The notes under the pieces are model-generated. The model was given only the letters and a program-made list of their open reading frames with translations. It ran no database searches and was not told where the DNA came from. From an uncultured Phascolarctobacterium sp. (GTDB lineage Bacteria; Bacillota; Negativicutes; Acidaminococcales; Acidaminococcaceae), in contig CAAEPE010000045.1 in assembly GCA_900757795.1 (NCBI GenBank), positions 33,062 to 97,061 on the forward strand: DNA of 64,000 nucleotides, in the 5' to 3' direction. The position numbers and the translations under genes were made by a program. This document shows, piece after piece, positions 1-64,000 of the stretch; position 1 is the first letter of the stretch, and the number at the start of each line of letters is the position of its first letter.

Positions 1-676
1 TCCTATGGTTGCGCAACTGCATGAGCATTATTTAAGCCAAATTAAGGGTTTTCAGTTATGCGATATTGCTAATAACGGCGATGCGGCTCTAAAATTATTG
101 AGTAAAAAAATATATGATTTATTGATCCTTGATATTTTTATGCCTACTATGGATGGGCTGCAGCTTTTAGCAAAGATTCGTGAAAACGCTTATGATTTAG
201 ATGTAATCATTGTATCTGCTGCTAATGATAAGGATAAGATAAAGCAGGCTCTGCGCCTTGGTGCAGTTGACTATATTATTAAACCCTTTGAATTTGAACG
301 TTTTAATTTAGCTTTAAACAATTATCTTAAGCGTTACCATATTGTGGAAGAGCAAAGTATTATTGAACAAGCCGATTTGGACCAAACTATTATCCGCAGG
401 GAAGAACAACTGGTAGTTAGTTTGCCCAAAGGTTTGGATAAAAATACTTTGGCTACCGTTTGGCAGTGTATCTGCGGAATAGAGGGCATGTTTACGACAG
501 AAGAGGTAGCTGGTAAAGTAGGTATTTCCCGCGTTTCTATCCGCAAATATTTGGAGTTTTTAAAATCACTGCGTTTATTAAAATTGGATTTACACCGCGG
601 TTCTGTAGGCAGACCCGTATATAAATATTTATGCCTTGATAAACAAAGTGATGTTTTGAGGGCATACATTCAATAA
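1..676 (+). CDS. Response regulator of the CitB/DcuR type (receiver domain plus C-terminal HTH); 5' end truncated by the window edge
   Basis: Receiver motifs (LILDIFMP acceptor Asp, SAANDKD, KP) and a C-terminal HTH. The conserved N-terminal roughly 15 aa is missing, so the gene starts upstream of the window. Confidence 0.75.
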   Translation, partial: PMVAQLHEHYLSQIKGFQLCDIANNGDAALKLLSKKIYDLLILDIFMPTMDGLQLLAKIRENAYDLDVIIVSAANDKDKIKQALRLGAVDYIIKPFEFERFNLALNNYLKRYHIVEEQSIIEQADLDQTIIRREEQLVVSLPKGLDKNTLATVWQCICGIEGMFTTEEVAGKVGISRVSIRKYLEFLKSLRLLKLDLHRGSVGRPVYKYLCLDKQSDVLRAYIQ

Positions 677-693
677 TAAAGAGAGGCTAAAAA

Positions 694-1425
694 ATGCTAG
701 AGCCAATAAAAATTTTAGGTGTTCCCGTACATCCGCTGACAATGCAGCAATCTGTTGATGAATTAGAAGAACGTTTGCTGGCTGGCAAGCAAACCTTTGT
801 TGTTACTGCCAATGCCGAAATAATTATGATGTGTCAGCATGACGCTGAATATAATCACATAATCAGCAGGGAAGCAGAGCTGGTGCTGCCGGATGGAGCG
901 GGAGCGGTATGGGCAGGACGGTATCTTGGCTACAAGGTGCCTGAACGTGTAGCTGGTTTTGATTTGTATAATCATTTGTTGGCTTTGTCGGCCAAAAAAG
1001 GTTATAAAGCATACTTTTTCGGCGGTTCGCCTAATATTGCCGAGGCTGCTAAGATTAAGTCTGAAAGCTTGTATCCGGGAGTGCAGATAGTTGGCTGTCA
1101 TAACGGGTATTTTACGGCGGAGGATGAACCGCAAATTATTGAAGCGATAAACAATTCCGGAGCGGATATGTTGTTTGTGGCTTTAGGAGCGCCTAAACAG
1201 GAAAAATGGATTTTGGCTAATCGTCAAGCTTTAAAGCCGCGCATTATTATGGGCATCGGTGGCAGCTTTGATGTGCTGGCAGGTAAAATGGAGCGTGCTC
1301 CTAAATGGATGCAGGATGCTTCTTTAGAGTGGGCTTTCCGTTTATACAAACAGCCCAGTCGTTTTATGCGTATGTTGGCGCTGCCTAAATTTGTGCTGAA
1401 GGTAATTTTTCACGGCAAAGATTAA
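694..1425 (+). CDS. WecB/TagA/CpsF-family glycosyltransferase (TagA-like N-acetylmannosaminyltransferase)
   Basis: 243 aa. Family-typical ILGVPV..., ...FFGGSP... and FVALGAPKQE motifs. AAGAGAGG RBS before the ATG. Confidence 0.75.
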   Translation: MLEPIKILGVPVHPLTMQQSVDELEERLLAGKQTFVVTANAEIIMMCQHDAEYNHIISREAELVLPDGAGAVWAGRYLGYKVPERVAGFDLYNHLLALSAKKGYKAYFFGGSPNIAEAAKIKSESLYPGVQIVGCHNGYFTAEDEPQIIEAINNSGADMLFVALGAPKQEKWILANRQALKPRIIMGIGGSFDVLAGKMERAPKWMQDASLEWAFRLYKQPSRFMRMLALPKFVLKVIFHGKD

Positions 1426-1512
1426 AAATCGACATTGATGCAGAGAAAATTACTGTTTACTGTTAAATATTTAACGCTTAGAATAGACAAAAAACATAAG
1501 CTGTATTATAAT

Positions 1513-1553
1513 AAAGTGATGGAAAGGCCTAGTTAAGCTGTCCATCACTTTTT
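1513..1553 (+). terminator. Rho-independent terminator after the tagA-like gene
   Basis: Perfect 11-bp stem AAAGTGATGGA/TCCATCACTTT followed by a T-run. Confidence 0.6.
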
Positions 1554-1596
1554 GTGTTATGTAAGTTTTTAAATATATTGCCTTTAGAGAAAGCGA

Positions 1597-2234
1597 GGAT
1601 TTTGATGTTTATTATTAAAGATGGATATCCTTTTATTATAACCTGTTTGCTTGCAGCAGCCATAGTATATTATTTTTTTGGCGCTGCTTGGGCAGTAATT
1701 CCGTTAGTATTGGCGATCTATTTTGCGTATTTCTTTAGGGATTTTCACCGCAGCATGCCTTATGACCCCAATATTTTATATTCTCCTGCCGACGGTACGG
1801 TTATGGGCATTGAAGAAATTTTTGATGATGAATATTTAAATGAACCAGCTTTGAAGCTGACGATTTTTCTTTCCGTTTTTAACGTGCATACCAACCGCAG
1901 TCCTTTAGACGGCGAGATAAAATATCAGCGTTATACCTGCGGTCAGTTTGTACCGGCTTATGAAAAATCCGCGTCCTTTGAAAATGAACGCCATGCCATT
2001 GGTATAGATAACGGCAAAATGCGTTTTCTGGTTATTCAGGTGGCAGGACTTTTAGCCCGCCGCATCGTGTCTTGGGTGACGGTCGGCCATCAATTAAAGC
2101 AGGGCGAAACCTACGGTATGATTAAATTCGGTTCCAGTACAGAATTGATTGTTCCGCGTAATGTAGAAATTACGGTCAAAAAGGGACAAACTGTTGTCGG
2201 CGGCGTAACCGTAGTAGGGAGGATAAAAGCATAA
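1597..2234 (+). CDS. psd: Phosphatidylserine decarboxylase (archaeal/Asd-type short form)
   Basis: Family motifs GTVMGIEEI, FLSVFNVHTNRSPLDGEI and the GSST cleavage region. The ORF extends upstream to 1554, but ATG 1597 with a GAGGAT RBS is the likelier start. Confidence 0.8.
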
Positions 2235-2917
2235 TGAATTATCGTAGGCTTGTACCTAACAGCATTAGCTCTGCTAGTTTAATTTTTGGTATACTTTCTA
2301 TTTTTAAAACCATTCAAGGAGATTTTTTTTACGCTCCTATTTTTATCGTTATTGCGGTGATTTTTGATTCCCTTGACGGTCGTGCTGCGCGAGCTTTGGG
2401 TGTGGGCGGCGGAGATTTTGGCAAGGAAATGGATTCCCTCTGCGATATGTGTTCCTTTGGTGTTGCTCCGGCTATTATGATTTATCAATTTGGCTTGCAA
2501 GAACTAGGTCTTATTGGTCAGGTAATTGCAGCATTGTTTGCCGTAGGCGGCTGTCTGCGTTTAGCACGCTTTAACTGCAATACAGGAGTGGTACACGGTT
2601 ATTTTCAAGGAATGCCAATTCCTGCGGGCGCGTGCTTTTTAGCTGCTTATGTTTTAAGCGGCTACTGCTTTAGTGCTTATTTAACTGCATTAATGACCTT
2701 AGTTATTGCTGTCATTATGTACAGTAATGTTAAATTTCCCGATTTTAAGGGTAAGGGCAATCCTATGTATCGTATTCCGGTAATTGTCGCTTTGGTTATC
2801 GGCGCGGCAATGCTGTTCAATCGTCCGGGAGCATGGCCTTTTGTCGCTATGTTCACATATACAATAGCCGGTATTATCAACCATATTTATCGTGCAGCTA
2901 CGGGTAAAAATAATTAA
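2234..2917 (+). CDS. pssA: CDP-diacylglycerol--serine O-phosphatidyltransferase
   Basis: CDP-alcohol phosphatidyltransferase signature DSLDGRAARALGVGGGDFGKEMDSLCD. Multiple TM helices. Start overlaps the psd stop (ATAATG). Confidence 0.8.
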   Translation: MNYRRLVPNSISSASLIFGILSIFKTIQGDFFYAPIFIVIAVIFDSLDGRAARALGVGGGDFGKEMDSLCDMCSFGVAPAIMIYQFGLQELGLIGQVIAALFAVGGCLRLARFNCNTGVVHGYFQGMPIPAGACFLAAYVLSGYCFSAYLTALMTLVIAVIMYSNVKFPDFKGKGNPMYRIPVIVALVIGAAMLFNRPGAWPFVAMFTYTIAGIINHIYRAATGKNN

Positions 2918-2950
2918 GTTTACGATAAATTTCAGTAAGGGAGATTTTTG

Positions 2951-4246
2951 ATGTATACAGTTTTTGATATAGTCATGATACCTTTGCAGATATTGATTAT
3001 ATTTTTTACGCTCTATTACTTCTTTGTTTCTTGGTTTGGACTGTTTGGTAAGAAAAAAGAGGTTAAGATATATGATGAAAGCAAAACCTTTGCTTTGATT
3101 GCCTGTGCCCATAACGAAGAGCAGGTTATTGCTCAGCTGGTAGATAATCTGCGCCGCTTAAATTACAATGACGCATTATATGATGTTTTCGTAGTGGCAG
3201 ATAATTGCAGCGACCATACTGCCGATGTTGCCAGAAAAGCAGGCGCTATAGTACACGAGCGTTTCAGTGAAGAAGGCAAGGGTAAAGGCTTTGCGCTTGC
3301 ATGGATGTTTGAGCGTTTGTTCAAGCTGGAAAAGAAATATGACGCAGTCTGCGTTTTTGACGCCGATAATTTAGTGCATCCTGATTTTTTACGGGAAATG
3401 AACAGTCGCCTGTGCCATGGCGAGCGTATTATTCAGGGCTATATTGACGCTAAAAACCCCACTGATACTTGGGTAAGCGGTGTTTTTGCTATTTCTTTTT
3501 GGATTGTCAACCACGTATGGAGCTTGGCTAAATACAATATGGGTTTGTCTTGCTGCTTGGGCGGCACCGGCATGTGCTTTGATACAGAGGTTTTAAAGCG
3601 TTATGGCTGGCGTGCCACCTGTCTTACCGAGGATATGGAATTTACTATTCAGGCAATGATGGAAAACATTCCTACTACTTGGGCGCATGATGCTATTATA
3701 TATGATGAAAAGCCGCTGACCTTTATGCAGACCTGGCATCAGCGTAAGCGTTGGTCCCAAGGACACTTTGACGTGGCAGATCGTTATTTATGGCCGATGA
3801 TAAAAAAAGCTATCAAAACTCGTAATATTGTCATGCTTGACTGCTCCGTGAATTTGATTCAGCCGTATTTTTTGATGGTTTCAACATTTTTTGTGCTGTG
3901 CAGCTATATTTATAATTATGTACCGTTCTATACCAACATTTTGTATAAGGTCATTCCTGTAGAGGTTTGGACTCTTGTTGGTGTTGGTCAGTATATTTTT
4001 CCGGTAGCTGTATTGTGGAAAATTCATGCTTCTTTAAAATCGTGGTTTTATCTGTTGCTGTATCCGATATTTATTTACAGCTGGATTCCCATTACTGCTT
4101 TAGGCTGGTGGCACCGTAATGACCACGAGTGGAATCATACTCTGCATACTCGTGGTATTAGCTTTGATGATGTTATTATTCCTGATGATGCGGTTAACGA
4201 TGGACCTAAAGAGGTTGTTTTTGTGCGTAATAAAAAAGAAAATTAA
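2951..4246 (+). CDS. Processive family-2 membrane glycosyltransferase (cellulose/chitin/PgaC-like architecture)
   Basis: N-terminal TM helix, GT-A domain with DAD (VFDADNL) and a QRKRW (QxxRW) motif, and a C-terminal multi-TM region. AGGGAG RBS. Confidence 0.7.
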   Translation: MYTVFDIVMIPLQILIIFFTLYYFFVSWFGLFGKKKEVKIYDESKTFALIACAHNEEQVIAQLVDNLRRLNYNDALYDVFVVADNCSDHTADVARKAGAIVHERFSEEGKGKGFALAWMFERLFKLEKKYDAVCVFDADNLVHPDFLREMNSRLCHGERIIQGYIDAKNPTDTWVSGVFAISFWIVNHVWSLAKYNMGLSCCLGGTGMCFDTEVLKRYGWRATCLTEDMEFTIQAMMENIPTTWAHDAIIYDEKPLTFMQTWHQRKRWSQGHFDVADRYLWPMIKKAIKTRNIVMLDCSVNLIQPYFLMVSTFFVLCSYIYNYVPFYTNILYKVIPVEVWTLVGVGQYIFPVAVLWKIHASLKSWFYLLLYPIFIYSWIPITALGWWHRNDHEWNHTLHTRGISFDDVIIPDDAVNDGPKEVVFVRNKKEN

Positions 4247-4256
4247 ATTTCTATTT

Positions 4257-4291
4257 AACTCCGTAGCTTCGTTGTTACGGAGTTATTTTTA
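4257..4291 (+). terminator. Rho-independent terminator after the GT2 gene
   Basis: Stem AACTCCGTA/TACGGAGTT followed by ATTTTTAT. Confidence 0.6.
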
Positions 4292-4294
4292 TAC

Positions 4295-4324
4295 AGTGTA
4301 TACTGATGTGCATGAGTATACAGT
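4295..4324. promoter_or_regulatory. Imperfect palindrome AGTGTATACT-N10-AGTATACAGT (GTATAC cores), a candidate operator upstream of the HAD-mtnP-mtnA operon
   Basis: 10-bp inverted arms with one mismatch, lying between the upstream terminator and an extended -10 (TGATATAAT) promoter. Confidence 0.3.
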
Positions 4325-4405
4325 ATATGTTGAAGTAATACGTTTCTTTTATATGGAATTTATGATATAATACTAGAATAAAATAGCATAATGAGGAGAA
4401 CTATT

Positions 4406-5083
4406 TTGATAAAAGGAATCCTATTTGATTTTGATGGTACTTTAGCCAATACAATAGATTTAATAGTAGCGACATTTGAGTATACCTTGCAGACGGCTTT
4501 AGGCCGTACTCCGCCTAGGCAGGAAATTATCAATACTATTGGTTTGCCTTTAGGTGATGCTATGACTATACTTTCAGGTCAGCCGGAAAAAGTAATGGAG
4601 TTGCGCCAAATTTACAAGGTCTTTAATGCAGCGAATCACGATAAAATGATTAAACCTATTGCTGGTGTTGCAGAACTATTAGCTGATTTAAAGCAGCAAG
4701 GAATTAAAATAGCTGTTGTTACCTCAAAGAAACAGCCTATGCTGGAAAGAGGTATCAACTGTTTAAAAATAACTCCTTATATTGACGCTACGATTTCGGT
4801 ATTAGATACGGAGCGAAGCAAACCTTATCCTGACCCAATGTTTTTAGCTTGTAAAAAGCTTGGCCTGCGTCCCGAAGAATGCCTGTGCGTAGGCGATAGT
4901 CATTACGATTTACAAAGTGGTCATGCTGCAGGCTGCAAGACAGTTGCGGTAGGCTATACTATGTTTTCTTGGCAAAAAATTTTAGACGAGGGAAAACCAG
5001 ATTATACTATTATTAAACCGCAGGATTTAGTACAAATTATAGAAAAAATAAATTTAGAGGAGGCAAAAAAATGCGTAAAATAG
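4406..5083 (+). CDS. HAD-superfamily hydrolase (phosphoglycolate phosphatase/PpaX-like)
   Basis: HAD motif I FDFDGTLANT and downstream motifs (VVTSK, GDSHYD). The likely start is TTG 4406, seven nt after a GAGGAG RBS; the ORF track begins at ATG 4391. Confidence 0.7.
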   Translation: MIKGILFDFDGTLANTIDLIVATFEYTLQTALGRTPPRQEIINTIGLPLGDAMTILSGQPEKVMELRQIYKVFNAANHDKMIKPIAGVAELLADLKQQGIKIAVVTSKKQPMLERGINCLKITPYIDATISVLDTERSKPYPDPMFLACKKLGLRPEECLCVGDSHYDLQSGHAAGCKTVAVGYTMFSWQKILDEGKPDYTIIKPQDLVQIIEKINLEEAKKCVK

Positions 5084-5868
5084 CGATTATTGGTGGCACT
5101 GGCATTTATAGTCCGGAAGCTTTAAGTGGTTTTGAAGAAAAAATTGTTGAAACACCCTATGGTTCTGCTTTGTGCAACATTGGTTACATAGCAGGTAATC
5201 AAGTGATATTTATTACTCGACACGGTATTGGCCATAAAACAGCTCCTCATAAAGTAAATTATCGTGCTAATATTTGGGCGTTGAAAAGCTTGGGTACGGA
5301 AGAGATTTTTGCTACTACTGCTGTAGGCAGCTTGAATCCGGAAATGCAAGCCGGTCATTTTGTAGTATGTGACAATGTTTTGGATTTTACAAAAAGCCGG
5401 ATCAATACTTTTTATGATACTCCTGAACGCGGCGTAGTGCATGTGGATTTTTCTTATCCCTATTGTCCCATGGTACGCGAAAAAGTTATTAAATGCTTAG
5501 AAAAAACTAATATTACTTTCCATAAGACTGGCACTTATGTTTGTACCGAAGGTCCGCGCTTTGAAAGTGCCGCTGAAATTAAAATGTTTGCCATGTTGGG
5601 CGGCGACGTTGTAGGTATGACTAATATGCCAGAGTGTATTTTGGCTCGTGAAGCAGAAATGTGTTACAGTACTTGTTCTATTGTAACTAATATGGCTGCC
5701 GGCATTTCTCCAACTCCATTGTCCCATGCAGAGGTCGTGGAAGCAATGGGTAAGAGTATTGCAAATATGAATAAGCTTATTGAAGCTTTTATCAACTATA
5801 ACGAACCAACGGAAGCAACATGTAACTGTCACGAAGCCCTAAAAGAATTTGGCGGCTTTAAGCTGTAA
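5071..5868 (+). CDS. mtnP: S-methyl-5'-thioadenosine phosphorylase (PNP/MTAP family)
   Basis: IAIIGGTG N-terminus and the PNP-family phosphate and purine pocket motifs. GAGGAGG RBS. Confidence 0.8.
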   Translation: MRKIAIIGGTGIYSPEALSGFEEKIVETPYGSALCNIGYIAGNQVIFITRHGIGHKTAPHKVNYRANIWALKSLGTEEIFATTAVGSLNPEMQAGHFVVCDNVLDFTKSRINTFYDTPERGVVHVDFSYPYCPMVREKVIKCLEKTNITFHKTGTYVCTEGPRFESAAEIKMFAMLGGDVVGMTNMPECILAREAEMCYSTCSIVTNMAAGISPTPLSHAEVVEAMGKSIANMNKLIEAFINYNEPTEATCNCHEALKEFGGFKL

Positions 5869-5884
5869 GGAGATTTTGCAGATA

Positions 5885-6946
5885 ATGGTGGAAACGATGC
5901 GCTGGGAGCAGCAGACGCAAAGCTTGATGCTTTTAGACCAAACTAAGCTGCCCCAAAAATGTATTTTTATTACCTGTCAGGATTATCTGCGGGTGAAGCT
6001 GGCGATTGAGCGCTTAGAGGTTCGCGGTGCGCCAGCTATCGGTACTGCTGCCGCCTTTGGTATGGTGTTGGGGGCTTTGGCGTGTGCCAATAAGCCTGAT
6101 TTTATCCATGCTTTGACTAAGGTGCGCGCAGAGCTTATAAGTGCACGGCCTACAGCAGTAAATTTGGCTTGGGCTTGTAACAAGCAATTTGAGCTGGCGG
6201 TTAAGCTGCATGAAAAAGAAGTTGTTCCTTATAAAATTATCCAGGAGTTAGAACTTTCGGCGTGTACGATTTATGAGGAAGATATTGCCCGCAACAAAAA
6301 ATTAGGCGAGTATGGCGCTAGTGTTTTACCTAATAATACAGTCGTTTTAACGCATTGTAATGCCGGTGCGCTGGCTACTTGTGGCTGGGGTACGGCATTG
6401 GGAGTAATTCGCAGCGCTCATGCTTTAGGAAAAATAAAAATGGTTTATGCTGATGAAACTAGACCGCTTTTACAGGGCGCGAGACTGACTGCTTACGAAT
6501 TGCTGGAGGATAAAATCCCTGTTACTCTGATTACAGATAATATGGCAGCCTGGATCATGAAAACTAAAGGCGTGAATGCCGTTGTAGTGGGCGCGGATAG
6601 AATTGCTGCTAATGGTGATACGGCTAATAAAATAGGCACCTATGGTGTAGCGTTGGCTGCCAAAGCTAATGGTATACCTTTTTATATTGCCGCACCAGTA
6701 AGCACCTTTGATTTTTCTCTTAGCAGCGGTGAACAAATTCCCATTGAGGAGCGTGCCGGCGAGGAAGTAAAAGCCTTTCGCAGCGAGCAGGCTGCTCCTA
6801 GGGGCGTTGCTGCCTTTAATCCTGCTTTTGATGTTACACCGTCAGAGCTGATTGCAGGAATTATTACAGAATATGGTGTGATTACCGCACCCTATATAGA
6901 AAATATTAAACATCTGCGAAAGCAGAGCGAGGAGGATTTTTCATAA
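5885..6946 (+). CDS. mtnA: S-methyl-5-thioribose-1-phosphate isomerase (eIF-2B-related family)
   Basis: W..Q..L.LLDQTKLP N-terminus and GADRIAANGDTANKIGTY core. Start is ambiguous between 5849 and 5885. Confidence 0.8.
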   Translation: MVETMRWEQQTQSLMLLDQTKLPQKCIFITCQDYLRVKLAIERLEVRGAPAIGTAAAFGMVLGALACANKPDFIHALTKVRAELISARPTAVNLAWACNKQFELAVKLHEKEVVPYKIIQELELSACTIYEEDIARNKKLGEYGASVLPNNTVVLTHCNAGALATCGWGTALGVIRSAHALGKIKMVYADETRPLLQGARLTAYELLEDKIPVTLITDNMAAWIMKTKGVNAVVVGADRIAANGDTANKIGTYGVALAAKANGIPFYIAAPVSTFDFSLSSGEQIPIEERAGEEVKAFRSEQAAPRGVAAFNPAFDVTPSELIAGIITEYGVITAPYIENIKHLRKQSEEDFS

Positions 6947-6948
6947 AT

Positions 6949-8193
6949 ATGGAAAGTATCATTAAAGATATCAAGCTGGCTCCTTTAGGTCACCAGCGTA
7001 TTGCGTGGGCAAAGGAATATATGCCTTTACTAAATATTTTAAATGAACAGTACAGCAAAACGCAGCCTTTTAAAGGCATGAATATGATTGTTACCATTCA
7101 TTTGGAGGCTAAAACTGCTTATTTGGCAATGGTTCTGAAAAATGCCGGCGCTAATGTAGTTGTTACTGGCAGCAATCCCTTATCTACTCAAGACGAAATT
7201 GCTGCGGCTTTAGTTGACAGCGGCATTACTGTTTTTGCAACTCATGCCTGCACTAATGAAGAATATGATATGTATTTGCGTGAAGCGTTAAAGGTTGAGC
7301 CAGATTTGATTATTGACGATGGCGGTGATTTGGTGAATATGCTTCATGGCGAGCGTCGCGATTTAATCGGCAAGCTTTTGGGAGGCAGTGAAGAAACTAC
7401 TACCGGTGTACATCGTCTGAAAGCTTTGGCTGCTGCAGGTCATTTGGCTTTTCCGATGATTGCCGTTAATGATGCTTATTGCAAATATCTTTTTGATAAT
7501 CGCTATGGCACCGGACAATCCTCTTGGGACGGCATTATGCGCACTACCAATATGTCGGTTGCGGGCAGAACCGTTGTTGTAGCTGGCTACGGCTGGTGTG
7601 GCAAGGGCGTTGCTATGCGCGCTAAAGGCTTAGGAGCTAACGTTATTGTTACGGAAGTGGATCCGATTAAAGGCATTGAAGCAGTTTTTGACGGTTTCCG
7701 CGTAATGCCCATGCAGGAAGCTGCTAAGTATGGCGATATTTTTGTTACAGTAACCGGCTGTAAGGATGTTATTACCAAAGAACATATGCAGGTAATGAAA
7801 AACGGCGCTGTAATGTGCAATGCGGGTCACTTTGATGTAGAGGTAAATAAACATCACTTAGAAGAACTTTCTGTTGAGCCTCCTTATGAAGTGCGCAAAA
7901 ATATTATGACTTACACTATGGCTGACGGACGCAAACTGAATTTGTTGGGCGAAGGACGCTTGGTAAACTTGGCCTGCGGCGACGGTCATCCTATTGAAAT
8001 TATGGATTTGTCCTTTGCTATGCAATTCCTAGCTATGAAATATTTGCTGGATAATAAGGGGAAACTAGAAAACAAGCTTTATGTTTTGCCGGAAGAATTG
8101 AATACGGAGGTAGCTGCGCTGAAGCTGCACGCTATGGGCGCAGGTATAGATACCTTAACCGAAGAACAAAAGGCTTATTTAGCTGCTGAATGA
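6949..8193 (+). CDS. ahcY: Adenosylhomocysteinase
   Basis: Typical SAH hydrolase N-terminus (DIKLAPLGHQRIAWA..MP), NAD-binding VAGYGWCGKG and a C-terminal tail. GAGGAGG RBS. Confidence 0.9.
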   Translation: MESIIKDIKLAPLGHQRIAWAKEYMPLLNILNEQYSKTQPFKGMNMIVTIHLEAKTAYLAMVLKNAGANVVVTGSNPLSTQDEIAAALVDSGITVFATHACTNEEYDMYLREALKVEPDLIIDDGGDLVNMLHGERRDLIGKLLGGSEETTTGVHRLKALAAAGHLAFPMIAVNDAYCKYLFDNRYGTGQSSWDGIMRTTNMSVAGRTVVVAGYGWCGKGVAMRAKGLGANVIVTEVDPIKGIEAVFDGFRVMPMQEAAKYGDIFVTVTGCKDVITKEHMQVMKNGAVMCNAGHFDVEVNKHHLEELSVEPPYEVRKNIMTYTMADGRKLNLLGEGRLVNLACGDGHPIEIMDLSFAMQFLAMKYLLDNKGKLENKLYVLPEELNTEVAALKLHAMGAGIDTLTEEQKAYLAAE

Positions 8194-8199
8194 TGCCTT

Positions 8200-8871
8200 A
8201 TGGATATTTTGATGAAACAAGAGGCTTGTGCAGCCATCGTCGATATGGGGCACAGACTGCTAGATAAACATCTTGTCGCAGGCTCTTGGGGAAATATCAG
8301 CTGTCGAGTAGATGAAAATACTCTTGCTATTACTCCTTCAGGCCGCGGTTACGAAAACCAAAAGCCGGAGGATATAGTGCTTTTGGATAATCAAGGCAAT
8401 GTAGTTGAGGGAAAGCACATTCCCTCCTCTGAAAGCAAGCTGCACGTAGCTATATATGACGCTTATCCGGAAGCCAAAGCGATAATCCATACGCACAGTA
8501 TTTATGCCAGCGCATTAGCAGCTATGCGCGAGGATGTGCCTGCGATTATTGAGGATATTGTACAAATTTGCGGCGGCAAAGTTTATTGTGCTGAGTATGC
8601 CTTGCCGGGAACGCAGGAGCTGGCGGATAACGCTGTTAAAGCTTTGCGTGGACGCAAGGCGGCGCTGTTAGCAAATCATGGCGCTGTCTGTTGGGGTAAA
8701 AGCCTTGCTGACGCGCTGATTGTGTGCGAAATTTTAGAAAAGGCTGCTCAAATTTCACTTATTTGTCGCGGAGCAGGCGGCAAGGTATTTGAGTTAGATG
8801 CGGCAGATGCCGAAGCCATGCACAGCTTTTATGAACAGCATTATTCCAAACGCCAAATGGGCGAGGAATAA
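8200..8871 (+). CDS. Class II aldolase/adducin-family protein. From context it is either the aldolase of a DHAP-shunt-type salvage route or MtnB-like
   Basis: Fuculose-phosphate aldolase fold motifs (HTHS, metal-binding His cluster, ...NHGAV..G). It sits immediately after mtnA. Confidence 0.65.
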   Translation: MDILMKQEACAAIVDMGHRLLDKHLVAGSWGNISCRVDENTLAITPSGRGYENQKPEDIVLLDNQGNVVEGKHIPSSESKLHVAIYDAYPEAKAIIHTHSIYASALAAMREDVPAIIEDIVQICGGKVYCAEYALPGTQELADNAVKALRGRKAALLANHGAVCWGKSLADALIVCEILEKAAQISLICRGAGGKVFELDAADAEAMHSFYEQHYSKRQMGEE

Positions 8872-8883
8872 AGAGGTGGTACT

Positions 8884-10164
8884 TTGAGTAAATTATTGAT
8901 TAAAAACATTGAACTTCTGCATACTCCCTATGGTCAACTGCAAAATATCGCTGTTGAAGATAATAAAATTACCTATGTAGGTGCAGATATTCCTATAAAT
9001 ATGCAGGACGCAGAAATAATTGATGGACAAGGTAAGCTGGCAACCGCTGGTATGGTTAATACTCACGGTCACGTTTCTATGACCTTGCTGCGCAGCTATG
9101 CTGACGATATGGCGCTCATGGATTGGCTGCAAAATAAAATTTGGCCTATTGAGGATAAAATGGATGCCAACGATATTTATTGGGGCGCTATGCTTGGCAT
9201 TGTAGAAATGCTTAAAGGCGGTACTACTTGCTTTGCTGATATGTATGCTTTTATGGAGGATGTTGCTAGAGCATGTGCAGTAACCGGTATTCGCGCTAAT
9301 TTGTGCCGCGGACTTATCGGTGTCGCTCCGGATAAGGATGTAAAGCTGGCGGAAAACAATTTGCTGTTTGAAAATTGGCATGGCTACGATAATGGACGTA
9401 TTCGCGTTACCTATGGACCTCACGCTCCTTATACCTGTCCGATAGATTATTTAGAAAGGGTTATTGAGGAAGCTGCAGAGCATAAAGCAGAAATTCAAAT
9501 GCACTTGTGCGAAACTAAATTTGAAGTTGAAAGCTGTGTCAAAGAACATGGCGTAACGCCTATTAAACTCATGGATAGCTTAGGCATGTTTGAGTTAGGC
9601 ACTATTGCTGCGCATTGCGTGCATTTAAGTGACGAGGATATGGAAATTATGGCGGCTAAAAAGGTGCGCGTTGCTCATAATCCTCAAAGTAATTTAAAGC
9701 TGGCAAGCGGTATTGCGCCTGTTGCACAAATGCTGGATAAAGGTATTTGCGTAGGCTTAGGTACTGACGGCGCTTCCAGCAATAATAATCTGGATATGCT
9801 GGAGGAATGCCGCGCTGCAGCAATGTTGCACAAGGCTACAACCTTTAATCCGCTGGTAGTGCCTGCTGCTAAAGCATGGGAAATGTCTACCTGCGACGGC
9901 GCCAAGGTTTTAGGCTTTGAAAATTTAGGTACTTTAGAAGCAGGAAAGCTGGCAGATATTGTGCTGTGGGATACCCATAAGCCTTACTGGTATCCGCGTC
10001 ATAATAAGCTGTCACAGCTGGTTTATGCCGCTAATAGTAGTGACGCTGATACAGTGATTATTGCTGGCAAAAAAGTTCTTGAAAGCGGAAAATTGCTGAC
10101 TTTTGACGAAGAAAAAATTTATGCAGAGGCTCAAGCTTGTGCAGAAAAATTAGTTAATAAATAA
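8884..10164 (+). CDS. mtaD: Amidohydrolase: 5-methylthioadenosine/S-adenosylhomocysteine (5'-deoxyadenosine) deaminase
   Basis: HGHVSMTLLR metal-binding motif, HLCE and GTDG..S motifs of the MtaD/DadD subfamily. TTG start with an AGAGGTGG RBS. Confidence 0.75.
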   Translation: MSKLLIKNIELLHTPYGQLQNIAVEDNKITYVGADIPINMQDAEIIDGQGKLATAGMVNTHGHVSMTLLRSYADDMALMDWLQNKIWPIEDKMDANDIYWGAMLGIVEMLKGGTTCFADMYAFMEDVARACAVTGIRANLCRGLIGVAPDKDVKLAENNLLFENWHGYDNGRIRVTYGPHAPYTCPIDYLERVIEEAAEHKAEIQMHLCETKFEVESCVKEHGVTPIKLMDSLGMFELGTIAAHCVHLSDEDMEIMAAKKVRVAHNPQSNLKLASGIAPVAQMLDKGICVGLGTDGASSNNNLDMLEECRAAAMLHKATTFNPLVVPAAKAWEMSTCDGAKVLGFENLGTLEAGKLADIVLWDTHKPYWYPRHNKLSQLVYAANSSDADTVIIAGKKVLESGKLLTFDEEKIYAEAQACAEKLVNK

Positions 10165-10192
10165 ATTTAAGTTTATATCAGGAGGGAACATT

Positions 10193-11035
10193 ATGGCAAA
10201 AATCATTACCAAGGAACTGATAGCTCCTGCGGTTTACGAGATGGTCGTAGATGCGCCTTTGGTGGCTCATAAATGCCAGCCGGGGCAGTTTGTCATTGTA
10301 AGAACCGATGAATTCAGCGAGCGTGTGCCGCTGACTATTGCCGATTTTAACCGCGGGACTGGCTGCATTACCTTAATTATTCAAGCAGTAGGCAATACAA
10401 CCCGTCATCTGTGCGAAAGCTTCAATGTCGGCGACGATATTTTAGACGTTGTTGGTCCCTTGGGCCGTCCTTCTGAAATGGGCAAATTTGGTACTGTGGT
10501 AGTAGTTGGCGGCGGTATCGGCGTTGCGCCGGTTTATCCTATTGCCCGCGCTTATCATGAGTTGGGCAATAAAGTTATTTCCATTATCGGCGCTCGCGAT
10601 AAGGATTTGATTATTTGGCAAGAGAAAATGGCTGTTATCAGTGATGAAGTAATTATTACCACTGATAACGGTTCTGCTGGACGCAAAGGCTTCGTAACTG
10701 ATCCGTTGCGTGAAATGCTGGAAGCAGGGGAGAAAATTGATTTAGTGCTGGCTATTGGTCCTGTTATTATGATGAAAAATGTTGCTGCCGTAACCAAGCC
10801 CTTTGGCGTAAAGACTACTGCCAGCCTCAATACTATTATGGTTGATGGTACAGGCATGTGCGGCGGCTGCCGTGTAATGGTTGGCGGCGAAAATAAATTT
10901 GCTTGTGTAGACGGTCCTGAATTTGATGCGCATCAGGTTGATTTTGCCAATCTGGTAATGCGTCAGCAAATGTACAAGAACCAGGAAAGCCTGGAATATA
11001 GCTGCGGAGGTCATTGCAAATGCGTGGAGGAATGA
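10193..11035 (+). CDS. nfnA: NfnA/SudB-type FAD/NAD(P)-binding ferredoxin-NADP reductase-like subunit with a C-terminal 2Fe-2S site
   Basis: PGQFV..R core, GGGIGVAP, and a C-terminal CGGCRV....C cysteine cluster. Confidence 0.75.
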   Translation: MAKIITKELIAPAVYEMVVDAPLVAHKCQPGQFVIVRTDEFSERVPLTIADFNRGTGCITLIIQAVGNTTRHLCESFNVGDDILDVVGPLGRPSEMGKFGTVVVVGGGIGVAPVYPIARAYHELGNKVISIIGARDKDLIIWQEKMAVISDEVIITTDNGSAGRKGFVTDPLREMLEAGEKIDLVLAIGPVIMMKNVAAVTKPFGVKTTASLNTIMVDGTGMCGGCRVMVGGENKFACVDGPEFDAHQVDFANLVMRQQMYKNQESLEYSCGGHCKCVEE

Positions 11036-12411
11036 GAAACTCGATGCCGGAACAGCCGGCCAACGTGCGCAACAAAAATTTTGAAGAAGTAGCTCTTGGT
11101 TATACTAAGGAAATGGCAGTAGACGAAGCACAGCGCTGCTTGAATTGCCCGAAACCACGTTGTGTAGGCAGTTGTCCTGTTAATATTGAAATCCCCAAAT
11201 TTATTCACGAAGTAGCGCAGGAAAATTTTGTCGAAGCCTATAAGATTTTAAAACGCAAAAGCGCGCTGCCTGCTGTTTGCGGACGCGTATGTCCGCAGGA
11301 AAACCAGTGCGAGGGTAAATGTATTTTAGGCATTAAAGGCGAGCCTGTTGCTATTGGCCGTTTGGAGCGTTTTGTAGCGGATTATGCCCGCGAGCATGGT
11401 TATGATAATGAAGTTGAAGCTCCGGCAGAGCGCAAGGGTAAAAAGGTTGCTATCGTAGGCAGCGGCCCCAGCGGCTTGACCTGCGCCGGAGATTTAGCAA
11501 AAATGGGCTATGACGTTACCATGTATGAGGCTCTCCATGCTGCAGGCGGCGTGCTTATGTATGGTATTCCGCAATTCCGTCTGCCTAAAGAAATCGTACA
11601 GCACGAAATTTCCGGTTTGAAAAAGCTCGGAGTAAATATTGTAGTTAATGCTGTAATCGGCCGTACCTTTACTATTAAAGAGTTAATGGAAGAGGAAGGC
11701 TTCAGTGCTGTTTATGTTGGCACTGGTGCTGGCTTGCCGCATTTTATGCACATTGATGGCGAAAACCTTAACGGCGTATATTCTGCTAATGAATTTCTTA
11801 CCCGCGTAAATTTAATGAAGGCTTATCAATTCCCCAATGTAGCAACTCCTGTTTATGTTGGCAAGAGCGCTGCCATTGTTGGTGCCGGCAACGTAGCTAT
11901 GGATGCTGCCCGTACCGCTAAGCGTTTGGGTGCGGAGCATGTTTACATTGTTTATCGCCGCAGTGAGGAAGAAATGCCTGCTCGTAAGGAAGAAATCGGT
12001 CACGCTAAAGAAGAAGGCATTGAACTGCGTCTTTTAAATAATCCTACCGCTATTATCGGCAACGAAAAAGGTTGGGTAAGCGGATTGCAATGCGTAAAAA
12101 TGGAGCTGGGCGAAGCTGACGCCAGCGGCCGCCGCAGTCCTGTGGCTATCGCAGGCAGCGAATATGTTCTTGATGTTGATATGGTAGTCATGGCTATCGG
12201 TCAAGGTCCTAACCCTTTAATCAAAGACACTACTCCTGATTTGGAAGTTAATAAACGCGGCAACATTGTTGCTGATGAGTTCGGCGCTACGTCTATTCCT
12301 GGCGTATTTGCCGGCGGCGATATTGTCACTGGCGCTGCTACCGTAATTTCCGCAATGGGCGCCGGTAAAAAAGCTGCTGCCGCTATTGATGAGTATTTAC
12401 AAGGAAAGTAA
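11014..12411 (+). CDS. nfnB: NfnB/GltD-type NADPH-dependent oxidoreductase beta subunit (glutamate synthase small-chain family)
   Basis: Two 4Fe-4S Cys clusters (CLNCPKPRC..C; CGRVCPQENQCEGKC) and two Rossmann GxGxxG sites (VGSGPSG, VGAGNVAMD). Overlaps nfnA by 22 nt. Confidence 0.8.
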   Translation: MQMRGGMRNSMPEQPANVRNKNFEEVALGYTKEMAVDEAQRCLNCPKPRCVGSCPVNIEIPKFIHEVAQENFVEAYKILKRKSALPAVCGRVCPQENQCEGKCILGIKGEPVAIGRLERFVADYAREHGYDNEVEAPAERKGKKVAIVGSGPSGLTCAGDLAKMGYDVTMYEALHAAGGVLMYGIPQFRLPKEIVQHEISGLKKLGVNIVVNAVIGRTFTIKELMEEEGFSAVYVGTGAGLPHFMHIDGENLNGVYSANEFLTRVNLMKAYQFPNVATPVYVGKSAAIVGAGNVAMDAARTAKRLGAEHVYIVYRRSEEEMPARKEEIGHAKEEGIELRLLNNPTAIIGNEKGWVSGLQCVKMELGEADASGRRSPVAIAGSEYVLDVDMVVMAIGQGPNPLIKDTTPDLEVNKRGNIVADEFGATSIPGVFAGGDIVTGAATVISAMGAGKKAAAAIDEYLQGK

Positions 12412-12464
12412 TAGTATAATATTATTTTGCATTCTAATAAGAGATAGTTAGAACAAAATATTTT

Positions 12465-12515
12465 GGTTTAGGGTAAACCGGAAGATTTTCAGTTTACTCT
12501 AAACCATATTTTATA
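12465..12515 (+). terminator. Strong intrinsic terminator after nfnB
   Basis: 14-bp stem GGTTTAGGGTAAAC/GTTTACTCTAAACC (one G·U pair) followed by ATATTTTAT. Confidence 0.65.
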
Positions 12516-12539
12516 TATTACATGAAAGGGAAAATTTAA

Positions 12540-13670
12540 ATGAGCCTTTCAATATTTTCATACTTAAAAAGCTATATTCCTACTGAAAAAAGAAATCCTC
12601 AAGAAGATTATTTAACTCAGTTATTTGCTTGGATTCTTGAAAATATACCTGGAACTGCAACAAGTTATGTACGTTTTCTTTGTGATAAAAATTCCAATAT
12701 CAATATACCTATTAGTGATGATACCCTTATAAAAGTGGATACTCAACGAGTTGTAAGCAGCGGAAGAATTGACATGTTTCTTTCGGTTGATGATAAATGG
12801 GGAATAATTTGCGAGCATAAAATTGATAGTGAGTTAAGCGAAAATCAGATAGAGAAGTATATGCTAAGTAGCCTTGAATTAGAAAATAGAAAGCTTTTTT
12901 CTATATTGCTGACAAAAGATAAGTCTCAGCATACTCAAAAAGCAGATGTTTCTCTTATTTGGAAGGATATCTACGAGTTGTTTAGTGATTTGCTTTCTTC
13001 ATATACTGAAGAAAATTATTTTGTAATTAAACAGTTTTTGTTATATTTAGAGGAAAATGGTATGGGAAAAGAGGAACCAATTAAAATAAATTTGTTCAGT
13101 TCATATTTTAATTTTCAAGAAGTAAACAAAAGGCTTAACGGTATTTTTGAAAGTTTAGTTTCTCAAAATTGGAGACTTTTGTGTCCTAATTTAGAAAATA
13201 TTGATCCTAATTTTACTAGATATCAGCCAAAATTTAAAAAGGAATGGTATGGGAGAAAAGGTATTGATTTTTTCTCTACATGGTATCCTTTGCCTGGACT
13301 CTTTGCAGGAATAATAATGGATACATCTGACCATTTAATTTGTCCTATTGATAAAAATAAAGGACCTGATTTTGTAGTTTTATTGGATTATAACTACGAC
13401 CGTCAAAATCAAGGTATTAGGCAAAATTTTCTTAGCTCCGATGAGTTTATTGAATTAAAGGCTAGATTGAAAACAAATCATCTTTCCTTTGAACTTTTAT
13501 TGGACAACGAATTAAAGAATCAATGGCGTATTTTGGTATTAAAAAAACCATTAGTAGATATACTTGATAATTTATCTACATATGAAGAGCAATATCAGGC
13601 AGTGTTAGACGAAATCAAACTTGGTATTAACCTTCTATGTCAAGTAAAATTCAAAAACAAATTAGAATAG
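12540..13670 (+). CDS. Hypothetical protein with an N-terminal PD-(D/E)xK nuclease-like motif set; the gene is markedly AT-rich
   Basis: 376 aa. Motifs E(QEDYLTQ)...D(GRIDMF)...E-x-K(ICEHK) in the order expected for PD-(D/E)xK. GC is far below its neighbours. Flanked by terminators on both sides. Confidence 0.55.
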   Translation: MSLSIFSYLKSYIPTEKRNPQEDYLTQLFAWILENIPGTATSYVRFLCDKNSNINIPISDDTLIKVDTQRVVSSGRIDMFLSVDDKWGIICEHKIDSELSENQIEKYMLSSLELENRKLFSILLTKDKSQHTQKADVSLIWKDIYELFSDLLSSYTEENYFVIKQFLLYLEENGMGKEEPIKINLFSSYFNFQEVNKRLNGIFESLVSQNWRLLCPNLENIDPNFTRYQPKFKKEWYGRKGIDFFSTWYPLPGLFAGIIMDTSDHLICPIDKNKGPDFVVLLDYNYDRQNQGIRQNFLSSDEFIELKARLKTNHLSFELLLDNELKNQWRILVLKKPLVDILDNLSTYEEQYQAVLDEIKLGINLLCQVKFKNKLE

Positions 13671-13700
13671 AGTTGTTAAAAATTTATTGTAAGATAAATA

Positions 13701-13762
13701 AAAACTCCTTGTACATATAAGCCTATTCAGCTTAACCTTTGTACAAGGAGTTTTCGTTTTTT
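13701..13762. terminator. Bidirectional terminator between the orphan gene (+) and cstA (-)
   Basis: Stem AAAACTCCTTGTACA/TGTACAAGGAGTTTT with a 24-nt loop and T-runs on both strands. Confidence 0.5.
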
Positions 13763-13780
13763 GAAGAAATAATTTAGATT

Positions 13781-15403
13781 TTACGCCTTACTGCTGCCGA
13801 ACAAATTCTTACGTGCTTCAAAGAACAGTGCGATTGCCAGTACAAAGAGTACAGTGCCAAGACCAGCAGTAATAAAGTGGCCTGCGCCAAAGTTTGCAGA
13901 TACAATTTGTACCAAAGCTACAAGCGTTACGCAGAACATAAACAGCATGGGAACTACAACCATCAAATTGGTTTTACCGACGCTCTTAAGCCATACGCCA
14001 ATAGCCAGCAGAGAAAGAGCAGCCAGCAGTTGGTTTGCTGCACCGAAAATCGGCCAAATGGTCAGATAAGAGCCTAAAGACATATAACCGGAAAGTACAA
14101 CGGTAATTAAAGTTGCTACATACGGATTGGTAAGAATAGAGCCTTCTGCTTTACCGGTTTCAGCGTTAACTTTAGTAAATAACTCTTGGAAAATGAAACG
14201 GCCCAAACGGGTGGAGGTATCCAAAGTAGTCATAGCAAAAGCGGAAATGGTTAAAGCAACAAAACCTTTTGCTACGCCGAAGGGGAAGCCGAAAGTTGTC
14301 ATAAAAGTACCAACGCCGTCAGCAAATACGTTTACAGGGCCGCCTGCTTTTAAAAGAGCGGTCAGTTTATCGCCGCCAACATAGCCAACAGCTACAACGG
14401 AAACAACTGCCAAAACGCCTTCCAACAGCATGGAACCATAACCAATCAAACGAGCGTTGCCTTCGTTATCCAGTTGTTTAGATGTAGTACCGGAAGAAAC
14501 TAAGCTGTGGAAACCGGAAATAGCGCCACAGGCAACGGTTACGAACAGCATGGGGAACATAGGATTGGTGCCTTTGCCGGAAGGATCAAAAGAGGTAACA
14601 GCCGGAAGCTGCATAGTAGGCTGATAAAGAATGATACCAATCAAAGCAAAAGCTATGCACGCATACAGCAGGAAAGAGTTCAAATAATCGCGGGGCTGAA
14701 GCAAAATCCAAACCGGAGCAATGGAAGCAATAAAAATATAGGCCATCAAAATACATACCCAAGTATTTTTGCTCAAAACGAGAGGGAACATATTACCCAA
14801 AGCGATGCAGATAATCAACAAAATAACACCTACAATGGTGCCAATGCTGAAGCTTACGCCGCCGCGATATACCGCTAAACCAAAAATTACAGCTAAAATA
14901 ATAAAGAGCAGGGAAGAGGTAGCAGCCTGCGGACTGGCAACAAAAGTTGCAGCAACAATGTTGGCAAATGCAGCGATAACAACCAGCAAGGTTACATAAG
15001 CAAAAATGGAGAACAAAAATTTGCCGCTTTTGCCTAAAGTTGCTTCAATAATTTGACCAATGGTTTTGCCTTCAAAACGTACAGAAGCGAACAATGCGCC
15101 AAAGTCATGCACGCCGCCGAAGAAAATACTGCCGACTAAAATCCACAGCATAACCGGAACCCAACCGAAAACTGCTGCGGTAATAGGGCCAACGATAGGG
15201 CCTGCACCGGCAATAGAGGAGAAATGGTGACCCATTAAAACGGCAGGGGGAGTGGGCATGTAGTCCACGTTGTCGCGCAAAGTTTCTGCCGGAGTTTTGC
15301 GCGATGGGTCGATACCCCATTTTTTACACAGCCAAGCGCCGTAAGTAGCATAGGCAATGAAGAAAATAATCATTGAGCCTGCGAGTAATAAAAATCCACT
15401 CAT
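13781..15403 (-). CDS. cstA: Carbon starvation protein A (CstA-family peptide/pyruvate transporter)
   Basis: Multi-TM CstA signature throughout. The true start is probably ATG 15403 (MSGFLLL), preceded by an AAGGAAG RBS. The ORF track extends to 15535 through the upstream UTR. Confidence 0.85.
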   Translation of the reverse strand: MSGFLLLAGSMIIFFIAYATYGAWLCKKWGIDPSRKTPAETLRDNVDYMPTPPAVLMGHHFSSIAGAGPIVGPITAAVFGWVPVMLWILVGSIFFGGVHDFGALFASVRFEGKTIGQIIEATLGKSGKFLFSIFAYVTLLVVIAAFANIVAATFVASPQAATSSLLFIILAVIFGLAVYRGGVSFSIGTIVGVILLIICIALGNMFPLVLSKNTWVCILMAYIFIASIAPVWILLQPRDYLNSFLLYACIAFALIGIILYQPTMQLPAVTSFDPSGKGTNPMFPMLFVTVACGAISGFHSLVSSGTTSKQLDNEGNARLIGYGSMLLEGVLAVVSVVAVGYVGGDKLTALLKAGGPVNVFADGVGTFMTTFGFPFGVAKGFVALTISAFAMTTLDTSTRLGRFIFQELFTKVNAETGKAEGSILTNPYVATLITVVLSGYMSLGSYLTIWPIFGAANQLLAALSLLAIGVWLKSVGKTNLMVVVPMLFMFCVTLVALVQIVSANFGAGHFITAGLGTVLFVLAIALFFEARKNLFGSSKA

Positions 15404-15628
15404 AAAAAAACTTCCTTTCTTACATTTGCTTCTTCGCAAAAAAATTATAAAAAATTGGCGCACAACAAACAAATATTGTGCAATACTTTCTAACAGTATA
15501 TCATATTTTGTATTTTTGTCAATAATTTTAGTCAAATAAACATGAAAGTGTAAACTTGTTGGACAAAAGCATAAAAATATGTTAACTTGTTCTGTACAAA
15601 TTATTCTGCATAGGCTTGTTGAAGAATT

Positions 15629-16126
15629 TTATTGGTTCTTGAATGCAAAATATCCGGCAGTTTTTTGACCAGCTTTATTATAAATAAGCTTTTGCGAGGG
15701 AATATCTACAACATATAATGCCAAATCCGACCAGCCCTTGAGGCTAAAGCAGTAATCTTTGTGATATTTAATTTTTACTAGATAATGTTCCAGATTAGGG
15801 GCCATGCCAGCCTCGCAGATAAACACTAAAGCAAAAAGACTACTCATGTGCTCGGTGGTAGTTTTTAGAGTCTGCATTTTTTCTTTAATTAAATTGATAT
15901 ACGGCTCAATTTGCTCTTTGGTAACAGTTTTTGTGAAGCGCTGCACAAATAAATATTCGTTGTGCTTTACACTATAAGTTTTAATACTAGGTACCATAAA
16001 ATAGCCTTCATCCGAGGCGTTAAGTTCGGCAATAAGTGCAAAAGGCAAGGCCTCGTCCAGAGTTTTGTTATCAAAATAACGCTGCAGGCGTTGTTCGATT
16101 AGCTTTAAATAAGTTTTTCCGTCCAT
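15629..16126 (-). CDS. Hypothetical protein (165 aa, no recognised domain)
   Basis: Clean ORF with coding-like composition and its own divergent promoter region. No family recognised by eye. Confidence 0.5.
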   Translation of the reverse strand: MDGKTYLKLIEQRLQRYFDNKTLDEALPFALIAELNASDEGYFMVPSIKTYSVKHNEYLFVQRFTKTVTKEQIEPYINLIKEKMQTLKTTTEHMSSLFALVFICEAGMAPNLEHYLVKIKYHKDYCFSLKGWSDLALYVVDIPSQKLIYNKAGQKTAGYFAFKNQ

Positions 16127-16318
16127 AAGTTTCTTCCTTTATATAATACTGTTTTTATCATAGTATAAGGTATATACTGCTGCTTGTCCAGAAATATCAA
16201 AACCAATGAAATTTTTATTGTGAAGATTTTGCTAAATTCTACAAGTATACACCATTATCCAAGGGTAATATGATATAATAACTTTGGTAGATACAAAAAT
16301 TTTTATGAGGTGATATAT

Positions 16319-16894
16319 ATGCAATTCCCAATCGTTTTGGGCGTCAGCGCCCGTCATGCACATTTATGCCGCGAGCATATGGATATTCTTTTTGGCAAGG
16401 GCAGTGAGCTGCACTCTAAAAAACCTATTGGACAGCCTGGCCAATATGCGTCTGAAGAACAGATTACAATGGTTACTCCTAAAGATTCTATGAAACTGCG
16501 CATCATTGGTCCCTTGCGTCCTGAAACGCAAATTGAGCTTTCTTTGACAGATGCGCGTAAAGTTGGGTTAAATGCACCTATCCGTAACAGCGGTGATATC
16601 GCGGGTTCGGCCGGTGCTAAGCTGGTTGGCCCCTGTGGAGAAGTAGAAATTAAAGAGGGCATTATTATTGCTGCCCGTCACGTACATCTTTACCCTGAAA
16701 CTGCTGAAAAATACGGTTTAAAAGACGGAGATATTGTTGATATTCAAACTGAAGGCGAGCGCAGCCTTACTTTGCACAATGTTTTGGTACGTGCCGGTGT
16801 GAAGCATGCTGACGAAGTACATATTGATACTGATGAAGCCAACGCCTGCAATTTGAATAGCGGTGTGATGGTAAATATTGTTTACAATAAATAA
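16319..16894 (+). CDS. pduL: Phosphate propanoyl/acetyltransferase of the PduL family
   Basis: Duplicated PduL motifs (GVSARHAHL ... IIAARHVHL) with a GAGGTG RBS. It stands alone, with no microcompartment shell genes nearby. Confidence 0.8.
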   Translation: MQFPIVLGVSARHAHLCREHMDILFGKGSELHSKKPIGQPGQYASEEQITMVTPKDSMKLRIIGPLRPETQIELSLTDARKVGLNAPIRNSGDIAGSAGAKLVGPCGEVEIKEGIIIAARHVHLYPETAEKYGLKDGDIVDIQTEGERSLTLHNVLVRAGVKHADEVHIDTDEANACNLNSGVMVNIVYNK

Positions 16895-16931
16895 GAAATA
16901 AGGCGAAGCCAAAGCAGAGGAGGCGACAGCC

Positions 16932-18458
16932 ATGAAAAAAAGTTTAGCTTTGACAGCGGCGCTGGTGCTGTGTGCAAGTCAAGCTTGGGCATACGATAAT
17001 TTACATGCCGGTTACAGCGTACAGGATAAGAACCCGTTCTACAAAATGGCGAGCAAGGATATTTATGCTTATTCCAGTTTTGGCGCTGATAACCTAAGCA
17101 AGCTGGAAAAAATACAGCGCGGCAGTGTGCATATTATTGCTTATTATACCGCCGAGGAAATGGAAAAAATTATCGGCGAAAAATTCACTACTGCCTATTT
17201 TGACAAGCAATATGAGCAAATGGCTGTGCTGCAGCGTTCCGAACTTAATAAGCTTACTGTTCCAAATCCTTTGCTGGATATGGAACGTTATGCTGAACAA
17301 GATAATGATAATACCATAATTACGCAGTATTATAAGGAACAATTTAAAACCTTAGAACCTAAGATTAGTCTTGGTATAGTCAATGGTCAGCGCACCATCA
17401 AGCTATCATATTTGTATAAGCAGATGAAAAGCTTAATTGCTGTTGATCAAACGCTGCTTTCGGCTAATGATCGCCTTTATATGCTGACAACGGTAACAGT
17501 TGACGATAAAATTTATGCTGACGACGCTAAAACTACGGCTGATAAAGAGCAAAAAGAAACAACCGCTGATGATGTCGTTGGTAAGGAAAAACTCAATGAA
17601 GCCATAAAGCAGGCCACAAAAATTGAAAAAGTTAACCCTGACGATATAGACGCAAAAATTATTAAAGCAATGGATAAAACCCATGAGCGTTTTATCAAGG
17701 GATTTAAAGCTTTTGCGCCGCAAGGCTCTGCTAAGCCCATTGTTCTAAAGGATGATGTTGCGAAAAAAACTATAACACTGCCGCAGGATTGGTTCTACAC
17801 ACAAATTCAGATTAAAGAAAAAGAAGCAGAGGGCAGCATTACTACGGCCGCATCCTTACCGGCAATGAAAAAAATTGCCCAAGAGCTTGATTATATGGGG
17901 ATTTATGGACTTTTCGCTGATGATTTTATCATGAAGCGCTCCAATACTCATATAGAGGCTGCGGAGCCAGATGATGGCAGCGATAGCCATGCGTCAACGG
18001 AAGGCGAAGCTAAGATTAACTATGAATTATCAGAAGCAGCGGAAGCAAAAATTCTAGCTGAAACCCGTAAGGCTTTGAAGAACTTTGACGCTATGCTCTT
18101 CACCTGCAGCTTTAAATTCAATGATAAGGATTTTCAGGAAATGCTGGCACTGCCTCGTACGCAGCAGTTAGAAACAGAAATGTTTTTGAGTGAAACCTTA
18201 CAAAGACTTAAAAATCACCATAATCAAGACGCATATCTTTCTTTAGATGATTATTCATATGATATCAGCTTTACTAAAGAAAAAGTGCTCATTGATATCA
18301 ATACTAAAATTAGCGTGCTTAAGGATTTTAAATTTACTAATTTAATGCGTTTTGCATCTCTGTCCAATAATTGCGGTGGTATGATGTTGTATACCCATAA
18401 AAGTGATTTACCGGCTGACGAACAAATTATGAAGGGTATTGATGAATGGCAATTTTAA
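16932..18458 (+). CDS. Secreted hypothetical protein (signal peptide, Lys/Asp-rich central region)
   Basis: N-terminal MKKSLALTAALVLCASQAWA signal peptide with an AWA/Y cleavage site. Lies 37 nt downstream of pduL with a GGAGG RBS, so it is probably co-transcribed. Confidence 0.6.
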   Translation: MKKSLALTAALVLCASQAWAYDNLHAGYSVQDKNPFYKMASKDIYAYSSFGADNLSKLEKIQRGSVHIIAYYTAEEMEKIIGEKFTTAYFDKQYEQMAVLQRSELNKLTVPNPLLDMERYAEQDNDNTIITQYYKEQFKTLEPKISLGIVNGQRTIKLSYLYKQMKSLIAVDQTLLSANDRLYMLTTVTVDDKIYADDAKTTADKEQKETTADDVVGKEKLNEAIKQATKIEKVNPDDIDAKIIKAMDKTHERFIKGFKAFAPQGSAKPIVLKDDVAKKTITLPQDWFYTQIQIKEKEAEGSITTAASLPAMKKIAQELDYMGIYGLFADDFIMKRSNTHIEAAEPDDGSDSHASTEGEAKINYELSEAAEAKILAETRKALKNFDAMLFTCSFKFNDKDFQEMLALPRTQQLETEMFLSETLQRLKNHHNQDAYLSLDDYSYDISFTKEKVLIDINTKISVLKDFKFTNLMRFASLSNNCGGMMLYTHKSDLPADEQIMKGIDEWQF

Positions 18459-18853
18459 AAGTTGCTTAAAATATACTCAAGTGTGATTGCTTGCTTGAAT
18501 GCAGAAGTAAACGCGACTATGGTCAAAAAGTCAACAGGGCTTTATCACGACATTTTTTCGAGCTGTTACTTTTCTCAAAAAATCATCTCTTAAAATCGTT
18601 TCTGAGTGATTTTTTTGAGGGTATCCATATAAAACCATGGACCATTTTTGTATCGCGCTCATAAAATGAGCATTTTGTCAAGTTTTGGACCTAGGGGAGG
18701 GTATAGCAAAGCTAGGGTGTCGCTTGTCCCAGTTGCAAATAGACTTGCGACCCCTCCGCACTTCCTCTTTAGGGGCATATATACACTTTTTTATTTAAAT
18801 AATAAATGTCAACAGAAGCCGGAGATTAGAAAATTCTCCGGCTTCTACTTATA

Positions 18854-20182
18854 CTATTTGAATAATTTTGGTGTAAGGATTATTTCATCTGGAGGAATTT
18901 CTTTCATATGCATTACTTCCATAAGCTTCTGCATATCAGTGTCGCCACGCTTAATTTCCTCTTTGAGCAATTCATAAGGGCTTTTGCCGCCAAAGATTTC
19001 GCGCTTCACACTGTTAATATGGTTCATTAAAAGGGTTATGTCTTCGTTTGTGAACGGCCCAAGGCTGGTTCCCTTAGGAATAGCATACCTAATGAACTCA
19101 TGATTCTTCTCAGCACAACCTTTTTGCCAACTTGCCATCGGATCGCAATAATACACTTTAGTACGAATCTCATCGTTTTGCGTATATTCAAGATTTACGT
19201 TATCCTTGAATTCACCGCCATTATCAGTAAGAAAGATTCTAAATACATTTCTAAAGCAGGCAAGGCCCAATTCATGCTCCAGATATCGGAAAATATTAAC
19301 AACAGAAGATGCCTTACCATCTGACAGTAAAAATAGCAACATGAGATTATTACGCCTAAAAGTCATGGTGAGAAGACGCTTTCTAGAACCTTTTGTGCCT
19401 ATAACGGTATCCATTTCTACCACATAAGAGTCATCATCAAACTCTAAAAGGTATTCTTTAAAATCACTGTATTTGCGTCCAATAAGGTAAGCCTGGACGG
19501 CATAACCAGAAAGATCCTTTTTTCTAGGCTTTCTTCTCTGTTTGTATCCAACTTTACGTCTTAGATCGATGTTTTTTACAGAGAAAAATCCTTTTTCAAT
19601 ATAGTTATATATGGTTCTAATAGATACAGGTATTTCATACTTATGTTGGGCCATAATATGAATCAAGGGTTGGCCTTTATTAATTAATGGAGAAATAAGC
19701 TTATCGAGTCGCTTAATATCTTTTTCGGATAAGCGAGTTGCATTTCTTGTTCTAGAACGATTATATTTGCTTATTTTATCGGCCTCAACCGCTGAATAGA
19801 AGTATTTGTTTTTAATACATCTATCCTTAGCTCTACAATTATTGCATACATATGGAGGTTTTGTCAGTTCCAAACACTCAATTGCGAGATACTTTTTGCA
19901 TCTAGAGTGACAAAAACCAGGATAGTCCATCTTTTTGCAGCTACGACAAAGATAATTACAGCGCATATCTCCACAAACATGCTGAAGAGTGCATTCCGAA
20001 ACGTGAATACAGTCATTACCAAACTTATACTGAGTAGAATGGTCTTCTCTGTTTCTCAGAATTTCTCTTGAGATTGTAGCTTTGTCTCGTGATATAGATC
20101 TGGCTATTGAGCTGAGAGAGTAGCCCTTAATTATGCCACTTTCAATTGCTAACCTATCACTAAAATTCAAAGGTGCAGCCAT
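18854..20182 (-). CDS. IS30-family DDE transposase
   Basis: N-terminal HTH, then the IS30 catalytic signature: EMDTV (D1), LTDNGGEF (D2), CDPMASWQKGCAEKNHEFIRYAIPKGTSL (E region). Confidence 0.85.
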   Translation of the reverse strand: MAAPLNFSDRLAIESGIIKGYSLSSIARSISRDKATISREILRNREDHSTQYKFGNDCIHVSECTLQHVCGDMRCNYLCRSCKKMDYPGFCHSRCKKYLAIECLELTKPPYVCNNCRAKDRCIKNKYFYSAVEADKISKYNRSRTRNATRLSEKDIKRLDKLISPLINKGQPLIHIMAQHKYEIPVSIRTIYNYIEKGFFSVKNIDLRRKVGYKQRRKPRKKDLSGYAVQAYLIGRKYSDFKEYLLEFDDDSYVVEMDTVIGTKGSRKRLLTMTFRRNNLMLLFLLSDGKASSVVNIFRYLEHELGLACFRNVFRIFLTDNGGEFKDNVNLEYTQNDEIRTKVYYCDPMASWQKGCAEKNHEFIRYAIPKGTSLGPFTNEDITLLMNHINSVKREIFGGKSPYELLKEEIKRGDTDMQKLMEVMHMKEIPPDEIILTPKLFK

Positions 20183-20305
20183 GTTACTCCTTTCTAACAG
20201 CCCGTTTATATAGTCTAAAAACGGTTTTAAGCTGTCAATCTAATCGTAACATTGGCATTGCAATTTAATCAAAGCAAAGTAGGTGGTAATTTAAAAATGA
20301 CCGCA

Positions 20306-20815
20306 CTAATAGAATGGTTGCAAATAATTGTAAAGTAGCTTTAGCAACACTTGCAACCAGTTATAATGAAGCTCTTCTCTAAAATTGAGTAATAAGCTAT
20401 TAGATAGCACGAGCTTGAGGATGTTATCTGGGATAAGAGACCAGCGTGTGCGTATTGTAACCAATAAAAGCCTCTGAATATCATATAGCCATGACTTCCA
20501 TCGTTTAATAGAATCAGTAGAAGGGTAATCCTCAGATTCCGTATCAAAAGGGGTTACAATACCTTCTAGAGCACCTTCTATAACCTCAGTGGCATACTGT
20601 TTATAAGGCGATAAGCAATCAGGAAGCTCGTTATGAAGTATATGGCAGCAAGGACAGAAAAGTCTCCTTATCCTTAAAACCTTAATCAGGCCGCCTTCAA
20701 GCTTCATATTGCGTGTTCTGTAATCATAATGCTTAAGGACACAGCCGCAAATAGGACACACTGGCTCAGGCTCATTACTCTTGCAGAAAAACACCAAGGT
20801 ATTTATTGAAGACAA
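20306..20815 (-). CDS. Four-cysteine zinc-ribbon protein (DUF6431-like) co-oriented with the transposase
   Basis: CPICGC...CPCC motif. Immediately upstream of, and in the same orientation as, the IS30 transposase. Low GC. Confidence 0.55.
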   Translation of the reverse strand: MSSINTLVFFCKSNEPEPVCPICGCVLKHYDYRTRNMKLEGGLIKVLRIRRLFCPCCHILHNELPDCLSPYKQYATEVIEGALEGIVTPFDTESEDYPSTDSIKRWKSWLYDIQRLLLVTIRTRWSLIPDNILKLVLSNSLLLNFREELHYNWLQVLLKLLYNYLQPFY

Positions 20816-21200
20816 GAGTGTAATTTGATATAATTAACATGGTGATACACCACTAGATCTCAGAGAAGAGAATCCGCCAAGAAACGCTGCTCTGAGATCT
20901 TCCTTTCATTAAAGTAGATTAAATTTATTATAAAGTAAGTTAGAAGAACTCGTCAACGAAATAGCAATAGATGGTATTAAAATAAAACAAATATGATACA
21001 GAAATTACAGTAATCCTTTTTGCAGAAGTGGTTTCAACCGATGTGAAGAGGTAAATGCAACCACTTTTGGGAAAAGGGTTGCAACTATCAATTCATTTAA
21101 TATTCATTTAATAGTGTGATTGCTTATAGTCAATAAATTTTGCTTGTTGTAGGCAGAAGAAATTTAACATAATATATATTATCGGACGTAAATTGTACAG

Positions 21201-21240
21201 CAACAAGAAAGCACAGCTACACTCTATTTTGTAGCTGTGC
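21201..21240 (-). terminator. Terminator downstream of the flavodoxin/ferredoxin gene
   Basis: 10-bp stem GCACAGCTAC/GTAGCTGTGC followed on the minus strand by TTTCTTGTT. Confidence 0.5.
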
Positions 21241-21289
21241 TTTTGTGCTAATATGCGGCAGCGAGTAAAATCGTTGCTTTTTCTTTTTC

Positions 21290-22069
21290 TTACGCTTCTA
21301 AATAAAATGCTTGCGCTTGTCTTGCTTCCTTACACTTTATTTCAAAGCCAGCTTGCGCTTGTTTGTACATTGGCTCATAATAATTTCTTGCATTAACAGG
21401 ACATATGCTGATACATGCGCCGCAGGATATACAAAGCTCGTTATTCGTTAGCTTAGGATTATCCATTGTAATAGCTTGCGCAGGGCATACGTTTACACAT
21501 TGCATGCAGCCAATACAGCTTTCATCGCCCTGTGGATGAAATGGCACACCTTTAAAAGCTAAGGGATCAAAATTTTTATCACCGGGTACAGTTAGTTTTC
21601 CATTGGCAATCAAATCATTGTTCGCTAAGATGTCTTTACATTGTAAAGCGAATTTTTCCATAGCAACATAATCCTCTTCATTAGGTCTGCCTGCTGCAAC
21701 GGTTGGGAAAATGGAATGTTCTGCTAAGAACGTGCCTGCTGCTATAACCTTAAAGCCTTGTTTTTCCAGCAAATCTTGCATTTGTATCAAAGCATTATCA
21801 AAATGACGATTGCCGTAAACAGCTTGGATAATGGCTGGAGTATTCTGTCCGTGCAATTTTTGGATTGGCTCTAAGCATATTTGCGGAATATAACCACCGT
21901 ACACTGGCATGGAAAAAAGCAAAACATCCTGCGTTAGCATATCAACGCTTACTCGCTCCTCTATGCTAAGCCAATTAAATGTTTTTATTTCCTTAGAAAT
22001 TTTCTGTACTACAAAATCCGCACATTTTTTCGTAGTTCCTTTAGCGCTAAAATAGATATTATATAACAT
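21290..22069 (-). CDS. Flavodoxin-like domain fused to a 2x[4Fe-4S] ferredoxin domain
   Basis: N-terminal flavodoxin fold (YFSAKGTTKK) and two CxxCxxCxxxCP motifs (CIGCMQCVNVCP, CISCGACISICP). The likely start is ATG 22069; the ORF track starts at TTG 22090. Confidence 0.7.
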   Translation of the reverse strand: MLYNIYFSAKGTTKKCADFVVQKISKEIKTFNWLSIEERVSVDMLTQDVLLFSMPVYGGYIPQICLEPIQKLHGQNTPAIIQAVYGNRHFDNALIQMQDLLEKQGFKVIAAGTFLAEHSIFPTVAAGRPNEEDYVAMEKFALQCKDILANNDLIANGKLTVPGDKNFDPLAFKGVPFHPQGDESCIGCMQCVNVCPAQAITMDNPKLTNNELCISCGACISICPVNARNYYEPMYKQAQAGFEIKCKEARQAQAFYLEA

Positions 22070-22253
22070 TATTATTACCGCCTTTCGCAAAATTTGCTTT
22101 GTAGAGTTCTAATTAAGCAATTGTTTTATAATAAAATTCGCTGTTTTTTTCTATTTTCCTGCTAACTAAATAGATTATGATAGATGTACATTTTATTTTA
22201 ACTTTTGAAACAAAAATAAATCAAAAACAATTATATAATTTACGCACTAATGT

Positions 22254-22282
22254 TTGACTAAATAGCTTATATTTGCTATAAT
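22254..22282 (+). promoter_or_regulatory. Sigma-70-type promoter for lexA
   Basis: TTGACT, 17-nt spacer, TATAAT, about 40 nt upstream of the lexA start. Confidence 0.55.
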
Positions 22283-22323
22283 TGTTTTAAAGAAACCCTA
22301 AACATTTGATTGGAGGCAGAATT

Positions 22324-22989
22324 ATGGGCAGAAGGAAGGCATTGCCGAAAGATTTTAATGGTATTTATACTGAAGATATGTTGTCTGAACGTCAGCGTGA
22401 TATTTTAAAATTTGTACGTGATTTTATTAATGAAAAAGGCTATCCCCCAGCTGTGCGTGAAATAGGCGTTGCTGTGGGTCTGTCTTCTAGCGCAAGTGTA
22501 CATAATCATTTAAAAAGATTACAGGAATGCGGCTTTATTCAGCGTGATGCAGCTAAGCCTCGCGCTTTAGAATTGATGAGTGAAAGCGATGCTTGGAGAA
22601 ATAAGCTGCTCGTTCCCGTACCATTTGTTGGCAAGGTAACTGCTGGCATTCCCATTTTAGCAGTAGAAAATATTGAAGAAACCTATCCTATTCCTCGTGA
22701 TTTGATTGGTTGTGACGAAGATGTATTTATGCTTTCAGTTTGCGGAGACAGTATGATTAACGCTGGTATTCTCGATCATGACTATATTATCGCGCGTAAA
22801 CAAAATTTTGCTAATAACGGTGATATTGTAGTTGCATTAATTGATGGAGAAGAAACAACTGTTAAACGTTATTTCCGAGAGCTGCGTTCTGTTCGTTTGC
22901 AGCCTGAAAATGATAAATATGAACCTATTATTGGTTCTGATAATATTAAGGTTTTAGGTAAAGTAATCTCTGTATTCCGCATGCTTTAA
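22324..22989 (+). CDS. lexA: LexA repressor
   Basis: N-terminal winged HTH. C-terminal S24 peptidase motifs with catalytic Ser (CGDSM) and Lys (VKRY). GGAGG RBS 7 nt before ATG 22324. Confidence 0.85.
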   Translation: MGRRKALPKDFNGIYTEDMLSERQRDILKFVRDFINEKGYPPAVREIGVAVGLSSSASVHNHLKRLQECGFIQRDAAKPRALELMSESDAWRNKLLVPVPFVGKVTAGIPILAVENIEETYPIPRDLIGCDEDVFMLSVCGDSMINAGILDHDYIIARKQNFANNGDIVVALIDGEETTVKRYFRELRSVRLQPENDKYEPIIGSDNIKVLGKVISVFRML

Positions 22990-23058
22990 ACCTAAATGCA
23001 TTTATTTGACACTGATATAATATTAAACTGACGTCAAATTAATGTTGCTTATTTAAAA

Positions 23059-23095
23059 AACAGCTCTGCTTTAAGAGCTGTTTTCTCGTTTTTGA
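23059..23095 (+). terminator. Terminator after lexA
   Basis: Stem AACAGCTCT/AGAGCTGTT followed by TTCTCGTTTTT. Confidence 0.55.
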
Positions 23096-23139
23096 GTTTT
23101 AAAGCTAAGTTAAATGGATTTTTTTAAGGAGATCTTGTT

Positions 23140-24090
23140 ATGCTTCACCCTTCTACTGATATTATTCTCAACGCCAATAGCTTTTATGCGGCTGAGCCAA
23201 AAACAAAAAATTTAAAGTGTTTGCTGCGTGCGGTATTTAATTTACTTAGCGAAGGTGCCAGTGTATCTATACCTATTTCGCTTACTCAACAGGAACAAGG
23301 ACAGCTTGCTTTAGTAACGCATACTGCATCTGATAAGCTTGTATATGTAGCAGCCTTTTCTAGTGCAGAAGTTATAAATGAAAATAAGCCTGACAATTTG
23401 CAATATGGTATTATTGAACGTCCTTTAGTAAATTATTTTGAAGCTATTTTACAAATGGAAGGAATCGCTGGTATTGTTTTCAATCCTACCTCCCCTTTTC
23501 CTTTCACAATGAAAAAGCAAATTATTAAGGAGCTGCTTGCTCAGCTAGCCAAACAACCGCTTAAAAACAGCCTTTCTGTTTTGCGCTGTGACATTACCAC
23601 TCTTGAGAGTGATGCAATTGTTAATGCTGCCAATGCTTCTCTTTTAGGAGGAGGCGGAGTTGACGGCGCAATTCATAAAGCTGCCGGTTTTAAGCTGCTT
23701 GAAGAATGTAAATTGCTCCACGGCTGTGCTACCAGCGAGGCTAAAATAACTTTTGGTTATGATTTGCCTGCTACTTATATTATTCATACCGTCGGACCTA
23801 TTTATAATGGCAAAGTAAGCCAGCGCGTAGAATTAGCTGACTGTTACCGAAATAGTCTTAATTTAGCCAAGAAATATCATTTACACAGTATTGCTTTTGC
23901 GGCTATTTCTACTGGTGTTTATGGTTATCCAGTTGATGAAGCTTGTCGCATTGCCTTATTAACTGTCACAGAATGGCTTAACGCTAATCCTGATTACGGC
24001 ATGGAGGTTATTATGGTTTGTTTCAATAGCGCAGTCTACAATGCTTACACAAATATTGTCGAAGCTGCCAAATGCGGCGAATTAGAATAA
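23140..24090 (+). CDS. Macro-domain (ADP-ribose-binding/processing) protein with an about 140-aa N-terminal extension of unknown function
   Basis: C-terminal macro signature (AIVNAANASLLGGGGVDGAIHKAAG, IAFAAISTGVYGYP). The N-terminal domain is not a macro fold. AAGGAG RBS. Confidence 0.75.
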   Translation: MLHPSTDIILNANSFYAAEPKTKNLKCLLRAVFNLLSEGASVSIPISLTQQEQGQLALVTHTASDKLVYVAAFSSAEVINENKPDNLQYGIIERPLVNYFEAILQMEGIAGIVFNPTSPFPFTMKKQIIKELLAQLAKQPLKNSLSVLRCDITTLESDAIVNAANASLLGGGGVDGAIHKAAGFKLLEECKLLHGCATSEAKITFGYDLPATYIIHTVGPIYNGKVSQRVELADCYRNSLNLAKKYHLHSIAFAAISTGVYGYPVDEACRIALLTVTEWLNANPDYGMEVIMVCFNSAVYNAYTNIVEAAKCGELE

Positions 24091-24091
24091 A

Positions 24092-24150
24092 AAGAAAACC
24101 GGTGCTGCCAGTTTTAAAGCTCGTAGCATCGGTTTTTCTTTTTATTTTTT
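24092..24150. terminator. Bidirectional terminator between the macro-domain gene and the M16 peptidase gene
   Basis: Stem AACCGGTGCT/AGCATCGGTT (1 mismatch) with T-runs on both strands. Confidence 0.5.
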
Positions 24151-27070
24151 ACGCATTGATAATAGTGTTAAATTTTTCTTTATTGGCTTCAATAGGCTGC
24201 TTGCCGCCAACTACACAGATTAGTCCAGCGCTAAGCATATCCTCTACTACCTTGCCTAAAGCCTGCAAATCGGCATTAGTAACGTCTAAAACCTCGTTAC
24301 GAATACGCTGACGAGTAGCTTCCGGTAATTTTTTGATATATTGCATAGCAACCTGAGCAATACGCATTGTATTGGTTAAAGGCGTATCCATGCCGCTAAT
24401 GGTGCCGATAACATATTTATCTAATTCTCTTGCGGGAAATTCTACAGTTTTCAGCCAGGCAGGCAATGCCTCATATGCAGCCAGCGTTTTACTTAGCTGC
24501 GGATCGCGGTAGGAAGCAAATACACCCAAGCCATTAAGCTCAAAACGTGCTGTAGCGCCGTAAGCTCCGCCTTGAATACGAATTTTAGTCCATAAATATT
24601 CGTAGCGTAAGATAGTTTCTAAAACGCGCATTGCACCTACATATTTATGACCAGTTGTAGCAAAATTACCTCCTGCGGCAACGTACTGCACTTTTCCTGC
24701 TGTTGTTATACCTTCATTACAGCCAGAAACCGGTATTTCGGCAGGCGCAGCGGCTATATCAGCATGAGGAAGTTTTTGGACAAAGTCCAAGCATTGTTCC
24801 TTAACCAATTCTTTATCTTCTTTATCACAGGAGTAAACAAGGATAAATTTGCTCTGCTGGAAGAAAATTTGCATAAGCTTTTGCAGTTCGCTTAATACCT
24901 TTGTGCCTTCATCTGCAAAGTTTTCATAAAGCTTTTTCAAAAACTGGTAATAGCTTAACTGATCCTGTTCGTTAGCGCGAGCGCCTTTGGCGCAATAGGA
25001 ATAAAGACGAGAAATAGCTATAGTTTGACCGCGATTGAAGAATTCGTCATCCCAATCGGTTTTGATTTCCGAAACTAGCTCTTGGAAACGTTTTACATCA
25101 GTTAAAATAGATTCTAAACCAATGGTTTGGAGCAAATCAAATACATGAGGTAAATTTTCTAGCAATGCTTTAGCTTTAACAGAAAAATATAAACGATAGT
25201 CGTCTGCATCTTCTGCGGCAGAAATAGCGCGTACTTCAAAAGTTATACCGCCGGTATACATGATACCGTAGGTTGAAAGCTCTTCATAAGTATAGCGTTG
25301 CGTGTTAAATTTACCTAAAATATCTGTCATTAAAAAACATAAGGGCATTTGTTCTGCTGTTACACCAGAGATATCGAAAAACCAGTGAGTATAGGCAATT
25401 TTATTAGTTTCTGCAGGAACGTAAATCAGACGCTGTTGTTCCGTTCCCTCTTCTATACTGTCAATTTGCTCTATCTCGCGGCGAATGTCGCTGCGTTTTA
25501 AAATAGGAATAGATGCTCTTGCTTCTTCACTGTCTGGCTCGGCCTGCAAACGGTGCAGTTCTGCACATTCAAAAATAGTTTGTTCTAGCTGCTCTTGGCT
25601 CATATTTGCTTTAATATCCGCCATTTTAGCAATGGTTTTGGCTTGGTCTGCTTCTTCCTTACCAGGCTGTGGCATTAAGGTAACGATAACCTTGTGTGTA
25701 TTGTCCAAGAGATAATTTTCGATAAGACTTTCGTAAAAATTGTTCTGTAAGCCTTTACGCATAGCTGCAATAGCATTTTTATAGCGCAAGCCGTCCAGTG
25801 GATTCCCGCCGTAAAGCCAATTATCCAGTATGCCTAAGCCATAAATTAATCCTTTTGGATAAGGACCGTAATCAGCCTCCCGCAGTTTAAATTCAGCAGC
25901 GTTCAGCGACGCTTCTAAAAGCTTTTTATCTAAGCCGTTGATTGTAAGCTCCTGCAAGGTTTTATAAATTACGCTGATAAATTTATCCCTGTACTCTTTT
26001 TGACTTCCCGAAACACGAATACTGAAAACAGGCTGCTGTAGACTGCCTACATAGCTGCCGCTGATATTTTGACCTACGCCTGCGTCGATTAACGCGCGGC
26101 GCAAGGGTGAAGATTCGCTTTCCAGCAATACGTTTTCCAAAAGGCGCAAAGACATACTTGTTAAAGTATCCGTAGCCTTACCAGTAACAATGGAAAGTTC
26201 GTGATAGGTTTTGCTCTTTAAATCATCATTTTTGTCTACAGGATAAAATGCTTCTATTTCTTTTGTGCGCAACAAAGGCTCTTGCAGGGGAATTTCGCTG
26301 TGGACATTACCTGTTTTAGCAAAATGAGATAAATATTCTGCATCTAAATATGCCAAGGTAGATAAAATATCCATGTCGCCATAAAGGTAGATAAAAGAAT
26401 TTTCCGGACTGTAATAAGTTTTATGAAAATCCAAAAATTTTTCTTGAGTTAGTTCGGGAATAGAATCCGGATAGCCGCCTGATTCAAAGCGGTAGCAGGT
26501 ATCAGGGAATAGCGCTTTCATAGCTTCGTTTTCTAAAAAGGCGTCAGGAGAAGAATATACACCCTTCATTTCGTTATAAACTACGCCATTGTAGCTTAAT
26601 TCACCTTCAAGAGCTTCTAAATTGTAGTGCCACCCCTCTTGGTGCAAGGTATATTTATTTTCGTAAATCAAAGGATAAAAAACGGCATCCAGATAAACGT
26701 CCATAAGGTTATGAAAATCCTTATCATTGCGGCTGGCAACAGGATAAACGGTCTTATCAGGATAAGTCATAGCGTTCAAAAATGTATTAAGAGAACCCTT
26801 TACTAAATCTACAAAAGGCTCTTTTAAATGGTATTTACGGGAGCCGCAGAGAGATGAATGTTCTAAAATATGCGCTACGCCAGTATCGTCAGCAGGTGGC
26901 GTCCGAAAGGTAATCGAAAAAACCTTATTATCATCATCATTAGCCAAATATAATAAACGAGCGCCGCTATGAACATGCTCCATAATATAGCCTTGAGAAT
27001 GTATTTCTTCCACAAAGCTGGACTCCAATACCTTGAAGCCATGATAAATTTTATCTATTTCTAAACTCAT
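24149..27070 (-). CDS. M16-family (insulinase/PreP-like, M16C) zinc metallopeptidase
   Basis: 973 aa. Inverted zinc motif HILEH near the N-terminus and a two-lobed, four-domain length typical of M16C. Confidence 0.8.
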   Translation of the reverse strand: MSLEIDKIYHGFKVLESSFVEEIHSQGYIMEHVHSGARLLYLANDDDNKVFSITFRTPPADDTGVAHILEHSSLCGSRKYHLKEPFVDLVKGSLNTFLNAMTYPDKTVYPVASRNDKDFHNLMDVYLDAVFYPLIYENKYTLHQEGWHYNLEALEGELSYNGVVYNEMKGVYSSPDAFLENEAMKALFPDTCYRFESGGYPDSIPELTQEKFLDFHKTYYSPENSFIYLYGDMDILSTLAYLDAEYLSHFAKTGNVHSEIPLQEPLLRTKEIEAFYPVDKNDDLKSKTYHELSIVTGKATDTLTSMSLRLLENVLLESESSPLRRALIDAGVGQNISGSYVGSLQQPVFSIRVSGSQKEYRDKFISVIYKTLQELTINGLDKKLLEASLNAAEFKLREADYGPYPKGLIYGLGILDNWLYGGNPLDGLRYKNAIAAMRKGLQNNFYESLIENYLLDNTHKVIVTLMPQPGKEEADQAKTIAKMADIKANMSQEQLEQTIFECAELHRLQAEPDSEEARASIPILKRSDIRREIEQIDSIEEGTEQQRLIYVPAETNKIAYTHWFFDISGVTAEQMPLCFLMTDILGKFNTQRYTYEELSTYGIMYTGGITFEVRAISAAEDADDYRLYFSVKAKALLENLPHVFDLLQTIGLESILTDVKRFQELVSEIKTDWDDEFFNRGQTIAISRLYSYCAKGARANEQDQLSYYQFLKKLYENFADEGTKVLSELQKLMQIFFQQSKFILVYSCDKEDKELVKEQCLDFVQKLPHADIAAAPAEIPVSGCNEGITTAGKVQYVAAGGNFATTGHKYVGAMRVLETILRYEYLWTKIRIQGGAYGATARFELNGLGVFASYRDPQLSKTLAAYEALPAWLKTVEFPARELDKYVIGTISGMDTPLTNTMRIAQVAMQYIKKLPEATRQRIRNEVLDVTNADLQALGKVVEDMLSAGLICVVGGKQPIEANKEKFNTIINA

Positions 27071-27180
27071 AGTAACCTCCTACAATTAACGCGATATAAT
27101 AATTATAGCATAAATCCTCTGCTAATGTATAAAAAGTCTGCAAATTATCAGTATTCTTTGACAGACAAAGTCAGCGACAC

Positions 27181-27209
27181 TTGCATAAATTAAGGTTTTT
27201 TTCTATAAT
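27181..27209 (+). promoter_or_regulatory. Sigma-70-type promoter for the RHH gene
   Basis: TTGCAT, 17-nt spacer, TATAAT, 28 nt upstream of ATG 27238. Confidence 0.5.
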
Positions 27210-27237
27210 ATTATTAGTAGAAATTGGAGGGATTTTG

Positions 27238-27483
27238 ATGGAAGAAGCACGTTTTACTCTGCGGGTACATCCGATAATTATGAATAAACTTAAACATATA
27301 GCTAAAAATAACGGTCGTTCTGTCAACAAAGAGATTGAACAGATTTTAAAATGGGTTATTGATGATTATGAGCGCAAATGCGGACGCATTGTTTTAGCGG
27401 AAGAAGAAATGCCTAAAAGTCATGTGCAGCTTAAGCCTGCGCCCAAAAGCCCTATGGATATGCTTTTTAAATTGGACAAATAA
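27238..27483 (+). CDS. Small Arc/MetJ-type ribbon-helix-helix DNA-binding protein (orphan)
   Basis: 81 aa. N-terminal beta-strand region (RFTLRVHPIIMNKLKHIAKNNGRSVNKEIEQIL) typical of RHH. GGAGGG RBS. The ORF track starts at 27181. Confidence 0.55.
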   Translation: MEEARFTLRVHPIIMNKLKHIAKNNGRSVNKEIEQILKWVIDDYERKCGRIVLAEEEMPKSHVQLKPAPKSPMDMLFKLDK

Positions 27484-27496
27484 TTTACTGAAAATA

Positions 27497-27538
27497 AAAC
27501 TCCACCTGCTTAATGATATGCAGATGGAGTTTTTACTT
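27497..27538 (+). terminator. Terminator after the RHH gene
   Basis: Stem CTCCACCTGC/GCAGATGGAG followed by TTTTACTT. Confidence 0.5.
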
Positions 27539-27547
27539 GTTATAATA

Positions 27548-27587
27548 CAATAATAAAAAGCAGGCTTTTAAAATGAAAAACCTGCTT
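27548..27587 (-). terminator. Terminator of the tRNA operon
   Basis: Stem AAGCAGG/CCTGCTT immediately 3' of tRNA-Arg on the minus strand, followed by TTTTATTATT. Confidence 0.5.
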
Positions 27588-27594
27588 GCTTTCG

Positions 27595-27671
<77 letters not shown>

Positions 27672-27680
27672 ATATTTAAT

Positions 27681-27754
27681 TGGAGCGGGCGATGGGAATC
27701 GAACCCACAACATCAGCTTGGAAGGCTGAGGTTTTACCACTAAACTACACCCGC
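27681..27754 (-). tRNA. tRNA-Gly (anticodon TCC), CCA encoded
   Basis: Acceptor GCGGGTG/CGCCCGC, anticodon stem TCAGC/GCTGA, loop CTTCCAA, T-loop TTCGATT, 3' CCA. Confidence 0.9.
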
Positions 27755-27758
27755 ATTT

Positions 27759-27835
27759 TGGTCGGAGTGGCAGGATTCGAACCTGCGACACCCTGCTCCC
27801 AAGGCAGGTGCGCTACCAAACTGCGCTACACCCCG
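27759..27835 (-). tRNA. tRNA-Pro (anticodon TGG), CCA encoded
   Basis: Acceptor CGGGGTG/CACTCCG, anticodon stem CCTGC/GCAGG, loop CTTGGGA, T-loop TTCGAAT, 3' CCA. Confidence 0.9.
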
Positions 27836-27847
27836 AACACAAGAAGC

Positions 27848-27876
27848 ATTATAGCATAGAGAGTATTAAAAGTCAA
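27848..27876 (-). promoter_or_regulatory. Consensus sigma-70 promoter driving the tRNA operon
   Basis: On the minus strand: TTGACT, 17-nt spacer, TATAAT, 9 nt upstream of the tRNA-Pro 5' end. Confidence 0.65.
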
Positions 27877-27921
27877 GACTTACGTTGCTCTCTATCTTTT
27901 TATTCTTCACATATCTGTACT

Positions 27922-27963
27922 GTTATATACAAAAAGCAGATAAGCCATTAACTTATCTGCTTT
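27922..27963 (-). terminator. Terminator after the NlpC/P60 gene
   Basis: 12-bp stem AAAGCAGATAAG/CTTATCTGCTTT followed on the minus strand by TTTTGTATAT. Confidence 0.6.
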
Positions 27964-27976
27964 AATTTCTTGATAA

Positions 27977-28636
27977 TTATAATATGCGGCAAGCACCGTA
28001 ATAACGGGCGCCCCAATATCCGGTAAAGGCAGAAGACACTGTTACACCTGTACTGCAACCGGCATGGATAAAGTTACCGTTGCCAACATAAATTCCTACA
28101 TGGGAGGCGCCTGGCTCGTAAGTAGTATAAAAAATCAAATCTCCGGCACGAAGCTGGCTCATGGAAACGCGTTTACCATAATAAAACTGTTCGTCAGCCA
28201 TACGGGGCAAATGAACACCTGCACGGGCAAAAGCATATTGAGTAAAGCCTGAGCAGTCAAAGCCATAAGGAGAAGTGCCGCCAAATACATAAGGCGTACC
28301 GACAACACTGTATGCTGCACGCAAAATATTTCTTACTACGTTTTGGCTGCGGTTAGGAGGCATTTCTTTATTCATCAATGCTTTATAAGTAGCAGAACCT
28401 ACTATACCATCTACTTCAAGACCTTGCGCTGATTGAAACGCTTTGATAGCCTTTTCGGTTGCTGGACCAAATTCACCATCTATAGTACCAATTGAATAAT
28501 TTAATTCAACTAAACGCTTTTGAATTGCTAATACTTCTTCGCCATCATCACCGCGTTGAAAGGAAGCAAAAGCACTAACTGAACCCATTAATGTAAAGAG
28601 AACAGTTAAGCATAGTGTTATCACTTTCTTCTTCAT
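27977..28636 (-). CDS. NlpC/P60 (C40) cell-wall peptidase with an N-terminal peptidoglycan-binding domain and signal peptide
   Basis: Signal peptide, PG_binding_1-like repeat (GDDGEEVLAIQKRL...DGEFGPATEKAIKAFQ), catalytic Cys (DCSGF) and His (ASHVGIY). The likely start is MKKKV at 28636. Confidence 0.8.
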   Translation of the reverse strand: MKKKVITLCLTVLFTLMGSVSAFASFQRGDDGEEVLAIQKRLVELNYSIGTIDGEFGPATEKAIKAFQSAQGLEVDGIVGSATYKALMNKEMPPNRSQNVVRNILRAAYSVVGTPYVFGGTSPYGFDCSGFTQYAFARAGVHLPRMADEQFYYGKRVSMSQLRAGDLIFYTTYEPGASHVGIYVGNGNFIHAGCSTGVTVSSAFTGYWGARYYGACRIL

Positions 28637-28717
28637 CAACCGCGTACACATCCCTTCATATTATAATACACATATATTATAACACAAACCGCAGTGAATG
28701 TAAAATTCAATTTGCAA

Positions 28718-29671
28718 TTATTTCCCGCTTTTTGCGCTTTCATCTGCCGATTTTATATGCCGGGCTACTAAATATAGCGGTCTATGCTTAATTTCTTCAA
28801 AAATACGTCCAATATATTCACCTAAAATACCAATACCTACAAGCTCGATACCGCCAAGAAACAGCACGCTGACAGTGGTTGTTGCCCAACCTGGCACAGC
28901 GTCGTTGCTAATATATTTTACATAGAATACATGTACCAAAAGTAAAATGCTGGTAATACCAAATATTAAACCAACATAAAATGCCCAGCGCAGCGGCAGA
29001 TTAGAAAAAGCAGTAATGCCGTCTAAAGCAAAATGCAGCATTTTGTGCATACTAAATTTAGAGTGACCGGCAAATCGAGGTGGAGCAACAAATTCCAATA
29101 CCTTGACATTAAAGCCCAAAGTATTAACCAAGCCACGAATAAAACGCGCACGCTCACGATATTGCTTAAAAGCATCTACAGCTACTCTATCCATTAAGCG
29201 AAAATCACTGCCGCCGGGAGTGATTTCTACATTAGAAAGTATATTGATGAGCTTATAATAAACATCAGAGGTTATTTTTTTGAAAAAAGTAGCATCCTCA
29301 GTGTCCATACGTTTAGTTTGAACTATTTCACTTCCTTGCTCCCAAAAACGCAGCATTTGTGGCAGCAGCTCCGGCGGGTGCTGTAAATCGCCATCCATTG
29401 TAATAACTGCGTCACCATCGGCATTATCTAAGCCGCAGGTCAAAGCCATTTGGTGGCCATAGTTGCGGCTGAGTAAATAGGCTTCTACATGACTATCCGC
29501 TTTTGAGAGCTCGTTTAAAATGTTCCTACTGCCATCTTTAGAGCCGTCATCAATGAAAATTATATTGTAATCATAAGGCTCGGCTTGCATGATAGCAGTA
29601 GCTCGTTTATAAAATTCGTGTAAATTATCTTCCTCGTTAAAAACAGGAACAACTAAGGAGATTTTTTTCAT
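28718..29671 (-). CDS. Polyprenyl-phosphate family-2 glycosyltransferase (GtrB/ArnC/DPM1-like)
   Basis: N-terminal GT-A domain (LVVPVFNEEDNL, IFIDDGSKDGS, DGDLQHPP) followed by two C-terminal TM helices. The likely start is ATG 29671 (MKKISL). Confidence 0.8.
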   Translation of the reverse strand: MKKISLVVPVFNEEDNLHEFYKRATAIMQAEPYDYNIIFIDDGSKDGSRNILNELSKADSHVEAYLLSRNYGHQMALTCGLDNADGDAVITMDGDLQHPPELLPQMLRFWEQGSEIVQTKRMDTEDATFFKKITSDVYYKLINILSNVEITPGGSDFRLMDRVAVDAFKQYRERARFIRGLVNTLGFNVKVLEFVAPPRFAGHSKFSMHKMLHFALDGITAFSNLPLRWAFYVGLIFGITSILLLVHVFYVKYISNDAVPGWATTTVSVLFLGGIELVGIGILGEYIGRIFEEIKHRPLYLVARHIKSADESAKSGK

Positions 29672-29699
29672 ATACATCAACACCGTCTTTTCTAACCTA

Positions 29700-29724
29700 A
29701 GAAAAAGGCTGCCATAAAGGCAGC
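29700..29724 (-). terminator. Intrinsic terminator of rnpB
   Basis: On the minus strand: GGCTGCC-TTTAT-GGCAGCC followed by TTTTTCTTAGG. Confidence 0.6.
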
Positions 29725-29729
29725 CGTTG

Positions 29730-30087
29730 ATTTCAGTCGAGTACTCAATAAGCCGAGTTCTGTTCCGCAAAGCGGTGACAACCATTTATCTAGGCTTACA
29801 GTTACCTGTAAGCTCAAGCGACACAACCCGGAAGGCTCAGCGGGCCGCTTCATCCCTTCCCTATTTGGTCTTGCTCCGGATGGGGTTTACCTAGCCAGCC
29901 TGTTACCAAACTGCTGGTGCGCTCTTACCGCACCGTTCCACCCTTACCTGCCTAAGCAGGCGGTACTCATTTCTGTGGCACTATCCCTAAGATCACTCTC
30001 GCCGGACGTTATCCGGCATCCTGCCCTATGGAGCTCGGACTTTCCTCATCTGGCTTAAAGCCAGCCGCGGTCATCTTTCGTACTCAA
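29730..30087 (-). ncRNA. rnpB: RNase P RNA, type A (bacterial rnpB)
   Basis: The reverse complement contains the universal blocks GAGGAAAGTCCGAGCTCCATAGGGCAGG..., GTGCCACAGAAA, GGTAAGGGTGGAACGGTGCGGTAAGAGCGCACC, GGTAACAG, GGTAAACCCCATCCGGAGCAAGACCAAATAGGG, CTTGAGC and CCTAGATAAATGGTTGTCAC...GAACAGAACTCGGCTTA. GC-rich with no ORF. Ends estimated from the promoter and terminator. Confidence 0.9.
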
Positions 30088-30093
30088 TAAATA

Positions 30094-30122
30094 ATTTTAT
30101 CACAGAAAATTTTCTGCGTCAA
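30094..30122 (-). promoter_or_regulatory. Promoter of rnpB
   Basis: On the minus strand: TTGACG, 17-nt spacer, TAAAAT, then about 7 nt to the predicted RNA 5' end (GAGTAC...). Confidence 0.55.
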
Positions 30123-30169
30123 TAACTTAACCTTGGAATTAAGTTTACCAACAGATAATGAAATCCAGC

Positions 30170-30210
30170 TTAAAAAGTAAAGAGCCTGCTACACTAAGTA
30201 ACAGGCTCTG
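30170..30210 (-). terminator. Terminator after the EF-G paralog
   Basis: Stem AGAGCCTG/CAGGCTCT followed on the minus strand by TTACTTTTT. Confidence 0.5.
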
Positions 30211-30224
30211 TTTAGTATTATTGA

Positions 30225-32285
30225 TTATGCTTGCTTGCGTTCTGCGATAATTTTTTCAGCCATTTTTGCGGGAACATCTTCATAATGGTCAAATTTCATT
30301 TCAAAGGAACCTTGACCTTGAGTAATAGCGCGCAAATCAACTGCATATTCGGTAATTTCTGCATAAGGAACTTGAGCAGTTACAACACTCATGCCCTCTT
30401 CAACACTCTGCATACCTAAGATACGACCGCGTTTTTGATTCAAATCGCCAATAACGTCGCCCATCATGGAATCTGAGCAGGTTACATTTAAGGTATAGAT
30501 AGGCTCGAGGAGAACCGGCTTGCATTGCTCCATAGCTTTTTTGAAAGCAATATTGGAAGCAGTTTTGAAAGCCATTTCAGAAGAGTCTACCGGATGATAA
30601 GAACCGTCCAGCAAGGTAATACGCATATCTACTACAGGATAACCAGCCAAAATACCTTTTTCCATAGATTCGCGCATACCTTTTTCAACAGCAGGAATGT
30701 ACTGGCGAGGAACTGCACCACCGAAAATCTTATCAACAAATTCAAAACCACCGCCAGGAGTCATAGGCTCCATTTTGATTACAACATGACCGTATTGACC
30801 ATGACCGCCGGATTGTTTTTTATGTTTGCCTTCAACCTCAGCAGTTCCGCGAATGGTTTCACGATATTCGATAATCGGAGCTTTGAGCTGAGCTTCAACA
30901 CCAAACTTACGCTGCATGCGTTCCATAATGATTTCGATATGCTGGTCGCCCATGCCGCTAATTAAGGTTTCTTTAGTAACGGGATTCTTGGTTACGATAA
31001 TAGTAGGATCTTCATCCATCAGACGGGTCAAAGCAGACATAATCTTGTCCTCGTCGCCTTTTTTCTTAGGATAGATAGCTCTAGTGTACATAGGCAACGG
31101 GAATTGAATGGTCGGGAATTCGACTTCAGAGTTTTTGTCGCACAAAGTATCGCCGGTAGAAGTGTATTGCAGCTTAGCAACAACGCCAATATCGCCTGCT
31201 ACCACTTCTTTCATAGAAATTTGCGTTTTACCGCGCATAGTAAACACATTGCCAATGCGTTCTTCTTGTTCACGTCTAGAGTTATAAACCATGCTGTCAG
31301 CTTTAATGGAGCCGGAGAAAACACGGAAGAAGCTTAAACGGCCTACGAACGGATCAGAAGTTGTCTTAAATACTAAAGCTGCCATAGGAGCGTTGGCGTC
31401 GCGAATTTCTTCTTCACCGGTTTGTTTATCCATAACAACAAAGTCGTTCAAAATTGCCGGATAGGTAAAGTCAATAATAGCATTCATTAAACGACCCAAG
31501 CCAATGTTTTTATATGCGCTGCCGCAAAGCATAGGATAAATGATAGCTTGACGAATACCTTTAATCAAGCATTTCATGATATCTTCATTGCTGATGGTTT
31601 CGCCTTCAAGATAACGCATCATGCATTCATCATCAGCTTCAACTGCTGCCTCTACCATTTTTTCATGTGCTTCTTCAGCAGCTTGTCTAAATTCTTCAGG
31701 AATTTCGATTTCATCAGAACCGTTGCCGTTAGCACGGTATGCTTTCATTTTGTACAAATCGATAATGCCTTCAAATTTATCTTCTTTACCTAAAGGTAAT
31801 TGCAAAGGCAGAACGTGCTTACCAAATTTACCGCGCAGATTATCAAGAATACTGTCGAAATCAGCATTTTCACGATCCATTTTATTTACGAAAATAATAC
31901 GCGGCAAGCCAGCTTCTTCCGCTAATTTCCAGCATTGCTCAGTACCAACCTGTACGCCGCTGGTAGCACAAACAACGATCAAGGCGCTGTCCACTGCTCT
32001 GAATGCACCTTTAACCTCTGCTACGAAATCAGCAAAGCCGGGAGTATCAATAAAGTTGATTTTGGAATCACGCCACTCAACAGGAGCTAAGGTAGCGTTT
32101 ACAGAAACTTTACGTTTAATTTCTTCGGGTTCGTAGTCAGTGGTGGTAGCACCGTCTTCTACCTTGCACATTCTTGTAATAGCACCGCTGCGATACAACA
32201 GAGCTTCGGTAACAGACGTGGTTCCTGCTCCACCATGACCCACAATGGCCACGTTTCTAATTTTATCGCCAGTATACTCTTTCAT
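30225..32285 (-). CDS. Elongation factor G paralog (EF-G-like, five-domain) with degenerate G1 and switch II motifs
   Basis: 686 aa, collinear with EF-G (G domain, II, III, IV, V). The P-loop reads GHGGAGTTS (Lys replaced by Thr) and switch II reads DTPGFADF (catalytic His replaced by Phe). NKMD is intact. Confidence 0.8.
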   Translation of the reverse strand: MKEYTGDKIRNVAIVGHGGAGTTSVTEALLYRSGAITRMCKVEDGATTTDYEPEEIKRKVSVNATLAPVEWRDSKINFIDTPGFADFVAEVKGAFRAVDSALIVVCATSGVQVGTEQCWKLAEEAGLPRIIFVNKMDRENADFDSILDNLRGKFGKHVLPLQLPLGKEDKFEGIIDLYKMKAYRANGNGSDEIEIPEEFRQAAEEAHEKMVEAAVEADDECMMRYLEGETISNEDIMKCLIKGIRQAIIYPMLCGSAYKNIGLGRLMNAIIDFTYPAILNDFVVMDKQTGEEEIRDANAPMAALVFKTTSDPFVGRLSFFRVFSGSIKADSMVYNSRREQEERIGNVFTMRGKTQISMKEVVAGDIGVVAKLQYTSTGDTLCDKNSEVEFPTIQFPLPMYTRAIYPKKKGDEDKIMSALTRLMDEDPTIIVTKNPVTKETLISGMGDQHIEIIMERMQRKFGVEAQLKAPIIEYRETIRGTAEVEGKHKKQSGGHGQYGHVVIKMEPMTPGGGFEFVDKIFGGAVPRQYIPAVEKGMRESMEKGILAGYPVVDMRITLLDGSYHPVDSSEMAFKTASNIAFKKAMEQCKPVLLEPIYTLNVTCSDSMMGDVIGDLNQKRGRILGMQSVEEGMSVVTAQVPYAEITEYAVDLRAITQGQGSFEMKFDHYEDVPAKMAEKIIAERKQA

Positions 32286-32462
32286 AATAAGTCCTCCTTT
32301 ATTACAGGCAAATTTTAATATACATTTTCGCTAAATTTACGGATTATTCCTGCCAAGCAGACTTTTTTTTGCTTATATTTTTCCAACGAAGATAAAAATG
32401 TAAAGTAATTAACAGTTTTGCTTGTGTACTTTATAAGTTTAATTAAGCGTATGATTATTTTA

Positions 32463-33104
32463 CTAATGCTTTTGATGCTGCTTGTATATTTTGGTAAATT
32501 TTTCGGTTGTAGCTTTAATATTGTTAGTCCCTAAAATGCCGCTGATAATGGCGGCACCATCAGCGCCCGTTTTCAAAATCTGGCTGTAATTTTCTGCGTT
32601 TACACCGCCAATTCCTACTATGGGCAGCTTTATGGCACAGCGAATTTTACGTAAGTTTTCTAATCCCAAGGTAGAAGCATCTTTTTTAGTGGCAGTACCA
32701 AAAACGGCACCGCAGCCTAAATAATCTGCACCGGCAGCTACTGATTGTAATGCTTCTTCTACATTATGTGCGGAAACACCGATAATAAAATCTTTGCTAA
32801 CTATTTTTCTAACTGCTGCACAAGGCAAATCACTCTGTCCTATGTGAACGCCTGCCGCGCCTACGGCTAGCGCTAAATCTACTCTGTCATTAATAATCAG
32901 TGGTACAGAATATTTATCGCATAATTTTTTTAGCTTTATAGCCTCTTCATACATAGAACCACTGTCTTTATGCTTAGAGCGATATTGTACTAGCGTTACT
33001 CCGCCTTGCAAAGCTTCTTCCACGCATTGCAGCAATGGTCGACCTTGCAAGCAAGCATCATCGGTAACCAAATATATGCTATAATTAATTTGTGGCTTAC
33101 TCAT
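32463..33104 (-). CDS. thiE: Thiamine-phosphate synthase
   Basis: ThiE TIM-barrel motifs (YLVTD, LVQYRSK, IGIGGV). Confidence 0.85.
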   Translation of the reverse strand: MSKPQINYSIYLVTDDACLQGRPLLQCVEEALQGGVTLVQYRSKHKDSGSMYEEAIKLKKLCDKYSVPLIINDRVDLALAVGAAGVHIGQSDLPCAAVRKIVSKDFIIGVSAHNVEEALQSVAAGADYLGCGAVFGTATKKDASTLGLENLRKIRCAIKLPIVGIGGVNAENYSQILKTGADGAAIISGILGTNNIKATTEKFTKIYKQHQKH

Positions 33105-33928
33105 GATACTTTTTCTTCCGGTTTAAGATTGACTAGATTCCATTTAGTGGTTACATGATAAACGCAGTCGATAAGGCGCACCTTGAACATACCGGGACCG
33201 TCTTTTTTTTCTAAAAAGTTGGCAGCCAGCTCAGCGCTTTGTCCCATAATAACTACGCCTAAAGCAGCGGCAACCAGCATATCCTTAGTTACAGCTGCAC
33301 AGCAGCCTACAAGAGTTGTTGTCATGCAGCCGCTGCCAGTAATATCCTGCAAAAGTGGATGACCGTTATTTAAAACTACAGCCTGCTTGCCGTTGGAAAT
33401 ATTATCAATAGCGCCTGTAACGGCAAAGACGCAGTTAAATTTTGCGGCCGCATCCTTGGCAACTTTCAAAGCCACACCTTCCTCGGTTTCTCCTTCAATA
33501 TTGTCAACACCTTGACCGCTGGCAGTACCGTTTAATAGTGCGCTGCATTCACTGCAATTACCGCGAACAATATCAATACAGCTGTTATTTAACAGCTTTA
33601 ATGCAAAATTAAGGCGAAATTTAGAGGCCATAACGCCTACCGGGTCTAAAATTATAGGAATGCCCTTTGCTTTAGCGGCAGCCACAGAGCGCTCCATAGC
33701 AATCTGTTTATTAAAATTTAGCGTGCCGAGATTTAATATTAAAGCGTTGGCGCCAGCAGTAATTTCTGCTGCTTCCTCTGGCTCGTCTGCCATAATCGGA
33801 GAAGCTCCAGCAGCTAAAGCAACATCAGCACAGCTTTCTGCTGTTACATAATTGGTAATCTCATGGACAATCGGTCTTTGCTTACGCAGCTTATCAACAA
33901 GCTCGCCAAAAGTATTCGTCAAATCCAT
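33101..33928 (-). CDS. thiM: Hydroxyethylthiazole kinase
   Basis: ThiM family (HEITNYVTAESCADVALAAGASPIMAD, CVFAVTGAIDNISNG, GSGCM). Overlaps thiE by 4 nt. Confidence 0.85.
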   Translation of the reverse strand: MDLTNTFGELVDKLRKQRPIVHEITNYVTAESCADVALAAGASPIMADEPEEAAEITAGANALILNLGTLNFNKQIAMERSVAAAKAKGIPIILDPVGVMASKFRLNFALKLLNNSCIDIVRGNCSECSALLNGTASGQGVDNIEGETEEGVALKVAKDAAAKFNCVFAVTGAIDNISNGKQAVVLNNGHPLLQDITGSGCMTTTLVGCCAAVTKDMLVAAALGVVIMGQSAELAANFLEKKDGPGMFKVRLIDCVYHVTTKWNLVNLKPEEKVS

Positions 33929-34734
33929 TATTCTAAAATCCCTGCCTTTCTGTAAAGGTCAACAAAATGATGCGTGGGTCCGCAGCCGCTGCCTAAGGGA
34001 ATACCATGAGCAATAGCTTCGGTGACATAAGCCTTGGAAGCTTTGACTGCCTCCTCTAAGCTCATTCCCTTTGCTAAATTAGCCGCTAAACTGCTTGATA
34101 AGGTACAGCCTGTACCGTGCGTATTTTTAGTAGCAATACGTTGGCCCGCAAACCAAATTTCCTCATGTCCGTCAAAAAGTAAATCATCAGCAGTATCGTT
34201 TAAATGCCCGCCTTTAACAAGCACTGCCTTGGCTCCTAGAGAAATAATTTTTTCTGCCACTGGACGCATAGCTGCTTTAGTGCTTACTTGCACACCGCTG
34301 ATAGCTTCCGCTTCAGGCAGATTAGGTGTTACTAAGGTGGCCAGCGGCAAAAGCTCCTTAATCAAGGTTGCGCAAGCCTCCGGAGCCAGCAACGGATAGC
34401 CGCTTTTGGAAATCATCACAGGATCTAGTACAATAATTGGCGGCTGGTATTTGCGTAAGCTTTTGGCAATAGCTTCAATAGTTTCCGGTCGCGAAAGCAT
34501 ACCTATTTTTACTGCATCTACGCGGATATCGTCAAAAACTGCTGCAATCTGCGCTTCTACGACATCCGGCGCAATATCCTGCACCTTGGTAACGCCGCAG
34601 GTGTTCTGTGCGGTAACTGCCGTAATGACGCTCATGCCAAATGTTCCATGCGCGGCAAAGGTTTTTAAGTCAGCCTGAATACCTGCGCCGCCGCTGGAAT
34701 CGCTGCCGGCAATGGTTAATAAATGTTTAAGCAT
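33928..34734 (-). CDS. thiD: Hydroxymethylpyrimidine/phosphomethylpyrimidine kinase
   Basis: LTIAGSDSSGGAGIQADLKT ribokinase-family N-terminus and VKGGH motif. The likely start is M15 of the ORF (34734). Confidence 0.85.
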   Translation of the reverse strand: MLKHLLTIAGSDSSGGAGIQADLKTFAAHGTFGMSVITAVTAQNTCGVTKVQDIAPDVVEAQIAAVFDDIRVDAVKIGMLSRPETIEAIAKSLRKYQPPIIVLDPVMISKSGYPLLAPEACATLIKELLPLATLVTPNLPEAEAISGVQVSTKAAMRPVAEKIISLGAKAVLVKGGHLNDTADDLLFDGHEEIWFAGQRIATKNTHGTGCTLSSSLAANLAKGMSLEEAVKASKAYVTEAIAHGIPLGSGCGPTHHFVDLYRKAGILE

Positions 34735-34804
34735 GGAAAATCCTCTTTTCAGCAAAAGACCGAGGACGCGCTGCATCCCCGGCCTATAAAAATTATTTTT
34801 AAGA

Positions 34805-36787
34805 TTAGAGTGCTGCTTTTACTTTAGCAACAAGATTTTCTACAGTAAAGCCGTATTTTTCCATCATTACGCCGCCGGGAGCAGAAGCGCCGAAGGTAGT
34901 AATACCGAGCACATTCTTTTCGCTGCCGGTATAACGGCTCCAGCCGTAAGGAACGCCTGCTTCAACGGCAAATTTGACAACACCTGCGGGTAATACGCTT
35001 TCCTTATATTCCTCGCTTTGAGCGTCAAACAAATCCCAGCTGGGCATGGAAACTACGCTGGCAGCAATGCCCTCTTCTGCCAATTTAGTTTGCGCCTTCA
35101 ATGCAAGTTCTACCTCACTGCCGGTACCAATGAGGATAACCTTAGCAGCTTCTTTAGCAGGACTTAAAACATAAGCGCCTTTAGCTGCGTTTGCATGAAT
35201 AACAGCAGCATATTCGTGCATTACAGGCAAGTTTTGACGGCTTAACAGGAGGCAGGTCGGTTTTGTTTTGTTCAAAACAGCCTGCTGCCATGCAACGGCG
35301 GTTTCCAAAGCGTCTGCCGGACGAATTACGCTGACATTGGGAATCAAGCGCAGACCCATGGTTGTTTCAATAGGCTGATGTGTCGGGCCATCTTCGCCTA
35401 AAGCAATAGAATCATGAGTAAGTACAAATATAGATTGAATCCCCATAAGCGCAGCCATACGAATAGTTGGACGCAGGAAGTCTGCAAATACTAAGAAAGT
35501 ACCGCCAAAGGGAATAAAGCCGCCATGAAGAGAAATACCATTTAAAACAGTACCCATAGCATGTTCGCGCACGCCAAAGTGAAGATTACGTCCTTTGTGA
35601 TCAAGCTTGGAGAAGTAACCGCCATTTTTAATGACCGTTTTATTAGAGGGACCAAGGTCAGCGCTGCCGCCTACTAATGCAGGAAGCTGCTCCGCCAGCT
35701 TTTGAATTACATCGCCGGAGGAAGCGCGGGTTGCGCTTTTAGCAGTATCTTTGAAAATTGCTTCCAAAGCTTCCAAATCAACGTTAACTTCACCTGCAAT
35801 GCGGGCTGCTAATTCTTTTGCCAATTCCGGATAGCAAACTGCATAATCCTTCATGAGGGTATCCCAATCAGTTTCTGCTTTAGCACAAGCAGACAGCTTA
35901 GCTGTAAAATGCTCTTTAACTTCTGCGGGAACGTAGAACATTTCCTGCGTCCAGCCAGCTTTTTCTTTTGTAGCAGCCAAAGCGTCTGCGCCCAAAGGTT
36001 CGCCATGGCAGGACGGACTGTCTTGTTTAGGACTGCCAAAACCAATGTGGGTGCGGACAATAATCAAGGACGGATGAGTAGTATCAGATTTAGCTTCTGC
36101 GATTGCAGCAGTCATAGCTTCAATATCTTCAGAATCTGCTACGCGCAGCACTTGCCAGCCGTAGGCTTTAAAACGAGCTTCTACATCCTCGGTGAATGCA
36201 ATGGAGGTATCGCCTTCAATAGTAATTTTATTATCGTCATAGAGATAAATAAGTTTGCCCAAGCCTAAGGTTCCGGCTAAAGAAGCAGCCTCACAAGAAA
36301 CGCCTTCCATTAAATCGCCATCAGATGTCAAACCGTATGTATAATGGTCTACAACAGGAAAATCTGGCTTATTGTATTGTCCTGCCAGCATTGCTTCTGC
36401 AATAGCAAAACCAACGCCCATAGCAAAACCGTGACCTAAGGGACCAGTAGAAACGTCAACACCGGGAGTTAAGCCATATTCAGGATGTCCGGGTGTTTTG
36501 CTGCCCCATTGGCGGAAATTTTTTAATTCCTCCAAAGACAGATCATAGCCTGCTAAATGCAGCATAGCATACAGCAGTGCGCTGCCGTGACCAGGAGAAA
36601 GAATAAAACGGTCGCGGTTAAACCAATTAGGATTAGCAGGATTGTAGTTCATATAACGATCCCAAACAGTATACATTAAAGGAGCAGTACCCAAAGGAAA
36701 ACCGGGATGGCCGGATTTAGCCTTCTCTACTTGGTCTGCTGCCAAAAAACGCAGAGTATTTACACAAGCTTGATCAATCTTTTGCAT
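34805..36787 (-). CDS. tkt: Transketolase
   Basis: TPP-binding GHPG near the N-terminus, GDGDLMEG, the pyrimidine-binding domain and a C-terminal domain. The likely start is MQKID (36787). Confidence 0.9.
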   Translation of the reverse strand: MQKIDQACVNTLRFLAADQVEKAKSGHPGFPLGTAPLMYTVWDRYMNYNPANPNWFNRDRFILSPGHGSALLYAMLHLAGYDLSLEELKNFRQWGSKTPGHPEYGLTPGVDVSTGPLGHGFAMGVGFAIAEAMLAGQYNKPDFPVVDHYTYGLTSDGDLMEGVSCEAASLAGTLGLGKLIYLYDDNKITIEGDTSIAFTEDVEARFKAYGWQVLRVADSEDIEAMTAAIAEAKSDTTHPSLIIVRTHIGFGSPKQDSPSCHGEPLGADALAATKEKAGWTQEMFYVPAEVKEHFTAKLSACAKAETDWDTLMKDYAVCYPELAKELAARIAGEVNVDLEALEAIFKDTAKSATRASSGDVIQKLAEQLPALVGGSADLGPSNKTVIKNGGYFSKLDHKGRNLHFGVREHAMGTVLNGISLHGGFIPFGGTFLVFADFLRPTIRMAALMGIQSIFVLTHDSIALGEDGPTHQPIETTMGLRLIPNVSVIRPADALETAVAWQQAVLNKTKPTCLLLSRQNLPVMHEYAAVIHANAAKGAYVLSPAKEAAKVILIGTGSEVELALKAQTKLAEEGIAASVVSMPSWDLFDAQSEEYKESVLPAGVVKFAVEAGVPYGWSRYTGSEKNVLGITTFGASAPGGVMMEKYGFTVENLVAKVKAAL

Positions 36788-36873
36788 CGAAACAACCTCC
36801 ATTTACATAAAATGTCTACAGTTATTATATCATGTTTTAATTTCTTGTACAAAGTTTTCTTTTGAGATTATAC

Positions 36874-36912
36874 AGAAAAACCGGAGACTGGTAAGTCTCC
36901 GGCAAAATTTTT
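36874..36912. terminator. Bidirectional terminator between codY and tkt
   Basis: Stem CCGGAGACT/AGTCTCCGG with T-runs on both strands. Confidence 0.55.
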
Positions 36913-37684
36913 AATATTTTCTTTTCTTTAATTCTTCAAAAAGCAGCTCGTTGCGTACACGAATATACGTGCCTTTCATACCCAAGGATTTAGTTTCAAT
37001 CAGTCCGGCGCTTTCAAATTTACGCAAAGCATTAACGATAACAGAACGAGTAATGCCTACGCGGTCAGCAATTTTAGAAGCAACCAGCAGACCTTCGCGA
37101 CCATTAAGCTCGCCTAAAATATTGCTGATAGCTTCCATTTCAGAATATGATAAAGTATCGAAAGCAATTTGAATCATTGCTCTTTTGCGTATTTCGTCAG
37201 CTACCTGCGCTTCTCTGTCGTGTAAAATTTCTACACCTAAAACAGTAGCGGTATACTCTGCCAGCAGCAAATCCTCATCATCAAATTTAGCGTCGTATTT
37301 AGCAACAATCAAAGTGCCAATACGCTCTGCCTTGCCATAAATAGGTACGACGGTTGTCATTTTATCTTTAAAAATACATTTAGTATTGGCAACGAAAGAA
37401 CAGTTTTGGTTTTCGTGCGGAATATTAGCAAAGGTGTCTCTTACACCCATAATAAATCTCAAATAATCTTCGGGAAAGGAGTTATTATTCAAAACCTGTT
37501 CCCGCATAATATCACATTCAAATTCATGGATTAAAGCATAGCCTTTAACCTCACCGTCAGCACCGACAATATATGTATTAGCTTTAATAATATTGCACAA
37601 TAATTGAGCAATAGCGTTATACTCTACTCTGTCGCCATTTTGCAGCAATCTATTTATTTTTCTTGTTTTCTCTAATAATTCCAT
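36911..37684 (-). CDS. codY: GTP/BCAA-sensing global regulator CodY
   Basis: GAF-like N-terminal domain and C-terminal wHTH (ASKIADRVGITRSVIVNALRKFESAGLIE), a near-canonical CodY sequence. Confidence 0.9.
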   Translation of the reverse strand: MELLEKTRKINRLLQNGDRVEYNAIAQLLCNIIKANTYIVGADGEVKGYALIHEFECDIMREQVLNNNSFPEDYLRFIMGVRDTFANIPHENQNCSFVANTKCIFKDKMTTVVPIYGKAERIGTLIVAKYDAKFDDEDLLLAEYTATVLGVEILHDREAQVADEIRKRAMIQIAFDTLSYSEMEAISNILGELNGREGLLVASKIADRVGITRSVIVNALRKFESAGLIETKSLGMKGTYIRVRNELLFEELKKRKY

Positions 37685-37705
37685 AATAGCCTCCTAAAAA
37701 TATAT

Positions 37706-38614
37706 TTATGCTCTTGGATGATGTTCTTTATAGACAGATGCAATGTGTTCTGTAGTTACGTGAGTATAAATTTGAGTGGTGGACAAATTAGCATGACCTA
37801 AAAGCTCTTGTACAGCACGTAAATCTGCACCATGAGCCAAAAGATGTGTAGCAAAAGTATGGCGGATAGTGTGTGGACTGACGTTTTTCTTAATAGCAAG
37901 CTGGGAAATATATTTATCCAGTACACGTCGTACACTTCTATCAGTTAAAACACCGCCGCGGCTATTCACAAAAATGAAATTATGTTCCTGCACACGGTAC
38001 TTTTTCATGAGCTCGTCCCTATAAGGATAATAGGCAGCTAAAGCATTACAAGAGCTGTGACCTAAAGGAACAAGACGTTCTTTATTGCCCTTACCTAATA
38101 AAATTACAAAACGATTGCCTAAATCAATTCTGTCTAAGGTTAAGCCAACTAGCTCGCTGACGCGGCAGCCAGTAGCATACAATAGCTCTAATATTGCCTG
38201 ATCGCGTCTGCCCAAAGGCTTTTCGTCCGGCATATTTAAAAGTTCGTTAATTTCTTCCTCATCAAGAAAAGTCGGCAGCTTTTTATCCAGCTTAGGAGAA
38301 TGAATTTTGGCGGTAGGACTATTTTCAATAATATTTTCTCGCACCAAAAACTTGTAAAAGGAACGTAAAGCAGATACTCTTCTAGATATAGTTCTGCGCG
38401 CATATTGCTTACTGTTTAAAAAAGCTAAATAAGCGCGGATATCCAAAGGTCCTACATTTTCCCAAATAAGCGGATTTTGCGAACGCTCCTGCATAAAATT
38501 GGCAAAGCTTTGCAAATCTCTGCGATAATTACTAACAGTCAGCTCGGAGTCGTTTTTTTCTACTGCTAGATAAGTTAAAAATTTTTCAGGATAATTGCTT
38601 AAAGTAGTTACCAT
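37706..38614 (-). CDS. xerC: Tyrosine site-specific recombinase XerC
   Basis: Catalytic R...K...HxxR...Y (HTIRHTFATHLL, LGHANLSTTQIYTHV) and the conserved position upstream of codY. The start is probably ATG 38614 with an AGAGGT RBS. Confidence 0.8.
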   Translation of the reverse strand: MVTTLSNYPEKFLTYLAVEKNDSELTVSNYRRDLQSFANFMQERSQNPLIWENVGPLDIRAYLAFLNSKQYARRTISRRVSALRSFYKFLVRENIIENSPTAKIHSPKLDKKLPTFLDEEEINELLNMPDEKPLGRRDQAILELLYATGCRVSELVGLTLDRIDLGNRFVILLGKGNKERLVPLGHSSCNALAAYYPYRDELMKKYRVQEHNFIFVNSRGGVLTDRSVRRVLDKYISQLAIKKNVSPHTIRHTFATHLLAHGADLRAVQELLGHANLSTTQIYTHVTTEHIASVYKEHHPRA

Positions 38615-38711
38615 CAATTTGAAACCTCTTTTGTTATATCCTATCACAAATTTGTTATGAAAACAAGAATGTTGTTATATTCTTCTCAATTTTCTAATTC
38701 CTTACCAAATG

Positions 38712-38744
38712 TACAAAAAAACAGTGCTCCCTTAGAAGCACTGT
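38712..38744 (-). terminator. Terminator after trmFO
   Basis: Stem ACAGTGCT/AGCACTGT followed on the minus strand by TTTTTTTG. Confidence 0.55.
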
Positions 38745-38831
38745 TCGCCGTTGAAGCAGTTATGAAAAAATTTACATTACTTATCATAAATTATTCGTGA
38801 AAAGTTGTCAAGAAATTTTAACTTTAAACTA

Positions 38832-40160
38832 TTATTCATTTTCAGAAGAATTCTTTAGCTCTTTAAGAAAATCATCTAAAGCTTCTAAAGCACGAGCCGC
38901 TATTTGTGCGTTCTTTTCTTTCTTCTTACGCACGCGCACTGCCAGCGGCGGAATCAAGCCAAAATTCACATTCATAGGCTGAAAATTTTCAATAGCTTCG
39001 TTACTGATATATTTTGCCAAAGCGCCATGAGCTGTTTCGGCCGGAAAAGTAATTTGTGGCAAGCCCAGCTGCGAACGCGCAGCAGCAATACCTGCCATGA
39101 GACCGGATGCAGCAGATTCAACATATCCTTCAACGCCAGTCATCTGCCCCGCAAAATAAAAGCGCTGATTTTGGCGCAGGCAGAAATGTTCGTCCAAAAG
39201 CTGCGGCGAATTGAGATAGGTGTTTTTGTGCATAACGCCATAACGCACAAATTCAGCATTTTCCAAGCCGGGAATCATACCGAAAACGCGCTTTTGTTCT
39301 CCCCATTTTAAGTGAGTTTGAAAACCAACTATATTATATAAGGAAGCAGCGGCATTATCCTGTCGCAGCTGCACAACGGCATAAGCTTCTTTGCCATTAC
39401 GCGGATCAATCAAACCAACAGGCTTTAAGGGACCAAAACGCATGGTATCCTCACCACGGGCAGCCATTTCCTCAATAGGCATACAAGCTTCAAAAACGTC
39501 ATGCTCAAAATCCTTGACGGGAGCGCTTTCTGCTTTGCATAATTCTTGCCAAAAGGCTATGTATTCTTCCTTGGTATAAAAAGGACAGTTCAAATAATCT
39601 GCTCCGCCTTTGTCATATCTAGAAGCACGATAAACCTTATTATAATCGAGAGAATCAGCTGTTACAATAGGTGCAGCAGCGTCAAAAAAGTGAAAGTATT
39701 CCTTTTGCAGCAGCTCTTGAATATTACGCGAAAGAGTGTCAGAGGTTAATGGTCCGCTGGCGACAATAATCGTTCCCTCTAAAGCTTCTAGGTTGGTAAC
39801 TTCTTCATAAACTATGGTTACCAAGGGATTATTCTTGATCGCTTCTGTTACGCTTTGAGCAAAACCGTCCCTATCTACTGCTAGCGCTCCGCCCGCAGGC
39901 ACTTGATATTTATATGCTTGCTCCATGATTAAGGAGCCCAAACGGTGCATTTCTTCTTTTAACAAGCCAACGGCATTTTCTATATTAGCTGCCCGCAGGC
40001 TATTGCTGCATACAAGCTCAGCAAAATAAGCAGTTTTGTGAGCAGCGTCGCTTTTTATAGGACGCATTTCGTGTAGGATTACGGGAATACCGTATTTTGT
40101 AACTTGATTAGCGGCTTCACAGCCTGCCAATCCAGCGCCGATAATATGTATAGGTTGCAT
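38832..40160 (-). CDS. trmFO: Methylenetetrahydrofolate--tRNA-(uracil54-C5)-methyltransferase TrmFO (Gid)
   Basis: FAD-binding [13 protein letters not shown]-terminus, the TrmFO/GidA family, and the conserved position between topA and xerC. Confidence 0.85.
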
Positions 40161-40202
40161 GTAGTTAAATTTCCTCGCTGAATAAAAAGTTAAATAAATT
40201 TT

Positions 40203-42401
40203 TTAGCCTTTTGCTACTGTTGTTTTTCTAGCTTTAGTAGTCTTGGCCGCTTTTTTAACACTAGTTTTAGACTTTGCATTCACCGTTTTTTTAGATGCTG
40301 TTTTAGCAGCTATACTTTTAACACCGCCGGCAGGACGTGCATTGATACATTCAGGATTGCTGCAATATTTACGCTTGCGACCGCTGCGTTCAGTATGCTC
40401 TATCAGCATGTGCCCGCATTTTTCACAGGTTTCGTTCAGCGGTAAATCCCAAGTAGTAAAGTTACAAGCAGGATATTTTTCACAGCCATAAAAAATCTTG
40501 CCGGTTTTAGTTGTTCGTTCTATAAGCTCGCTGCCGCATTGAGGACAAGCAACGCCAATCTTTTTCAGCAACGGTTTTGCATTGCGACATTCCGGAAAAC
40601 CTGGGCAAGCTAAAAATTTACCGAAGCGTCCTTCTTTAATAACCATCAGACGTCCACATTTTTCGCATGGCACATCGCTGATTTCCGGAGGCGCAGGCGG
40701 CAGGGCAGGACATTGGACATCAAAGCGTTCTACATCTTCTCTGAAAGGAACATAAAATTTACGCAGTACCTCTATCCAATCTGCTTTATTTTCAGCAATT
40801 TCATCTAAATAATTTTCCATTTCGGCAGAGAAATGAATACTGATGAGCTTATCAAAATACTCTGTCAGCATTTCAGTAGTCTGCTTGCCAAGCTCTGTGA
40901 TTAAAAGCTTTTTGCCTTCCTTAACAACGTAACCACGACCGATAATAGTTACGATAGTAGGTGCATAGGTAGAAGGACGGCCAATGCCTTTTTCTTCCAG
41001 TTCTTTAATCAAAGTGGCTTCGCTAAAATGTGCAGGCGGCTCCGTAAAATGCTGTTCCGCAGGCAAAAGCTTGTGCAAAAGCAGCTCTTTACCCACCTCA
41101 ATATATGGCACGCTTTTATCCTTTTCTTCATCAGTCAGCTTAGCATTTAAGGCTAAAAAGCCAGGAAAACGCAAAACAGAACCCGTGGCGCGCAATTCAT
41201 AATCACCGGCACCGATTTGCAGTGTCGTGGTATCGTAAATTGCGTCACTCATTTGACTGGCGACAGCGCGTTGCCAAATTAAAGTATAAAGCTTAAGCTG
41301 GTCCACTGTTAAATGTCCGGCAATCTCCTGGGGTGTACGTAAAATACTGGTAGGACGAATGGCCTCGTGGGCATCCTGTGCATTCTTTTTCGCACTATAA
41401 TGATTGGGTTTCGGCGAACAATATTCGTTACCTAAATTATTTTTAATATAGTCGCGAATTTCGTCAATAGCTACATCAGCTAAACGCACGGAATCAGTTC
41501 TCATATAGGTAATAAGACCTACGGCAGCTTTGCCTAGAGAAACGCCCTCGTAAAGCTGCTGTGCGACCATCATGGTTTTTTTAGCAGAAAAATTCAACTT
41601 TTTATTTGCTTCCTGCTGTAAATTGGAAGTAGTAAACGGCGGTACAGGATGGCGTTTGCGCTCCTTGCGCTCCGCTTTGTTAACGACGTATTGTGCCTGC
41701 GCCAACGCTGCTTCGGCGGCATGAGCTTGCTCTGCGTTACTTAGCTCCAGTTTTTTCCCTTTATATTTTACAGTTTCAGCTTCGAAAATAGGTGCTTTGG
41801 CATTTTCGCGCAGCTTAGCGCTTAAAGTCCAATATTCCTGTGGCTCAAACTCTTCAATTTCTTTATCGCGGTCTGCAACAATTTTTACGACCACAGACTG
41901 TACACGACCGGCACTTAAGCCTTTACGAATTTTACGCCATAATAGCGGACTTAATTCATAACCTACAATACGGTCTAAAATACGTCTTGTCTGCTGCGCA
42001 TTGACCATATCCATATCGATGCCGCGAGGATGCTTAATAGCGTCTTTTACAGCATTATTAGTAATTTCGTGAAAAACAATACGGCAGCTGTTATCCTGGG
42101 GTAAATCCAAAATATGCGCCAGATGCCAGCTGATAGCTTCGCCTTCACGATCAGGGTCTGTTGCCAAATAAACTTTATCAGCTTTTTTAGCTAAGGTTTT
42201 CAGTTCTTTAATCAATTCGCCTTTGCCGCGGATATTTATATATTTAGGCTCAAAATTATGCTCTACATCTACGCCAAAGGTACTTTTTGGCAAATCACGC
42301 AGATGTCCCATAGAAGCCTTTACCTTGTAATTTTTTCCTAAAAATTTTTCAATTGTCTTGGATTTCGTAGGTGATTCTACGATAACCAGATTCATTGTCA
42401 T
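40203..42401 (-). CDS. topA: DNA topoisomerase I
   Basis: TOPRIM N-terminus (LVIVESPTK), active-site Tyr region, three C-terminal C4 zinc ribbons and a Lys-rich tail. Confidence 0.9.
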   Translation of the reverse strand: MTMNLVIVESPTKSKTIEKFLGKNYKVKASMGHLRDLPKSTFGVDVEHNFEPKYINIRGKGELIKELKTLAKKADKVYLATDPDREGEAISWHLAHILDLPQDNSCRIVFHEITNNAVKDAIKHPRGIDMDMVNAQQTRRILDRIVGYELSPLLWRKIRKGLSAGRVQSVVVKIVADRDKEIEEFEPQEYWTLSAKLRENAKAPIFEAETVKYKGKKLELSNAEQAHAAEAALAQAQYVVNKAERKERKRHPVPPFTTSNLQQEANKKLNFSAKKTMMVAQQLYEGVSLGKAAVGLITYMRTDSVRLADVAIDEIRDYIKNNLGNEYCSPKPNHYSAKKNAQDAHEAIRPTSILRTPQEIAGHLTVDQLKLYTLIWQRAVASQMSDAIYDTTTLQIGAGDYELRATGSVLRFPGFLALNAKLTDEEKDKSVPYIEVGKELLLHKLLPAEQHFTEPPAHFSEATLIKELEEKGIGRPSTYAPTIVTIIGRGYVVKEGKKLLITELGKQTTEMLTEYFDKLISIHFSAEMENYLDEIAENKADWIEVLRKFYVPFREDVERFDVQCPALPPAPPEISDVPCEKCGRLMVIKEGRFGKFLACPGFPECRNAKPLLKKIGVACPQCGSELIERTTKTGKIFYGCEKYPACNFTTWDLPLNETCEKCGHMLIEHTERSGRKRKYCSNPECINARPAGGVKSIAAKTASKKTVNAKSKTSVKKAAKTTKARKTTVAKG

Positions 42402-42412
42402 TTTCTTTCCCC

Positions 42413-43546
42413 CTACCTACGGTAGTATTGCTGGGCTTGATTTTGTGCAATCAGGCCTGCTCCCTGTAATTCCAAAAGCTCCATGCCCACTGAGGCAAAG
42501 TCTGCGCCGCTTTTTTCGGTCAGCGCTTCTAGCGAAAGCGCTCCGCCCTGCAACAGCGCAAGTAATTGCGCGCCTAATTTAGTTGTCACAATATTAGAAG
42601 TAGATTTTTCTTCCTGTTCAAGATAATTAAAATTAAATATTGAGGGCTGAAAAATTCTCTCATGCTGAGCCAATTCCCAGCTTGCTTTATCTTCTAAAAT
42701 ATGTTCCGGCTTGTCGATTAGCTTCGCACCAGTGCGTATCAACTCGTGACAACCGATACTAGTACGGTCGAAAATATTGCCCGGTACACAATAAACCTCT
42801 CTTCCGGCATCGGCAGCAAGATTAGCAGTAATAATAGCGCCGCTCCTTTTCGCCGCTTCTGCAACAAGTACGCCTTGACTTAAACCTACAATAATGCGGT
42901 TACGCGCAGGAAAATTATAATTAAAAGGCAATACTCCCGGCGCATATTCTGTAATAACAGCTCCGCCTTGAGCAACGATTTCAGTATAAAGTCTGCCATT
43001 TTCCTCAGGATATACTATGTCTAAGCCGCAGCCAAACACAGCTACCGTTTGACCTCCGGCAGCTAAGCAGGCCTTATGGGCAGCGGTATCAATACCGCGA
43101 GCACCACCGCTGATAATCGGTATCCCACAGCGAGCAAGCTGCTCAGAAAAATACGTTGCGGCTCGCCTGCCATATTCAGTGCATGACCGAGAGCCAACTA
43201 TTGCTATACTATAGTCGGCAGCAGGCAATTTGCCCTTAACATATAGCACTAAAGGTGGATTTGCAATCTGTTTTAAGCAGTTGGGATAATCTGCGTCAGC
43301 GTAGCTCACTAATTTGACATTGTTCTGTTTGCAAAAACGAGCTATTTTTTTAGGTAAATTGCTGCTTCTATGCGATATGAATTTATTAATCACAGATTCC
43401 GTTACTAGGCCTGTACTTTTTAAAGCTGCTGCATCAGCTTCAAAAACTGCCCGCGCACTTCCCAAACGTTCCACAAGCTGTGGTAATACAGCTCGATTGA
43501 TTCCCGAAGCAAAAGCGCAAATTGCGGCTAAATATAGTGTATCCAT
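42413..43546 (-). CDS. dprA: DNA-processing protein DprA (Smf)
   Basis: Rossmann-like DprA core (AIVGSRSCTEYG, GGARGIDTAAH). The likely start is MDTLYL (43546) with a GGGAGGA RBS. Confidence 0.85.
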   Translation of the reverse strand: MDTLYLAAICAFASGINRAVLPQLVERLGSARAVFEADAAALKSTGLVTESVINKFISHRSSNLPKKIARFCKQNNVKLVSYADADYPNCLKQIANPPLVLYVKGKLPAADYSIAIVGSRSCTEYGRRAATYFSEQLARCGIPIISGGARGIDTAAHKACLAAGGQTVAVFGCGLDIVYPEENGRLYTEIVAQGGAVITEYAPGVLPFNYNFPARNRIIVGLSQGVLVAEAAKRSGAIITANLAADAGREVYCVPGNIFDRTSIGCHELIRTGAKLIDKPEHILEDKASWELAQHERIFQPSIFNFNYLEQEEKSTSNIVTTKLGAQLLALLQGGALSLEALTEKSGADFASVGMELLELQGAGLIAQNQAQQYYRR

Positions 43547-43734
43547 GTATTTGTCCTCCCATACAAATAATTTACCGATGTAAAATATTATGTAAGTCAG
43601 GACCAACTACACGCCACAGCCTTCATAATATGCAATTTTCTTCATTATAAAGAAGAAAAACGTATAGGTCAAGAGCTATTTTGTTTATATTTCACAGCAT
43701 TAGTGCATATTAGCTCTCAAACCATACGTTTAAC

Positions 43735-44844
43735 TCATTTTTTACTGTTTAATTTTTCTATAACATATTCACAAATTTTTTCTGCAGCGTCAGCTTTTTC
43801 GTAGGCAGGCTTAGCTATTTTACTGCTGTCGCCGCCGCAAAGGGACTTTACAGCTTTAATCAGAGACGGAATATCTTTTGCTACCTGCACGTGATAAAAA
43901 TGCTTTAAAAAGTTGGCATTGCCTTCTTCCTGTCCTGGCAGCGGTTTATAAATAATAAAATCCATGTGAGATGCTAAAACTTCGGCAGAGGTCAAACCGC
44001 CTGCTTTAGTAATCACCATATCTGCCGCTGACATCATAGCTGGCACATCGTTACGAAAGCCGTAAATTTCTACGTTATTATTGCGAGCAAAATTTTTATG
44101 CAGCGCAGCTGCCATTTTAGTATTACGCCCCGTAATGGCAATAATTTTCAGCTGAGGAATTTTCTCCTGCACTAAAAATTGCACAATGCTTTCCATGGGC
44201 AAGAGGCCCTCGCCGCCGCCCATCAGCAGGCATATTTTTTCATTAGGCCGCCAACCGTACTGGCAGCGATTTTTTTCTCTGTCCTGCTCTAAAAATTCCT
44301 GCCGCACCGGAATACCAAAAGCTTGTACATCAGCGGTTACCGTTAGTTTACTTTGCAGTCGTTCATCAGCAATAAAATAAGTATCTACGCTTTCGCAAAG
44401 CCACCAGCGGTGAACGGTAAAGTCGGTCACTACTGCTCCCAGCCAAAGCTGCGGATGGCGTTCTTTATAATAGCACATAATGCCAGCAGGCGTAGCATGA
44501 GTTGCTATAACTGCGTCAGGCTGCACTTTATTCAGAAAGCTGCCGCCTAATTTTGCCAGGCACCGGTTTAAAAGGCTGCGCAGCCATAAAGAACCGCCCT
44601 GTTTATCTCCCCATTTATAAGCCAGCTCGTAAAGCCGCGGACATTTATCTAATATCCATAAATAGCTGTGCAAAAAAGCTGTGCCTAAAAAGCTGGGGAA
44701 AAAATCAAAAATATTACCGTGAATTACCTCTACGTCAGCTTGCTGGCGCAGAACCTCTTCTATGGCTTCGGCGGCCAGCTTATGCCCCGAACCAATTGGC
44801 GCTGATAGTAATAAAATTGTGTATTTTTTCTTTTGCGTGTTCAT
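43735..44844 (-). CDS. MGDG-synthase-family (UgtP/MurG-like GT28) glycolipid glycosyltransferase
   Basis: N-terminal SAPIGSGH motif and the C-terminal GT-B nucleotide-binding half (GGGEG...ITKAGGLT), as in processive diacylglycerol glucosyltransferases. Confidence 0.75.
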   Translation of the reverse strand: MNTQKKKYTILLLSAPIGSGHKLAAEAIEEVLRQQADVEVIHGNIFDFFPSFLGTAFLHSYLWILDKCPRLYELAYKWGDKQGGSLWLRSLLNRCLAKLGGSFLNKVQPDAVIATHATPAGIMCYYKERHPQLWLGAVVTDFTVHRWWLCESVDTYFIADERLQSKLTVTADVQAFGIPVRQEFLEQDREKNRCQYGWRPNEKICLLMGGGEGLLPMESIVQFLVQEKIPQLKIIAITGRNTKMAAALHKNFARNNNVEIYGFRNDVPAMMSAADMVITKAGGLTSAEVLASHMDFIIYKPLPGQEEGNANFLKHFYHVQVAKDIPSLIKAVKSLCGGDSSKIAKPAYEKADAAEKICEYVIEKLNSKK

Positions 44845-44992
44845 AATCTACACCATTAAATCGACATTTCAAAAAATAGTACAAATTTTTTGTAAAACGC
44901 TTGAATAACAAACGCTAATATTGTATCATATTTTCAATAACATTCAATGCTGGAATGCTAAATTAGAAGAAAATTTTTGGGAGGCTCTAAAA

Positions 44993-46045
44993 ATGACAAA
45001 CAGATTGCCTGTTGAAAGCTTTCACTTTCCTGTAGAACAAATCAAAGCTGGTTATTACACTGATGCTTATTTCATGCGCTCGGCAGAAATCTTAAACGGT
45101 GACAATTACCATCCTCGTGTGTTGATGCAAGTTTTTCCCCGTGCCAATGTAGTTGTTTGCGGCATTGACGAAGTTATTGCATTAATTAAGACCTGTGCCT
45201 TCCATCCAGAAAATATTGTTATCCATGCGCTCCACGACGGCGACGAAGTAGAAGAATGGGAAACAATAATGACTATTGAAGGCGACTATGCAGATTTCGC
45301 TCATTTGGAAACTTTGTACTTGGGTATTTTAGCGCGTCAAAGCCGTATTGCTACTAACGTGCGCAAGGTTGTTAAAGCAGCTAACGGTAAGCCTGTGCTG
45401 TTCTTCCCTGCTCGCTACGATATTTATCAAACTCAAGAAAGCGACGGTTATGCAGCTAAAATCGGCGGTATCAACGGTTTTTCTACTGATGCTAACGCTT
45501 TAGCCAGCGGCGGCAAGGGTTTAGGCACTATTCCCCACGCTTTAATCGCTTCCTATAATGGCGATACCGTTGCCGCAACAGAAGCATTTGACAAATATGT
45601 TGATCCATCTATTGCACGCATTGCTTTAGTAGATTTTGATAACGACTGCGTAAATACCTCTTTGGCTGTTGCACGCAAGCTGGGTAAAAAGCTGGCAGGC
45701 GTTCGTCTTGATACCTCCGGCAGTATGGTTGATAAAAGCCTGTGGACACAGATTGGCACCTTTAAGCCTACCGGCGTATGCAAAGAATTGGTTTGCAATG
45801 TGCGTCGCGCTTTAGATGCCGAAGGCTTTAATCATGTAAAAATTATTGTTTCCGGCGGTTTTGACGCAGCTCGTGTTGCTGCTTTTGAAGAAATGGGCGT
45901 TCCTGTTGATACTTATGCTGTTGGTTCCTCTTTCTTTGACGGCAATATTAACTTTACGGCAGACATTGTTAAAGTTAATGGTAAGGACTGCGCTAAAGCT
46001 GGCCGCAAATATAATCCTAATCCCAAAATGGAATTAATAAAATAA
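44993..46045 (+). CDS. pncB: Nicotinate phosphoribosyltransferase (short, archaeal-like form, type II PRTase family)
   Basis: Type II PRTase fold motifs (TDAYF, RLDTSG, GGFD). GGGAGG RBS before ATG 44993; the ORF track starts at 44921. Confidence 0.7.
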   Translation: MTNRLPVESFHFPVEQIKAGYYTDAYFMRSAEILNGDNYHPRVLMQVFPRANVVVCGIDEVIALIKTCAFHPENIVIHALHDGDEVEEWETIMTIEGDYADFAHLETLYLGILARQSRIATNVRKVVKAANGKPVLFFPARYDIYQTQESDGYAAKIGGINGFSTDANALASGGKGLGTIPHALIASYNGDTVAATEAFDKYVDPSIARIALVDFDNDCVNTSLAVARKLGKKLAGVRLDTSGSMVDKSLWTQIGTFKPTGVCKELVCNVRRALDAEGFNHVKIIVSGGFDAARVAAFEEMGVPVDTYAVGSSFFDGNINFTADIVKVNGKDCAKAGRKYNPNPKMELIK

Positions 46046-46067
46046 TTTTATTTTGACATGAAAAATT

Positions 46068-46106
46068 AAGCACTGGGGAAACTAACCTCAGTGCTTTTGT
46101 CTTCTT
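46068..46106 (+). terminator. Terminator after the NAPRTase gene
   Basis: Stem AAGCACTG/CAGTGCTT followed by TTGTCTTCTT. Confidence 0.5.
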
Positions 46107-46125
46107 AAATATGGAGGTGATTTTT

Positions 46126-47352
46126 ATGAGTTTAAATACTACTCCTGCCGCAGAACGTATTCATATAGGTATTTTCGGCAGACGCAACGCTGGCAAATCC
46201 AGCCTTATCAACGCTATTACCAGCCAAAATTTAGCGATAGTAAGCGAGCAAAAGGGCACTACTACTGACCCGGTCTATAAAGCTATGGAGCTGCTGCCTT
46301 TAGGTCCAGTCATGATTATCGACACTCCCGGTATCGACGACGAAGGCGAACTGGGCAAACTGCGCATTGAAAAAGCCTATCAAGTGCTTAACAAATGCGA
46401 TATAGTGCTTTTAGTTGTAGATGCACAAATTGGTTTAACCGGTGAAGATATAGCCTTGTGGCGCAGAATACAAGAAAAAAATTTACCGGCTATCCTCGTT
46501 TTGAACAAAATTGAAATGTTAGAGGATATGCAAAAGGCTCTTTTAACAGTCAACGTAATGAAGCTAACCAAGCATTGCCTGTTAGTCAGCGCAGAAACCG
46601 GCGAAAATATTCATGAATTAAAGGAGACTATTGCTGCCTTAAAGCCCAAAGAAATTGAGCGCCAGCTAGTTGGCGATTTATTACAGCCTTTAGACGTAGT
46701 AATCCTAGTAACACCTATTGACAGCGCTGCTCCTAAAGGACGCTTAATTCTCCCCCAGCAGCAGGTACTGCGTAACGTCATAGATAATAATGCAGTTGCT
46801 ATGGTTGTGCAGGAAAATGAATTGGCGCAAGCACTTTTGAAGCTGAATGAATCACCGCGCCTGATTATTACTGACAGCCAAGTTTTTGCCAAGGTAAGCC
46901 AAATAGTGCCGCCCTCCATTCCCCTTACCTCTTTTTCTATTTTGATGGCACGCTATAAAGGAACCTTATACAATGCAGTAAAGTCGGTACGCGCGTTAGA
47001 TGAAATTAAAGACGGTGATAAAATTCTCATCAGCGAGGGTTGCACACACCACCGTCAATGCCAGGATATTGGTACAGTAAAGCTGCCTAACTGGATTCGC
47101 AGCTACACTCATACCGAACCGGAATTTTGCTTTACCAGCGGTACGGAATTTCCCTCTGATTTAAGCAAGTATAAACTGATTATCCATTGCGGTGCTTGTA
47201 TGCTTAATGAAAAGGAAATTCTTCACCGCAATAAAACTGCAGTTGCGCAAAATATTCCTATGACTAATTACGGTATTGCCATTGCCTACATGAATGGCAT
47301 TTTAAAACGTACCGTCTCTCCTCTGCCGGAAATTGCGAAGCTGTTGGAATGA
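46126..47352 (+). CDS. hydF: [FeFe]-hydrogenase H-cluster maturation GTPase HydF
   Basis: N-terminal GTPase (GRRNAGKSSLIN, DTPG, NKIE) and a C-terminal domain with the CxHx(n)HCxxC cluster-binding motif (EGCTHHRQC...HCGAC). GGAGGTG RBS. Confidence 0.8.
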   Translation: MSLNTTPAAERIHIGIFGRRNAGKSSLINAITSQNLAIVSEQKGTTTDPVYKAMELLPLGPVMIIDTPGIDDEGELGKLRIEKAYQVLNKCDIVLLVVDAQIGLTGEDIALWRRIQEKNLPAILVLNKIEMLEDMQKALLTVNVMKLTKHCLLVSAETGENIHELKETIAALKPKEIERQLVGDLLQPLDVVILVTPIDSAAPKGRLILPQQQVLRNVIDNNAVAMVVQENELAQALLKLNESPRLIITDSQVFAKVSQIVPPSIPLTSFSILMARYKGTLYNAVKSVRALDEIKDGDKILISEGCTHHRQCQDIGTVKLPNWIRSYTHTEPEFCFTSGTEFPSDLSKYKLIIHCGACMLNEKEILHRNKTAVAQNIPMTNYGIAIAYMNGILKRTVSPLPEIAKLLE

Positions 47353-47454
47353 TTTGCTTTTACAACAAGACATACTAAAAGCGCACGCCTCTGCTGAAAA
47401 AGCAGGGGCTTATTTTATGCTAAAATCTAACACTTCTTCTCTGCTAAATCTACA

Positions 47455-47507
47455 TACAAAACCAGCCTAACAATTTACTGCGAAATCGTTAGGCTGGTTT
47501 ATTTTTT
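47455..47507. terminator. Bidirectional terminator between the hydF region and purL
   Basis: 10-bp stem CCAGCCTAAC/GTTAGGCTGG with T-runs on both strands. Confidence 0.55.
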
Positions 47508-47564
47508 ATGAACTTATCAAAAATTTACAATATGGCTTTGCCTGAAAGGCTATCTTGCCAGCTA

Positions 47565-50500
47565 TTATTTAAAGTAATTTACACCACTTTGGAAGATTTT
47601 TTGATCCTTATCGCCGGTAATATTGCGGAACAATCCGGGCGCAAAGCGTTCGCTGTGTCCCATTTTACCCAAAATACGTCCATCGGGACTGGTAATACCT
47701 TCAATAGCATACAAGCTACCATTAGGATTGTAAGGCGTATTCATAGTAGGAATACCTTGCGCGTTTACATATTGGGTTGCTACCTGACCGTTAGCGAACA
47801 GCTCTTTAATCACTGCTTCCGGCGCATAGAAGCGGCCTTCGCCGTGAGAAACTGCCACAGCATGCTCCTCGCCCGGCTGGCATAAAGTGAACCAAGGAGA
47901 TTTATTAGAAACAACTCTCGTAGTAACTATTTGAGAAATGTGGCGGCCAATATTATTAAAAGTTAAGGTTGGCGAATCACTAATTAAATCGCGAATTTCA
48001 CCGTACGGTACTAAGCCAAGCTTAATCAGTGCTTGGAAGCCGTTGCAGATACCCAGCATTAAGCCGTCACGATTTTCTAACAAATCGCTGATAGCTTCTT
48101 TAATACGCGGATTACGGAACATCGTAGCAATAAATTTACCGCTGCCGTCCGGTTCGTCGCCTGCGCTGAAACCGCCGGGAATCATTACGATTTGTGAATT
48201 GTTAATATATTTAACCATTGCTTCTACGGATTCTTCAATAGCAGCAGCGGTCAAGTTGCGTACAATAAAGGTATTGGCTTCCGCACCAGCTGCCTCAAAG
48301 GCGCGAGCGCTGTCATATTCGCAATTGTTACCAGGGAAAACAGGAATGAATACTCGTGGTTTAGCAATATTTACGGGTGCTGTCAAAGACAAATCAGCTT
48401 TGTAAAGAGGCATGTCAATGTCCGTAGGCTCTTCTACCTCAGGCAGGCTGTCTGGGAAAATTTTTTGCAAAGGCTCACGGTAAGCATGCAAAGCCTTATC
48501 GGCAGCAATTACAGTATCATTGATAGCAATACCTTTTATAGCGGTAGTATGACCCAATACTAAATAATCTAAGCCTGCAAAAATTTCTTCTGGATCAGTG
48601 TCGGCAGCTAGCTCTAATACCATGCCGCTAGGCTGTAAAGTAAAGAGACTTTCAGGATCGTGGAAAGGTTTAATAAACTCAAAGCCAAGTTCGTTGCCCA
48701 TAGCCATAGTGGTTACTAAAGCAGCAATACCGCCCTCTTTAACAGCAGCAGCAGCTTTAATTTTACCAGCTTCCATAGCATTATGTACAGCGGACAAATT
48801 TTTGCGCAATACAGCAAAATCCAAAACTTCGGCATTATCACGGGGGCAGGACAGGAAAATTACTTCGTTACCTGCTTCTTTAAATTCAGCGCTGACTGCT
48901 TTATCGCCGTCAATTACTCCCACAGCGAAAGAAACTAAGGTCGGTGGAACGGTTTTATCCATAAATGTGCCGCTCATAGAGTCTTTACCGCCAATCGCAG
49001 GCAGTTCCAGTGCATCCAATGCAGTAAAAGCACCTAAAAGAGCGCTGAAGGGCTGTCCCCAGCTATTAGCATCGTGAAGTTTAGGGAAGTATTCCTGCAA
49101 AGTCAAACGCAATTTAGCAGGATCTGCGCCTAAAGCTACCGCTCTTACAACAGATTCGGTTACAGCATACATGGCTCCATGGAACGGACTCCAGCAGGCA
49201 ACGTTAGGATTGTATCCGCAGGCCATTACGGAAGCGGCAGTAGTATTACCGTGTAATACAGGAATTCTGCCTACCATACCCTCACTGGGTGTAAGCTGCG
49301 TTTTGCCGCCAAAAGGCATCATAACAGTGCCGCGGCCGATGGTGCTGTCAAAACGTTCGGACAAGCCTTTTTCACTGCAAACATTCAAACGGCTCAGATT
49401 TGCCAGCCAAGCAGCCTCTAAATCGGCAGCGTCAGTAACTTCTGCCGGAACTTGTTCAAACACATTGTCTGCGTCTTCTTCACTTACAGTAACGTTAGTG
49501 TGCTGAGCAACACCGTTGGTATCTAAGAAAGCACGGGAAAGGTCAACGATTTTATCACCGCGCCAGAACATTACTAAACGTGGTTCTTCAGTAACCTCAG
49601 CTACTACAGTAGCTTCCAAATTTTCTTCATCAGCATATTTTATGAAAGCGTCGCGGTTTTCTGCTTCAATAACTACTGCCATACGTTCTTGGGATTCGGA
49701 AATGGCAAGCTCCGTACCGTCCAAGCCTTCATATTTTTTAGGAACTTTATCCAAGTCAATAATTAAACCGTCTGTTAATTCGCCAATAGCAACAGAAACA
49801 CCGCCTGCGCCAAAGTCATTACAACGTTTAATCATGGCTGTTACAGCAGGGTTGCGGAACAAGCGTTGAATTTTGCGTTCGGTAGGCGGATTGCCCTTTT
49901 GTACCTCAGCACCACAGCTCATCAGTGAGTCAATGGTATGCTCTTTAGAAGAACCGGTTGCACCGCCGCAGCCGTCGCGTCCGGTTTTGCCACCTAACAG
50001 CACTACAATGTCACCGGCACTAGGACGCTCACGCCGTACAGCACTGCGAGGAGCTGCACCCATAACACCGCCGATTTCCATGCGTTTTGCTACAAATTTA
50101 TCGTGATAATATTCCTGAACATGACCAGTTGCCAAGCCAATCTGATTGCCATAAGAGCTGTAGCCTGCTGCTGCGCCGATGGTAATTTTACGTTGTGGCA
50201 GCTTGCCAGGCAGAGTTTCGCTTACAGGAGTACGCGGATCTGCACAGCCGGTTACGCGCATAGCTTGATATACATAGGATCGGCCGGACAGCGGGTCGCG
50301 GATAGCACCGCCTAAGCAGGTAGCTGCACCGCCGAAAGGTTCGATTTCGGTAGGATGGTTATGCGTTTCGTTTTTAAACATCACAAGCCAATCCTCATTT
50401 TTGCCATCTATTTCAATAGGTACAACAATGGAGCAGGCATTGATTTCTTCGGATTGATCCAAATCCTCCAGCTTACCCTCTTTACGCAGCTTTTTCATGC

Positions 50501-51341
50501 CGATAACAGCAATGTCCATCAAGGTTATAGGACGATCGGTATTTTCGCCGTACACCTCGTCACGGGCAGCCATGTATTTATCATATGCTTCCTGAACAGG
50601 CTTAGTGAAAGTACCGGGAACAATGTCCACATCTTCGATTTGCGTCATAAATGTAGTATGACGGCAGTGGTCGGACCAATAAGTATCCAGTACACGAATT
50701 TCTGTAATAGTCGGTTCGCGGTGTTCCTCATTAAAATATTTTTGGCACCAAAGCAAATCCTCCAGGCTCATAGCTAAGCCCATGGATTTACGCAGTTCTT
50801 CTGCTTCTTCTTTGGTCATGGTCAAAAAGCCGCTGACATTTTTAACCTTTTCCGGTTCTTCACAAGTGCTGATGAGTGTTTCCGGCTTAGCTTGTTCTGC
50901 TTCTCTTGCTTCAATAGGGTTAATGCAATAGGCTTTAATTTTTGCTACGTCTTCTTCAGTTAACTTGCCTGCGAGAATATAAACCTTAGCGGCAGCTACC
51001 ATAGGACGCTCTTTTTGCGTAATAAGCTGAATACATTGTTCGGCAAAATCCTCGCGCTGGTCATATTGACCTGGCAGCAGTTCTACCGCAAAGGCCTGCT
51101 CACAACTAGCTAACTCCAAGTTTTCCTCCACTACTGTATCAACAGGAGGTTCAGAAAGCACCAAAGCCTTAGCCATAGCAAATTCTTCATCGCTTAGGCC
51201 CATCACATCATAACGATTAATGATGCGAATATTTTCCAAAGTAGCCATACCCAAATTATTGCGTAAATCTGCCAGCAAACCATGAGCTTCAACGGCAAAG
51301 GCATCCTTTTTTTCTACATAAATTCTTCTGATATTATTCAT
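47565..51341 (-). CDS. purL: Phosphoribosylformylglycinamidine synthase, single-chain large form
   Basis: 1258 aa. N-terminal and linker domains, two PurM-like FGAM synthetase repeats and a C-terminal class I glutaminase (GICNGFQ catalytic Cys). GGAGG RBS. The likely start is MNNIRR (51341). Confidence 0.9.
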   Translation of the reverse strand: MNNIRRIYVEKKDAFAVEAHGLLADLRNNLGMATLENIRIINRYDVMGLSDEEFAMAKALVLSEPPVDTVVEENLELASCEQAFAVELLPGQYDQREDFAEQCIQLITQKERPMVAAAKVYILAGKLTEEDVAKIKAYCINPIEAREAEQAKPETLISTCEEPEKVKNVSGFLTMTKEEAEELRKSMGLAMSLEDLLWCQKYFNEEHREPTITEIRVLDTYWSDHCRHTTFMTQIEDVDIVPGTFTKPVQEAYDKYMAARDEVYGENTDRPITLMDIAVIGMKKLRKEGKLEDLDQSEEINACSIVVPIEIDGKNEDWLVMFKNETHNHPTEIEPFGGAATCLGGAIRDPLSGRSYVYQAMRVTGCADPRTPVSETLPGKLPQRKITIGAAAGYSSYGNQIGLATGHVQEYYHDKFVAKRMEIGGVMGAAPRSAVRRERPSAGDIVVLLGGKTGRDGCGGATGSSKEHTIDSLMSCGAEVQKGNPPTERKIQRLFRNPAVTAMIKRCNDFGAGGVSVAIGELTDGLIIDLDKVPKKYEGLDGTELAISESQERMAVVIEAENRDAFIKYADEENLEATVVAEVTEEPRLVMFWRGDKIVDLSRAFLDTNGVAQHTNVTVSEEDADNVFEQVPAEVTDAADLEAAWLANLSRLNVCSEKGLSERFDSTIGRGTVMMPFGGKTQLTPSEGMVGRIPVLHGNTTAASVMACGYNPNVACWSPFHGAMYAVTESVVRAVALGADPAKLRLTLQEYFPKLHDANSWGQPFSALLGAFTALDALELPAIGGKDSMSGTFMDKTVPPTLVSFAVGVIDGDKAVSAEFKEAGNEVIFLSCPRDNAEVLDFAVLRKNLSAVHNAMEAGKIKAAAAVKEGGIAALVTTMAMGNELGFEFIKPFHDPESLFTLQPSGMVLELAADTDPEEIFAGLDYLVLGHTTAIKGIAINDTVIAADKALHAYREPLQKIFPDSLPEVEEPTDIDMPLYKADLSLTAPVNIAKPRVFIPVFPGNNCEYDSARAFEAAGAEANTFIVRNLTAAAIEESVEAMVKYINNSQIVMIPGGFSAGDEPDGSGKFIATMFRNPRIKEAISDLLENRDGLMLGICNGFQALIKLGLVPYGEIRDLISDSPTLTFNNIGRHISQIVTTRVVSNKSPWFTLCQPGEEHAVAVSHGEGRFYAPEAVIKELFANGQVATQYVNAQGIPTMNTPYNPNGSLYAIEGITSPDGRILGKMGHSERFAPGLFRNITGDKDQKIFQSGVNYFK

Positions 51342-51394
51342 ATACACAGCCTCCAATCTAATATTTCGAGGTGATTACATACAGTTTCGTATAT

Positions 51395-51423
51395 ATTTTA
51401 ACACATTTCACCTATTTGTCCAA
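51395..51423 (-). promoter_or_regulatory. Promoter of purL
   Basis: On the minus strand: TTGGAC, 17-nt spacer, TAAAAT, about 50 nt upstream of the purL start. Confidence 0.5.
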
Positions 51424-51485
51424 TATCCCTACACAGAATATTCGCCTTTAATCGAACGCTTTTTGTAAAGTGGGCAAGAATAATT

Positions 51486-51523
51486 CGTAAAAAAAGCTGT
51501 GCCCTCTCAAGGAGAACACAGCT
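51486..51523 (-). terminator. Terminator after the CGGC-domain gene (end of the dap/lys operon)
   Basis: Stem AGCTGTG/CACAGCT followed on the minus strand by TTTTTTT. Confidence 0.5.
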
Positions 51524-51531
51524 CGTAAATT

Positions 51532-51933
51532 TTAAAATTGCTGATAAACACCGGCTTCTCTTTTTTTCGCAGCAGTTTTGGAAATATACGTTCCGCGCAC
51601 TACTGTAAAGCCTTTTTTTGCCAATAAATTTTCAATATATTCCAAATGCGGACAAGGCGCTTTATGATAATTGTCACTGACCATACAGGTTGATAAATGA
51701 ATTATTACTTCAAAGCCATCCTCTTGAAAACGGCGTAATCTTTTACGCAAATTTTCCAGCTTTACAGAAAGTCCGGCGCCGCAGCAGCCACCGCAAGTAA
51801 AAGACATATAGCGAGTGTCTGCTTCATAATCGGCAAACTTGCCATCTTTGCTGTAAAAAGCATGAGTACAGTTATAACCACAGCAGCGTTTTTGTACTTG
51901 CTCACATTGGATAATTACAACCAGCTTGCTCAT
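51532..51933 (-). CDS. CGGC-domain protein
   Basis: 133 aa with CGGC-type cysteine motifs (CCGYNC, TCGGCCGAG, STC). Overlaps the dapA stop by 4 nt, so it is co-transcribed. Confidence 0.6.
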   Translation of the reverse strand: MSKLVVIIQCEQVQKRCCGYNCTHAFYSKDGKFADYEADTRYMSFTCGGCCGAGLSVKLENLRKRLRRFQEDGFEVIIHLSTCMVSDNYHKAPCPHLEYIENLLAKKGFTVVRGTYISKTAAKKREAGVYQQF

Positions 51934-52826
51934 TTCATCATACCGTATTCTTTAAGAATAGCATCCAATTTAGCTTCACAATCAGCGCACAAGGGAGTCA
52001 GCGGCAAACGAGGAGAGCCTACATTGATGCCGGTAACCTTGGTAACGGCAGCCTTAATAGGAATAGGATTACTTTCCATAAACATTGCCTTAGCAAGCGG
52101 TACCATTTTTTTATTCAGCTCTGCTGCATCTTGAACGCGTCCTTCACTGTATGCCTGCATAACATCCTGCAAAATTTGGCCGTTACAGTTAGCTAATACG
52201 GAAATCAAGCCAACTGCGCCTACTGACATAAATGGCAGAATCAAACCATCATCACCGCTGTAAATAGAAATTCTTTCTGGCAGCACTCTATATAAATCTG
52301 CTGTTTGAGCAACACTGCCAGCAGCCTCTTTAATAGCCACGATATTATCAAATTCTTGAGCTAAGCGAGCAACTGTCGCCGGAGCAATATTAGAGCCGGT
52401 ACGACCAGGAACATTATAGACAATAATTGGCAGCTTGGTAGCTTTTGCCACAGCAGCAAAATGCTGATAATAACCTTCTTGAGTAGGTTTATTATAATAA
52501 GGACCAACTACCAACAAGCCATCCACGCCGCAAGCTTCCATTTTTTTTACCAGCTCAATAGTGCTGGCAGTGCAGTTGGTACCAGCACCGGCAACAATAG
52601 GAGCACGGCCGTTGATATGCTTGACAATTGTTTTCATGAATTTAATTTTTTCGTCCATATCCATGGTCGCAGCTTCGCCGGTAGAACCTTCAATTACCAG
52701 GCCATCAGTACCGTTTGCTAAAAGCCAATCTGCCAATTGGCAGCCTGCTTCATAATTTACACTGCCATCTGCGTTAAAAGGAGTAACCATCGCAGTTAAT
52801 AATCTACCAAAATACGGTCTTGTCAT
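51930..52826 (-). CDS. dapA: 4-hydroxy-tetrahydrodipicolinate synthase
   Basis: DapA motifs (AMVTPF, GSTGE, the region around the Schiff-base Lys). The likely start is ATG 52826 with a GAGGTGG RBS. Confidence 0.85.
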   Translation of the reverse strand: MTRPYFGRLLTAMVTPFNADGSVNYEAGCQLADWLLANGTDGLVIEGSTGEAATMDMDEKIKFMKTIVKHINGRAPIVAGAGTNCTASTIELVKKMEACGVDGLLVVGPYYNKPTQEGYYQHFAAVAKATKLPIIVYNVPGRTGSNIAPATVARLAQEFDNIVAIKEAAGSVAQTADLYRVLPERISIYSGDDGLILPFMSVGAVGLISVLANCNGQILQDVMQAYSEGRVQDAAELNKKMVPLAKAMFMESNPIPIKAAVTKVTGINVGSPRLPLTPLCADCEAKLDAILKEYGMMK

Positions 52827-52868
52827 AAAAATTTTCCACCTCATTCTACTGATATATAACAAATGCTT

Positions 52869-54089
52869 TTAAAGTTTAAAAGCTTCATGCAGAGCGATAC
52901 AAGCCTCTACCATGCACTCCTCTTTGATAATTGCAGAAATAGTTGTATCGGAGTCAACAGTCTGCAAAATAGAAATATTTTTTTCAGCCAAAGCAGAAAC
53001 AAATCTTGCCATAACGCCAGGAACACCACGCATACCGCTGCCGACAACAGTTACCTTTGCACACTTGTCATTGCACTGATAGCTGAAGCCAGTTTCTTCT
53101 AAAACCTTGCGGGTATGCTCCATATCCGGCGTAAATACGGCAAACATGGCTTCCTTTTCCGAAAGGTTCAAGCAGCCTACGCTGATGCCGGCATCTGCCA
53201 AATCCTCAAACAGCTTGCGGCCTGCTGCAAGGTCTTGTGGATTGAGTGCAATGCGGAACTGTACTAAATCTGTACGGTTGGCTACACCGCTGGCAATGCT
53301 TTCGTGAATAGCAACCTCACTGCCTTTGGAGCGAGCGGAGCAGCCGCTGGCAATAAGTGTGCCGGGAGCATCGCTGAACGTAGATTTTACATACAAAGGC
53401 GTATTGCTTTCCATAGCAATTTCTACGGCGCGGGGATGAATAACCTTCGCACCGTTGTAAGCCATTTGGCAGACCTCGGCATAAGAAATCTGTTCCAAAA
53501 TATTGGCGCCTTTTACCAAACGCGGGTCGGCAGTCATAATGCCCTCCACGTCAGTATAAATTTCTACACATTCAGCTTTCAAAGCTGCGCCCAAAGCTGC
53601 TGCAGAAGTATCACTGCCTCCGCGGCCCAAGGTAGTAAATTTAAAATTATTTTCTGTCATCCCTTGGAAACCGCATACTACAGGAACTATCCCCGCCTCC
53701 AACATACGCATAAGATAAGAAACCTTAATGTTTTTAATACGCGCTGCGCCAAATTGGGAGTCGGTAATAATGCCGGCCTGACCGCCGGTCATGGCCATAG
53801 CGTTGATACCATCTTTCTGTAAGGTAGCAGCCATAACACAGGAAGAAATAATTTCACCGCAGCACATCAGCAAATCCATTTCCCTAACATTTACGGAAAG
53901 GTTTACTTGCTTTAATGTATCAATCAAGGTGTCAGTAGCGTAAGGAGCACCCTTGCGTCCCATAGCAGAAACTACTACTACCGGCGAAAAACCGTTGTTA
54001 ATAGCTTGCTGCACCTTGTTTTTTACGGCAAGACGCGCTTCTTCACTGGCTACTGAGGTGCCGCCAAATTTTTGTACAATTATTTTCAT
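52869..54089 (-). CDS. lysC: Aspartate kinase
   Basis: KFGGTSV N-terminus, the amino-acid kinase domain and two C-terminal ACT domains. Confidence 0.85.
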   Translation of the reverse strand: MKIIVQKFGGTSVASEEARLAVKNKVQQAINNGFSPVVVVSAMGRKGAPYATDTLIDTLKQVNLSVNVREMDLLMCCGEIISSCVMAATLQKDGINAMAMTGGQAGIITDSQFGAARIKNIKVSYLMRMLEAGIVPVVCGFQGMTENNFKFTTLGRGGSDTSAAALGAALKAECVEIYTDVEGIMTADPRLVKGANILEQISYAEVCQMAYNGAKVIHPRAVEIAMESNTPLYVKSTFSDAPGTLIASGCSARSKGSEVAIHESIASGVANRTDLVQFRIALNPQDLAAGRKLFEDLADAGISVGCLNLSEKEAMFAVFTPDMEHTRKVLEETGFSYQCNDKCAKVTVVGSGMRGVPGVMARFVSALAEKNISILQTVDSDTTISAIIKEECMVEACIALHEAFKL

Positions 54090-54104
54090 TTTAACAAGCC
54101 TCCA

Positions 54105-55136
54105 TTATATCCAGCCGTTGTTAATCATAACTTCTGCAATCTGCAAAGTATTTAAGGCAGCTCCCTTGCGAATTTGGTCACCAACTACCCACAAGTTAAA
54201 GGTATTAGGATTAGATTCGTCGCGGCGCAGACGGCCTACAAAGCAATCATATTTTTCAGAGGTGTATAAGGGCATGGGATAAACTTGATTTTGCGGATCA
54301 TCCATCATCTGCACGCCAGGGAATGCATCAATAGCTTCAGCCATTTCTGCTAAATCAAGATCGTGCTCAAATTCGATATTGATGGACTCGCTATGGCTGC
54401 GGTAAACAGGAACACGCACGGTAGTAGCTGTAATACGCATTTCATCATCATGCAGAATTTTTTTAGTTTCGTTGACCATTTTCATTTCTTCTTTAGTATA
54501 GAGATTATCAAGGAAAACGTCAATCTGCGGAATCAAGTTAAAAGCGATAGGATAATGCTTTGCCAAAGATGCAGAAGGCAGAATATGTGCTTCCATTTCG
54601 CGCCCTTCAGCATAAGCTTTAGTTTGGTCGGTAAGCTCATCAATCCCCTCTTTACCGGCACCGGAAACTGCTTGATAAGTAGAAACAACTATGCGTTTGA
54701 TGCGAGCCATATCGTACAAAGGCTTCAACGCCATTACCATAATAATAGTAGAGCAGTTAGGATTAGCAATAATGCCTTTATGCTTCAAAATATCTTCGGG
54801 ATTTACTTCCGGGACAACCAGCGGAACTTCCGGGTCCATACGGAAGGTGCTGGAGTTATCAATAACAACAGCGCCGGCTTTTACAGCATAGGGAGCAAAT
54901 TCTTTGGAAATACTGCCGCCTGCAAACAAAGCAATATCAATTCCGGCAAAGGAATCCTTGGTAGCCTCTTCTACTGTATATGTTTTGCCCATAAATTCAA
55001 TTTGATTGCCTGCACTGCGTTTGGAAGCCAATAAACGCAGCTCTGCAAACGGGAAGTTACGTTCTTCTATAAGCTTTAAAAATTCTGTACCTACTGCACC
55101 GGTAGCGCCTAAAATTGCAACGTTATATTTTTTCAT
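54105..55136 (-). CDS. asd: Aspartate-semialdehyde dehydrogenase
   Basis: VAILGATGAVG Rossmann N-terminus and the active-site Cys region (NPNCSTI). Confidence 0.85.
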   Translation of the reverse strand: MKKYNVAILGATGAVGTEFLKLIEERNFPFAELRLLASKRSAGNQIEFMGKTYTVEEATKDSFAGIDIALFAGGSISKEFAPYAVKAGAVVIDNSSTFRMDPEVPLVVPEVNPEDILKHKGIIANPNCSTIIMVMALKPLYDMARIKRIVVSTYQAVSGAGKEGIDELTDQTKAYAEGREMEAHILPSASLAKHYPIAFNLIPQIDVFLDNLYTKEEMKMVNETKKILHDDEMRITATTVRVPVYRSHSESINIEFEHDLDLAEMAEAIDAFPGVQMMDDPQNQVYPMPLYTSEKYDCFVGRLRRDESNPNTFNLWVVGDQIRKGAALNTLQIAEVMINNGWI

Positions 55137-55156
55137 AAACCTTCCCCTCCGTCTAA

Positions 55157-55933
55157 TTATAATAATTTATCCAAACCATAAACTAAACCGGTTTTATCCA
55201 TAATTTTACGACAGCCTAAGGCTACTCCCGGCATATAGCATTCGCGGCTTACAGGATCGGTACTGATATGCAAAGTCTCACCCTGTCCGCCAAATATAAC
55301 TTCTTGGGAAGCAACGTAGCCCGGCAGACGAATGCTATGAATTTTCATGCCTTCGTAATCTGCGCCGCGGGCTCCAACCATAGTTTCACGTTCCTCCGGA
55401 TGTCCTTGGTGCATAGCCTTGCGTACCTCCGCAATTTTCTGCGCGGTAATAATCGCAGTACCGGAGGGTGCGTCCAGCTTGTTATCATGATGCTTTTCGA
55501 TAATTTCTACATTAGGGAAATATTTTGCGGCCTCGCAAGCCAGCTTTATCATTACAACTGCGCCCAAAGCAAAATTAGGAGCAATCAAAACAGAAGTATT
55601 GTTGGCGCGGGCCAGTTCGTCAACCTCTTGCAGATTTTCGTCGGTAAAGCCTGTAGTGCCGACTACCGCATGCACGCCCAAGGGCAGCATTTTGCGCAGG
55701 ATGTCCATAACAACATTGGGACGGGTAAAATCAACTACTACGTCGGGACAAGAATTTTTTATGGCATGGACTAAATCAGTGTCAATGCCAAAAACAACAC
55801 CGTCCGGCAAATTAACTGCACCGTCTTTGCAGTCAACTACATTTACCAATTCCAAATCAGGTTCTGCCCAAACCTTTTTGCAGACCTCGCCGCCCATGCG
55901 TCCTAAAGCGCCGTTTACCAATACACGAATCAT
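55157..55933 (-). CDS. dapB: 4-hydroxy-tetrahydrodipicolinate reductase
   Basis: IRVLVNGALGRMG N-terminus and a HHxxKxDxPSGTA motif (EKHHDNKLDAPSGTA). AAGGAG RBS 8 nt before ATG 55933. Confidence 0.85.
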   Translation of the reverse strand: MIRVLVNGALGRMGGEVCKKVWAEPDLELVNVVDCKDGAVNLPDGVVFGIDTDLVHAIKNSCPDVVVDFTRPNVVMDILRKMLPLGVHAVVGTTGFTDENLQEVDELARANNTSVLIAPNFALGAVVMIKLACEAAKYFPNVEIIEKHHDNKLDAPSGTAIITAQKIAEVRKAMHQGHPEERETMVGARGADYEGMKIHSIRLPGYVASQEVIFGGQGETLHISTDPVSRECYMPGVALGCRKIMDKTGLVYGLDKLL

Positions 55934-55960
55934 AAAATTCACTCCTTATTCTGCTTCATC

Positions 55961-56000
55961 AATTGCACATATTAAAAGAAAAACCGTCGAGATGTAGTCT
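55961..56000 (-). terminator. Transcription attenuator/terminator that forms the expression platform of the lysine riboswitch
   Basis: On the minus strand: CCGUUGAGAU...AUCUCGACGG hairpin followed by UUUUUCUUUU, between the aptamer and the dapB start. Confidence 0.6.
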
Positions 56001-56040
56001 ATCTCAACGGTTAGCATGCTATAAAGCAATTACAAGCATA

Positions 56041-56205
56041 CCCGAGATAGCCCTCCGCTGATTTTTTCAGCGACAGTCCGGCAGCTTTCACTGACGGCCC
56101 AGCACAATAGCACGGCTGCTGTTGCACTTCGGCGTTAGCCCTTTCGCCTGCTTCTAAGCTCCCGCTCCACAAGTTACTTTTGCTTTCCGCGCCTCTATCT
56201 AATGG
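56041..56205 (-). ncRNA. Lysine riboswitch (L-box) aptamer controlling dapB-asd-lysC-dapA
   Basis: The reverse complement begins AGATAGAGGCGCGGAAAG... and contains ...GGGAG..., ...GCCGAAG... and ...TGGGCCG... elements, ending ...GGAGGGCTATCTCGGG. This matches the conserved L-box P1 ends and core blocks. GC-rich with no ORF. Confidence 0.8.
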
Positions 56206-56221
56206 TTGTTCATTAGCAAAA

Positions 56222-56250
56222 ATTATATTATGCAGATTAGACTTTGTCAA
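56222..56250 (-). promoter_or_regulatory. Consensus promoter driving the lysine riboswitch and dap operon
   Basis: On the minus strand: TTGACA, 17-nt spacer, TATAAT, about 8 nt before the start of the aptamer. Confidence 0.6.
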
Positions 56251-56349
56251 ATAAAATCTTAGAAATTTTTTTAATTGAAATGGTATGTAAACATTTTACA
56301 AAAATCTATCTTTGCATATCTAAGCATATTTGATTTTAGCTTGCAATTT

Positions 56350-56802
56350 TTATTTTCCTGTGCTGCCGAAACCGCCGCCGCGTACTGCTTTTGCTACTTT
56401 TTCGTCGCCATCCGCAGTCAGATAATTATAAAAAATTCCCTGCGCTACCCGTTCGCCCTGCGGTAAGGTTACTTCTTCCTCCCCCATATTTAACAGCGCC
56501 AGCATAATATGACCTTCGTTGTCAGGATTGTTATAATAATCGGCGTCAATAATGCCTACGTTATTGACCAGCATCAGATGTTTTTTTACTGCCATGGAGC
56601 TGCGGATGTGCATACCCAGCCACTCGCCGGGCTGCATATAAGCCTTGATACCTGTAGGCACCAGTTTAAGCTTTCCCGGCTCCAAAGTTACTGCTTCCGG
56701 CAGACAGAAATCATAGCCTGCGCTTAATTCTGTTTTGCGTTCCGGCATAGGAAAATCTATTTGAGCATATTGAGAAATTTTTTCAAAGCCACGAATTTTC
56801 AT
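56350..56802 (-). CDS. dut: dUTP diphosphatase
   Basis: dUTPase motifs (SAGYDF, GIIDADY, the RGGGFGSTG C-terminal motif V). ATG 56802 with an AAGGAG RBS. Confidence 0.8.
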   Translation of the reverse strand: MKIRGFEKISQYAQIDFPMPERKTELSAGYDFCLPEAVTLEPGKLKLVPTGIKAYMQPGEWLGMHIRSSMAVKKHLMLVNNVGIIDADYYNNPDNEGHIMLALLNMGEEEVTLPQGERVAQGIFYNYLTADGDEKVAKAVRGGGFGSTGK

Positions 56803-56857
56803 TTTTACTGCTCCTTTTATAAAAAAGGCTCCCCTAGCTTGGGGAGCCATATAGTTT

Positions 56858-58945
56858 TTATTTTTGCATGCCTTTCATCAGCACTGCTTTTCTGGAGAGA
56901 TTGATACGGCCTTTGTTGTCAATTTCGGTTACTTTAACAACAATTTCGTCGCCTACGGATACAACGTCCTCTACCTTGTCTACATGTTCGGTGGACAGCT
57001 GAGAAATATGTACCAAGCCTTCCTTGCCGGGCAGAATTTCTACGAAAGCACCGAAGTTCATCAAGCGAGTTACTTTGCCTGTATAAATTTTTCCGGGCTC
57101 AGCTTCTGCGGTGATGCCGTTAATCAAATCAATAGCTTTGTTAGCGGATTCGCTGTTGATGGCTGCAATGAAAATGCGTCCGGTATCGTCAATATCGATT
57201 TTAGCTCCGGTTTCATCAATAATCTTTTTAATGGTTTTACCGCCGGGTCCGATAACCTTAGCAATTTTATCCGGATCTACATGAATGGTGGTAATCTTAG
57301 GAGCGTATTTGGACAGCTCTTTGCGCGGTTCGCTGATGCATTCCATCATCTTGCCCATGATGAACTCACGGCCGCGTTTTGCTTGTGCCAAAGCTTGAGT
57401 GAAGATATCTTTGTTGATACCGTCAATCTTAATATCCATTTGAATAGCAGTAATACCTTTTTCGGTACCTGCTACTTTAAAGTCCATATCACCCAAAGCG
57501 TCTTCAAGTCCTTGAATATCAGTCAAAATAGTAAAATAGTCGCCGTCTTTAACAAGACCCATAGCAACACCGGCAACAGGAGCTTTAATAGGTACGCCTG
57601 CATCCATCAAAGACAGAGTGCTTGCACATACGGAACCCATGGAAGAAGAACCGTTAGATTCCAACACCTCGGATACTAAACGAATTGCATAAGGGAATTC
57701 TTCTTCAGAAGGAATAACCGGTTTTAAAGCACGTTCTGCCAAAGCGCCGTGACCAATTTCGCGGCGACCGGGACTACGCAGAGGTTTAGTTTCACCTACG
57801 GAATACGGCGGGAAGTTATAGTGATGAATATAGCGTTTAGTCTCTTCTGCTCCCAAACCATCAAGAACCTGCGCCTCACGCAGAGGAGCCAGCGCTAATA
57901 CGTTCAAAATTTGCGTTTGTCCACGAGTAAACAAAGAACTGCCGTGCGGACGAGCCAGCAGACCAACTTCACAGGTTACAGGACGAACTTCGTCTAATTG
58001 ACGTCCATCAGGACGAATCTTATCCACAGAAATAGTACGGCGAACAATTTTCTTTACAAGCTTTTGAGTAATATATGCAACGTCTTTATCGTTGTCAGGA
58101 TATTTCTCTAAGAATACTTCAGCGATTTCTGCTTTTACTTTAGCAACGTTTTCTTCGCGCTCCAGCTTATTAGCGTCCATCAAAGCGTCTTTAAGCTTTT
58201 GTGCACCATATTCTTCAATTTCGCTTACTAATTCAGCAGGCGGAACGTAAACGGGCACTTCCATTTTGGTTTTGCCGATTTCAGCAACAATTTTTTCTTG
58301 GAATTCAACCAATTCCTTAATTACGCCATGACCAAACCAAATTGCGTCCAGCATAGTTTGTTCAGATACTTCTTTAGCTCCCGCTTCTACCATCAAGATA
58401 GCATCCTTCGTACCGGCAACAGCCAAATTCAATTCAGAAATTTTAGCTTGCTCAACAGTAGGATTAACGATAAATTGACCGTCAATCATACCAACGCGCA
58501 CGCCGGCAATAGGTCCTTCAAAAGGAATATCAGAAATAGACAGTGCGCAGGAAGCGCCTACCATGGCAGGCATATCGGGAGCATTGTCCGGATCTACGGA
58601 AACAGCAGTAGCAACAATTTGTACATCGTTGTGATAGCCATCCGGGAACATCGGACGAATAGGACGGTCAATCAGACGGCTGGTTAAAATAGCCTGCTCG
58701 CTGGGACGACCTTCACGTTTAATAAAACCACCGGGAATTTTACCTACGGCGTACATTTTTTCTTCAAAATCAACGGTCAAAGGGAAAAAGTCTACACCCT
58801 CACGCGGGGTTTTGGTGCCGGTAACGGCAACTACTACGGCAGTGTCGCCATAGCGTACTAATACAGCGCCATTGGCTTGTTTTGCGATCTTGCCGGCTTC
58901 AATGGTTAAAGTTCTGCCACCAAGCTCCATGCTGTAACTATGCAT
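56858..58945 (-). CDS. pnp: Polyribonucleotide nucleotidyltransferase
   Basis: Two RNase PH-like domains, then KH and S1 domains. Canonical PNPase N-terminus. GAGGAGG RBS. Confidence 0.9.
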
Positions 58946-59046
58946 ATTTTTATGCCTCCTCTTAGTTTTTCACACATTGTGTACCTGTATGCTATTCGCC
59001 ATTAATCAGAAAAATCCTCTTTTTTAACAGCAAATTTTTAAAAATT

Positions 59047-59451
59047 TTACATAAATAAACGCAGAATAAAAACCACCACAGCGCCAATGGCAGCAAAAAC
59101 GATAAATGTTGGCAGTAAAAAGAAAACTAGGGTCAAAACTCCACCTAAAATCAGCAGAGTCATTAAAATACTACTGCCGCAGCCAAAGCTGTGCACCTTA
59201 ATATTAGGCTGCTGCTTCCCCTGCCTGTTGTAACCTTGATAGCTATAGTTACTTTCACGATACTGTCTGTCGTTATTATCTTTCACATTTTTATTATCAG
59301 TAGTTGTGCCATCCTCCTCAATGGTAACACCCTCAAAGGTATCGCGCTCATTAGGAGAAAGAACCTGAGCATCTATTTCAAAACGATAATGACAATAAGG
59401 ACATTCCACAACACCCTTATCTACTTCGCGTCCACAAAATCCACATTTCAT
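59047..59451 (-). CDS. Small zinc-ribbon protein with a C-terminal double TM anchor (hypothetical)
   Basis: N-terminal CGFCG...CPYC zinc ribbon, an Asn/Gln-rich linker and two C-terminal hydrophobic helices. Lies 14 nt downstream of the 520-aa gene. Confidence 0.55.
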   Translation of the reverse strand: MKCGFCGREVDKGVVECPYCHYRFEIDAQVLSPNERDTFEGVTIEEDGTTTDNKNVKDNNDRQYRESNYSYQGYNRQGKQQPNIKVHSFGCGSSILMTLLILGGVLTLVFFLLPTFIVFAAIGAVVVFILRLFM

Positions 59452-59464
59452 AGAATATCTCCTT

Positions 59465-61027
59465 TTATTTTATCAACAATAAGAAAAATAAGCTTTCTTC
59501 ATTAAGGTAACGCGGATCATGCACAGTTAAGCAAAGCTTCTTATTGAGGTCTTCATAAATACGCAACAGCTCCTGGGGTGATACGCCTCCGCACATCAGC
59601 GCAATTTGCTGCGGTTTGTACAGATAGGCACCAATAGTCTGCACAAAGGCATAAATAACTCCCGCTGCCCAATTTCCCGGCATGAGAATCCCAGCAGCAT
59701 CTTTTTGCGAGCTAACTAGATAATCGCTCCACATTTGCTGTGCTAAGGTAATATCATAGAAGCTAAAAGAATACTTGCGCATAAAAGCAGCAATTTTTTG
59801 CGCAACGGCATCATGAAGCAATGGTGCAGGTTTATAATTTTGGTATAAGTCGACTTTAGCGCCGATATCCTGTGACCATATAAAAGCGTCTCTAAGCATT
59901 GCCATATGACGCGAAAAAATGGGAAATCTTTTAATAAAATCACTCCAAGACAATTCGCCGCCAAAACGCACAGAAGCCAAGCTTTTTGCTTGCTGCATGC
60001 TTTGCATAAACTGCGTTAATCTACGACCTGGCAAGTTGATTCCCTGCATACAATCCACAATCATTGTTTGATTATAAAAAATATGCGCCGTAAAAACCAT
60101 ATTTTTGATATCCAAAGACTCATCTAAAGGCAAAAGTAAAAGATAATCTTCCTTAGTAAAAATATTTATGCAGCTATATAAGCCTTCATCCGTTTTGTCC
60201 TTGACAGTAAAAAAAACAAATTCTGCTTGCAGCAGTTCATACAAAATATCTCTGTTAACTGCATCACGTTGCCTAAAATCCGTTTCACTGAATACATCAT
60301 AAAAATATTGAATTGGCGTTTTGTCATTAGCTATCATGCGGTATTCAAAGAAAAAGTAATTCCAAAAATTCTTAGATATTTCTTCTTTGATAATTTCTTC
60401 TGACTGTGAATCGCCGCCCAGCAAAATTTTTATATAAGAATAGATAAAATTTGCTCGTTCTAAATCGCTATGATATTTTTTATCCGAAAAAAAGGTATAC
60501 ATATACTGCATCAGTGCATCTATCCGTTCGCCTATATTCAGAAAAATCTTGGCAGGCAAATCAGGTGTCAAGCAAATACCATATTGCTCATAACCGGGCA
60601 GTAAGTTTCCCTCTGAGTCCAAAATATGCAGCTGGTTATCAGCAAAAAGTATTTTTTCAGCTTCATTGGGAGCTTTGTCACTGGTAATAATACGTTTTCT
60701 TTTTAAATGCGTATATAAATCGCTAATAGTATGCAAAAAAGCTTCTGCTTTAGAAATAGTTAACTCAAAGCCAGAAACATTGCGAGTACACCAGCTTAGA
60801 CAGTCGATAAAATCATCTTTTGTCATATCGCCCAAAAAATTTCCCGAATTGCCTAAATAAATGCAAAAAATAGTAATATTTTCCCACGCATCAAAGAGCT
60901 CATCCTCACTGGCTCCCTGCCATAACTTGGCGCGCAAAAAATTTTCTACATAGCTTTGACGCAATACGCTATTCCATTCTCCATCCTGTGAATAAAAATC
61001 ATTTACTAAATCAAATACATTTTCCAT
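59465..61027 (-). CDS. Hypothetical cytoplasmic protein (520 aa, no recognised domain)
   Basis: Long clean ORF with its own extended -10 promoter (TGCTATAAT) upstream and coding-like codon usage. No catalytic motif recognised. Confidence 0.55.
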   Translation of the reverse strand: MENVFDLVNDFYSQDGEWNSVLRQSYVENFLRAKLWQGASEDELFDAWENITIFCIYLGNSGNFLGDMTKDDFIDCLSWCTRNVSGFELTISKAEAFLHTISDLYTHLKRKRIITSDKAPNEAEKILFADNQLHILDSEGNLLPGYEQYGICLTPDLPAKIFLNIGERIDALMQYMYTFFSDKKYHSDLERANFIYSYIKILLGGDSQSEEIIKEEISKNFWNYFFFEYRMIANDKTPIQYFYDVFSETDFRQRDAVNRDILYELLQAEFVFFTVKDKTDEGLYSCINIFTKEDYLLLLPLDESLDIKNMVFTAHIFYNQTMIVDCMQGINLPGRRLTQFMQSMQQAKSLASVRFGGELSWSDFIKRFPIFSRHMAMLRDAFIWSQDIGAKVDLYQNYKPAPLLHDAVAQKIAAFMRKYSFSFYDITLAQQMWSDYLVSSQKDAAGILMPGNWAAGVIYAFVQTIGAYLYKPQQIALMCGGVSPQELLRIYEDLNKKLCLTVHDPRYLNEESLFFLLLIK

Positions 61028-61146
61028 TATTGCTCCATAGTAAGTTCCATCATTTTCTAAGAATATTATAGCATACTTTTATGTCAATTCTATGTTTTTA
61101 CCTTGACCTTAAATGCAGCACAAAAATTTTTCGGTGCCTAAATAAA

Positions 61147-62580
61147 TTAAGCAAAACAAGCGTGAACTTCGCGATAAACCTCTATTAGTGGCACATTATT
61201 TTTTTCAGCAGTTTCAACAGCGCTATTATATTCAACATAGTAGCGGCTGTCACGTCCTTGGTCGCACACCTTTACCTTAACTGCACCGTACATAGTCTGT
61301 ACTACTTCTTCGTGACGCGGTAAAATGCTGCGCTCCATTAAGGTATGGCGAATGCCGATAGTGCTGGTTTCAGCAAAGATAATTTTTTCCATTGCTTCTT
61401 TAGCCTGCGGTTCGCACAGAACCTGCAGTTCATAAGCTGGGCGCTGCTTTTTCATAAAAATAGGCACATAGCTTACGTCTAAAGCACCGGCAGCCAGCAA
61501 ACGCTCCATAGTATAGCCAAGCAGTTCGCCTGTACAATCGTCTATATTAGATTCCAGTTTACAGACCGTGTCTACGTGTAAAGCGGAAAACTCTTTTTTA
61601 TTTCCATCATCAATAATCATCGCACGCAAAATGCTGGGACGTTCATAATTGCGCTTACCGGCACCTAAGCCGATGCTTGCGATAGTAAAGCTTGGCGGAA
61701 GTTCAGAACAGGTTCGTAGTGCAGCAACTGCAGCAGCGCCTGTAGGCGTAACAAATTCTCCCTCAATAGGTAAAAGCTTCATAGTAATTTGATATTTTTG
61801 CATAATATTAGCGACTGCAGGCACAGGTACCGGCAGCACGCCGTGCTGACAACGCACAGTTCCGCGACCTTCACACAGCTCTGGCACAATTACTTCCGTA
61901 ATGTTCATACTGTCCACACATACAGCAATAGCGATTATATCTACAATGGAATCAATTGCTCCTACCTCGTGAAAATGCACTTCATTTTTCGGCACAGCGT
62001 GAGCCTTAGCCTCGGCTTCAGCGATAACATCAAATATTTTTATTGCTAAAGCTTTGGCAGATTCGGTCATAGAGGTCTGCGCAATAATTTCCATAACCTC
62101 CTGTAATCCACGGTGTTCATGTTTATGATGATGTTCTTGGGGTGCATTATTATATTCGTGACCATGCTCGTTATTGTGACTATGCACTGTTTCATCACGA
62201 TGTTCATGATAATATTCTTCGCTGTATTGGTCATGCTGGTGCTCATAATCATGACTATGTATAGTTTCATCGAAATGCTCTTGTTGTTGCTCATAACAAT
62301 GCTTATGGGTATAATGGTGTATTTTCGCATCATTGTTCAACCCGTGTAAATAAGCCATATCATGATCATGATTTTCGTGTTCTTCGTCTAATTGCACATC
62401 AAAATCGCAGCAATCTACTCCCGCTTTTTTTACGCGGCTGATATTATATATAAAACCTTTAGCCGGAATACTGGATAAGGCTTCGTCCAGCGCACTGCGA
62501 TCGGCTCCCAAATCCAGCAAAGCGGCAACCAGCATATCCCCGCTAATACCTGCGTTACATTCTAAATATAAAGCTTTCAT
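61147..62580 (-). CDS. larC: LarC-family nickel insertion protein (nickel-pincer nucleotide cofactor biosynthesis, DUF111), with a long His-rich insert
   Basis: N-terminal LECNAGISGDML motif, a His/Glu/Tyr-rich low-complexity segment (about aa 65-150) and a conserved C-terminal half. Downstream of larE and larB. Confidence 0.75.
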   Translation of the reverse strand: MKALYLECNAGISGDMLVAALLDLGADRSALDEALSSIPAKGFIYNISRVKKAGVDCCDFDVQLDEEHENHDHDMAYLHGLNNDAKIHHYTHKHCYEQQQEHFDETIHSHDYEHQHDQYSEEYYHEHRDETVHSHNNEHGHEYNNAPQEHHHKHEHRGLQEVMEIIAQTSMTESAKALAIKIFDVIAEAEAKAHAVPKNEVHFHEVGAIDSIVDIIAIAVCVDSMNITEVIVPELCEGRGTVRCQHGVLPVPVPAVANIMQKYQITMKLLPIEGEFVTPTGAAAVAALRTCSELPPSFTIASIGLGAGKRNYERPSILRAMIIDDGNKKEFSALHVDTVCKLESNIDDCTGELLGYTMERLLAAGALDVSYVPIFMKKQRPAYELQVLCEPQAKEAMEKIIFAETSTIGIRHTLMERSILPRHEEVVQTMYGAVKVKVCDQGRDSRYYVEYNSAVETAEKNNVPLIEVYREVHACFA

Positions 62581-62606
62581 AAATTCGTTTCCTCCTCTAA
62601 AGCATT

Positions 62607-63413
62607 TTATTTTAACATCTCATTCATACTGCCTGTACGGTAGCCAAAAAGGTCTAAGGTAACATAGCGAAAGCCATATTCTTGAAATTTACAATAAATT
62701 TCTCTACGAATTGGTACGGTCGCAGCTAAACTAAGATGTTCTGGTAAAACCTCAATGCGCGCCAGTTCTCCGTGCACCCGCACGCGAAATTGTTTAAAGC
62801 CTAAGCTAAAAAGCAACTGTTCCGCTCTATCTACGGCTTTTAACTTATCCAACGTAATTTTTTCGCCATAAGCAAAGCGTGAAGCTAAGCAAGCAAAGGA
62901 CGGTTTATCCCACGTTGGTAATGAAAATGTTTTAGACAAGCAGCGTATTTCTTCCTTAGTAAGCTGTACTTCCCGCAGAGGGCTATGCACCTTTAGCTCT
63001 GTCAAAGCTTGGATTCCAGGTCGATAATCCTGCAAGTCGTCTAGGTTCGAACCTTCACATAGCACTGCTCCCTTTTCTTCGGCTAGGTGCAAAAAATTAG
63101 TAAATAAAGTTTTTTTGCAAACGTAACAGCGATGCGGCGGATTCTCCGCAAATTCCGGCATATCCAGAGGATTAAAAGTAAACTTTATCTGTTCAATATT
63201 AAACTGTTGGCAAAATTTTATGCTCTCGCACACATCTCGTTCCGGAATAAAAAAAGAACAAGCAGTTACTGCCAAAGCATTTTTGCCCAAGGCTTCCTTA
63301 GATGCATAAAGTAAAAGTGTAGAATCCACGCCGCCGCTGAAAGCGACAAGCACTTTTTTCAGCTTTTTTAAATTATCAATTAGCTTCGCATATTTTATCT
63401 CTGAATTCTGCAT
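62607..63413 (-). CDS. larE: LarE-family PP-loop ATP pyrophosphatase (sacrificial sulfur transferase)
   Basis: PP-loop SGGVDS motif and the conserved Cys region of the LarE family. Neighbours larB and larC. Confidence 0.75.
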   Translation of the reverse strand: MQNSEIKYAKLIDNLKKLKKVLVAFSGGVDSTLLLYASKEALGKNALAVTACSFFIPERDVCESIKFCQQFNIEQIKFTFNPLDMPEFAENPPHRCYVCKKTLFTNFLHLAEEKGAVLCEGSNLDDLQDYRPGIQALTELKVHSPLREVQLTKEEIRCLSKTFSLPTWDKPSFACLASRFAYGEKITLDKLKAVDRAEQLLFSLGFKQFRVRVHGELARIEVLPEHLSLAATVPIRREIYCKFQEYGFRYVTLDLFGYRTGSMNEMLK

Positions 63414-63437
63414 TAAATATGCCTCATTTCTTTTGTG

Positions 63438-64000
63438 TTACTCATGACATCCGCGCACCGCTAACCGATTAATTTGTGTAGCAATATAGCCTGCGCCATA
63501 GCCATTATCTATATTCACCACAGATACGCAGTTAGCACAAGAATTTATCATTGTCAGCAAAGCGGCTACGCCATGAAAGTTAGCGCCATATCCCACGCTG
63601 GTAGGCACAGCAATAACAGGATTGCGTACTAAGCCGCCGATAACGCTGGCCAACGCTCCTTCCATGCCTGCTACGGCAATAATACAGTTAGCCTTTTGTA
63701 AATCTTCTACTTTATCCAATAACCTATGCAAACCGCTGACGCCAATGTCGTAACAGCGTTCTACATTTGAGCCAAAAAATTCTGCTGTCTGTGCCGCTTC
63801 TTCAGCTACAGGAACATCCGCCGTACCAGCCGTACAGACGGCAATCAAGCCTTCATATTTTTTGTTTGCTTTTTCAATTTTTAAAGTTCTGCCCACGGAG
63901 TCGTATGCAATGTTCGGCAAAACCTTGCGCACTAATTCGTATTGCGCAGGCGTAGCGCGTGTGCCGTAAACCTCTCCATGCTCGGCAAAAAGCTTTTGAA
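63438..64000 (-). CDS. larB: LarB-family PurE-like carboxylase/hydrolase; N-terminus lies beyond the window
   Basis: PurE-like C-terminal domain (AVCTAGTADVPVAEEA..., AVAGMEGALASV). The ORF is still open at the window edge. Confidence 0.7.
   Translation of the reverse strand, partial: QKLFAEHGEVYGTRATPAQYELVRKVLPNIAYDSVGRTLKIEKANKKYEGLIAVCTAGTADVPVAEEAAQTAEFFGSNVERCYDIGVSGLHRLLDKVEDLQKANCIIAVAGMEGALASVIGGLVRNPVIAVPTSVGYGANFHGVAALLTMINSCANCVSVVNIDNGYGAGYIATQINRLAVRGCHE

Follow-up and report, generated by a model that had tools for sequence, protein, structure and literature searches.

An EFG II-type elongation factor G paralog of the Acidaminococcaceae that lacks the P-loop lysine and probably acts on the ribosome without GTP hydrolysis

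Can an elongation factor G (EF-G) paralog that lacks the P-loop lysine work on the ribosome, and if so, how? This question is raised by a gene in the stretch of Phascolarctobacterium DNA analysed here, 64,000 nucleotides in length (hereafter, the window). The gene product is a translational GTPase of the EF-G/EF-2 family with the five-domain layout (a G domain with the G′ insert and domains II to V). A preliminary description of the sequence had called the protein collinear with EF-G over five domains, and a Pfam search of the 686-aa protein indeed found all five EF-G domains in order, with E-values from 1e-19 to 1e-47. The gene and its domains are as follows.

30225..32285, minus strand: coding sequence of the EFG II-type EF-G paralog (686 aa, ATG start, frame intact; from the ORF list and the sequence)
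31467-32264, minus strand: G domain (GTP_EFTU, residues 8-273; Pfam)
31137-31388, minus strand: domain II (EF-G_D2, residues 300-383; Pfam)
30882-31103, minus strand: domain III (EFG_III, residues 395-468; Pfam)
30519-30875, minus strand: domain IV (EFG_IV, residues 471-589; Pfam)
30252-30515, minus strand: domain V (EFG_C, residues 591-678; Pfam)
30181-30209, minus strand: intrinsic terminator just past the stop codon (12-bp stem, 5-nt loop, T-rich tail)
29734-30086, minus strand: rnpB (RNase P class A, 303.6 bits)

The gene has thiE and rnpB as its neighbours, with thiE, thiM, and thiD directly upstream. Thus, the terminator of its own and the position between rnpB and the thi genes were located as previously claimed. 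Since rpsL, rpsG, and tuf are absent among the annotated ORFs of the window, the gene lies outside any str operon, and no second EF-G-like ORF was found within the 64 kb. A regulatory RNA was sought by an Rfam scan of 27-37 kb, which gave no match beyond rnpB and three tRNAs.

The motifs of the GTPase centre were then read from the sequence and from alignments.

32214..32240, minus strand: G1/P-loop GHGGAGTTS (residues 16-24; read from the sequence)
32100..32114, minus strand: G2/switch I RKVSV, versus canonical RGITI; Ser61, invariant, at the position of the Mg-ligand Thr
32025..32048, minus strand: G3/switch II DTPGFADF (residues 80-87); Phe84 (TTT, 32034-32036) replaces the switch-II His
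31875..31886, minus strand: G4 NKMD (residues 134-137), guanine specificity, retained; Asn134, Lys135, and Asp137 invariant with synonymous codon variation
31506..31523, minus strand: G5 GSAYKN, guanine-base contact, retained; Ser256 and Ala257 invariant with synonymous codon variation
31443..31469, minus strand: clade-specific linker FTYPAILND with a one-residue insertion (Thr274), where almost all others have (Y)LPSP(L/T)D after the G domain (alignment)

Thr22 (ACC, 32220-32222) stands where the Walker-A Lys is expected, a phosphate-binding residue that normally does not vary in this class of enzymes, and Gly19 is in place of the monovalent-cation Asp of canonical AHIDAGKT. When aligned with Thermus thermophilus EF-G, Thr22 faces the P-loop Lys and Phe84 faces the switch-II His. 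Both substitutions, which the preliminary description had pointed out, are therefore present, as is the NKMD motif that it had listed as kept. Its G1 sequence and its position for the Phe codon were also correct, while the span given for G1 (32214-32237) left out the first Gly codon. The Walker A pattern GxxxxGK[ST] is broken by the Thr at the Lys position, whereas G3 DxxG, G4 NKxD, G5 SAx, and the Mg ligands are all present; D80, G83, N134, K135, D137, S256, A257, T23, and S61 are invariant in 77 orthologs. The canonical EFG I motifs AHIDAGKT, RGITI, and DTPGH read GHGGAGTT, RKVSV, and DTPGF here. The RxxSI form of G2 is a published Clostridia-type EFG II variant (PMC3150367).

Is this the housekeeping EF-G or a paralog? 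The sequence comparisons place the protein in EFG II, as the ortholog of the Acidaminococcaceae. EFG II is a widespread paralog that occurs as a second EF-G beside the housekeeping one (Margus, Remm and Tenson 2011, PMC3150367; the 'EFGII' of Atkinson 2015); as described by Margus et al., it always shares its genome with another EF-G. Ten of the 12 positions of the EFG II type I and II signature defined in PMC3150367 are identical (G16, T291, G333, K352, D216, L264, K471, K472, E513, and G603, where K471 and K472 follow the 1WDT numbering), and the two deviations, L25 to Val and V250 to Met, are both conservative. Like EFG II, the protein has five domains, a G2 of the RxxSx form, a Gly at the cation-binding Asp, a replaced His, and a gene away from the str operon. 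Unlike EFG II, it has lost the LPSP linker, the insertion at position 274 being missing from 145 of 146 other sequences, and it has Thr for the Lys of the published G1 consensus GhxxxGKT (PMC3150367). T. thermophilus EF-G-2 (PDB 1WDT/2DY1), an EFG II with Gly16 and with Tyr at the switch-II His position, is 40% identical (TM 0.82). Canonical T. thermophilus EF-G is 45% identical over the full length with a conserved domain IV tip, but AHIDAGKT, RGITI, and DTPGH of canonical EF-G (fusA) are all changed in the window protein and the gene is not beside rpsL, rpsG, and tuf. The alignment and tree of related families that had been called for earlier led to the same placement: in a neighbor-joining tree, the Acidaminococcaceae proteins are monophyletic on a long stem (0.139) and sister to Selenomonadaceae EFG II.

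The family models give a consistent picture. The protein matches NCBIfam NF009381 (PRK12740.1-5, EF-G subfamily) over its full length with 954.5 bits (cutoff, 583). It stays below the cutoffs of NF009377 (EF-G-like protein EF-G2; 660.7 bits versus 890) and NF058620 (Bacteroides-type EF-G2; 605 bits versus 1000), where the match to the latter splits after profile position 509 of 717. The canonical EF-G model TIGR00484 is passed despite the altered motifs (739 bits versus 659), which explains 'elongation factor G' as the database name. Public databases label these proteins plainly in this way, masking both the paralogy and the motif loss. According to a published table, Acidaminococcus fermentans DSM 20731 has both an EFG (YP_003399599.1) and an EFGII (YP_003398177.1). 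The canonical EFG adjoins EF-Tu, and the length of the EFGII matches that of the window protein. Thus, the location outside the str operon, the EFG II signature, and the presence of both types in A. fermentans bear out the view that the gene encodes an EF-G paralog rather than the housekeeping EF-G.

Which of the departures in the GTPase centre is peculiar to this family? The comparison set comprised the best 150 representatives of about 6,000 EF-G-family matches (E<1e-30) plus three sets of 120 neighbours. Judging from these alignments, three of the four departures are common to EFG II generally, namely, an aromatic residue for the switch-II His, Gly for the cation-binding Asp, and RxxSx for RGITI. 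Of 145 diverse EFG-II-like representatives (from the best 150 of about 6,000), 67 have Tyr at the His position, 32 have Phe, and only four have His. The EFG II proteins of Thermus and Mycobacterium, which have been solved and characterised, both have Tyr there. The preliminary description had taken the His-to-Phe change, together with the Lys loss, as a sign of a dead GTPase. The change is not special to this gene, since His is missing from nearly all EFG II proteins, and the His loss is by itself no proof of a dead GTPase. The H88Y change in mycobacterial EF-G1 nearly abolishes the GTPase activity, and Mycobacterium smegmatis EF-G2 (Tyr) is reported to be without ribosome-dependent GTPase activity (minimal in one description), but T. 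thermophilus EF-G-2 (Tyr) is reported to be GTPase-active. As the latter can hydrolyse GTP, the loss of catalysis is not readable from the His position alone.

The P-loop position is a different matter. Of the other diverse EFG-II-like representatives (best 150 of about 6,000), 144 of 145 have Lys, and so do, among the matches listed, all 119 proteins from the Selenomonadaceae, the sister clade. All 119 full-length Acidaminococcaceae protein clusters, again among the matches listed, have Thr. Thr22 is invariant in 77 of 77 species-level Acidaminococcaceae genes, encoded by ACC (40), ACT (16), ACG (15), or ACA (6), and Phe84 is likewise invariant in all 77, with TTT and TTC both in use. A Sumerlaeota sequence (P0179) was considered as an independent K-to-T lineage and rejected, since Lys is found in the rest of its 90% cluster; as a singleton, the sequence gives no evidence of convergence. 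Among the matches listed, Lys is present in 105 of 105 scorable Sumerlaeota relatives of P0179. On this comparison, the P-loop Lys-to-Thr replacement alone is the distinctive feature of the protein, and the His loss is ordinary for EFG II. The Thr appears fixed throughout the sampled Acidaminococcaceae, with no other fixed occurrence in the compared sets. The replacement would have arisen once, on the Acidaminococcaceae stem, and stayed fixed since. A literature search for an EF-G paralog without the P-loop Lys, or for a 'pseudoGTPase' EF-G, returned nothing relevant.

The orthologs also bear on whether the gene is intact and in use. The G-domain core is the most constrained of all regions (dN/dS 0.027, 71% of positions invariant), compared with 0.045 for domain IV and about 0.05 for the whole protein; dS is near saturation (about 1.3), which makes these absolute values approximate. 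The two loops of the domain IV tip are retained.

30786..30830, minus strand: tip loop I of domain IV, GKHKKQSGGHGQYGH, which contains the KK of the EFG II signature; Q491, G493, and G496 invariant in 85 EFG I and EFG II sequences
30579..30605, minus strand: tip loop II of domain IV, GSYHPVDSS, in which the tip His is conserved; G561, H564, V566, and D567 invariant in the 85 sequences

An AF2 model of the protein has a pLDDT of 91.4 and superposes on ribosome-bound active EF-G (7n2v) with a TM of 0.96. The gene has the second-lowest ENC among 50 ORFs of the window, and this strong codon bias suggests an abundant working factor. Metaproteome and metatranscriptome papers give EF-G at the KEGG level only, with the paralogs not separated. 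The pattern of conservation identifies the gene as a functional EFG II ortholog under strong purifying selection, neither a pseudogene nor a sequencing error. A sequencing error or a decaying fusA pseudogene copy has no more in its favour than the unusual residues themselves and can be dismissed, because the reading frame is unbroken, all 77 species-level genes share both residues while the codons have turned over synonymously, dN/dS is about 0.05 overall and about 0.03 in the G core, and the AF2 fold is confidently predicted. The ortholog check that had been proposed thus found the K-to-T and H-to-F changes in every ortholog examined, and the two outcomes that would have spoken against the preliminary description (an error of sequencing, or canonical K and H in the orthologs) did not occur, as both substitutions are conserved and under selection.

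When might the gene be expressed? Three elements were found upstream.

32293..32300, minus strand: strong Shine-Dalgarno sequence AAAGGAGG, 7 nt upstream of the ATG (read from the sequence)
32324..32353, minus strand: bipartite promoter-like motif GCAGGAATA-N12-AGCGAAAAT, in agreement with the sigma-H consensus at 14 of its 15 specified positions
32399..32414, minus strand: 16-bp near-palindrome TGTTAATTACTTTACA, a putative regulator-binding site (family consensus TGTWAY-N4-RTTACA)

I infer the sigma-H assignment from the match to the consensus RNAGGAWWW / RNNGAATWW quoted in PMC8510167. In about 55 of the 71 upstream regions of orthologs, which include both gene arrangements, the sigma-H-like motif occupies the same position, and its boxes are better conserved than their spacer. 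A relaxed form of the pattern has four matches in the window versus 0.28 expected. In 48 of these 71 regions, the near-palindrome lies between -119 and -137 relative to the ATG, with a chance expectation of about 0.03 per region. Its right half doubles as a -35-like hexamer, with a promoter-like match at 32404..32377. A CodY box at AATTTAGCGAAAATG was considered and rejected, because it agrees with the CodY consensus at only 11 of 15 positions and other species do not retain it as such; the sigma-H-like reading was preferred. The sigma-H-like promoter and the palindrome together hint at a starvation-type regulation, with induction at the transition to nutrient limitation.

What does the protein do? 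Since the Lys-to-Thr replacement is fixed across the family, the protein is probably a naturally occurring factor that acts on the ribosome without spending GTP. I estimate the probability that it is an EFG II ortholog acting as a GTP-hydrolysis-independent ribosome factor at roughly 60%. The protein would be induced at the onset of nutrient limitation from the sigma-H-like promoter with the upstream palindrome and would dock in the ribosomal factor site and the A site like EF-G. It may still bind guanine nucleotide, while ribosome-activated GTP hydrolysis would not be possible; the 'nucleotide-binding but hydrolysis-dead' description given earlier is a reasonable reading of the motifs. The replacement would remove the charge that clamps the beta and gamma phosphates, so that triphosphate binding would be weaker or altered, and it may ease the release from the ribosome without hydrolysis. 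The protein would then rely solely on binding energy and serve, when energy is scarce, as a slow translocase or elongation-phase factor that does not depend on hydrolysis. A maintained translational 'pseudo-GTPase', namely, an EF-G-type translocase without the Walker-A lysine that moves tRNA-mRNA, or has some other action on the ribosome, with no GTP hydrolysis and hardly any or no need for a bound triphosphate, is a tentative proposal, well short of even odds. GTP binding, hydrolysis, and translocation in the Acidaminococcaceae clade are all deduced here from residues and alignments.

The precedent for such a hydrolysis-independent action would be Bacteroides EF-G2. The EF-G2 of Bacteroides thetaiotaomicron (fusA2, BT2167; 7UVP/8DMF) is also the second EF-G of a gut anaerobe. 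According to PMC10294740, it supports GTP-independent translation and is the most induced gene on carbon limitation, and PMC12775393 cites it as translocating without GTP hydrolysis. The AF2 model superposes on its ribosome-bound form (8dmf) with a TM of 0.86 and 34% identity. Collinearity between the two extends over residues 1-511, after which the match to the 718-aa chain (7uvp) splits. With 32 more residues and an alignment that breaks near residue 510, B. thetaiotaomicron EF-G2 is not an ortholog, and its mechanism may therefore not transfer. Han et al. (in 2023) reportedly held a 26-residue region specific to B. thetaiotaomicron responsible for the missing GTPase activity of its EF-G2. 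The window protein has no such insertion and has lost the P-loop Lys instead.

Alternatively, the protein could be a non-translocating ribosome-binding regulator, which fills the factor site under stress and slows, pauses, or protects ribosomes, as proposed for mycobacterial EF-G2. M. smegmatis EF-G2 (PDB 9K0Z), an EFG II-type protein that reportedly acts under stress, has the sequence DTPGYADF and, as a degenerate G2, QQRSV. According to the reports on it, its ribosome-dependent GTPase activity is minimal, recycling activity is lacking, and its role, specific to stress, is that of a regulator rather than a translocase. The protein retains the P-loop Lys (GPSGGGKTT), however, and is more divergent from the window protein (485 bits in two stretches). 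The loss of the P-loop Lys could lock a factor in one state, and the sigma-H-like promoter fits a stress-phase role. On the other hand, the domain IV tip loops, which are parts acting in the decoding centre during translocation, are invariant and strongly constrained, the signature KK in loop I is retained, and the strong codon bias suggests an abundant working factor, not a low-copy regulator. None of these three points is decisive, and a regulator is a possible explanation that I nevertheless regard as rather unlikely.

It was also considered whether the protein is a working GTPase with non-canonical chemistry, in which a monovalent cation, another residue, or the ribosome supplies the missing charge of the Lys and hydrolysis runs as in T. 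thermophilus EF-G-2. The strong constraint on the G core, the most constrained region, and the invariance of all other nucleotide and Mg ligands would fit a still-active GTPase of this kind. T. thermophilus EF-G-2 is reported to be active without the His, and molecular dynamics indicates that monovalent cations can sit at the P-loop Lys site in free Mg-NTP (PMC6310460). However, the canonical activating-cation Asp is Gly in the window protein. A search for a compensating Lys or Arg, fixed in the clade and rare elsewhere, brought up only R32, K92, R265, and a few more distant positions. Judged by sequence position, these candidates appear distal and are not expected to reach the phosphates. This explanation is therefore improbable.

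The preliminary description had also named a protection factor as an option. A ribosomal protection protein like Tet(M)/Tet(O), or another antibiotic-displacing factor, would belong to the same superfamily, there is a weak match to the tet_protect model, and the solved chain of B. thetaiotaomicron EF-G2 was deposited under the name TetQ. I consider this option highly improbable: the score against the tetracycline ribosomal protection model NF012153 is 362.4 bits versus a cutoff of 775, the models for Tet(M), Tet(Q), and Otr(A) likewise give scores far under their cutoffs, domain IV is EF-G-like, and the gene is vertically inherited in a chromosomal context conserved across the Acidaminococcaceae, not on a mobile element.

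What would a GTP-hydrolysis-independent EFG II mean? It has long been asked whether translocation by EF-G depends on GTP hydrolysis, or on the binding of a triphosphate at all. The work on Bacteroides EF-G2 and single-molecule studies have recently sharpened the question; according to PMC12775393, the latter find hydrolysis to be needed mainly for factor release. The Acidaminococcaceae protein is a natural experiment one step past Bacteroides EF-G2, with the Lys replaced for the whole history of the family while all other nucleotide ligands and the translocation tip are kept in a conserved, apparently well expressed paralog. It could reveal to what extent a ribosomal translocase can do without the GTPase cycle. 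If the pseudo-GTPase reading is true, translocation would be paid purely by binding energy, and the family would be the first bacterial lineage in which the loss of this Lys from a core-type translation factor is known to be fixed. For the Acidaminococcaceae, whose fermentations (succinate or amino-acid decarboxylation) yield very little energy, the same reading would mean a lower GTP cost per peptide bond. Phascolarctobacterium and Acidaminococcus are abundant succinate and amino-acid fermenters of the gut, and an energy-saving elongation factor could help them persist on very low-yield substrates.

The gene under study encodes an EF-G paralog, and it was found in the following arrangement in the window:

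30225-32285, minus strand: EFG II ORF, ATG start, 686 residues
32220-32222, minus strand: ACC codon of Thr22, at the P-loop (Walker-A) Lys position
32034-32036, minus strand: TTT codon of Phe84, at the switch-II His position
30181-30209, minus strand: terminator with a 12-bp stem, 3′ of the EFG II stop codon
29734-30086, minus strand: rnpB

The full EF-G series of Pfam domains (GTP_EFTU, EF-G_D2, EFG_III, EFG_IV, and EFG_C) is present and Thermus thermophilus EF-G aligns end to end (648 bits), which bears out the five-domain collinearity claimed in the preliminary description. In the pairwise alignment, GHGGAGTTS lies opposite AHIDAGKTT in the P-loop, DTPGFADF lies opposite DTPGHVDF in switch II, and NKMD is the same in both proteins. 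The switch-II reading, the Phe codon, and the retained NKMD were therefore confirmed; the P-loop motif had also been read correctly, but the codon interval assigned to it was one codon short. The gene was said to have its own terminator and to sit between rnpB and the thi genes, and this agrees with the listed features and with thiE, thiM, and thiD immediately upstream.

Is this protein the housekeeping EF-G? Its best NCBIfam model is NF009381, an EF-G subfamily (954.5 bits, cutoff 583). Margus et al. defined EFG II through signature positions (PMC3150367). Read against the verified sequence of T. thermophilus EF-G-2 (1WDT), the window protein has G16, T291, G333, K352, D216, L264, K471, K472, E513, and G603, and two positions are changed conservatively (L25 to Val and V250 to Met). 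A neighbor-joining tree (163 sequences) groups the Acidaminococcaceae proteins in a single clade on a long stem (0.139), with a Schwartzia (Selenomonadaceae) protein as its sister. The curated table of Atkinson credits Acidaminococcus fermentans with a canonical EFG (YP_003399599.1, about 691 aa; accession consecutive with that of an EF-Tu entry) as well as an EFGII (YP_003398177.1, about 687 aa), and it records the two types for Selenomonas and Veillonella too. No second EF-G or str operon was found within the 64-kb window. On the model score, the signatures, the tree, and the table, the window protein is classed as the EFG II paralog of Acidaminococcaceae. The earlier word "paralog" was apt, given the signatures, the location outside a str operon, and the two types in A. 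fermentans. By analogy, a canonical EF-G probably accompanies EFG II in the window's own genome.

The losses of the P-loop Lys and the switch-II His had been read together; on comparison, the two proved not to be equivalent. The top 150 representatives of 50%-identity clusters were aligned to the query, and the 145 non-canonical ones in the trimmed tree set were examined. The "catalytic His" position is Tyr in 67, Phe in 32, Asp in 11, and His in only 4 of them, the remainder having other residues. At the cation-binding Asp of the P-loop, 106/145 have Gly, and at the G2 Thr, 114/145 have Ser. On these counts, the aromatic residue, Gly16, and the G2 Ser belong to EFG II at large; the literature already describes the changes in G2 and at Gly16 (PMC3150367 for G2). 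Switch II reads DAPGYGDF in T. thermophilus EF-G-2 and DTPGYADF in Mycobacterium smegmatis EF-G2, and the activities reported for the two differ despite the same Tyr; the Thermus factor is reported to be GTPase-active and translocating, the M. smegmatis one to have no ribosome-dependent GTPase activity. Since such replacements are common in EFG II and Tyr-bearing solved members differ in activity, the change of His to Phe alone is neither unusual nor diagnostic.

The P-loop is a different matter. The published EFG II consensus is GhxxxGKT with Lys (PMC3150367), in contrast to the Thr of the window protein, and Lys is kept in 144 of 145 other EFG-II-like top representatives and in all 119 proteins examined from the sister clade, Selenomonadaceae. 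A protein of a Sumerlaeota MAG (P0179; GHSGSGTTT) was considered as an independent K-to-T lineage and rejected: the other sequences in its cluster, 90% identical to it, read GKTT, all 105 scorable Sumerlaeota relatives have the Lys, and its Thr is an individual variant or an assembly error and no lineage trait. In a screen for positions invariant inside the Acidaminococcaceae clade and rare outside, K22T was by far the strongest signal; the other notable changes were F95, C239, E473, C603, and a one-residue insertion (Thr274) accompanying a linker change from LPSP to YPAILND. This linker after the G domain (31443-31469, minus strand; residues 273-281) reads FTYPAILND in place of the near-universal (Y)LPSP(L/T)D, and is restricted to the clade that lost the Lys. 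The Selenomonadaceae proteins (P0124, P0452-P0570) have an extra basic residue within the P-loop, so that its charge moved oppositely in the sisters: GHG(K/R)xGKTS versus GHGGAGTTS. No account of an EF-G paralog without the P-loop Lys turned up in searches of the literature. What is new is that a whole family has lost the Walker-A Lys and that selection maintains this loss; the His loss in EFG II is already described.

The closest gene (99% identity) is from a gut Phascolarctobacterium MAG, followed by those of P. succinatutens (93%) and P. faecium (86%). Orthologs of at least 80% identity occur in Succiniclasticum and unnamed Acidaminococcaceae, and that of Acidaminococcus has 77%. All full-length homologs among the closest 120 protein clusters have both Thr and Phe. 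As the preliminary description had asked of related genomes, both substitutions are shared: they are fixed in 77/77 species-level coding sequences, with Thr22 encoded by ACC (40), ACT (16), ACG (15), or ACA (6) and Phe84 by both Phe codons. The Mg and guanine ligands T23, S61, D80, N134, K135, D137, S256, and A257 are likewise invariant with synonymous turnover. The dN/dS ratio (Nei-Gojobori) is lowest in the G-domain core (0.027; 71% of residues invariant), then domain IV (0.045), domain III (0.056), and the G′ subdomain and domain II (about 0.09); since dS is near saturation, the order of the regions can be trusted more than the values themselves. Fixation, synonymous turnover, and low dN/dS exclude a sequencing error or a decaying pseudogene. 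Seven loci with the gene at 83-94% identity (L013, L014, L020, L021, L054, L059, and L070) are deposited under the bin names Segatella copri, Bacteroidaceae, Escherichia coli, Bacteroides sp., Duodenibacillus, Acholeplasmataceae, and Fibrobacter; most likely, the contigs were mis-binned in the public MAGs.

The codon bias of the gene is the second-strongest among 50 window ORFs (ENC 40.4), and its Shine-Dalgarno sequence is AAAGGAGG. Two 5′ elements are conserved between genera, also where the gene order is rearranged:

32324-32353, minus strand: bipartite promoter-like motif GCAGGAATA-N12-AGCGAAAAT, ending 38 nt upstream of the ATG
32399-32414, minus strand: 16-bp near-palindrome TGTTAATTACTTTACA, family consensus TGTWAY-N4-RTTACA

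The bipartite motif matches 14 of 15 specified positions of the Bacillus sigma-H (Spo0H) consensus RNAGGAWWW / RNNGAATWW (PMC8510167). Of 71 orthologous upstream regions from Acidaminococcaceae, about 55 have it equally far from the ATG; its boxes are more conserved than the spacer and flanks, and a relaxed pattern has 4 matches in the window against 0.28 expected. The motif hints that the EFG II gene is controlled by the transition phase or by starvation. In Succiniclasticum-type loci it is missing, and a strong extended -10 promoter of the sigma-A type takes its place. A second copy, AGGAAAATAGAAAAAAACAGCGAATTT (22134-22160, minus strand), lies 44 nt upstream of a 4Fe-4S ferredoxin-domain ORF (21290-22090, minus strand), which may belong to the same regulon.

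The near-palindrome recurs in 48 of the 71 regions, between -119 and -137 relative to the ATG (chance about 0.03 per region), its centre some 90 nt before the inferred start site; its right half doubles as a -35-like hexamer. It resembles a CRP/FNR-type 5-N6-5 site and looks like a putative regulator-binding site, possibly CRP/FNR-like. BT4338 of Bacteroides thetaiotaomicron is CRP-like. The likeness is notable because fusA2, the EF-G2 gene of that species, depends on BT4338, the "master regulator of carbohydrate utilization" of PMC10294740.

Across the ortholog-bearing loci (L001-L080), the EFG II gene always adjoins tkt-thiD-thiM-thiE (32463-36802 in the window), with order and orientation varying among genera: in the window's group it comes downstream of thiE; most other genera have it ahead of tkt, both on one strand, and in Succiniclasticum it and tkt diverge. 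This adjacency may simply be family-level synteny. A TPP riboswitch might be expected upstream of thiamine salvage genes; none reached the Rfam gathering threshold in 27-37 kb, including upstream of thiD and tkt (32463-36910). The nutrient-sensing repressor gene codY (36911-37684, minus strand) lies on the same strand 4.6 kb upstream of the EFG II gene, and a carbon-starvation transporter gene, cstA, at 13781-15535 (minus strand); for neither was evidence of a link with the EFG II gene found. A candidate CodY box in the leader was rejected, the match being weak and the stretch not conserved. On the other side, a mechanically called ORF for a family-2 glycosyltransferase (28718-29785, minus strand) overlaps the rnpB 3′ end. 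Translation of it probably begins at Met 29677 (MKKISLVVPVFNE...), a start that leaves rnpB and its terminator (29707-29725) clear of the ORF.

An AlphaFold2 model built from 85 sequences, of high confidence along its whole length (mean pLDDT 91.4, pTM 0.83, P-loop blocks at 94-95), best matched 7n2v, an elongated ribosome-bound active EF-G (TM 0.96, rmsd 2.1 Å); the TM was 0.82 to 1WDT and 0.86, at 34% identity, to ribosome-bound B. thetaiotaomicron EF-G2 (8dmf). At the tip of domain IV, Q491, G493, G496, H564, V566, and D567 are invariant across the 85-sequence alignment. The window protein is an intact, strongly selected EFG II, with a conserved ribosome-facing translocation tip and, the Lys excepted, all nucleotide and Mg ligands. 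Replaced are the His, the P-loop H-I-D segment, and RGITI, the elements by which hydrolysis is activated on the sarcin-ricin loop in canonical factors.

The factor would bind the ribosome in the EF-G manner and probably still hold guanine nucleotide, and ribosome-activated hydrolysis would be beyond its ability; "probably hydrolysis-dead" is a reasonable reading of the sequence. Most likely it would work through binding only, serving as a slow translocase or an elongation-phase factor when energy is limiting. Removal of the Lys should loosen the grip on the triphosphate. Because single-molecule work indicates that hydrolysis and Pi release are needed mainly for EF-G release, a looser hold is, speculatively, a plausible route to turnover without hydrolysis. 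A precedent for a binding-only factor under energy limitation is B. thetaiotaomicron EF-G2, which reportedly enables GTP-independent translation (PMC10294740, PMC12775393) and is the strongest-induced gene on carbon limitation (PMC10294740). However, it is not an ortholog: the window protein scores 605 bits with NF058620 (cutoff 1000), is 32 residues shorter, and loses alignment to the Bacteroides factor near residue 510. If the functions are equal, this one was arrived at by a different route.

The main rival to such a binding-only translocase is a stress regulator that, like mycobacterial EF-G2, does not translocate; the aromatic switch-II residue of that factor speaks for it, the conserved translocation tip of the window protein against it. 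A still-active non-canonical GTPase like Thermus EF-G-2, which works with Tyr in switch II, is less likely. The "protection factor" proposed earlier, in the sense of tetracycline protection, is not supported by the NCBIfam model scores. With the Walker-A Lys lost throughout a family, nature offers a test of which share of the GTPase cycle is dispensable for an EF-G-type factor.
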